A DNA stretch of 20,000 nucleotides, taken from the sequence record SRR16203515_705; one strand, 5' to 3'. Both the position numbers and the translations under genes were made by a program. The notes beneath the pieces are model-generated. The model was not told the DNA's origin. It saw only the letters and a program-made list of their open reading frames with translations, and searched no databases. Numbering within the stretch: position 1 is the first letter of the stretch; every line of letters begins with the position of its first letter. Below, in pieces: positions 1 to 20,000 of this stretch.

Positions 1-86
1 GCGACTCTCGGGTCTTCCGCATGCCTTGGTGGAGCGATGGTTTTGAATTCGATGTCCATTTTAAGCCTGGTCGGGGCAGGCGCCAT
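1..86 (-). CDS. 5' end of an unidentified gene running off the window (MAPAPTRLKMDIEFKTIAPPRHAEDPRV...)
   Basis: Manual translation: open frame from ATG at 86 (or in-frame ATG at 59) to the window edge, divergent from the TauD-like gene across an AT-rich spacer. Too short to identify. Confidence 0.45.
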   Translation of the reverse strand, partial: MAPAPTRLKMDIEFKTIAPPRHAEDPRV

Positions 87-99
87 TCCCACAGGGGGT

Positions 100-356
100 G
101 ACCATTAGAAATTCTGATTTACCCAATAAGGGATAGGTTTTATTTTGCAATGCAGAAATTCTGCTTGGGGCCAAAATCCGTAAAACTATTATTTCTCTAT
201 ATAAACCAATAATTTAACTATTTTCTGCACCGTTCATATTTTTGACGGCTGCCTATAGATCAAAGGCGCGAGCCCCACAACTTCTGTTGAATCCGTCTTT
301 TGGGAGAGTTTTATAAATTGTCCCCCTCGTTACAATCTTTCCAACCAAAATCCTAA
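100..356. promoter_or_regulatory. AT-rich divergent promoter region
   Basis: AT-rich gap between divergent ORFs. Contains AGAAATTCTG twice (107-116, 154-163) and the inverted repeat GCAGAA-A-TTCTGC (152-164). Confidence 0.45.
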
Positions 357-1268
357 ATGTTTGCCCCTTTGAACTTAACTGCATATCAATCGACGTTTAC
401 ACCGCGCAACCCCGAAGAAAATGTCTTTGCAAATGAGCGTCACTGGGATCACTGGCTTTGCAAATATCGGGAATCATTAGAGACACTCGTCGTTGATATC
501 GAAACGCCCGCTCATCTCACAACTCAGGAACGCTCGGCCATTCAGGCTCGACTCAGTAGCGCCAATATGGTGGTTTACCGATGCGGGTCGTCAGAAGCCG
601 TAAATCGCAACCAGATCGCCCAACTCGCAGAACAGTTCGGCTTGCTTAACCCCACCCACAACCTCTTTGCAGCAGAAGATGGTCTTAGCGAAATCGAAGT
701 GAAAGCCGATGGACCTTCAAGCCAATACATCCCCTACACCAATCGCGCGCTCAACTGGCATACCGATGGCTACTATCGTAGTCACAAAAATCCTGTCCGG
801 GCAATGTTGCTTCATTGTGTGAGGCCGGCCCAGAACGGCGGATCGCTTGAAGCCATAGACTCGCGAGCACTGTACGGGCTTCTCAAACAAAAAGACCATC
901 GATTCACCGAAGCGCTTCGGATGCCTGATGTCATGTGGATTCCTGAGAACCAAGCACATGGCGCCAATCGCGAAGCCTCTTTAGGCCCTGTTTTCTTTTT
1001 TGAGAATAACTGTCTTCAGATGCGCTATACCGCTCGAAAACACAATGTCGTTTGGAAAAACACCGTTTTGATCTCGGAAGCAAAAGACGCGCTCGAAGAA
1101 TATCTTGAGGACCCCAGTATCCGTTTTAGATATCAACTTCAGGCCGGTGAGGGATTGTTAAGTGCGAATGTACCGCATCGAAGAGAACCTTTTTTTGATT
1201 CAGACGATCGCGCGGGGCGTTTGATATACCGCGGTCGCTATGCGCAACCGATTTCAACTGAGGCTTAA
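357..1268 (+). CDS. TauD/TfdA-family Fe(II)/2-oxoglutarate dioxygenase-like protein
   Basis: YTNRALNWHTDGYY (HxD), MLLHCVRPAQNGGS and distal NVPHRREPF (H-x-R) motifs match the TauD/clavaminate synthase fold. Start codon uncertain. Confidence 0.85.
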   Translation: MFAPLNLTAYQSTFTPRNPEENVFANERHWDHWLCKYRESLETLVVDIETPAHLTTQERSAIQARLSSANMVVYRCGSSEAVNRNQIAQLAEQFGLLNPTHNLFAAEDGLSEIEVKADGPSSQYIPYTNRALNWHTDGYYRSHKNPVRAMLLHCVRPAQNGGSLEAIDSRALYGLLKQKDHRFTEALRMPDVMWIPENQAHGANREASLGPVFFFENNCLQMRYTARKHNVVWKNTVLISEAKDALEEYLEDPSIRFRYQLQAGEGLLSANVPHRREPFFDSDDRAGRLIYRGRYAQPISTEA

Positions 1269-1274
1269 AAGGCT

Positions 1275-1469
1275 ATGGACAGCGTACTTTGGATCAGCGA
1301 GCTGATTCTGCAAAATCAACCCGCGACTTTCGCCGAACTTACCGATCTGGTTCGCGAACGTGCACGGGCAGGGGATCGGTTTTTACGGATGGACGTTAAA
1401 CCGCCTTATCCTGATACGCCCGACAACTGGGAATTCCGGCTCGAAGGCGCCTTCACCAGCCCCGTCTAG
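1275..1469 (+). CDS. Small conserved hypothetical protein of sulfur oxidisers (64 aa)
   Basis: 6 bp after the TauD-like stop. The FLRMDVKPPYPDTPDNWE motif is recalled from small proteins in dsr-associated clusters. Confidence 0.75.
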   Translation: MDSVLWISELILQNQPATFAELTDLVRERARAGDRFLRMDVKPPYPDTPDNWEFRLEGAFTSPV

Positions 1470-1495
1470 CACGAAACCGGATACCAGAATCTCAG

Positions 1496-2200
1496 ATGAA
1501 ATATCTTAACAACGAATTTGACCTCGGCGCCGAATCTGAGGAGGACGCGTCAACCTCTGTCGAGGCGCTTGAGGCCCAGCTTGGCGCGGTAAGAGAAAGA
1601 TTAAATGAGGCCCAGGCTCAAATTGACGCCCCGCAATGGCGCCAGCTCGCGTTACAGGAAGGCCGCCTTCTCGTCATGCTCGAAAAAGGCGATGAAGCGT
1701 GGTCGAGTGCCAAAATTTGCTTTGACCAATTTTGTAATGCAAAGCTCTGGGCAGACACTGTTGAAGCCGCACGAATAATGTTCCAGTCGGGGCACTCTGA
1801 TTCACTTATTGCACTCGGTCACGGCGTCTGGCTCGCAGTAACTTTCCCAGTCGATCCAGAGCTTTCAGTAGCACTCCTCCAAGATATCATCGACGAAACA
1901 CCTGATGACTCTGATGGCGCTGCCGTTGCGGCTGCTGTTGCTGCCTATATTGTTGATCTACGCGCAGAAGGAAAAGAGCACGAATCCTTGTCTTTTTTTA
2001 CCAACCAAATGTTGGGTGCAGTCGCCCGTCGACACAGCAGTATTGAAAATCAGGAAGCTTTTGATCAATGGATCTCTAGACTCGAATTAAACGACCCCAC
2101 TCGATTCCTACCGCGCCTCCGAAATGTTGTAGACGTATTAGTACAAGACAACTGGTGGATTGATCGAGAGGCAATCCAGGCCGCGTTGCCGATACAGTAA
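1496..2200 (+). CDS. Hypothetical acidic alpha-helical (TPR-like) protein
   Basis: 234-aa ORF tightly packed in the operon, Ala/Leu/Glu-rich helical pattern. GHGVWLAVTFPVDPEL and ETPDDSDGAAVAAA segments look like conserved motifs. Confidence 0.75.
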   Translation: MKYLNNEFDLGAESEEDASTSVEALEAQLGAVRERLNEAQAQIDAPQWRQLALQEGRLLVMLEKGDEAWSSAKICFDQFCNAKLWADTVEAARIMFQSGHSDSLIALGHGVWLAVTFPVDPELSVALLQDIIDETPDDSDGAAVAAAVAAYIVDLRAEGKEHESLSFFTNQMLGAVARRHSSIENQEAFDQWISRLELNDPTRFLPRLRNVVDVLVQDNWWIDREAIQAALPIQ

Positions 2201-2208
2201 GAATCACG

Positions 2209-2907
2209 ATGTCATCTGCCTACTGGACTGAATCTGAGCTTGAAAAAGCGAAACCGGTAAAACCCGTGGTGGTTGATGTCGTCTTTAAAATTCGAGGTCG
2301 GCAGGTAGCGGCTGATCATGCTTTTGCTTTATCGAAAGCGCTCACAAATGAACTCCCATGGCTTGGCACTGAACGAGAGGTCAGTATCCATCTGATCCAC
2401 GGTGCACAATCCGCTAATGGATGGTGCAAGCCTGATGATAGCGGCATTATCGAGCTTTCAGGTCGAACTCGCCTTATCATCCGAGTGCCGCACACTCGAC
2501 TTGAAGACGCAAAAGCCTTAATCGGCGCCAGTTTGAATCTTGACGAGCACAAGATTGAAATACTCGATGCAAAACCTCGACCACTTTCAGCCAATTCGAC
2601 CGTTTTTGCCCACCATGTTCGATCACCGGATGGCACAAATAGTGAACCGGCGTTTTTAGCTTCTGCAGCGCACTGGCTAGAAGATCTCGCCATTACGCCC
2701 AAAAAAATGCTCTGCGGGGGGATGCGTCATCTAAACATGAATGAATCGGTTATCTCGACCCGGAGTCTTTTAATTGCGGAACTTAACCCTACCGAATCCA
2801 TTGCCGTTCAGACGCACGGGCTGGGACCGGACCGATTATTGGGATGCGGCGTTTTTGTCCCCTCCAAGAGTATATCGGCCGTCCACCAACCGGAATCTGA
2901 CCATTAA
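2209..2907 (+). CDS. cas6: Orphan Cas6/Cmx6-like (type I-MYXAN-like) RAMP endoribonuclease homologue
   Basis: C-terminal glycine-rich loop GLGPDRLLGCGVF fits the Cas6 GhGxxxxxGhG signature. N-terminal DVVFKIRG...ADHAFALSKAL and LSGRTRLIIRVP resemble Cmx6. Confidence 0.85.
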   Translation: MSSAYWTESELEKAKPVKPVVVDVVFKIRGRQVAADHAFALSKALTNELPWLGTEREVSIHLIHGAQSANGWCKPDDSGIIELSGRTRLIIRVPHTRLEDAKALIGASLNLDEHKIEILDAKPRPLSANSTVFAHHVRSPDGTNSEPAFLASAAHWLEDLAITPKKMLCGGMRHLNMNESVISTRSLLIAELNPTESIAVQTHGLGPDRLLGCGVFVPSKSISAVHQPESDH

Positions 2908-2938
2908 CACTATAGATACGTTGAAATAGGAATTCATC

Positions 2939-3277
2939 ATGCCAATCGAAGTTGACGGAAAATCAGTTGCCACCAACGAAAACGGGTTTCTCGAAAACCC
3001 AGATGACTGGAGTCAATCAGTCGCTGAGGCGATGGCAGCCACAGAGGATCTCGCCCTGACACAAGAGCATTGGGATGTGATTCACTATCTACGAGAAGAG
3101 TATTTTTCAAACAACGGGAACCAGCCGAACAACCGAACGTTATTAAAAAAAATGGGGTCTCTTTGGGATCGGAAAGTGAGCAATAAAGAAATGTTCGATT
3201 TATTCCCTGGTAATCCGAGCAAGCAAGCTGGCCGTCTGTCCGGCCTACCCGAAAGTATGCGAAAAGGCGGCTATTAA
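2939..3277 (+). CDS. DsrC/TusE-family protein lacking all cysteines (RspA-type paralogue)
   Basis: NENGFLENPDDW, LTQEHWDVIHYLR and LFPGNPSKQAGRLSGLP are DsrC/TusE motifs. Ends RKGGY and contains no Cys. Confidence 0.9.
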   Translation: MPIEVDGKSVATNENGFLENPDDWSQSVAEAMAATEDLALTQEHWDVIHYLREEYFSNNGNQPNNRTLLKKMGSLWDRKVSNKEMFDLFPGNPSKQAGRLSGLPESMRKGGY

Positions 3278-3337
3278 CTGCCGCGGCTCGCGGACGACAG
3301 AAAGTACGAATTCATATTTTTTTTAAAGGAGAGTTTC

Positions 3338-3541
3338 ATGAGTGGAAAGAAAGAGCTGATCGAAAAAATGATCGCGATGCAAAAAGCGTTTATTGACCAA
3401 GAACAGAACGGAGGCATCAATCCAAAAGATTACTTCGCGCCAGAAGATGGCCACGCGTTAGACGGCTATCGAGAATCATATGAAAAACTTGCGACACAGG
3501 TCGTCGACTTAGCTCATGAGGAGAAGGGCTCAAAGCGCTGA
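3338..3541 (+). CDS. Small hypothetical protein (67 aa)
   Basis: Strong RBS (AAGGAGAG) before the ATG. Last gene of the + strand operon, convergent with the next gene. Confidence 0.8.
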   Translation: MSGKKELIEKMIAMQKAFIDQEQNGGINPKDYFAPEDGHALDGYRESYEKLATQVVDLAHEEKGSKR

Positions 3542-3549
3542 GCCTTAAT

Positions 3550-4596
3550 CTAAAGGGCAAGCGCTTCTATCGAACATCCCTCAAAAACACCATTCTGCGG
3601 CTCACCACTGGCTCGATGTCGCGCCAGGAGCCCGGTGGCCTGACGGCGCCAGTGATGACTTCCTTTGCGCACGATTTTTCGCAAGGGTTGAAAATCACCT
3701 CCATCAACCCAGCGCTGATAAGCGTTAAATAGCGACGGAAACAATTGCCGGCGAATGCCCGCCATGGTCGCAAAATAAAAGTGTAAAGGAGATTTTTCTT
3801 CCTGACTCAATAACGCCGGCAGCACCATCATGCAATCAGCAAGCAGGTCTCGAACCGCCCGAATCAAAATCTCTTGTGCTCGGTCGCTGGCCGCCATCAC
3901 CATCTGATTCCAGTCGTCTCCTAGACACTCTCCGCATATTTTTTCTCCCAATTCATGCAGAATCGCGAACTCGCTAAATTGCTCAGCCATCCGATCAAGG
4001 GCGGTCTCTGGATCCTGACCAAATCCATAACCCGCGAGTGTTCGGGCCATCGCATTTTTAGGTTTTTTCCATCGCCACTCCTCTATCATCTCCCATAAAA
4101 CCCGACGAAGCGCTTCTTGCCGAATCCATATCGTGGTGCCGCGCGTCATGGCAGGAGGCGCGATCAGTTCACGAACAACCTCTTCTCCAGTATAAAAAAG
4201 TTCGTACCCGTCTCCTTGCTCAAAAGTGGTGAGGCGACCAAGCGAAAACACCGGTTTATCGAATCGACCAATCCCTGCGCTGTACCCGTAACCTTGCGGT
4301 ACAAGCCAGCTGTTGATCTGCTCGATATCAAAAGCATCGACTTCACCCGTCGGCAACGGAATCTTGCGGTACGACTGACCTTCCAAGGTGTCCCAATATT
4401 GCTCGCGCGCCGATACCCACTCTCCTACCATTCCGGCATCCAGCTTCGCATCGTAAGGTAGATTCTGTTCCCACCTAAAGTACTCTCTCATGTGCATTAA
4501 ATAAACGCATAACGAATAATCACCTGCGTGTTCCGCGTCAGAGAGATCGCAGTTGTATTTGACTGACTCAATCAACAAATTAGGAAGTGACGACAT
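3550..4596 (-). CDS. Sfum_1244-family-like hypothetical protein
   Basis: NCDLSDAEHAGDYSLCVYLMHMREYFRWE N-terminus and ILHELGE motif recalled as typical of this family. Confidence 0.7.
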   Translation of the reverse strand: MSSLPNLLIESVKYNCDLSDAEHAGDYSLCVYLMHMREYFRWEQNLPYDAKLDAGMVGEWVSAREQYWDTLEGQSYRKIPLPTGEVDAFDIEQINSWLVPQGYGYSAGIGRFDKPVFSLGRLTTFEQGDGYELFYTGEEVVRELIAPPAMTRGTTIWIRQEALRRVLWEMIEEWRWKKPKNAMARTLAGYGFGQDPETALDRMAEQFSEFAILHELGEKICGECLGDDWNQMVMAASDRAQEILIRAVRDLLADCMMVLPALLSQEEKSPLHFYFATMAGIRRQLFPSLFNAYQRWVDGGDFQPLRKIVRKGSHHWRRQATGLLARHRASGEPQNGVFEGCSIEALAL

Positions 4597-4636
4597 CTGT
4601 AAACCTTAAGATAAAATGGTGGTGGGAAGCAATACT

Positions 4637-5230
4637 ATGGCGACAAGAATCCGCGACCGGTGGCGAAATACCGGACAACCTGTTCCGCTTGAGGAAAATG
4701 CAAAAGCGCTGGCTTACGTATGCTGGCAACTCGCATTAACGTCTGCCCGTAATCTTCATGCGGAGGATTACATCTATGATGATGACCAACAACGGGTTGG
4801 AGTCATTCGAGAGTATCTGATCTTCCTCGTACACGTCGCGGACCGGCTGGCTTTTGATCTTCTCGACGAAGGCGATCGGCCCGAGTTTGTCTCTGCACTC
4901 GCCTACAATTGCGGGTCGCAACTACAACGAAACGCCAGCGAAATCTTGGGTTCCAGGGATTATCGCGATGCGTTTATAGCCGCACTTAACGATCGCAGTT
5001 CTGATTACGGTCAATGCTCGTTTCAAAGCGGTTTACCGGGCTACAGTCTTCTGCGTGTTTTTGGGGATCGCGTAAAAGCGATAATGGGGGATGACCAAAC
5101 CAATCGATGGGTAATCGATCAAGTCATGGAGATTGACGGCCCGGATCTTGCTAAAAGACTTTCGAAGTCGTTTAGCAACTTGGTCAAAGGCTCATCGGTT
5201 GACGAGCCTCGCGATGGATTTTCACCCTAA
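4637..5230 (+). CDS. Conserved hypothetical protein
   Basis: Long ORF (track start 4616). ATG at 4637 (MATRIRDRW) is preceded by GGGAAG. Contains EYLIFLVHVADR and RWVIDQVMEIDGP segments. Confidence 0.7.
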   Translation: MATRIRDRWRNTGQPVPLEENAKALAYVCWQLALTSARNLHAEDYIYDDDQQRVGVIREYLIFLVHVADRLAFDLLDEGDRPEFVSALAYNCGSQLQRNASEILGSRDYRDAFIAALNDRSSDYGQCSFQSGLPGYSLLRVFGDRVKAIMGDDQTNRWVIDQVMEIDGPDLAKRLSKSFSNLVKGSSVDEPRDGFSP

Positions 5231-5238
5231 CGTCGAAA

Positions 5239-5436
5239 TTACGATTTTTTGAAATCCGATGCGCTGTCTGTGTTGTGATTCTGCCCGTCCTCGTAACCCG
5301 CTGAATAGGCCGGGGAAACACGCTGTTCCTCGCGTTCCGGATTACCCAGATAACCCCCTACCCAGCCCTGCACGTAGTCGGGATCAACACCCATTTTTTC
5401 CAGCGTATCGACGGTTTCATAGTAGACCGAGTCCAT
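5239..5436 (-). CDS. Alvin_2107-family-like small protein (sulfur-globule-oxidation associated), 65 aa
   Basis: MDSVYYETVDTLEKMGVDPDYVQGWVGGYLGNPEREEQRVSPAYSAGYEDG. GGAG RBS upstream of ATG 5436, so the true start is likely downstream of the track start at 5526. Family name from recall. Confidence 0.7.
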   Translation of the reverse strand: MDSVYYETVDTLEKMGVDPDYVQGWVGGYLGNPEREEQRVSPAYSAGYEDGQNHNTDSASDFKKS

Positions 5437-5591
5437 ATTAGTCTCCAGTAATCTTGAAAAAAAAATTTCTTCGATATTACCCTCACCCCAGCTGAACCGG
5501 GATATCCCCCTTGGGTGAGAAAGCACTATTTGCGGTATGGTCCTAAAAGCGCCCTAATTAAGAAAAATTGATAAATATTGAATTTAGATTC

Positions 5592-6704
5592 ATGGATCTC
5601 TCGCAAGAAGACAGCCTCAGACTCAACGTTTTGGTCAAAACCTCAGTCGCCATACGGATCGATGAAAATCAACTGGTTATTTTTGGTCTCGCCGACAGCA
5701 AAGAGCGCAGAATTGATCTCAAACCCTCGGGCAATGCAGGCCAATACCTGCGTCTCATTCGCGAACACCTTTCGAACCTCGTGCTCGGAACGCCCGGTGG
5801 CTACCCGGTGTTTATTCAACGCTGGACCCGAAGTGGCGCGCTTGGCGCTGAACGACTGAGCAAATTACTTTGCCTCGGTGAAACAGAGGCTGTTGTTGCT
5901 GTTGCCGCGTCACCGAACATTACTGACACGTTAGCAGGTCGAGCATGGTGGTGCCTCCCAACTGCAGAAGTGGCGCGTCTCATGTTGCGTCGAAGTCAAG
6001 TCATCAAAGGCCAAACCGGTCCCCCGCTCGCGCAGTTTTTGCTTGAATATCTCCCGTTCGAAATTGAAAGCACGGTCATCATTCAAACCGTGCAAATTCT
6101 GCTCGTCTCGGAACTGATTGATCAATCTGAAAAAGCCCGACTCTGGGCCAGAGGGCAAAAAAATGCCGCCTACCTTATCGGTTTCCTGAGCGCAGGCCCT
6201 GAATATATGATTCAAACTGATCATCAAAAATCCGTCGGAATAGCGGACCTGGCCAAACCGTCCAAAACTTTTGCCCAGCACATTGAACGCGCCCTCTCAC
6301 AAACAGGGAAACAATATCTTGAGGGTTGCACGCGCGCGCTGCGAACCGCAACCGATATGGACTCTGTCGTCGAAACGTTGGAAGCGTTGCATCGATTTCT
6401 CATGCCAATTGCAGACACCCCACAACTCCCTCGGACACCTCATTTGCTGCGTATTGCCGCTCGCGAGCGTTTTAATTGAGCCGCCTCTATATTTGATGAT
6501 GAAGAGTTCGCCTTTATCCTTAGTCGCTATTCTGAATCCGATATCAAAGCGATAATCTTACTCAGCCTTGTCGGTGAGCCCCTCGTGGCGCCCATATTTG
6601 CCATCACTGATGCGAGCGGTAGTCTGATGCGAAAAAAACTCGCCCCCGCGCTCGATCCTGCGTTTGAAGCAATCAAAGCGCTCGGCATCGCGGAGAATGA
6701 CTAG
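5592..6704 (+). pseudogene. dsrS: DsrS interrupted by one in-frame TGA at 6477-6479 (nonsense mutation, sequencing error or readthrough)
   Basis: MDLSQEDSLRLNVL, AIRIDE, VLGTPGGYPVFIQRWTR and LAGRAWW are DsrS motifs. The same frame continues 74 codons past the TGA through LSLVGEPLVAPIFAITDASGSLMRKKLAP to TAG at 6702-6704. Confidence 0.8.
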
Positions 6705-8449
6705 ATCGGAACGTATCCTGGATTGTTCTTGATACCTTTTACTTTAGGAACATTTGCCACAACGTCTTGAATCACTTTTTGGTCGCGCAAGTACTCCGCC
6801 AGGACGTCCCAAATATCAGGCAGCTCATCCGGCTGAGGATTCACACTGGCCCATCCCGCCACCTTGTAAAGACGAGAGGGATCGATCGGCTTTCCATTAA
6901 GTTCAAGATCAGACAAACGCTGCCCCATCGGTGCGGAAGGATTAATTGCGTAGCGTAATCCACCGATCCGAACCATGTCGCCGCCCATCTGGTAATAGGG
7001 ATCCGTATTGAAAAGATTGTCTGCGATATCCTCGAGAACCAGCTTGATGTTTTCGCCCGACAGCTCGTTAAGCGTCGATTTAGCATAAGTAATACCCGTC
7101 TGGTCCATGACTCGCTCGACCGTTATGTCATCTCCCGGAAGCAAACTCGTCCCCCATCTAAAACCGGGCGAGAACGCGATATCAGCACCGCGCACCTCCA
7201 TCAGTGCATCCACAATCACCTGATCAAAAGTACCGGTAAAGTTTCCCCGCCGATACAAAGTGGTCTCGGTTTTAGCCAAAACAGTCTCGAGCTGCTGTTT
7301 AAACGGTTCGCGCACACCCTCGATATACGCTGACATTTCCGGATCAGCGGGCAGCAAATTAGCAAATACAGGCAGCAGGCGATAGCGAAAATCAGCAACC
7401 TTCCCGTCGCGGACGTCAAGATCCATCACCGAGAGAAACTTGCTATTCGACCCTGAATTTGCAACTAACGTTTTGCCGCGAGCATTCTGAACCACACTCG
7501 GCAGCGGCATCCCATCATGCGTATGCCCACCCAGAATGACATCGATTCCCGTAACGCGACTGGCGAGCTTTAAATCAACGTCCATTCCATTGTGAGACAG
7601 AAGCACAACGACTTGTGCACCTTGGGCCCGAACCTCGTCAACCATCTGTTGACATTGCTCCTCTCGAATACCAAAACTCCAATCCTCAATTAAATATCGC
7701 GGGTTGGCCAGCGTGGTATACGGGAAAGCCTGACCAATAATGCCGACGGGAATGCCGTTCATTTCCCGGAGGGTATACGGCTTAAAAACCTGTCCTGACT
7801 CCTGATCAAAAGCCGGTTTATCGTCAAACGAAGCGTCTTCCGTCAACATAATATTCTGCGCGAGAAATTCAATAGGCGAGAGCTGTGTGTCTACGATCTC
7901 CCGTACACGATCAATGCCGTACGTGAACTCCCAATGACCAGTCATGATGTCAACACCCAGTAACTTGCAGGCTTCCACCATGTCCTGACCTTGCGTCCAC
8001 AGTGCGGTGGCAGAACCTTGCCAGGTATCGCCACCATCCATCAAAAGGCTGTTTGGACGTGAGGCCCTAAGCCGCTTCACCAATGTCGCCAGATGCGCAA
8101 ATCCACCGACCTTTCCGTATTTACGTGCGGCAGCCTCGAAGTCCAGGTAGGTAAAAGCATGCGCATTCGCAGAATGGGCAGGCACTTTAAAATGATTAAG
8201 AAAATGCTCGCCGACAACATGAGGCGGCTTGCCTAGCGCGTTGCCGATACCGATGTTGAAATTTGGCTCCCGAAAATACACGGGCATTAATTGCGCATGA
8301 CAGTCGGTAAAGTGTAAAAGGGAAAGATTGCCAAATGTCGGCAAATCGTAGTCGACACTCGCATCAGCAAATACTCGGCTATTTACCGCCATTCCCGCAG
8401 CACTTGCCATGGCAAGCAACCGCATGAACTCTCGTCGATTGATACCCAT
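6701..8449 (-). CDS. soxB: SoxB thiosulfohydrolase
   Basis: Tat signal NRREF. LLHFTDCHAQL, DGGDTWQGS, MTGHWEF and ILGGHTHD are metallophosphoesterase/5'-nucleotidase motifs. RBS GAGGAAGG before ATG 8449. Confidence 0.96.
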   Translation of the reverse strand: MGINRREFMRLLAMASAAGMAVNSRVFADASVDYDLPTFGNLSLLHFTDCHAQLMPVYFREPNFNIGIGNALGKPPHVVGEHFLNHFKVPAHSANAHAFTYLDFEAAARKYGKVGGFAHLATLVKRLRASRPNSLLMDGGDTWQGSATALWTQGQDMVEACKLLGVDIMTGHWEFTYGIDRVREIVDTQLSPIEFLAQNIMLTEDASFDDKPAFDQESGQVFKPYTLREMNGIPVGIIGQAFPYTTLANPRYLIEDWSFGIREEQCQQMVDEVRAQGAQVVVLLSHNGMDVDLKLASRVTGIDVILGGHTHDGMPLPSVVQNARGKTLVANSGSNSKFLSVMDLDVRDGKVADFRYRLLPVFANLLPADPEMSAYIEGVREPFKQQLETVLAKTETTLYRRGNFTGTFDQVIVDALMEVRGADIAFSPGFRWGTSLLPGDDITVERVMDQTGITYAKSTLNELSGENIKLVLEDIADNLFNTDPYYQMGGDMVRIGGLRYAINPSAPMGQRLSDLELNGKPIDPSRLYKVAGWASVNPQPDELPDIWDVLAEYLRDQKVIQDVVANVPKVKGIKNNPGYVPI

Positions 8450-8498
8450 ATCAGCCTTCCTCTCGAGATGATCAGTATTTAAAAGGAGTTTTAGAGAC

Positions 8499-8529
8499 AA
8501 AAAAACCCGGCTCACTCGCCAGGTTTTTT
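8499..8529 (-). terminator. Intrinsic terminator-like hairpin between soxA and soxB
   Basis: Minus strand reads CCTGGC-GAGTGA-GCCGGG followed by T7 (6-bp stem with one G-U pair). Confidence 0.6.
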
Positions 8530-8535
8530 AACCCA

Positions 8536-8567
8536 TGATGCCGAAGCGATTGATCGCTTCGGCATCA
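8536..8567. repeat. Perfect 15-bp inverted repeat downstream of soxA
   Basis: TGATGCCGAAGCGAT-TG-ATCGCTTCGGCATCA, with no adjacent U-tract. Confidence 0.85.
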
Positions 8568-8583
8568 AGCTAAATGAGAGAAA

Positions 8584-9438
8584 TTACTGACGCAGACTCG
8601 GCACCTTTAATGGAATGCCGGTATTCATCACAGACTCATAAAACTCTAACGCCTTGTACTCCTCGCCCTGTGCCTTAAAGGGATGCGCGCGAACTTGCTT
8701 GGTACAGCCGCCATAACGGCGATGAATTGTGCCCCAGGGTTTGCCCGCAACCTGCCACTTCGTACGCCATACCGGAAAGCCGACGCCGTGACCAAGACCC
8801 GCACTTAACACATCGCCACGAACGCTGTTACCGGAGTTATGGACATGACAATCCGCACATGAAAAATTTAACTGGCCGCGTTTTGCCCAATAAATCTGTC
8901 GTCCCTTGGCATACCAATCCTGAGCGCCCGGATCAGAGTAATCAACCGCCATTCGCTCGCCATTAAACTGCGACTTGTAATGAGCGACCAATCTGGCCAT
9001 CTTGCCACGCTTAACGTTCTTGATGACTTCTTCGCCGTTGGCTTTCAAACACGCGTTGATATCGCCTTCGATAGTGCGCAAATCCCCGCTAGCCGCGTCA
9101 AACACCGGATAGGTATTACCCGGTGCCAGGTCACAATCGGCAAGCGACTTTCCATTCGCAAATGGCGCGCTCCACTCAGTAGCTGCCTTGTCCATCTCGG
9201 GCTCATACTGAGGAAAATCCATATTGATTTCCCAGTTCGCGCGTCGCGCGGCATATTGCGGCAACGCGTTTACCCCGTCTTGGAAATCATCAAGGGTCAG
9301 TCCCGGAAAACGTTTCAGAAAAAATCCCTGAAACTCCTCGATATCTTTTGAGATTTCCGCCTCAGAGATCGCTTGAACGGCTGACGCCCCTGTCATCGCG
9401 ATACCCGCTGCTAGGGATAGCATTAATAGTCTTTTCAT
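8584..9438 (-). CDS. soxA: SoxA, monoheme cytochrome c subunit of SoxAX
   Basis: Sec signal peptide, KRGQLNFSCADCH heme motif, active-site RRYGGCTKQVRA. Confidence 0.95.
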   Translation of the reverse strand: MKRLLMLSLAAGIAMTGASAVQAISEAEISKDIEEFQGFFLKRFPGLTLDDFQDGVNALPQYAARRANWEINMDFPQYEPEMDKAATEWSAPFANGKSLADCDLAPGNTYPVFDAASGDLRTIEGDINACLKANGEEVIKNVKRGKMARLVAHYKSQFNGERMAVDYSDPGAQDWYAKGRQIYWAKRGQLNFSCADCHVHNSGNSVRGDVLSAGLGHGVGFPVWRTKWQVAGKPWGTIHRRYGGCTKQVRAHPFKAQGEEYKALEFYESVMNTGIPLKVPSLRQ

Positions 9439-9502
9439 TTGTTCGACTCTCCTTTTAGTGTCGATGCCTTAGGGCCTGACCGCCCTAGCGCAGGCAAATC
9501 AA

Positions 9503-9817
9503 TTACGATACCGTTTTTTCCGCGCTGTCTGATTCGCCCATGTTGTCTACCCAGCTTACCGTGATCGTATCGCCAGATTTGGAATTAGCCAGATGAATAC
9601 TAATCAGGGGATTTGTGGAAACGCCTGTCCCGAGATCCGCTTGCGCAACTGCTGTTCCGTTAAGCGCGAACTCCATGGTTTTAATAAAATGTGCGGGAAT
9701 CTTTTCCCCCGTTTTTTTATCTTTCCGAAGACCGGTTTCCATGGGATGCTTGGCGAGGACCATCACATCATGGCCGCCCTCAGCGCTCTTTTTAATTTTC
9801 ATTTTGGTCGATGCCAT
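9503..9817 (-). CDS. soxZ: SoxZ
   Basis: HPMETGLRKD...IPAHFI, VSTNP and SWVDNMG motifs. Confidence 0.96.
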   Translation of the reverse strand: MASTKMKIKKSAEGGHDVMVLAKHPMETGLRKDKKTGEKIPAHFIKTMEFALNGTAVAQADLGTGVSTNPLISIHLANSKSGDTITVSWVDNMGESDSAEKTVS

Positions 9818-9848
9818 TATTTACTCTCCTACTGAATACTGTGAGGGA

Positions 9849-10319
9849 TTAGCCGCCGCAACCGCCGACCGTAACTTTAATTTCTTGGGAGGTCATGTAA
9901 ATCTTGCCGCCCGCTTTCACGTAGCAATTTACCGGTGAAGTCTGTCCCATCTTGATGCGCGCGCTGTACATTGCGCCGGCACCACCGCCCATCACCTCTA
10001 GACCTGTTGTAAAAGGAGCTGGATTTTTCACAACAATCACACCGATTGATTCCACATTGGCGAGGGACGTCATCACCTTAATCGGGACAACCGCGCCATT
10101 TTCGGCCTGCAGCGGTGCTTTTAATGATACTTCGTCACTTTCAACTACGTCGGATGATCCGAAGAAAGCTTCGAGCGCCTCGGCTTCGGGGCGCGGTCCA
10201 AACGCACTCTCCGGCCAAGCTGCGGCCAAAACTCGAGTTGGGCTCAACAGGCCCGCGCCCGCAGCCACGGCAAGCGTGCTGGCGGCTACTGATCCTTTCA
10301 GAAATATTCTTCGTTTCAT
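9849..10319 (-). CDS. soxY: SoxY sulfur carrier
   Basis: Tat signal KRRIFLK, AENGAVVP and C-terminal KVTVGGCGG swinging arm. Confidence 0.97.
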   Translation of the reverse strand: MKRRIFLKGSVAASTLAVAAGAGLLSPTRVLAAAWPESAFGPRPEAEALEAFFGSSDVVESDEVSLKAPLQAENGAVVPIKVMTSLANVESIGVIVVKNPAPFTTGLEVMGGGAGAMYSARIKMGQTSPVNCYVKAGGKIYMTSQEIKVTVGGCGG

Positions 10320-10395
10320 AATTTATCTCTTCCTCAATTTTTAAACTATTTCAAATAGTAGATCGTGATTTAAAACCGTACCGGTAAAACCGCTA

Positions 10396-10821
10396 CTAAA
10401 TTGATAGCAACCAATCAACAAGATTGTCGATATCTTGCTCACTAATCAACTTGTGCTTTCCAAAAGGCGGCATGGACGTGTTCGGATTTTTAACCGTTGG
10501 ATCCCAAATCTGCGCCCTGAGATCCTCGCGATTCGGATAACGCGCTTTCATTGCCACGAGCGGAGGCGCAATATTGCCGCCCGTTGGAAAACCTTCAGGC
10601 CAGGGGCTCACCATAGCCTGATGACAGGCCAAGCAATTACCTCCACGTCGATTCACCGCAACGCACCATCCTTTAATGACGCTGTCGGCATCTTTTGCCA
10701 CCTTTTTACACTCTTTATCAGTCGGCCATTCTCCCGCCTGGGCGACTGGGCTAACGCCAACAGTTAAGATCATTGATACCGCTGCCGCGAAAGCAAGCAA
10801 ACCTGTCTTCAATCTACGCAT
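10396..10821 (-). CDS. soxX: SoxX cytochrome c
   Basis: GNCLACH, GNIAPPLVAMKARYP and TSMPPFGKH motifs. RBS GGAGGAG before ATG 10821. Confidence 0.95.
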   Translation of the reverse strand: MRRLKTGLLAFAAAVSMILTVGVSPVAQAGEWPTDKECKKVAKDADSVIKGWCVAVNRRGGNCLACHQAMVSPWPEGFPTGGNIAPPLVAMKARYPNREDLRAQIWDPTVKNPNTSMPPFGKHKLISEQDIDNLVDWLLSI

Positions 10822-11064
10822 TTTTCTCCTCCAGTTACTCCGCTTCGCAGTCATGCGGCCTACAAGCGGTTCGTTGCGATCTAGTTAGCATGCTTCATTA
10901 AGCTTCGATATAGATCATTTCATCGACAGAATCTATCGGCATTTTTACCCAAAAAGCATGGATCTCGCAAGCCTGTTAATTGCCCCTTTAGCTGTATAGG
11001 ATTTTGAAAGCCGAATAGATCTTTTATTAAAACTGCCTTCCGATCTCTCTTTTTGAAATAAACG

Positions 11065-12519
11065 CTACGGCTTTGATGGCTGCAACGCCTCTAACTCACT
11101 GATTTTTGAAGTAATACTGGCTTCTAAGTAGGCATTATCTGAAACGAGCGTACTGGCGTGCTGAAGCGCCCCGATCGCTCTGCTGACCTCATCCTGAAGA
11201 AAATAATATTCCGCCAGCGCCTGAAAAGATTGCGGCAGGTTGCCGGCCTCTCCTTCCACTCTTGCCATCAGTCGGTAAAGAAAAGCGTTTGATGGCGCGG
11301 CACGAATCGCACGGCGAAGGACTTTGCGTGACACCTCAAAACGACCTGCTTTCATCAACGCATCCGCAAAATAGTAGGCCACAACCGTTGATTCAGGCGT
11401 CTCAAGTGCCAGGGTCTCGAGGTGGCTAACGGCATCCTCTACCTGCCCACTTTGAAGCAATGCGTCTGCCAACGCCAGACGATAAGAAACATCTCCGGGA
11501 AAATCTCGATGCAGATCTGAGGCCAACTTAATGGCTTCGTCATAATTGCCAAATCGGATCAAAGTCAGCACCTGGCCATAACGGGCTGCTCGCGCGTCTA
11601 TGGTCACCGTTGAGTCAAGATGATGGGTAAAATTCGCGAGCACGCTATCCGCGCCCCCCGCACCATAAAGCGCTTGAATGCGCACTCGCGCATGATAGAA
11701 GTCAAGCGAGGGTGGCTCAGCAAAATCTGGATACTGCCGAATCCGAGACTCAACAAGCGCGATGCGGTTCTGAGTCAGGGGGTGGGTTCTCAAATATTCT
11801 GGTGCGCCAGACGATTGCAATCGGGTCTCCTGATCCAAGCGCTTTAGAAACTGAATAGTGGCAGAGGCCGGATAACCGGCATCGGTCAAAATTCTCAAGC
11901 CTAGGACGTCGGCTTCACGCTCATACTCTCGGTTGTAGTTCAGTTGATCCGCAACCGCCGCACCACTCGTTGCGGCCATTGCAGCGGCGCCAACTTGCCC
12001 GCCGAGTAAAATTCCGGCCAGCATCGCCGCGGTTGTCGGCAGTTTTCGCTGGCGCGATCGTTCCATCATTCGAGGTAGATGTCGCTGGGCCACGTGCCCC
12101 AATTCGTGTGCAATCACGGACGCCAGCTCCGCCTCAGTCTGGGTCGCAGTTACAAGGCCTGTGAATACAGCCATTCGACTGCCCGGACCGGCGAAAGCAT
12201 TCACCATCGGACTGTCGATCAAAAAAAAGCGAAGGCTGTCCGTATCGCCCACAAGACCCCGTGACAGCCTCTGGCCCAGCGCGCTCACATATTCCGTGAG
12301 GAGCGGATCATCAATGAAAACAAGCTGTTTACGTGCAGCCGCGATGAATTCCCGACCCATCGCCTGCTCTTCCGGCGAGGTCATAATGCCAGACTGGAGA
12401 CTGCCCAAGGGCGAATCTTGCTCAGCACTGCCAGCCCCGCAAAATAAGGCTAAGGACAGGCTTAGGCACGCCATCGAAGTCTTTAGGGTAAGGTGTCGAG
12501 CTGCTCTGGTCATATTCAC
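11065..12519 (-). CDS. bepA: BepA/YfgC-like M48 metalloprotease with TPR repeats
   Basis: Signal peptide, VNAFAGPG, ELASVIAHELGHVAQRH (HExxH), EREAD, EYLRTHP and a TPR-like C-terminus. Confidence 0.88.
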   Translation of the reverse strand: MNMTRAARHLTLKTSMACLSLSLALFCGAGSAEQDSPLGSLQSGIMTSPEEQAMGREFIAAARKQLVFIDDPLLTEYVSALGQRLSRGLVGDTDSLRFFLIDSPMVNAFAGPGSRMAVFTGLVTATQTEAELASVIAHELGHVAQRHLPRMMERSRQRKLPTTAAMLAGILLGGQVGAAAMAATSGAAVADQLNYNREYEREADVLGLRILTDAGYPASATIQFLKRLDQETRLQSSGAPEYLRTHPLTQNRIALVESRIRQYPDFAEPPSLDFYHARVRIQALYGAGGADSVLANFTHHLDSTVTIDARAARYGQVLTLIRFGNYDEAIKLASDLHRDFPGDVSYRLALADALLQSGQVEDAVSHLETLALETPESTVVAYYFADALMKAGRFEVSRKVLRRAIRAAPSNAFLYRLMARVEGEAGNLPQSFQALAEYYFLQDEVSRAIGALQHASTLVSDNAYLEASITSKISELEALQPSKP

Positions 12520-12656
12520 TCCCTAAGTTTATCAGTCACTTTTGCGATTGCTGATTGGATTCATCGTTCCCCGAAGATAAAATTACGCAGCGCGAGTTGG
12601 AATCCTGCCACTCGGCGATGATCAGCAAAAACACGGTGCCACCCCCGGAGAAGGTA

Positions 12657-13922
12657 ATGTTGCAAAAAATGAGCAAAGATGACCTTACGAATCGAGAGAT
12701 TGAATTGCGTAACCAATTCAACGCGGCTTGTCAGGCGGGACTAAAACTTGATATGACCCGGGGGAAACCATCGCCCGAACAGTTGGATCTCGCTAACCCA
12801 ATGCTATCGCTACCCGGAGATGGGGTATTTACAGATTCGCACGGCGTGGACTGCCGGAACTATGGCGGCATTGACGGACTGCCGCAGATGAAAGCGCTTT
12901 TCGCTGATATCCTCGGTTGCGAACCCCAAGATGTCATTGTCAGCGGCAACAGCAGTTTGACGATGATGTATGACGCGGTTGCTCGCGCAGTCCTATTCGG
13001 TGTCCCCGGCGGCGAACAGCCCTGGAGTCAACAGGGCACAGTTCGATTTCTCTGTCCAGCGCCGGGATATGACCGGCATTTTGAAATTACGTCTCATTTG
13101 GGTTTCGAGTTGCTCAATGTTGAATTGACTGACGCGGGTCCTGATATGGATCGGGTCGAGATGCTTGCCGCGGATCACGCCGTAAAAGGCATCTGGTGTG
13201 TCCCTCGCTACAGCAATCCGACCGGAATTACCTATACCGATGCGGTTGCGAGACGTTTAGCAACGATGAATGCCGCGCCAGACTTTCGGATCTTTTGGGA
13301 TAACGCTTATGCCGAACACCATTTAACAGACGAGCGTCAGGCGGTTCCCGATATTCTGCAAGCCTGTCGTGACGCGGGTCACCCCGACCGGGTTCTGATG
13401 TTCACATCAACATCTAAAATGACAATGGCAGGTGCGGGTGTATCAGCAATGGCCGCAAGCCCGGACAATATTAATGATGCGCGGCGTCATCTTTCAATCC
13501 AAACCATCGGTCCCGACAAACTGAATCAACTGCGTCATCTCAATTTTTTCAAAAACATCGAGGGTCTCCGAGCCCACATGGCGCGGATCAGTGAGATCCT
13601 GAAACCCAAGTTTGACTTGGTCAATGAACTTCTTGAGCGCAACCTCGGTGGAAAAGGTATTGCGACATGGTCTCAGCCGAAGGGCGGCTACTTCGTTAAT
13701 GTCAACGCGCCTGATGACTGCGCTCGAACCATCATTGATATGGCTGAAAAAGCCGGTGTCAAACTTACGCCCGCCGGCGCGCCGTTTGCTTATGGACTCG
13801 ATCCACAAAATCGGGTGATTCGGCTGGCGCCGAGTTTCCCGCCGTTGGAGGATATTCGACAGGCGATGGAGATTTTCACGCTTTGCGTCGAACTGGCAGC
13901 AGTCCGAAAAGCCTTAAATTAG
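12657..13922 (+). CDS. PLP-dependent aminotransferase class I/II (Corynebacterium AspAT-like)
   Basis: LDMTRGKPSPEQLDL, PGYDRHF, YSNPTG, WDNAY and FTSTSK (PLP lysine). GGAG upstream of ATG 12657; start uncertain. Confidence 0.88.
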   Translation: MLQKMSKDDLTNREIELRNQFNAACQAGLKLDMTRGKPSPEQLDLANPMLSLPGDGVFTDSHGVDCRNYGGIDGLPQMKALFADILGCEPQDVIVSGNSSLTMMYDAVARAVLFGVPGGEQPWSQQGTVRFLCPAPGYDRHFEITSHLGFELLNVELTDAGPDMDRVEMLAADHAVKGIWCVPRYSNPTGITYTDAVARRLATMNAAPDFRIFWDNAYAEHHLTDERQAVPDILQACRDAGHPDRVLMFTSTSKMTMAGAGVSAMAASPDNINDARRHLSIQTIGPDKLNQLRHLNFFKNIEGLRAHMARISEILKPKFDLVNELLERNLGGKGIATWSQPKGGYFVNVNAPDDCARTIIDMAEKAGVKLTPAGAPFAYGLDPQNRVIRLAPSFPPLEDIRQAMEIFTLCVELAAVRKALN

Positions 13923-14130
13923 AAATTTTTGCGCTTTTTAGAGTTTATTTTTATATTTTAAAATTTGATTAACTTCTAATATACTATTTATAAATAAAAG
14001 GTCTAACCCCCCGTTAGGGTGATTACAACCGTCAACAACGGTGAGTAAAAAGGCTAACGAGAAAAATGTTTTGTTCTTTACGTCCCGTCGACGTTGTCAA
14101 AAAATTTAATTAATCAAGAGGAGAAAAATT
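13923..14130 (+). promoter_or_regulatory. AT-rich promoter/leader of tusA-dsrE2
   Basis: Very AT-rich 208-bp gap with palindrome TATTTATAAATA (13985-13996) and RBS GAGGAG before ATG 14131. Confidence 0.5.
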
Positions 14131-14364
14131 ATGTCCGAGACCGATCAGGAATTAGATGCGCGGGGACTCAACTGCCCTTTACCTATCCTGCGGGCCAAGA
14201 AAACACTCAATGGCATGAGTGCCGGCGAGTTATTGAAAATCATTGCCACTGATCCCGGCTCTGTTAAAGATTTTCAGGCCTTCGCCACCCAAACGGGAAA
14301 CGAGCTGATGTCGTCATCTGAAGAAAATGGCGAATTTCATTTTCTATTGAAGAAAGGCGGCTAA
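14131..14364 (+). CDS. tusA: TusA sulfurtransferase
   Basis: LDARGLNCPLPIL (CPxP) and ATDPGSVKDF motifs. Confidence 0.95.
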   Translation: MSETDQELDARGLNCPLPILRAKKTLNGMSAGELLKIIATDPGSVKDFQAFATQTGNELMSSSEENGEFHFLLKKGG

Positions 14365-14415
14365 AACGCCTGCCGGCAATAAAGCAATGAAACCATAACC
14401 CGAAGGAGGCCATGA

Positions 14416-14895
14416 ATGACCGATAAAAGTATGACAATTATCGCGACCAAGGGCACCTTAGACTGGGCCTATCCGCCATTTATTCTATCGTCAACAGCCG
14501 CGGCGCTCGGTTACAACGTCACAATGTTTTTCACCTTCTACGGCCTTCAGTTGCTCAAAAAAGACCTGAGTCTTTCGGTCAGTCCCCTGGGTAATCCGGG
14601 TATGCCCATGCCCATGTCCATGGACAAATGGTTTCCGGTACTCGGTACCGCCATTCCCGGCATGCAGGCGATGATGACCGGAATGATGAAAAACACAATC
14701 AAGTCTAAGGGGGTGGCGAGCGTTGCCGAACTTCGTGACCTGTGCATAGAAGCCGATGTAAAAATGATCGGCTGTCAGATGACCATTGATCTTTTTGATT
14801 TAAACCCAAAAGATCTGATTGACGAAATTGATCTAGGCGGCGCCGCAACCTATTTAGACCATGCAGGCGGATCGGACATCAACTTATTTATTTAA
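14416..14895 (+). CDS. dsrE2: DsrE2-type sulfurtransferase (DsrE/DsrF/DrsH-like)
   Basis: TKGTLDWAYPPFIL, FFTFYGL and GCQMTIDLF motifs. Directly follows tusA, as in the rhd-tusA-dsrE2 arrangement. Confidence 0.88.
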   Translation: MTDKSMTIIATKGTLDWAYPPFILSSTAAALGYNVTMFFTFYGLQLLKKDLSLSVSPLGNPGMPMPMSMDKWFPVLGTAIPGMQAMMTGMMKNTIKSKGVASVAELRDLCIEADVKMIGCQMTIDLFDLNPKDLIDEIDLGGAATYLDHAGGSDINLFI

Positions 14896-14911
14896 GATGA
14901 CCAAGCTCCTC

Positions 14912-14940
14912 AAAAAAGGCGCCTTTCAGGCGCCTTTTTT
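14912..14940. terminator. Bidirectional intrinsic terminator
   Basis: AAAAAA-GGCGCC-TTTCA-GGCGCC-TTTTTT between convergent genes. Confidence 0.9.
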
Positions 14941-14962
14941 GCTGATTCCCTCTAAAGCCGGG

Positions 14963-15544
14963 TCAGGAGAAACAAATCCAGGTGGTAGCAATATATTTGT
15001 GATGACTCTGAACTTTTTGCCCCTGATGGAGATGTGTCCAAAACGGAGGAAACAACAAAAGGGTGCCCGTCTCGGGTCTGACACTCACATCCTGATGAAA
15101 AAATTCAGTTTGACCCTCCCCATCGGGCAGTGAATTCAGATACCAAATAGCGACGAGCTGTCGCTGACTCAGCGGGCCAGGACCTGCGTCTACGTGCCAT
15201 TGGTAAAACTCCCCTTTAGCCGTACGCTGCAGTTGATATCCCATGTCTTTGAATTTATTCGACGCAAAAAATGGGTGCAGCCCACTTAGCAAAGACAGGC
15301 CGAGCTTCAACGACTCGAACAATGCGCCGTCAACATCCTGCCACTCGGGTCGCCCCGAAATTCGAAGATCCGTTGACTGTTTAATCGATAGATCAAGCGC
15401 GGCATCCGGACCGATGAGGCCCCGCTGATGATGTGGGGATGCCTCAAAACGATTCACAATATCCGCACAACAATCAGAATCCAGCGCATCAGGTAAACAG
15501 TAGATAAAACTGCCGGGCTTTAATTCCCGGAACGCTCCGGTCAT
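14963..15544 (-). CDS. 2OG-Fe(II) oxygenase (prolyl-4-hydroxylase-like)
   Basis: YQWHVD (HxD), IWYLN, GQTEF, LLLFPPFWTHLHQG and KYIATTW. Start is ATG 15544 or GTG 15556. Confidence 0.88.
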   Translation of the reverse strand: MTGAFRELKPGSFIYCLPDALDSDCCADIVNRFEASPHHQRGLIGPDAALDLSIKQSTDLRISGRPEWQDVDGALFESLKLGLSLLSGLHPFFASNKFKDMGYQLQRTAKGEFYQWHVDAGPGPLSQRQLVAIWYLNSLPDGEGQTEFFHQDVSVRPETGTLLLFPPFWTHLHQGQKVQSHHKYIATTWICFS

Positions 15545-15641
15545 GATTTCGCCCACCCATAATGATCAATAAATTCGAATGGTGAACCCACCGGAAAATA
15601 GAGCAGCCGAACACTGTCCATCCTGAAGCGAAGGTTCATGC

Positions 15642-16457
15642 TCACAACCGCCGGTGGGTGAGCGATGGAAATCGCGCTCTTCTTTGTTTCGCGGCGGCTC
15701 GATCAATTGTGGCAAGCACGACGCCGGGCGACTCAGAACACTCGCCGATCAGCTCTCCCCAAGGCCCCACGATCAGGCTGTGTCCATAGGTTTCCCGACC
15801 GTGCGGGTGGCGCCCGATCTGCGCCGGCGCGATAACCCAGGCCAGGTTTTCTATTGCGCGGGCGCGCAAAAGCGTATGCCAATGTGCCCGTCCAGTAGGC
15901 ACTGTAAAAGCGGACGGGATTGAAAATATTTCGGCACCCCGCTGACTTAACGCGCGATAAAGCTCTGGAAAACGCATGTCGTAGCAAATCGTCAGCCCAA
16001 ACATCATCTCCTCAACGGTTGCAGTCACCAAATCTTCTCCCGAGGCAATATAGCTCGACTCGCGATAAGCCTCCTCTTCGGAGACCTCAACATCAAAAAG
16101 ATGGATCTTGTCATAACGACACAGACGTCGACCCGTGCGATCAAACATCAAACAGGAGTTGGTCACCAGCTCATCAGCTGCGGGAAAAGGGGTAGAACCA
16201 CCGATGATCACGACGCCCTGGGCTTTTGCCATCTCACTCAAGAACGCCTCTACCTCTGCGACCCTACGCGCGGCGTCTTGCCGCTGCTCGTTGGTTTCCG
16301 CCATTAACGAAAAATTCTCGGGGAGCCCAATCACATCTGCGCCTCGTGCAGCAGCTTCAATAATTAAACCCCGAGCCGCCTCTAGATTGTCATCCAGAAT
16401 CTCATGGGAGTTCATTTGAACTGCGGCCAGAACCAGGGAAGAAAGGGAATCAGTCAT
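15642..16457 (-). CDS. Carbon-nitrogen hydrolase (Nit1-like, deaminated glutathione amidase)
   Basis: Catalytic triad motifs LPENF, YDKIHLFDV and ICYDMRFPEL, plus LLRARAIEN. Confidence 0.92.
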   Translation of the reverse strand: MTDSLSSLVLAAVQMNSHEILDDNLEAARGLIIEAAARGADVIGLPENFSLMAETNEQRQDAARRVAEVEAFLSEMAKAQGVVIIGGSTPFPAADELVTNSCLMFDRTGRRLCRYDKIHLFDVEVSEEEAYRESSYIASGEDLVTATVEEMMFGLTICYDMRFPELYRALSQRGAEIFSIPSAFTVPTGRAHWHTLLRARAIENLAWVIAPAQIGRHPHGRETYGHSLIVGPWGELIGECSESPGVVLATIDRAAAKQRRARFPSLTHRRL

Positions 16458-16463
16458 CAGCCG

Positions 16464-16865
16464 CTAATTATCGAGCCACGTGGCGGCCGGATCGCCAACC
16501 AGAATATCGAGCCTCTGTGGCTCGTCTCCGTTTTCTTGTACCCAGATAATCGAGTTCGGTATGCCGAAGGAAATAAGCCATGTTCGAAGATCGTCTGCCC
16601 ATTGTGCCGCACCCGAATCTGCAAAATGACGAATCTTGATCCGGATCATTTCCTCATCATGAACAGAATTCAGTATCTGGCGAACCGTATCGTTGGCTAA
16701 AACCGTCGATGTACTCACAACGGCAGGCCAATCAGAACGATCGAGTGTCATCCGCTGAACCGTTTCTTCATTGGCGGTACAGTCCGAAGTCGCACTGAAA
16801 AGCCCTATAACGAAAAATGTTGGGAGCGACTTACATCGATGAAAAAATCGAATCATCGAGAACAT
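16464..16865 (-). CDS. Hypothetical exported protein
   Basis: Abuts the rng stop and the nit start. Hydrophobic N-terminal stretch and WADDLRTWLISFGIP motif. Confidence 0.7.
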   Translation of the reverse strand: MFSMIRFFHRCKSLPTFFVIGLFSATSDCTANEETVQRMTLDRSDWPAVVSTSTVLANDTVRQILNSVHDEEMIRIKIRHFADSGAAQWADDLRTWLISFGIPNSIIWVQENGDEPQRLDILVGDPAATWLDN

Positions 16866-18377
16866 TTACATCAGCACCACATCATATTTTTCTTGATTTT
16901 GGGACGGCTCAACCTGAAGATGAATCGGCTTACCAATAAACTCCTGAAGATCTGCAAGACCCGTTGACTCCTCGTCCAGCAAAAGATCGATTACCGATTG
17001 GGCGGCGACAACAAGATAGCCTTTCGCCCCAAAGGCACGCGCTTCTCGTAAAATTTCGCGAAAAATTTCATAGCACACCGTTTGGGCGGTTTTCTGGGTA
17101 CCGCGGCCACTGCAAACGGGACACGTTTCCGAAATGCCGCGCTCCAGACTTTCTCGTGTTCGCTTGCGAGTCACTTCTACCAAACCGAGCACCGACATAT
17201 CAGCAATCTGACAGCGGGTTCGGTCACGAGCCAGCGCACGTTCAAATGCGCTAACAAGCTGATCCCGATGCTCCTCATCTTGCATATCAATAAAATCAAC
17301 AATAATAATGCCGCCAATATTGCGAAGCCGGAGTTGGCGCGCAATCGCTTGCGCGGCCTCCATATTGGTTTTAAAAAGCGTCTCCTCGAGATTTCGTTTA
17401 CCAACAAACCGACCCGTGTTGACATCAACCGTGGTCATCGCCTCCGTCTGGTCAAATACCAGGGAGCCCCCCGACTTGAGATTGACCGTTCGATCGAGGG
17501 CTTTTTGAATCTCGTCTTCAACCGAGTAAAGGTCAAAAATCGGCCGCTCTCCCGGGTAAACCTCAATCCGGCTCGACATTTCAGGCATCAAATCATCGGC
17601 AAACTGACGCATCAAGGCGTAGGTTTCATGAGAATCAACCCGGATTTTCTCGACGTCGTCCCGCGCAAGATCACGAATGACCCGAAGCGACAGCGGTAAG
17701 TCTGCATGAATTAGCTGAGTCCCTTTTGCCCCTGCCATCTTCTGTTCAATTTGCCGCCAACTGCGGCTGAGAAACTCAATATCTTTCCCAAATTGAATTT
17801 CTTCCTGAAATTCGGCGGCCGTTCGAACAATAAATCCCGCTGCCATGGACTGTTGGTCAATCGCCGCGTCGAGCGCCTCCAATAATCGCACCCGTTGATC
17901 GAGATCTTGAATGCGCTGAGAGATGCCCCGATGCGTAGACCCTGGCAGTAAAACAAGATAGCGTGACGGAATCGACAGCTGGGTGGTCAGTCGGGCACCC
18001 TTACTGCCAATCGGATCTTTCACAACTTGAACCACGATCTCTTGACCCTCATGCACCAGGTCTGCGATATCCGGTTTTGAGACTTTTGCTTCTGATGCTG
18101 TGACTTCAATCCTTTCTACTTCATCACTTAAACCCGTTGCATCAGGACGATGGGAAATAAAATCAGACGCGTGCAAAAAGGCAGTGCGCTCGATACCAAT
18201 ATCGACAAACGCGGCCTGCATCCCGGGCAATACACGCACGACTTTTCCCTTGTAAATATTGGCCACAATGCCGCGACTTCGGCTGCGCTCAATGTGCAAC
18301 TCCTGAAGACTGCCATTCTCAACAACGGCAACGCGTGTCTCCTGTGGCGTCACGTTGACTAATAGTTCTTCGCTCAT
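16866..18377 (-). CDS. rng: Ribonuclease G
   Basis: MSEELLVNVTPQETRVA, S1 domain VLPGMQAAFVDIG, DVNTG and GGIIIVDFIDM. Start overlaps the maf stop (ATGA). Confidence 0.96.
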   Translation of the reverse strand: MSEELLVNVTPQETRVAVVENGSLQELHIERSRSRGIVANIYKGKVVRVLPGMQAAFVDIGIERTAFLHASDFISHRPDATGLSDEVERIEVTASEAKVSKPDIADLVHEGQEIVVQVVKDPIGSKGARLTTQLSIPSRYLVLLPGSTHRGISQRIQDLDQRVRLLEALDAAIDQQSMAAGFIVRTAAEFQEEIQFGKDIEFLSRSWRQIEQKMAGAKGTQLIHADLPLSLRVIRDLARDDVEKIRVDSHETYALMRQFADDLMPEMSSRIEVYPGERPIFDLYSVEDEIQKALDRTVNLKSGGSLVFDQTEAMTTVDVNTGRFVGKRNLEETLFKTNMEAAQAIARQLRLRNIGGIIIVDFIDMQDEEHRDQLVSAFERALARDRTRCQIADMSVLGLVEVTRKRTRESLERGISETCPVCSGRGTQKTAQTVCYEIFREILREARAFGAKGYLVVAAQSVIDLLLDEESTGLADLQEFIGKPIHLQVEPSQNQEKYDVVLM

Positions 18378-18985
18378 TTTTCGATGCGCCGGTGATGCCA
18401 AGTCGGATAAACGTTTGCGTTCTTGAGCAGCCTGAATGTCTCACGAATTGGCAGGCCCATCACGCCATAATAACTGCCCCGAAGATTCTCGACGAAAACC
18501 GCCGCCCGACCTTGGATCGCATATCCACCCGCCTTATCAAATGGCTCCTTGCTCGCACAATAATCATCAATTAATGACTCGGAAAGCGAGCAAAATGTCA
18601 CTTCGCTGGTCACGATTTCCGACGCCTGTCGGTTATTCCAGAGCACACTCACCGCTGTCATGACTTCATGTGTCCGGCCCGACAACCGCCTGAGCATTTG
18701 CTTGGCATCAGGCTCACTGATTGGTTTACCAAGCGCCTCGCCGGCCACCACCACAGTGGTATCCGAACCCAGAAACACATCAATTTTTGAATCAGGTCCC
18801 AGCATCTTTTGGGCGGCAACTGCCTTCATCATACTGAGGCGCTTGGTGAGCGATGATGGATCCTCGCCCGGCATCATCGTTTCATCTACTTTAGGCTCCA
18901 CAATCTCAAACTCATATCCTGCCTGCCTGAGAAGCGCAGCACGACGTGGCGACTGGGACGCGAGACATAAACGAGTCGTCATCAC
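18374..18985 (-). CDS. maf: Maf/YhdE nucleoside triphosphate pyrophosphatase
   Basis: LASQSPRRAALL, GSDTTVV, LSGRTHEV and DKAGGYAIQG motifs. Confidence 0.95.
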   Translation of the reverse strand: MMTTRLCLASQSPRRAALLRQAGYEFEIVEPKVDETMMPGEDPSSLTKRLSMMKAVAAQKMLGPDSKIDVFLGSDTTVVVAGEALGKPISEPDAKQMLRRLSGRTHEVMTAVSVLWNNRQASEIVTSEVTFCSLSESLIDDYCASKEPFDKAGGYAIQGRAAVFVENLRGSYYGVMGLPIRETFRLLKNANVYPTWHHRRIEK

Positions 18986-19461
18986 ACTTTACCGGCCCGG
19001 TGATAGGGGAGACCTTCTAATATCGCGTAGCTACGATATAACTGCTCTGCAAGGATGACTCTCACGAGCGGATGGGCAAGTGTGAGTGATGATAAAGACC
19101 ATTTGGCATCAACAGCGCTTAAAACCTGTGCCGACAATCCCTCCGGGCCACCGATGATAAGGGCAATATCGCGCCCCATATGCATCCAGGCACTTAACGC
19201 GCCCGCCAATGTCTCTGAGTCGTAACAACGACCCGTTTGATCAAGCGCAATCTGATAACTGCCTTTCGGAACCGCCTGAAGCAATCGCTCACCTTCTTCT
19301 TGAACCACTTGGTTTGACGGCGACTTATTGCCCCGCCGCGGACTCTCCACCTCGATGAGTTCAAGCGACACGCCTTTACTGAGGCGTTTGGCATACTCCG
19401 AAAAACCGCGATCGACCCAGTCAGGCATTCGGCGCCCCACAGCCACCAGATTGATCCGCAT
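18982..19461 (-). CDS. rlmH: 23S rRNA m3Psi1915 methyltransferase RlmH
   Basis: IIGGPEGL, WSLSSLTLAHPLVRVILAEQLYR and PYHR motifs. Confidence 0.96.
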   Translation of the reverse strand: MRINLVAVGRRMPDWVDRGFSEYAKRLSKGVSLELIEVESPRRGNKSPSNQVVQEEGERLLQAVPKGSYQIALDQTGRCYDSETLAGALSAWMHMGRDIALIIGGPEGLSAQVLSAVDAKWSLSSLTLAHPLVRVILAEQLYRSYAILEGLPYHRAGKV

Positions 19462-19464
19462 TTT

Positions 19465-19863
19465 TTAGGCCTCTGTCGAGCCTTCGACCTGTTGTCCCCT
19501 AGCCCGACTAAGTTGCAAGCCCAGACGCTCGTTCCAGAGTCCTTCAAGATCATAGAACTCCCGGGTCGCAGGCACCATCAAGTGCACAATTACGTCGCCA
19601 AAATCCAGTAATACCCACTCGCCTTCGCTCTCACCCTCTGCGCCGATCGGTTTAAGGCTGTATTTAACCCCCGCCTCGCGAACCTTTTCCGCAAGTGCCA
19701 TCACGTGCCGGGTTGAAGTACCGCTCGCCACCACCATCCAGTCTGCGATCTGAGTGAAAGGGCGAATATCGAGCTCGAGAATATTTTCAGCTTTGGCATC
19801 ATCAAGCGCCTCAATAATCCACTGGCGAATGCCGTCCAGATAATTTTCAGTTTCATCATTCAT
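19465..19863 (-). CDS. rsfS: Ribosome silencing factor RsfS
   Basis: ALDDAKAENI, VVASGTSTRHV, WVLLDFGDVIVH and REFYDLEGLW motifs. Confidence 0.96.
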   Translation of the reverse strand: MNDETENYLDGIRQWIIEALDDAKAENILELDIRPFTQIADWMVVASGTSTRHVMALAEKVREAGVKYSLKPIGAEGESEGEWVLLDFGDVIVHLMVPATREFYDLEGLWNERLGLQLSRARGQQVEGSTEA

Positions 19864-20000
19864 ATAACTGATGCTCCCTTATGTATTGAGCGATAGCAAG
19901 AGGTACTTTCATTTCGACTGATTTTTTTTTGGCTAAATCCGACCGGATGTCTGCCGATGAAACATCAACCGGAGGCACTGCCACGGATTTGATCCAGCCT
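19856..20000 (-). CDS. nadD: 3' end of nicotinate-nucleotide adenylyltransferase NadD (partial)
   Basis: Manual translation GWIKSVAVPPVDVSSADIRSDLAKKKSVEMKVPLAIAQYIREHQLYE* contains an SSxxIR motif and a YI..H.LY end. nadD-rsfS-rlmH synteny is well known. Confidence 0.85.
   Translation of the reverse strand, partial: GWIKSVAVPPVDVSSADIRSDLAKKKSVEMKVPLAIAQYIREHQLYE

Follow-up and report, generated by a model that had tools for sequence, protein, structure and literature searches.

A Cas6-like protein and a cysteine-less DsrC paralogue in a gene cluster co-inherited with reverse Dsr in Gammaproteobacteria

A recurrent gene cluster divergent from dsrA

The window, that is, the whole 20,000-nucleotide stretch of DNA analysed here, carries six co-oriented genes on the plus strand, followed by a convergent gene on the minus strand:

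357..1268, plus strand: dsrQ, 303 aa, assigned by Pfam and NCBIfam matches and alignment of its catalytic triad; the name is taken from a passage of PMC7596348
1275..1469, plus strand: DsrQ partner, 64 aa, conserved, with invariant D..P...DTP..WE...E..F
1496..2200, plus strand: 234-aa helical protein, carried by 13 of the 29 related loci
2209..2907, plus strand: orphan Cas6 with a type I-B / Cmx6-like fold, 232 aa, assigned by family, fold and loops
2939..3277, plus strand: Cys-less DsrC paralogue, 112 aa, with an invariant C-terminal RKGGY
3338..3541, plus strand: conserved protein, 67 aa, carried by 12 of the 29 related loci
3550..4596, minus strand: protein of the DUF6866 / Sfum_1244 family, read towards the cluster and a frequent neighbour in other genomes

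A first-pass annotation made from the sequence alone had described these six genes with gaps of 6, 26, 8, 31 and 60 bp, and the coordinates all agree with the list of open reading frames. Its TauD-like, Cas6-like and DsrC-like labels were likewise borne out by family profiles, the DsrC-like protein being without any cysteine. Only dsrQ, among the six, is already named in print.

Because the same gene order is repeated in 29 loci from other genera, whose proteins are 33–60% identical, its recurrence is judged to be far above chance. By comparison of these loci, the six genes are no one-off operon but an accessory cluster of a gammaproteobacterial type, placed back-to-back with dsrABEFHCMK. The cluster consists of two separable pairs: DsrQ with the 64-aa protein was found outside Gammaproteobacteria without the Cas6-like and DsrC-like genes, and the pair of Cas6-like protein and Cys-less DsrC occurred in Gammaproteobacteria only, in the genomes sampled. 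The 234-aa and 67-aa genes are extras that alternate in other lineages; both are present in the window, and among the 29 related loci they occur together only in this window's lineage. TauD is absent from 9 of 47 dsrA-linked loci, in which the Cas6-like and DsrC-like genes persist. The idea of a single fixed six-gene operon, as originally proposed, is therefore not upheld. Contigs from RNA libraries (four marine runs from three studies) span all six genes and bridge the gene borders, which lends weak support to co-transcription, since such contigs cannot prove transcription. The 64-, 234- and 67-aa proteins gave no family match, even at E-values up to 10, and a PDB search with the 64-aa family returned no match; the 234-aa helical protein is possibly TPR-like, a weak lead only. 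Automatic Atlas names relate the 64-aa protein to DsrC, a relationship we rejected (hhalign probability 0.3%).

The cluster is divergent from dsrA, whose start lies ∼89 nt to the left of window position 1 in the coordinates of locus L002, and the same divergence is seen in L038–L043. The first-pass annotation had placed the cluster next to dsrS and soxXYZAB: soxXYZAB is indeed encoded at 10854–6701 on the minus strand, but the closest link, the divergent dsrA, had been overlooked. No DsrS name from any source occurred among the best 120 homologues listed for the 3550–4596 gene, so dsrS is at most a putative label.

The Cas6-like gene is co-inherited with DsrB

We surveyed evenly sampled Gammaproteobacteria, 401 genomes in all (400 for DsrB), with the nearest genome, G001, serving in whole-genome checks as a stand-in for the window's own assembly. 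A full-length Cas6-like homologue was found in 125 of 401 genomes and DsrB in 124 of 400, with 117 genomes encoding both, so that within the class the gene set is inherited almost one-to-one with DsrB. Two exceptions to this overlap (G168 and G294) are explained by contig ends right at the cluster. Outside Gammaproteobacteria, none of 53 DsrB-positive genomes encoded the Cas6-like protein. The suggested tie to sulfur oxidation thus stands, as a tie to reverse Dsr (rDsr) and not to Sox. Both the Cas6-like and the DsrC-like gene are single copy per genome. Two 1.1-Mb, symbiont-sized genomes (G188 and G348) retain DsrQ and the 64-aa, Cas6-like, DsrC-like and 67-aa proteins. To see whether loci without DsrQ come from anaerobic phototrophs, genomes were compared for the Photo_RC family, which occurred in 0/9 of those lacking DsrQ at the locus and in 0/6 of those with it, a result that bears neither way.

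An orphan Cas6 outside CRISPR-Cas

The Cas6-like protein matches PF09559 (E = 1e-54, 185.7 bits, cut-off 26.7) and TIGR02807 Cas6/Cmx6 (113.1 bits, cut-off 98.85). A structure model built with an alignment (pLDDT 88.5) predicts a double ferredoxin-like (RRM) fold, and each of the Foldseek matches listed was Cas6 or a CRISPR complex with Cas6, the best being 8fcu_B (E = 2.9e-17, TM 0.76/0.82); a profile match to 8fcj_B had an E-value of 7.9e-26. The protein thus has families, fold and G-rich loop in common with Cas6 of the type I-B / 'MYXAN' (Cmx6) group, represented by chain B of 8fcj and 8fcu (type I-B CAST Cascade). Its C-terminal G-rich loop, GLGPDRLLGCG, keeps the conserved GLGx5GCG pattern, which is present in 124 of 150 representatives, and a family-specific H..H....NGW loop insertion occurs in 128 of the 150.

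In contrast to CRISPR Cas6, this orphan is encoded without an array or other cas genes, carries the H..H....NGW insertion, lies as a single copy beside dsrA and follows DsrB rather than defence genes in its inheritance. Window positions 1–6600 contain no CRISPR-like repeats beyond chance-level ones, and the five complete carrier genomes encode neither Cas1 (0/5) nor a Cas3 reaching the cut-off (0/5), in agreement with the earlier view of a solo, non-immune Cas6. The databases nonetheless call these proteins 'type I-MYXAN CRISPR-associated Cas6/Cmx6', a label that can make sulfur oxidizers seem to carry CRISPR components which they lack. It is also the one point in favour of reading the gene as what is left of a decaying type I CRISPR-Cas locus. 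With no repeat array, no Cas1 or Cas3 in the carriers checked and a large, conserved family (112 clusters at E ≤ 1e-30) whose members are intact, full-length and identically placed next to dsrA in over 120 sampled genomes, such a remnant is refuted for practical purposes.

We found no published description of a Cas6-like gene beside dsr. Literature searches with Allochromatium vinosum locus tags gave no link to the cluster, and texts on both Cas6 and A. vinosum concern, in the parts available, ordinary CRISPR loci. Prediction of a complex between the Cas6-like and DsrC-like proteins gave a score of 0.01, 'no answer', which bears neither way on binding.

DsrQ is an apparent oxygenase and its DsrC-like neighbour lacks the carrier cysteines

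DsrQ matches TauD (PF02668, E = 4e-18, 66.7 bits), and the H135-x-D137...H274 triad is invariant in 12/12 DsrQ sequences, as is R288, so the protein is apparently an active Fe(II)/2-oxoglutarate oxygenase. It is nearer to the TmpA / gamma-butyrobetaine hydroxylase branch than to taurine dioxygenase; identity with taurine dioxygenase proper was rejected (17.8 bits against a cut-off of 313). A PDB search with DsrQ as a single sequence found no match. In print (Lenk et al. 2012, as cited in a passage of PMC7596348), dsrQ denotes a tauD-like gene that lies upstream of dsrA and is read divergently from it, and the window gene shares this family, position and orientation. In the parts of PMC7596348 and PMC6018796 covered here, dsrQ alone is named, with its function given as unknown, and the Cas6-like, DsrC-like and small partner genes are unmentioned. 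PMC7596348 also remarks, in the part covered, on the occurrence of dsrQ in (facultatively) aerobic chemotrophs; a link of the cluster to oxygen would come solely from this remark and the intact Fe/2OG triad.

The DsrC-like protein belongs to the DsrC / TusE / RspA family, with matches above both cut-offs (PF04358, E = 8.5e-32, 110 bits; TIGR03342, 96 bits). Its alignment with A. vinosum DsrC (1YX3, E = 4e-29) covers 104 residues, up to the GLP(K/E) motif, and the tip is replaced by RKGGY, a tail present in all 21 aligned members. The sulfur carrier DsrC uses a penultimate cysteine and a second cysteine ten residues upstream on its C-terminal arm. Both are absent from the window's protein, which has no cysteine at all and so lacks what defines a DsrC carrier. 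A canonical DsrC is also encoded, within dsrABEFHC (L002 3805–4137), whereas the Cys-less paralogue adjoins the Cas6-like gene outside that operon. 'RspA' is the name that DiSCo (PMC8477390) gives to Cys-less members, without a function described in the part of that source covered.

Conserved palindromes between dsrA and dsrQ

The spacer between dsrA and dsrQ holds a palindromic control region common to the cluster and dsrA that had previously gone unnoted:

58..63, minus strand: -10-like hexamer of the inferred dsrA promoter, TAAAAT here and TAGACT in most relatives
85..100, no strand: dsr-box site 1, 6-4-6 palindrome (imperfect) with consensus ACCCTA-CCNA-TGGGGT, centre at ∼-42 relative to the inferred dsrA start
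120..135, no strand: dsr-box site 2, 6-4-6 palindrome, consensus TATCCC-N4-GGGATA, centre at ∼-77

GGGATA/TATCCC occurs in 40 of 44 dsrA–dsrQ spacers compared with 6.8 expected, and the centre of site 2 is always 4 nt; in the window, site 2 is degenerate (TACCCA-ATAA-GGGATA, two mismatches). A TANNNT hexamer stands at a fixed distance from the palindromes in 36 of 39 spacers, reading exactly TAGACT in 17 of these. From this -10-like box the dsrA transcription start was inferred. With two 16-bp palindromes at ∼-42 and ∼-77 and a conserved -10-like box, the spacer looks like an activator-type dsrA promoter. As in class II-like activator promoters of the CRP/FNR type, the predicted dsrA promoter has tandem palindromes with half-site centres 10 bp apart, one over the -35 position and the other ∼35 bp upstream, fixed from the -10-like box; the dsr-box sequence itself is presumably unlike the CRP/FNR consensus. 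A scan of window positions 1–420 for the sigma-70 consensus gave 0 sites; the -10-like box emerged only when genomes were compared. Out of 228 cells, mismatched palindrome pairs were wobble on one strand in 11 and on the opposite strand in 14, and this lack of strand bias fits double-stranded DNA. Covariation was marginal (0.193 against a shuffled mean of 0.166, with 9 of 500 shuffles reaching that score).

Across the 401 genomes we counted 71 exact dsr-box sites, against 8 genomes with a reversed control pattern. By our reading of the coordinates, dsrB or the Cas6-like gene is no more than ∼3 kb away from 35 of these sites. One-mismatch matches in five genomes were no commoner than the reversed control pattern, so only exact or profile-scored sites are meaningful. 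Where the Cas6-like gene has another location, the dsr-box stays with dsrA (G152 and G053; weakly in G319). It was missing beside dsrA in 6/6 loci of other classes, and every lineage in which it was seen has the Cas6-like and DsrC-like genes, a contrast of one class with others that is confounded with phylogeny. In the two 1.1-Mb genomes the spacer is only ∼50–135 nt long and contains no recognizable box. Dsr-positive genomes hold 13 further exact sites that are not near dsrA; 12 of them adjoin none of the query genes, so a wider regulon is unsupported.

Possible roles of the cluster

Gammaproteobacteria, whether free-living or symbiotic, oxidize stored sulfur mainly through reverse Dsr, and they include lineages abundant in the ocean, for example the Arenicellales relative carrying the window. 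To our knowledge, the activation of this pathway is poorly understood. Given the observed gene content, co-inheritance with DsrB, Cas6 fold, oxygenase triad and promoter layout with its distribution, our leading, still tentative reading is that the cluster is a dedicated dsr-specific control module; we infer which protein binds there, whether control is positive or negative, and any oxygen or RNA step. The Cys-less DsrC, with its DsrC core kept, would read the palindromic sites, the Cas6-like protein would partner it and either sense a ligand or hold RNA, and DsrQ would supply an oxygen-dependent input. A. vinosum DsrC reportedly binds DNA upstream of dsrA, yet we know of no established transcription factors in the DsrC family, which weakens this reading, as does the degeneration of site 2 in the window's own lineage. 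It is weakened further by the 1.1-Mb genomes, which keep the genes without a recognizable box, since small genomes usually lose regulators first. A more elaborate version, in which a CRISPR-derived Cas6 and a thiol-less DsrC whose RKGGY tail is the target of DsrQ read the 6-4-6 palindromes, as DNA or as RNA hairpins, and set dsr expression by oxygen and sulfur status in sulfur-oxidizing Gammaproteobacteria, marine and otherwise, we regard as improbable.

Nearly as likely as the control module, and equally tentative in kind, is an accessory role at the level of Dsr proteins. Here the Cys-less DsrC would dock via its conserved C-terminal arm into a binding partner of DsrC, for instance DsrAB, DsrEFH or DsrK, and serve as an assembly factor, chaperone, plug or non-reactive mimic. 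The Cas6-like protein would be a scaffold, and the tail or a cofactor is a possible substrate for hydroxylation by DsrQ. Retention of the set in the box-less 1.1-Mb genomes, single-copy inheritance with DsrB and a DsrC core that differs from 1YX3 only in its invariant tip all speak for such a role; however, rDsr of other classes manages without these genes (0/53), we know of no protein-only role for Cas6 folds, and the promoter palindromes would be left unexplained, though they may belong to an unrelated regulator. The first-pass annotation had suggested an RNA-level or accessory system, and post-transcriptional control, with the Cas6-like protein binding and perhaps cutting a hairpin in transcripts of dsr or of the dsrQ side and so setting mRNA stability or translation, could draw on the retained Cas6 fold and G-rich loop (124/150). 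With 6-bp stems and 4-nt loops, the palindromes also match typical Cas6 substrates in geometry, DsrR/DsrS are said to control dsr post-transcriptionally in A. vinosum, and an RNA-library contig running off the left, dsrA-side end reaches window position 243, across both palindromes. Such contigs cannot reveal transcript ends, however, and the palindromes lie upstream of the -10-like box, with wobble pairs showing no strand bias and marginal covariation. There was no Rfam match in the window at E ≤ 1, and 20 inferred dsrA leaders, folded over their first 90 nt, lacked consistent structure, with z-scores of +1.1 to -4.0 and only 3/20 below -2. The proposal of RNA-level action therefore found no support, and we consider it unlikely. 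Less likely again is plain metabolism, in which DsrQ frees sulfite from a sulfonate and the adjoining small genes are unrelated passengers. The intact triad would permit this, and a passage in PMC7596348 speculates on sulfite release from sulfonates by TauD/DsrQ; against it stand the low taurine dioxygenase score with the nearer TmpA / butyrobetaine hydroxylase branch, the persistence of the Cas6-like and DsrC-like genes in the 9/47 loci without DsrQ, and gene order and spacing conserved across genera.

The orphan Cas6 would be a rare instance in which core energy metabolism has recruited a CRISPR protein. The conserved promoter palindromes offer a concrete, testable handle on dsr regulation.

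Dsr-box sites near an Alvin_2107-family gene

Two further features lie downstream of the cluster:

5239..5526, minus strand: Alvin_2107-family 'globule sulfur oxidation' protein, with a family match from residue 35
5501..5519, no strand: weak dsr-box-like palindrome TATCCCCCTTGGGTGA (12.8 bits), between the Alvin_2107-family gene and a 303-aa gene

As the family match begins only at residue 35, the true start of the Alvin_2107-family gene is probably near 5436. In genome G163, an exact site between convergent clp-like and ate genes (L089) was set aside as probably due to chance. The same pair of Alvin_2107-family and 303-aa genes flanks a second exact dsr-box site in that genome, located upstream of the Alvin_2107-family gene.

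The Cas6-like gene cluster lies at the dsrA promoter

Among named records, the closest is the chromosome of an Arenicellales bacterium, with 97% identity across the Cas6-like protein, and whole-genome checks were made on the nearest genome (G001). In the 20-kb locus L002 of this relative, dsrA-dsrB-dsrEFH-dsrC-dsrMK and the TauD-like gene run divergently. The coordinates of this locus put the dsrA start ~89 nt to the left of position 1, so that positions 1-356 of the window are part of the dsrA-dsrQ spacer. The name dsrQ has been published for the tauD-like gene in this position (Lenk et al. 2012, as cited in PMC7596348), and PMC6018796 lists DsrQ function as unknown. The other five cluster genes are absent from the dsrQ passages of these two papers, and the searched literature gave no account of the Cas6-like/DsrC-like pair. 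ORF listing gave six co-oriented genes with gaps of 6, 26, 8, 31 and 60 bp, as in the first-pass annotation.

Features of the window
58-63, dsrA-sense strand: -10-like hexamer TAAAAT (spacer comparison)
357-1268, +: TauD-like gene dsrQ (PF02668, E 4e-18)
1275-1469, +: 64-aa gene (ORF listing; no family match)
1496-2200, +: 234-aa gene (ORF listing; no family match)
2209-2907, +: Cas6-like gene (PF09559, E 1e-54; TIGR02807 Cas6/Cmx6 above cut-off)
2939-3277, +: DsrC-like gene (PF04358, E 8.5e-32)
3338-3541, +: 67-aa gene (ORF listing; no family match)
3550-4596, -: DUF6866/Sfum_1244-family gene (family scan)
4616-5230: 204-aa gene, between the DUF6866 and Alvin_2107-family genes
5239-5526, -: Alvin_2107-family 'globule sulfur oxidation' gene (family scan)
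5501-5519: weak dsr-box-like site between the Alvin_2107-family and 303-aa genes
5239-6479: span of the Alvin_2107-family gene and, divergent from it, a 303-aa gene downstream of the cluster
10854-6701, -: soxXYZAB (family scans)
14416-14895: dsrE2 (NF047629, E 7e-85)

Family scans of the 64-, 234- and 67-aa proteins gave no match even at E up to 10, and none of the 120 best homologues of the DUF6866 gene is named DsrS, which leaves the label dsrS of the first-pass annotation unconfirmed. In several distant genomes (loci L036, L038 and L041-L043), the 204-aa protein, which has no family, is again encoded next to the DUF6866 gene, and it seems to be part of a wider dsr neighbourhood. A 197-aa ORF (14963-15556), 3' of dsrE2 on the opposite strand, had no NCBIfam match (scan of 14416-15556). 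In the 1.1-Mb genome G188, dsrQ and the 64-aa, Cas6-like, DsrC-like, 67-aa, Alvin_2107-family and 204-aa genes are all kept directly beside dsrA. The cluster is real and is sited at the dsrA promoter.

The cluster is inherited with rDsr in Gammaproteobacteria

The Cas6-like protein was matched in 125 of 401 evenly drawn gammaproteobacterial genomes, nearly always as a single, full-length protein of 33-45% identity; G022 and the unpublished G309, which count among the 125, gave weak matches (27-29%) that probably represent ordinary Cas6. Of the same set, 400 genomes could be scored for DsrB (TIGR02066), all but G249, and 124 of them carry it. The tie to sulfur-oxidation genes proposed in the first-pass annotation was borne out by co-occurrence: the Cas6-like protein tracks DsrB, with 117 genomes carrying both, 8 only the Cas6-like protein and 7 only DsrB. 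Several of these exceptions are assembly effects, because contigs end at the cluster (right after the TauD-like gene in G168, right after dsrA in G294), and most others are incomplete genomes. A phylum-wide sample of 301 genomes contained DsrB in 55, of which 53 lie outside the class, and the Cas6-like protein was found among these 55 at E <= 1e-20 only in the two Gammaproteobacteria. The family comprises 742 clusters at 50% identity with E <= 0.001, and 112 with E <= 1e-30. The cluster is specific to Gammaproteobacteria and is inherited with rDsr.

Two separable gene pairs and variable extras

We compared 29 loci from other genera over +/-1.5 kb around the Cas6-like gene, some misses reflecting truncated loci. 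Gene order and orientation were preserved for the cluster genes present. The TauD-like gene occurred in 25 of the 29 loci, the 64-aa and DsrC-like genes in 26 each, the 234-aa gene in 13 and the 67-aa gene in 12. The last two were mutually exclusive in 25 of the 29 (13 + 12; L007-L035), and among the loci compared both were present only in the Arenicellales lineage of the window. Of 47 loci that reach from dsrB to the Cas6-like gene, 38 had the TauD-like gene, six the 64-aa gene alone and three neither. At six dsrAB loci from other classes, a TauD-like gene was divergent from dsrA in three, two of which also had the 64-aa gene; a Cas6-like or DsrC-like gene stood beside dsrAB in none of the six. 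Four small gammaproteobacterial genomes carry the Cas6-like gene away from dsrA, and each encodes a full-tail DsrC-like protein elsewhere. Because gene presence varies in this way, the single six-gene operon of the first-pass annotation stands as a co-oriented array in the window and elsewhere resolves into two pairs, DsrQ with the 64-aa protein and the Cas6-like with the DsrC-like protein, plus variable extras.

All six genes were covered by RNA-library contigs from four marine libraries in three studies, single contigs running across the TauD-like, 64-aa and 234-aa genes (1208-1876), the 234-aa and Cas6-like genes (1904-2589), and the Cas6-like, DsrC-like and 67-aa genes (2842-3601). As contigs of this kind may contain DNA and do not define transcript ends, support for expression is weak.

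A non-immune Cas6-like protein and a cysteine-free DsrC-like protein

An alignment-based structure model of the Cas6-like protein (pLDDT 88.5) retrieved exclusively Cas6 structures and CRISPR complexes with Foldseek, the best match being Cas6 of a type I-B CAST Cascade (8fcu_B, E 2.9e-17, TM 0.76/0.82); a PDB profile search again returned type I-B CAST Cas6 (E 7.9e-26). The glycine-rich loop GLGx5GCG is conserved (124 of 150 representatives). An H..H....NGW loop is specific to the Cas6-like family and missing from CAST Cas6, with NGW carried by 128 of the 150. Cas1, and Cas3 at its cut-off, were each found in none of five complete genomes carrying the Cas6-like protein, which agrees with the non-immune module initially proposed; the cluster is non-immune.

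The DsrC-like protein contains zero cysteines. Its alignment with A. vinosum DsrC (1YX3; E 4e-29) extends as far as the GLP motif, and its C-terminus has an invariant R-K-G-G-Y in place of the cysteine-bearing tip of DsrC. A DsrC paralogue of A. vinosum, Alvin_1508, which declines along with dsrAB on pyrite (PMC11267869), is a candidate orthologue. DsrQ has invariant H135, D137, H274 and R288, and among solved structures it is closest to TmpA and gamma-butyrobetaine hydroxylase rather than taurine dioxygenase. In the 64-aa protein, the motif D..P...DTP..WE...E..F is invariant. Automatic naming labels the ESM Atlas clusters of this protein 'putative sulfur relay protein DsrC'; compared by profile with the DsrC-like family, it reached a probability of 0.3%, so a relation to DsrC is rejected and the label seems to be a mis-annotation carried over from the adjoining gene. 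The 234-aa protein yielded a weak TPR-like lead at most.

A conserved control region separates dsrA and dsrQ

The conserved control region between dsrA and dsrQ is new here. GGGATA/TATCCC occurred in 40 of 44 dsrA-dsrQ spacers, compared with 6.8 expected from shuffles. The dsr-box consists of two 16-bp palindromes: site 2, TATCCC-N4-GGGATA, whose centre is invariably 4 nt long and variable in sequence, and, ~17 nt away on the dsrA side, site 1, ACCCTA-CCNA-TGGGGT. Site 2 pairing was Watson-Crick in 197 of 228 cells; the others were wobble on the dsrQ-sense strand (11), on the dsrA-sense strand (14) or on neither (6). As wobble pairs show no strand bias, site 2 is more readily read as a double-stranded operator than as an RNA hairpin. 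In 36 of 39 spacers, the dsrA-sense strand has a TANNNT hexamer at a constant distance (TAGACT in 17 of the 36). Taken as a -10 box, it would place site 1 near -42, site 2 near -77 (centres) and give dsrA a leader of ~138 nt (median). This layout is that of a putative activator-dependent promoter, with the dsrA transcription start predicted from sequence.

The box remains upstream of dsrA where the Cas6-like gene lies elsewhere in G152 (25 bits), G053 (19 bits) and, weakly, G319; G401, also with its Cas6-like gene elsewhere, has no box upstream of dsrA. None of the six loci from other classes has a box adjoining dsrA. In two 1.1-Mb genomes, the dsrA-dsrQ spacers are very short and AT-rich, and no box can be recognised. 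In L042 (from G318; ~7650-8400), a 1.2-kb dsrA-dsrQ insert holds an ORF of two tandem ~90-aa units, each with ...NDEDL.KRAAEGDTADL...

Possible roles of the cluster

We tentatively favour a reading in which the cluster would work as a dsr-specific control module, because a dedicated activator-type promoter is the one lineage-specific feature to follow the Cas6-like/DsrC-like pair, because both folds are nucleic-acid-associated, and because an oxygenase would be a natural oxygen input. DsrC has a helix-turn-helix-like element, and A. vinosum DsrC reportedly binds upstream of dsrA. The main argument against such control is that the genes are retained in the tiny genomes that lack the box, which speaks for a role at the protein level in the Dsr machinery, an explanation that we consider only slightly less probable. 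Action of the Cas6-like protein at the RNA level, as envisaged in the first-pass annotation, is improbable: the tests run gave it no support, the palindromes lacking strand bias in wobble pairs and showing marginal covariation relative to shuffles.

Exact operator sites across genomes

Among the 401 genomes, 62 contain the exact site-2 pattern, with 71 occurrences in total, compared with 8 genomes for a reversed control pattern. Coordinate comparison placed 35 of the 71 at most ~3 kb from dsrB or the Cas6-like gene; another 13 are at other places in genomes positive for Dsr or the Cas6-like protein, and 23 fall in the 269 genomes with neither. A second exact site in G163 is located between a Sel1-repeat/379-aa/cysG operon and a divergent Alvin_2107-family gene (L088, 2305-4330). 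The 303-aa protein encoded downstream of the cluster is related to this 379-aa protein (37% identity), and the weak dsr-box-like site of the window stands between the corresponding genes; G168 has a similar arrangement. As the other 12 fetched exact sites had none of the query genes alongside, a regulon beyond dsr and Alvin_2107 is unproven.

In L124 (from G241), a relative of the 303-aa gene immediately precedes dsrA on the same strand, and a box lies between the two genes. G162 (C7:47776-47891) and G087 (C168:5146, C199:4592) have two exact TATCCC-N4-GGGATA sites each, those of G162 just 100 nt apart, and no DsrB or Cas6-like match; the same operator may serve another pathway there, or these genomes may be mis-scored.

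What the first reader, a model, noticed from the sequence alone, without database searches (positions are those of the whole stretch)
2209..2907. Orphan Cas6/Cmx6 homologue with no CRISPR array or other cas genes
Seen: intact G-rich loop (GLGPDRLLGCGVF) and an N-terminal DH (ADHAFAL) at the position where many Cas6 enzymes carry a catalytic His. No cas1/2/3/5/7/8 and no repeat-spacer array in the 20 kb. Inference: an exapted RAMP acting on cellular RNA or as a scaffold rather than in immunity. Several Cys and His residues (NGWC, MLCGG, LGCG) could allow redox or persulfide control, which is speculative.
Basis: partly seen in the sequence, partly recalled or inferred. Interest (0 to 1): 0.8.

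Follow-up and report, generated by a model that had tools for sequence, protein, structure and literature searches.

The report
Cas6-like protein tied to sulfur oxidation
A protein of the CRISPR RNA-cutting Cas6 family sits, without any CRISPR system, in a conserved gene set beside the sulfur-oxidation genes dsrAB, so a defence-type protein appears to have been taken over by energy metabolism.

Summary
ORF 2209-2907 (+, 232 aa) is an intact Cas6b/Cmx6-family protein (PF09559 185.7 bits; TIGR02807 113 bits; predicted fold TM 0.74-0.80 to a solved type I-B Cas6). The 20 kb holds no other cas gene and no repeat array. The nearest held genome (G001, one contig) has no Cas1, Cas2, Cas5 or Cas7.

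It is not a stray gene. It lies in an operon of TauD-like dsrQ, a 64-aa ORF, a 234-aa ORF, Cas6-like, a cysteine-free DsrC paralog and a 67-aa ORF, divergent from dsrABEFHC.

In 401 sampled genomes of the class:
- 125 carry PF09559 and 127 carry dsrA; 120 carry both.
- 61 of the 125 have no Cas1.
- Where both genes share a contig, 90 of 95 lie 0.7-4.5 kb apart, always on opposite strands.
- Two 1.1-Mb genomes keep the gene.

The dsr-linked proteins form their own branch (SH-aLRT 99). They keep His37, Arg92, Gln201 and the G-rich loop. They lose seven basic residues invariant in CRISPR-linked relatives, gain their own invariant residues, and are net acidic.

The function is untested. My best guess (about 0.4) is binding or cutting of a cellular RNA, with a protein-scaffold role close behind. 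I found no paper linking Cas6 to dsr.

The parts
2209..2907 (+). Cas6b/Cmx6-family protein of the dsr-linked subfamily (232 aa). This is the finding itself.
   Evidence: PF09559 185.7 bits. TIGR02807 113.1 bits. AF2 model and Foldseek match to Cas6 chains. dN/dS 0.16-0.28 against four close relatives.
357..1268 (+). TauD/BBOX-like Fe(II)/2-oxoglutarate dioxygenase. It corresponds to the gene called 'dsrQ' in print and is the first gene of the operon.
   Evidence: PF02668 66.7 bits. A homologue lies upstream of the Cas6-like gene in 16 of 20 wide loci. The name dsrQ comes from passages of PMC7596348.
1275..1469 (+). Conserved 64-aa ORF of unknown family (o64).
   Evidence: No Pfam hit. A homologue is present in 17 of 20 wide loci, directly upstream of the Cas6-like gene or of o234.
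1496..2200 (+). 234-aa helical protein of unknown family (o234). It is an optional member of the operon.
   Evidence: No family hit above cut-off. A homologue is present in 10 of 20 wide loci. Its stop codon lies 8 nt before the Cas6-like start.
2939..3277 (+). Cysteine-free DsrC/TusE-family paralog (RspA-like) ending in RKGGY.
   Evidence: PF04358 110.2 bits. TIGR03342 96 bits. No Cys in the sequence, and an invariant C-terminal RKGGY in 18 of 18 paralogs. It lies directly downstream of the Cas6-like gene in 14 of 20 wide loci.
3338..3541 (+). Conserved 67-aa ORF (o67), the last gene of the operon.
   Evidence: No Pfam hit. A homologue is present in 6 of 20 wide loci.
1..356 (.). Spacer between dsrA and dsrQ. 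By homology to G001, dsrA starts about 90 nt left of the window. The spacer holds two degenerate 'CCC N4-5 GGG' boxes at 84-102 and 118-137.
   Evidence: In L032 (G001), dsrABEFHC lies divergent from the TauD-like gene.
3550..4596 (-). DUF6866 / Sfum_1244-family protein, frequently found near the operon.
   Evidence: PF21739 and PF21740. NF045620 412.8 bits. Homologues lie within 9 kb in many loci.
4616..6479 (.). Three more conserved ORFs of unknown family that often travel with the cluster: o204 (4616-5230 +), o95 (5239-5526 -) and o303 (5568-6479 +).
   Evidence: o204 and o303 have no hit in Pfam or NCBIfam. o95 has no Pfam hit and was not run against NCBIfam. Homologues are seen in several loci.

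Best explanation
Layer 1 (well supported, about 0.9). This is a domesticated member of the Cas6b/Cmx6 family that no longer belongs to a CRISPR-Cas system. It is a fixed gene of the 'dsrQ operon'. That operon runs TauD-like dsrQ, o64, sometimes o234, Cas6-like, cysteine-free DsrC paralog, then o67. It is transcribed divergently from dsrABEFHC and is inherited together with the oxidative Dsr sulfur-oxidation pathway in Gammaproteobacteria.

Layer 2 (inferred, about 0.4). The protein keeps the core Cas6 pocket (Asp36-His37, Arg92, Gln201 and the G-rich loop). Around it, one set of invariant basic residues has been exchanged for another. I therefore think it still binds, and perhaps cuts once, a specific cellular RNA of the sulfur-oxidation regulon, and so tunes expression or transcript stability rather than making crRNA.

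What is shown: family membership, fold, lack of CRISPR context, linkage to dsr, the separate branch, and purifying selection. What is inferred: any RNA target, any cleavage activity, and any effect on Dsr.
For: Family and fold.

No cas genes or array in the window. None of Cas1, Cas2, Cas5 or Cas7 in the nearest held genome G001.

Linkage to dsr, in 401 sampled genomes of the class:
- PF09559 is in 125, dsrA is in 127, and both are in 120.
- 61 of the 125 have no Cas1 hit. That includes 6 of the 15 single-contig genomes and both 1.1-Mb genomes, G188 and G348.
- 95 genomes have both genes on one contig. In 90 of them the genes are 0.7-4.5 kb apart (median 1.75 kb), and all 90 are on opposite strands.
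- Of the five PF09559-positive genomes with no dsrA hit, three carry the same operon cut off by a contig end.

Operon synteny across loci. dsrABEFHC confirmed beside the operon in G001.

Separate branch: 64 dsr-linked rows against 31 CRISPR-linked rows fall on one bipartition with SH-aLRT 99.

Core residues kept: His37 in 63 of 64, Arg92 in 64 of 64, Gln201 in 64 of 64, and the G-rich loop. New invariant basic residues: Arg86 in 64 of 64, Arg185 in 61 of 64, and Lys or Arg at position 166 in 64 of 64.

Purifying selection: dN/dS 0.16-0.28.

Contigs from four metatranscriptome runs of three studies cover the gene and bridge its junctions. This is a weak hint only, because DNA can be present in such libraries.
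Against: Against layer 2:
- No RNA target was found.
- Rfam gives nothing in window 1-7000.
- The operon's internal spacers in the window are 6-60 nt long and not structured (z +0.6 and +1.1).
- The spacers between the Cas6-like gene and the DsrC paralog share no hairpin across loci.
- Hairpins after dsrC are GC-rich but not conserved in sequence, and there is none in the window's lineage.
- The one recurrent motif lies upstream of -10-like boxes, so it is probably DNA and not RNA.
- Seven basic residues that are invariant in CRISPR-linked relatives are not kept (R64, K107, R148, R172, K180, R208, K210).
- Net charge has a median of -5, with 55 of 64 rows at or below zero. CRISPR-linked rows have a median of +5.
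- That His37 is catalytic in this family is recalled from other Cas6 enzymes and was not tested. The solved relative 8fcj_B has Asn at that position.

Against layer 1:
- Only Cas proteins were searched for genome-wide, not arrays.
- The window's own genome is not held.
Confidence: 0.45

Rival explanations
1. Protein-level adaptor. The RAMP fold is reused as a binding platform. It holds the cysteine-free DsrC paralog, for example through its basic RRKGGY tail, and/or DsrQ. Together they control or mature DsrAB/DsrC, and no RNA is involved.
For: The two genes are adjacent on the same strand in 14 of 20 wide loci. The Cas6-like protein has turned net acidic, while the paralog's invariant tail is basic. 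The subfamily has its own N-terminal extension with Trp6 (62 of 64) and an NGW insert (63 of 64). No RNA target was found.
Against: A pure scaffold would not need His37, Arg92, Gln201 and the G-rich loop to stay invariant across both subfamilies. Six of 20 wide loci lack an adjacent paralog.
Confidence: 0.3
2. Binder of a small anion or sulfur compound. The remodelled His/Arg pocket (His37, His61, His64, Arg86, Arg92, Arg185) would bind a sulfur oxyanion, a polysulfide or a nucleotide such as APS. The protein would act as a sensor or carrier for the Dsr pathway.
For: Several subfamily-specific His and Arg residues are invariant. The genomic context is sulfur-oxidation genes: dsr, sox, TusA and DsrE2.
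Against: No precedent known to me for a Cas6 fold that binds small molecules. I could not map the residues onto the model, so whether they cluster in space is unknown.
Confidence: 0.1
3. A working crRNA-processing Cas6 that serves a CRISPR array and effector encoded elsewhere in the genome.
For: It scores above the curated cut-off of the TIGR02807 equivalog. 64 of the 125 PF09559-positive genomes do have a Cas1.
Against: 61 of the 125 have no Cas1. The nearest held genome lacks Cas1, Cas2, Cas5 and Cas7. The gene's position tracks dsrA and not cas genes. True CRISPR-linked family members in the same class lie on a different branch, at 25-32% identity, next to Cas1 and an array.
Confidence: 0.03

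Closest known systems
Cas6b / Cmx6, the crRNA endoribonuclease of type I-B ('Myxan') CRISPR-Cas (PF09559, TIGR02807). Solved examples are 8FCJ and 8FCU chain B, from a type I-B CRISPR-associated transposon.
   Same: Same Pfam and NCBIfam family. hmmsearch E 2.6e-25 to 8fcj_B. Same double ferredoxin-like fold, TM 0.74-0.80. Shared Asp-His motif, Arg92, Gln201 and G-rich loop GxG..GCGxF. That 'Myxan' is a subdivision of type I-B comes from passages of PMC11096372.
   Different: No array and no Cascade, Cas1 or Cas2 genes nearby; it is fixed next to dsrAB instead. Only 25-32% identical to CRISPR-linked members of the same class. It has an extra N-terminal segment with Trp6 and an NGWxRP insert. 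It has lost seven basic residues that are invariant in the CRISPR-linked group. Net charge is about -5 instead of +5.
dsrQ, the tauD-like gene transcribed divergently from dsrA. The name is attributed to Lenk et al. 2012 by PMC7596348. I read only passages of PMC7596348; the 2012 paper is not held.
   Same: The first gene of this operon (357-1268) is that tauD-like gene in the same divergent position.
   Different: The passages I read name only the tauD-like gene and speculate on sulfite release from sulfonates. They do not mention a Cas6-like gene, the small ORFs or the cysteine-free DsrC paralog downstream (0 occurrences of 'Cas6' and of 'CRISPR').
[quoted passage not shown]
   Same: The neighbour gene at 2939-3277 is a DsrC-family protein with no cysteine. 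The family name comes from passages of PMC8477390.
   Different: This concerns the neighbour and not the Cas6-like protein. The invariant RKGGY tail (18 of 18) and the fixed pairing with a Cas6-like gene are not described in the passages I read.

Membership tests
Cas6b/Cmx6 (PF09559, TIGR02807) | Scores above the curated HMM cut-offs over the full length | tested here: met
   PF09559 185.7 bits against cut-off 26.7, profile positions 1-190 of 191. TIGR02807 113.1 bits against cut-off 98.85.
Cas6b/Cmx6 (PF09559, TIGR02807) | RAMP fold: two ferredoxin-like (RRM) halves | tested here: met
   AF2 pLDDT 84.8, with two beta-alpha-beta halves. In Foldseek, every row shown in the PDB listing is a Cas6/Cse3 chain or a CRISPR effector complex containing one. 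67 matches have E <= 0.001.
Cas6b/Cmx6 (PF09559, TIGR02807) | C-terminal glycine-rich loop | tested here: met
   GLGPDRLLGCGVF at residues 204-216. G204, G206, G212, C213, G214 and F216 are shared by both subfamilies.
Cas6b/Cmx6 (PF09559, TIGR02807) | Conserved His after strand 1 / start of helix 1 (the catalytic His in several Cas6 enzymes; this role is recalled, not tested) | tested here: met
   His37 is in 63 of 64 dsr-linked rows and 31 of 31 CRISPR-linked rows. It sits just before helix 38-48 in the model. Catalysis itself cannot be tested here. 8fcj_B has Asn at this position.
Cas6b/Cmx6 (PF09559, TIGR02807) | Encoded with a CRISPR array and Cascade/adaptation genes | tested here: not met
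   No array or cas gene in the window. G001 lacks Cas1, Cas2, Cas5d and DevR. 61 of 125 carriers lack Cas1. The gene's position follows dsrA.
Cas6b/Cmx6 (PF09559, TIGR02807) | Basic RNA-binding surface: the invariant Arg/Lys residues of CRISPR-linked members | tested here: not met
   R64, K107, R148, R172, K180, R208 and K210 are 94-100% conserved in CRISPR-linked rows and not conserved in dsr-linked rows. Median net charge is -5 against +5.
Cas6b/Cmx6 (PF09559, TIGR02807) | Binds and cleaves CRISPR repeat RNA | not testable with these tools
   This needs purified protein and RNA.
dsrQ operon (accessory genes divergent from dsrAB) | Lies next to dsrA on the opposite strand, downstream of a tauD-like gene | tested here: met
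   The window starts inside the dsrA-dsrQ spacer. The arrangement was verified in G001. 90 of 95 same-contig cases are within 4.5 kb and all 90 are on opposite strands. A TauD-like gene lies upstream in 16 of 20 wide loci.
dsrQ operon (accessory genes divergent from dsrAB) | Co-occurs with dsrA across genomes | tested here: met
   120 genomes have both, 5 have PF09559 only and 7 have dsrA only, out of 401. Most of the exceptions are CRISPR-type copies or contig ends.

The most novel reading that the evidence does not exclude
A Cas6 endoribonuclease lineage was captured by core energy metabolism. As an RNA-binding or RNA-cutting factor, it post-transcriptionally sets the expression of the oxidative Dsr/Sox regulon. 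It is inherited vertically with dsrAB and is kept even in 1.1-Mb genomes. Because the tree is unrooted, the reverse direction is not excluded either: a metabolic RNA-binding protein could have given rise to CRISPR-type Cas6b.
Probability: 0.35. Interest if true: 0.85.

Novelty: new variant of a known kind. Interest (0 to 1): 0.7.

Why it matters
For CRISPR biology, this would be a clear case of a class 1 RAMP nuclease family recruited to a non-defence, housekeeping-like role. It would come with hundreds of natural sequences, so one could see which residues change when the CRISPR context is lost.

For sulfur microbiology, it points to a five- or six-gene companion operon of dsrAB. That operon is almost as widespread as dsrA in gammaproteobacterial sulfur oxidisers, and its function is unknown.

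There is also a practical point. Automatic annotation calls these genes 'type I-MYXAN CRISPR-associated protein Cas6/Cmx6' (names). That label will inflate counts of CRISPR systems in such genomes.

Tried and rejected
- **Predicted complex of the Cas6-like protein with the DsrC paralog.** The result was 'no answer': score 0.00 and controls not run. It counts neither for nor against binding.
- **Search for an RNA target.**
  - Rfam on window 1-7000 found nothing at E <= 1.
  - Folding the window's 31-nt and 60-nt spacers gave z +1.1 and +0.6.
  - The spacers between the Cas6-like gene and the DsrC paralog in 19 loci share no hairpin.
  - The regions after dsrC in 17 loci have GC-rich hairpins of unrelated sequence, and the window's lineage has none.
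- **The recurrent 'CCC N4 GGGATAT' motif.** I first considered it as a Cas6 hairpin. I set that aside for two reasons. It lies about 40-45 nt upstream of -10-like boxes. It also stays with dsrA when the Cas6-like operon is elsewhere, and in genomes where no Cas6-like gene was detected.
- **The search for related loci with the 19-sequence alignment** failed because no stretch was conserved enough. The single-protein scan found only four close relatives.
- **Phylum-level sample.** PF09559 was in 5 of 401 genomes, all in the same class. That sample is drawn differently from the class sample and says little about other classes.
- **Protein Atlas on o64 and o234.** Only their own unnamed or context-named clusters came up, plus weak TPR-like leads below 0.9.
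- **Metatranscriptome contigs.** They cover the gene, but contigs cannot show strand, ends or level, and DNA may be present in such libraries.
- **Literature.** Eight full-text searches found no paper that links a Cas6-like gene to dsr. A gene map or table in either could show the gene.
- **Whole-genome CRISPR-array scan.** Not done.
Full report
**1. Observation**

- It matches Pfam PF09559 'Cas6' end to end: 185.7 bits, E 1.1e-54.
- It passes the curated cut-off of NCBIfam TIGR02807 'type I-MYXAN Cas6/Cmx6': 113.1 bits against 98.85.
- A profile of 19 relatives finds one solved relative by sequence, chain B of 8FCJ. This is the Cas6 of a type I-B CRISPR-associated transposon, at E 2.6e-25.
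- The AlphaFold2 model has pLDDT 84.8 and pTM 0.80. Confidence is low only at residues 1-13, 69-76 and 223-232.
- The model's best PDB matches are 8fcu_B and 8fcj_B (E about 1e-17, TM 0.74-0.80), followed by Cas6 and Cse3 chains from many organisms. 67 matches have E <= 0.001.

So the refutation test 'no RAMP fold' fails, and the protein is a Cas6-fold protein. Against four close relatives (89-97% identical), dN/dS is 0.16-0.28. The gene is therefore maintained and not decaying.

**2. No CRISPR context**

I scanned 26 ORFs of the window against Pfam, and none matches any other Cas family. The rest of the window encodes:
- soxBAZYX;
- an M48 peptidase and an aminotransferase;
- TusA, DsrE2 and a 2OG oxygenase;
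- a nitrilase-family hydrolase, RNase G, Maf, RlmH and RsfS.

Tandem Repeats Finder returns nothing for the 20 kb.

The window's own genome is not held. The nearest held genome, G001, is one contig of 2.74 Mb at 95% estimated completeness.
- It has a single PF09559 copy.
- It has no hit to Cas1, Cas2, Cas5d or DevR/Cas7.
- It has only sub-cut-off helicase hits to cas3_core. All 14 control genomes give hits to that model too, and only 4 of them exceed the cut-off.

The closest named records are 'Arenicellales bacterium' genomes and marine metagenome bins.

**3. What surrounds it**

The gene is the fourth of six closely spaced same-strand ORFs:

| Coordinates | Gene |
|---|---|
| 357-1268 | TauD/BBOX-like dioxygenase |
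| 1275-1469 | 64-aa ORF (o64) |
| 1496-2200 | 234-aa ORF (o234) |
| 2209-2907 | Cas6-like protein |
| 2939-3277 | DsrC-family protein with no cysteine |
| 3338-3541 | 67-aa ORF (o67) |

Gaps between them are 6-60 nt. In G001 the same block is divergent from dsrA-dsrB-dsrE-dsrF-dsrH-dsrC and a DsrK-like gene. By homology the window begins about 90 nt upstream of the dsrA start.

In 20 loci of about 19.5 kb from other genomes of the class, homologues are present as follows:
- the TauD-like gene in 16;
- o64 in 17;
- o234 in 10;
- the adjacent DsrC paralog in 14;
- o67 in 6.

The paralog replaces both DsrC cysteines and ends in an invariant RKGGY in 18 of 18 sequences.

**4. Comparative numbers**

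I used a sample of 401 genomes of the class. The sample is drawn evenly over its families and is not random. Related genomes are not independent of each other. Three of the genomes are unpublished and enter only these counts.

| Feature | Genomes (of 401) |
|---|---|
| PF09559 | 125 |
| dsrA (TIGR02064, E <= 1e-30) | 127 |
| Cas1 | 150 |
| PF09559 and dsrA together | 120 |

The five genomes with PF09559 but no dsrA hit:
- G022 has a genuine CRISPR-linked copy, with Cas1 on the same contig and a 36-nt repeat array in the locus.
- G309 (unpublished) also has a genuine CRISPR-linked copy, with Cas1 on the same contig.
- G133, G168 and G259 carry the dsr-type operon cut off by a contig end.

The seven genomes with dsrA but no PF09559 hit:
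- G095, G111 and G329 are 55-81% complete.
- In G154, G294 and G376 the contig ends just upstream of dsrA or within the operon.
- G241 has a different neighbour beside dsrA.

Cas1 is found in 64 of the 125 carriers and is missing in 61. Those 61 include 6 of the 15 single-contig carriers and both 1.1-Mb genomes, G188 and G348.

Where PF09559 and dsrA share a contig (95 genomes), 90 lie 0.7-4.5 kb apart (median 1.75 kb), always on opposite strands. In the other five the operon sits elsewhere.

In a differently drawn phylum-level sample only 5 of 401 genomes had PF09559, all from the same class. I have no evidence either way for other classes.

A profile search of 1.84 billion cluster representatives finds 1665 family members at E <= 1e-3 and 338 at E <= 1e-30. 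The best 150 are all 148-290 aa long and score at least 197 bits.

**5. Two subfamilies**

I built a tree of 95 rows.
- 64 rows were retrieved with the window protein or taken from dsr contexts.
- 31 rows were retrieved with the CRISPR-linked copy of G022, which is itself one of them.
- I left out the unpublished L003, fragments under 180 aa and duplicates. I cut over-long ORF calls to their last 235 aa.

The tree puts the two sets on either side of one branch with SH-aLRT 99. Three caveats apply:
- Labels of database rows follow how they were retrieved, not a verified genomic context.
- The CRISPR-linked rows are all fairly close to one query.
- The tree is unrooted.

Conservation in the two sets:
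- **Shared by both:** Asp36-His37 (His in 63 of 64 and 31 of 31), Arg92, Gln201 and the G-rich loop including Cys213.
- **Invariant in CRISPR-linked rows but not kept in dsr-linked rows:** seven basic residues (R64, K107, R148, R172, K180, R208, K210).
- **Invariant only in dsr-linked rows:** Trp6 in an extra acidic N-terminal segment, Trp51, His61, His64, an Asn70-Gly-Trp72-x-Arg-Pro insert, Arg86, Arg135, Glu146, Lys166, Arg185 and Lys220.

Median net charge is -5 in dsr-linked rows (55 of 64 at or below zero) and +5 in CRISPR-linked rows (30 of 31 positive).

- Cys73 is not conserved.
- Cys169 is in 42 of 64 rows.
- Cys213 is a trait of the whole family.

**6. Mechanism**

The following are shown: a Cas6b-family fold, no CRISPR partners, obligatory linkage to oxidative dsr genes, a distinct branch, and purifying selection.

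The following is inferred. The Cas6 core pocket is invariant in both subfamilies despite about 25-30% overall identity. I therefore think the local chemistry is retained, meaning binding and possibly 2'-OH-mediated cutting of an RNA, and that the target has moved to a cellular transcript (about 0.4). The exchange of one set of basic residues for another fits a change of substrate. The acidic overall charge and the lack of any identifiable target count against this.

A protein-adaptor role with the DsrC paralog is nearly as likely (about 0.3). A small-anion binding role is possible (about 0.1).

**7. Search for a target, and a side finding**

I found no conserved hairpin in the operon's spacers or after dsrC.

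I did find a recurrent motif, CCC N3-5 GGGATAT(G)G, which is often the palindrome TATCCC N4 GGGATA.
- The scan covered 49 unique loci (548,740 bases), both strands.
- The motif occurs almost only in two places: between dsrA and dsrQ, and 85-112 nt upstream of o67. In both it is on the operon's sense strand.
- Scored against the palindromic 16-mer TATCCCGAATGGGATA, 8 of 15 dsrA-dsrQ spacers match with at most 3 mismatches. Shuffled sequences give 0.015.
- It lies about 40-45 nt upstream of -10-like boxes, and a second box sits about 35 nt further upstream.
- It stays with dsrA when the operon is elsewhere, and in a genome where no Cas6-like gene was detected.

I read it as a DNA operator or activator site of this regulon and not as an RNA hairpin. 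The window has degenerate copies at 84-102 and 118-137. It has one exact copy at 5502-5515 (-), just inside the annotated start of o95.

**8. Expression**

Contigs from four metatranscriptome runs of three studies cover the gene. They bridge the o234/Cas6-like junction and the junctions from the Cas6-like gene through the paralog to o67. Such contigs cannot prove transcription.

**9. What is in print**

From passages of PMC7596348: the tauD-like gene divergent from dsrA was named dsrQ by Lenk et al. 2012 and was seen in many aerobic sulfur oxidisers. The words Cas6 and CRISPR do not occur in that paper.

The family name DsrC/TusE/RspA comes from passages of PMC8477390. That 'Myxan' is a subdivision of type I-B comes from passages of PMC11096372.

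Eight full-text searches returned no paper tying a Cas6-like gene to dsr. The library lacks most subscription journals, the 2012 paper is not held, and supplements are closed. A gene map somewhere may therefore show the gene.

Earlier notes of this scan describe the same cluster in other genomes. I re-derived their claims here and do not count them as independent evidence.

**10. Verdict**

It is incomplete about the context and unsupported on cysteine redox control. I rate it as a new variant of a known kind, with high interest for its clean comparative signal and an unknown mechanism.

Noticed in passing
window 84-102, 118-137 and 5502-5515 (-); L033-L050 dsrA-dsrQ spacers; upstream of o67 in L004, L005, L011, L014, L015, L022, L023, L025, L039, L041: A recurrent motif, CCC N3-5 GGGATAT(G)G, often the palindrome TATCCC N4 GGGATA. 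It is found almost only upstream of dsrA/dsrQ and of the small genes o67 and o95, on their sense strand, about 40-45 nt before -10-like boxes. It looks like the operator or activator site of a dsr-linked regulon.
   Followed up: partly
window 2939-3277: A DsrC-family paralog with no cysteine and an invariant C-terminal RKGGY (18 of 18 sequences). The tail takes the place of DsrC's cysteine-bearing arm.
   Followed up: partly
window 5239-5526 (-): The GTG start of the 95-aa ORF is probably called too far upstream. Homologues align over only 60-77 residues, and the promoter-like motif lies 11 nt inside the annotated start.
   Followed up: no
window 3550-6479: A DUF6866/Sfum_1244-family gene and three ORFs of unknown family (204, 95 and 303 aa) recur near the dsrQ operon in many genomes. 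They may belong to the same functional set.
   Followed up: partly
window 6701-10854 and 14131-15556: soxB-soxA-soxZ-soxY plus a cytochrome c gene, with no soxCD in the window. Further on there is a TusA-DsrE2 pair, followed by a second 2OG-Fe(II) oxygenase on the other strand.
   Followed up: no
G308 (L053, L058, L059): One genome carries both kinds of PF09559 gene: the dsr-linked copy beside dsrA, and two CRISPR-type fragments, one of them 7 kb from a Cas1. The two subfamilies can therefore coexist without replacing each other.
   Followed up: partly
L034-L050, downstream of dsrC: Most dsr operons have a strong GC-rich hairpin right after dsrC, with unrelated sequences between genomes. The window's lineage (L032) has none.
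   Followed up: no
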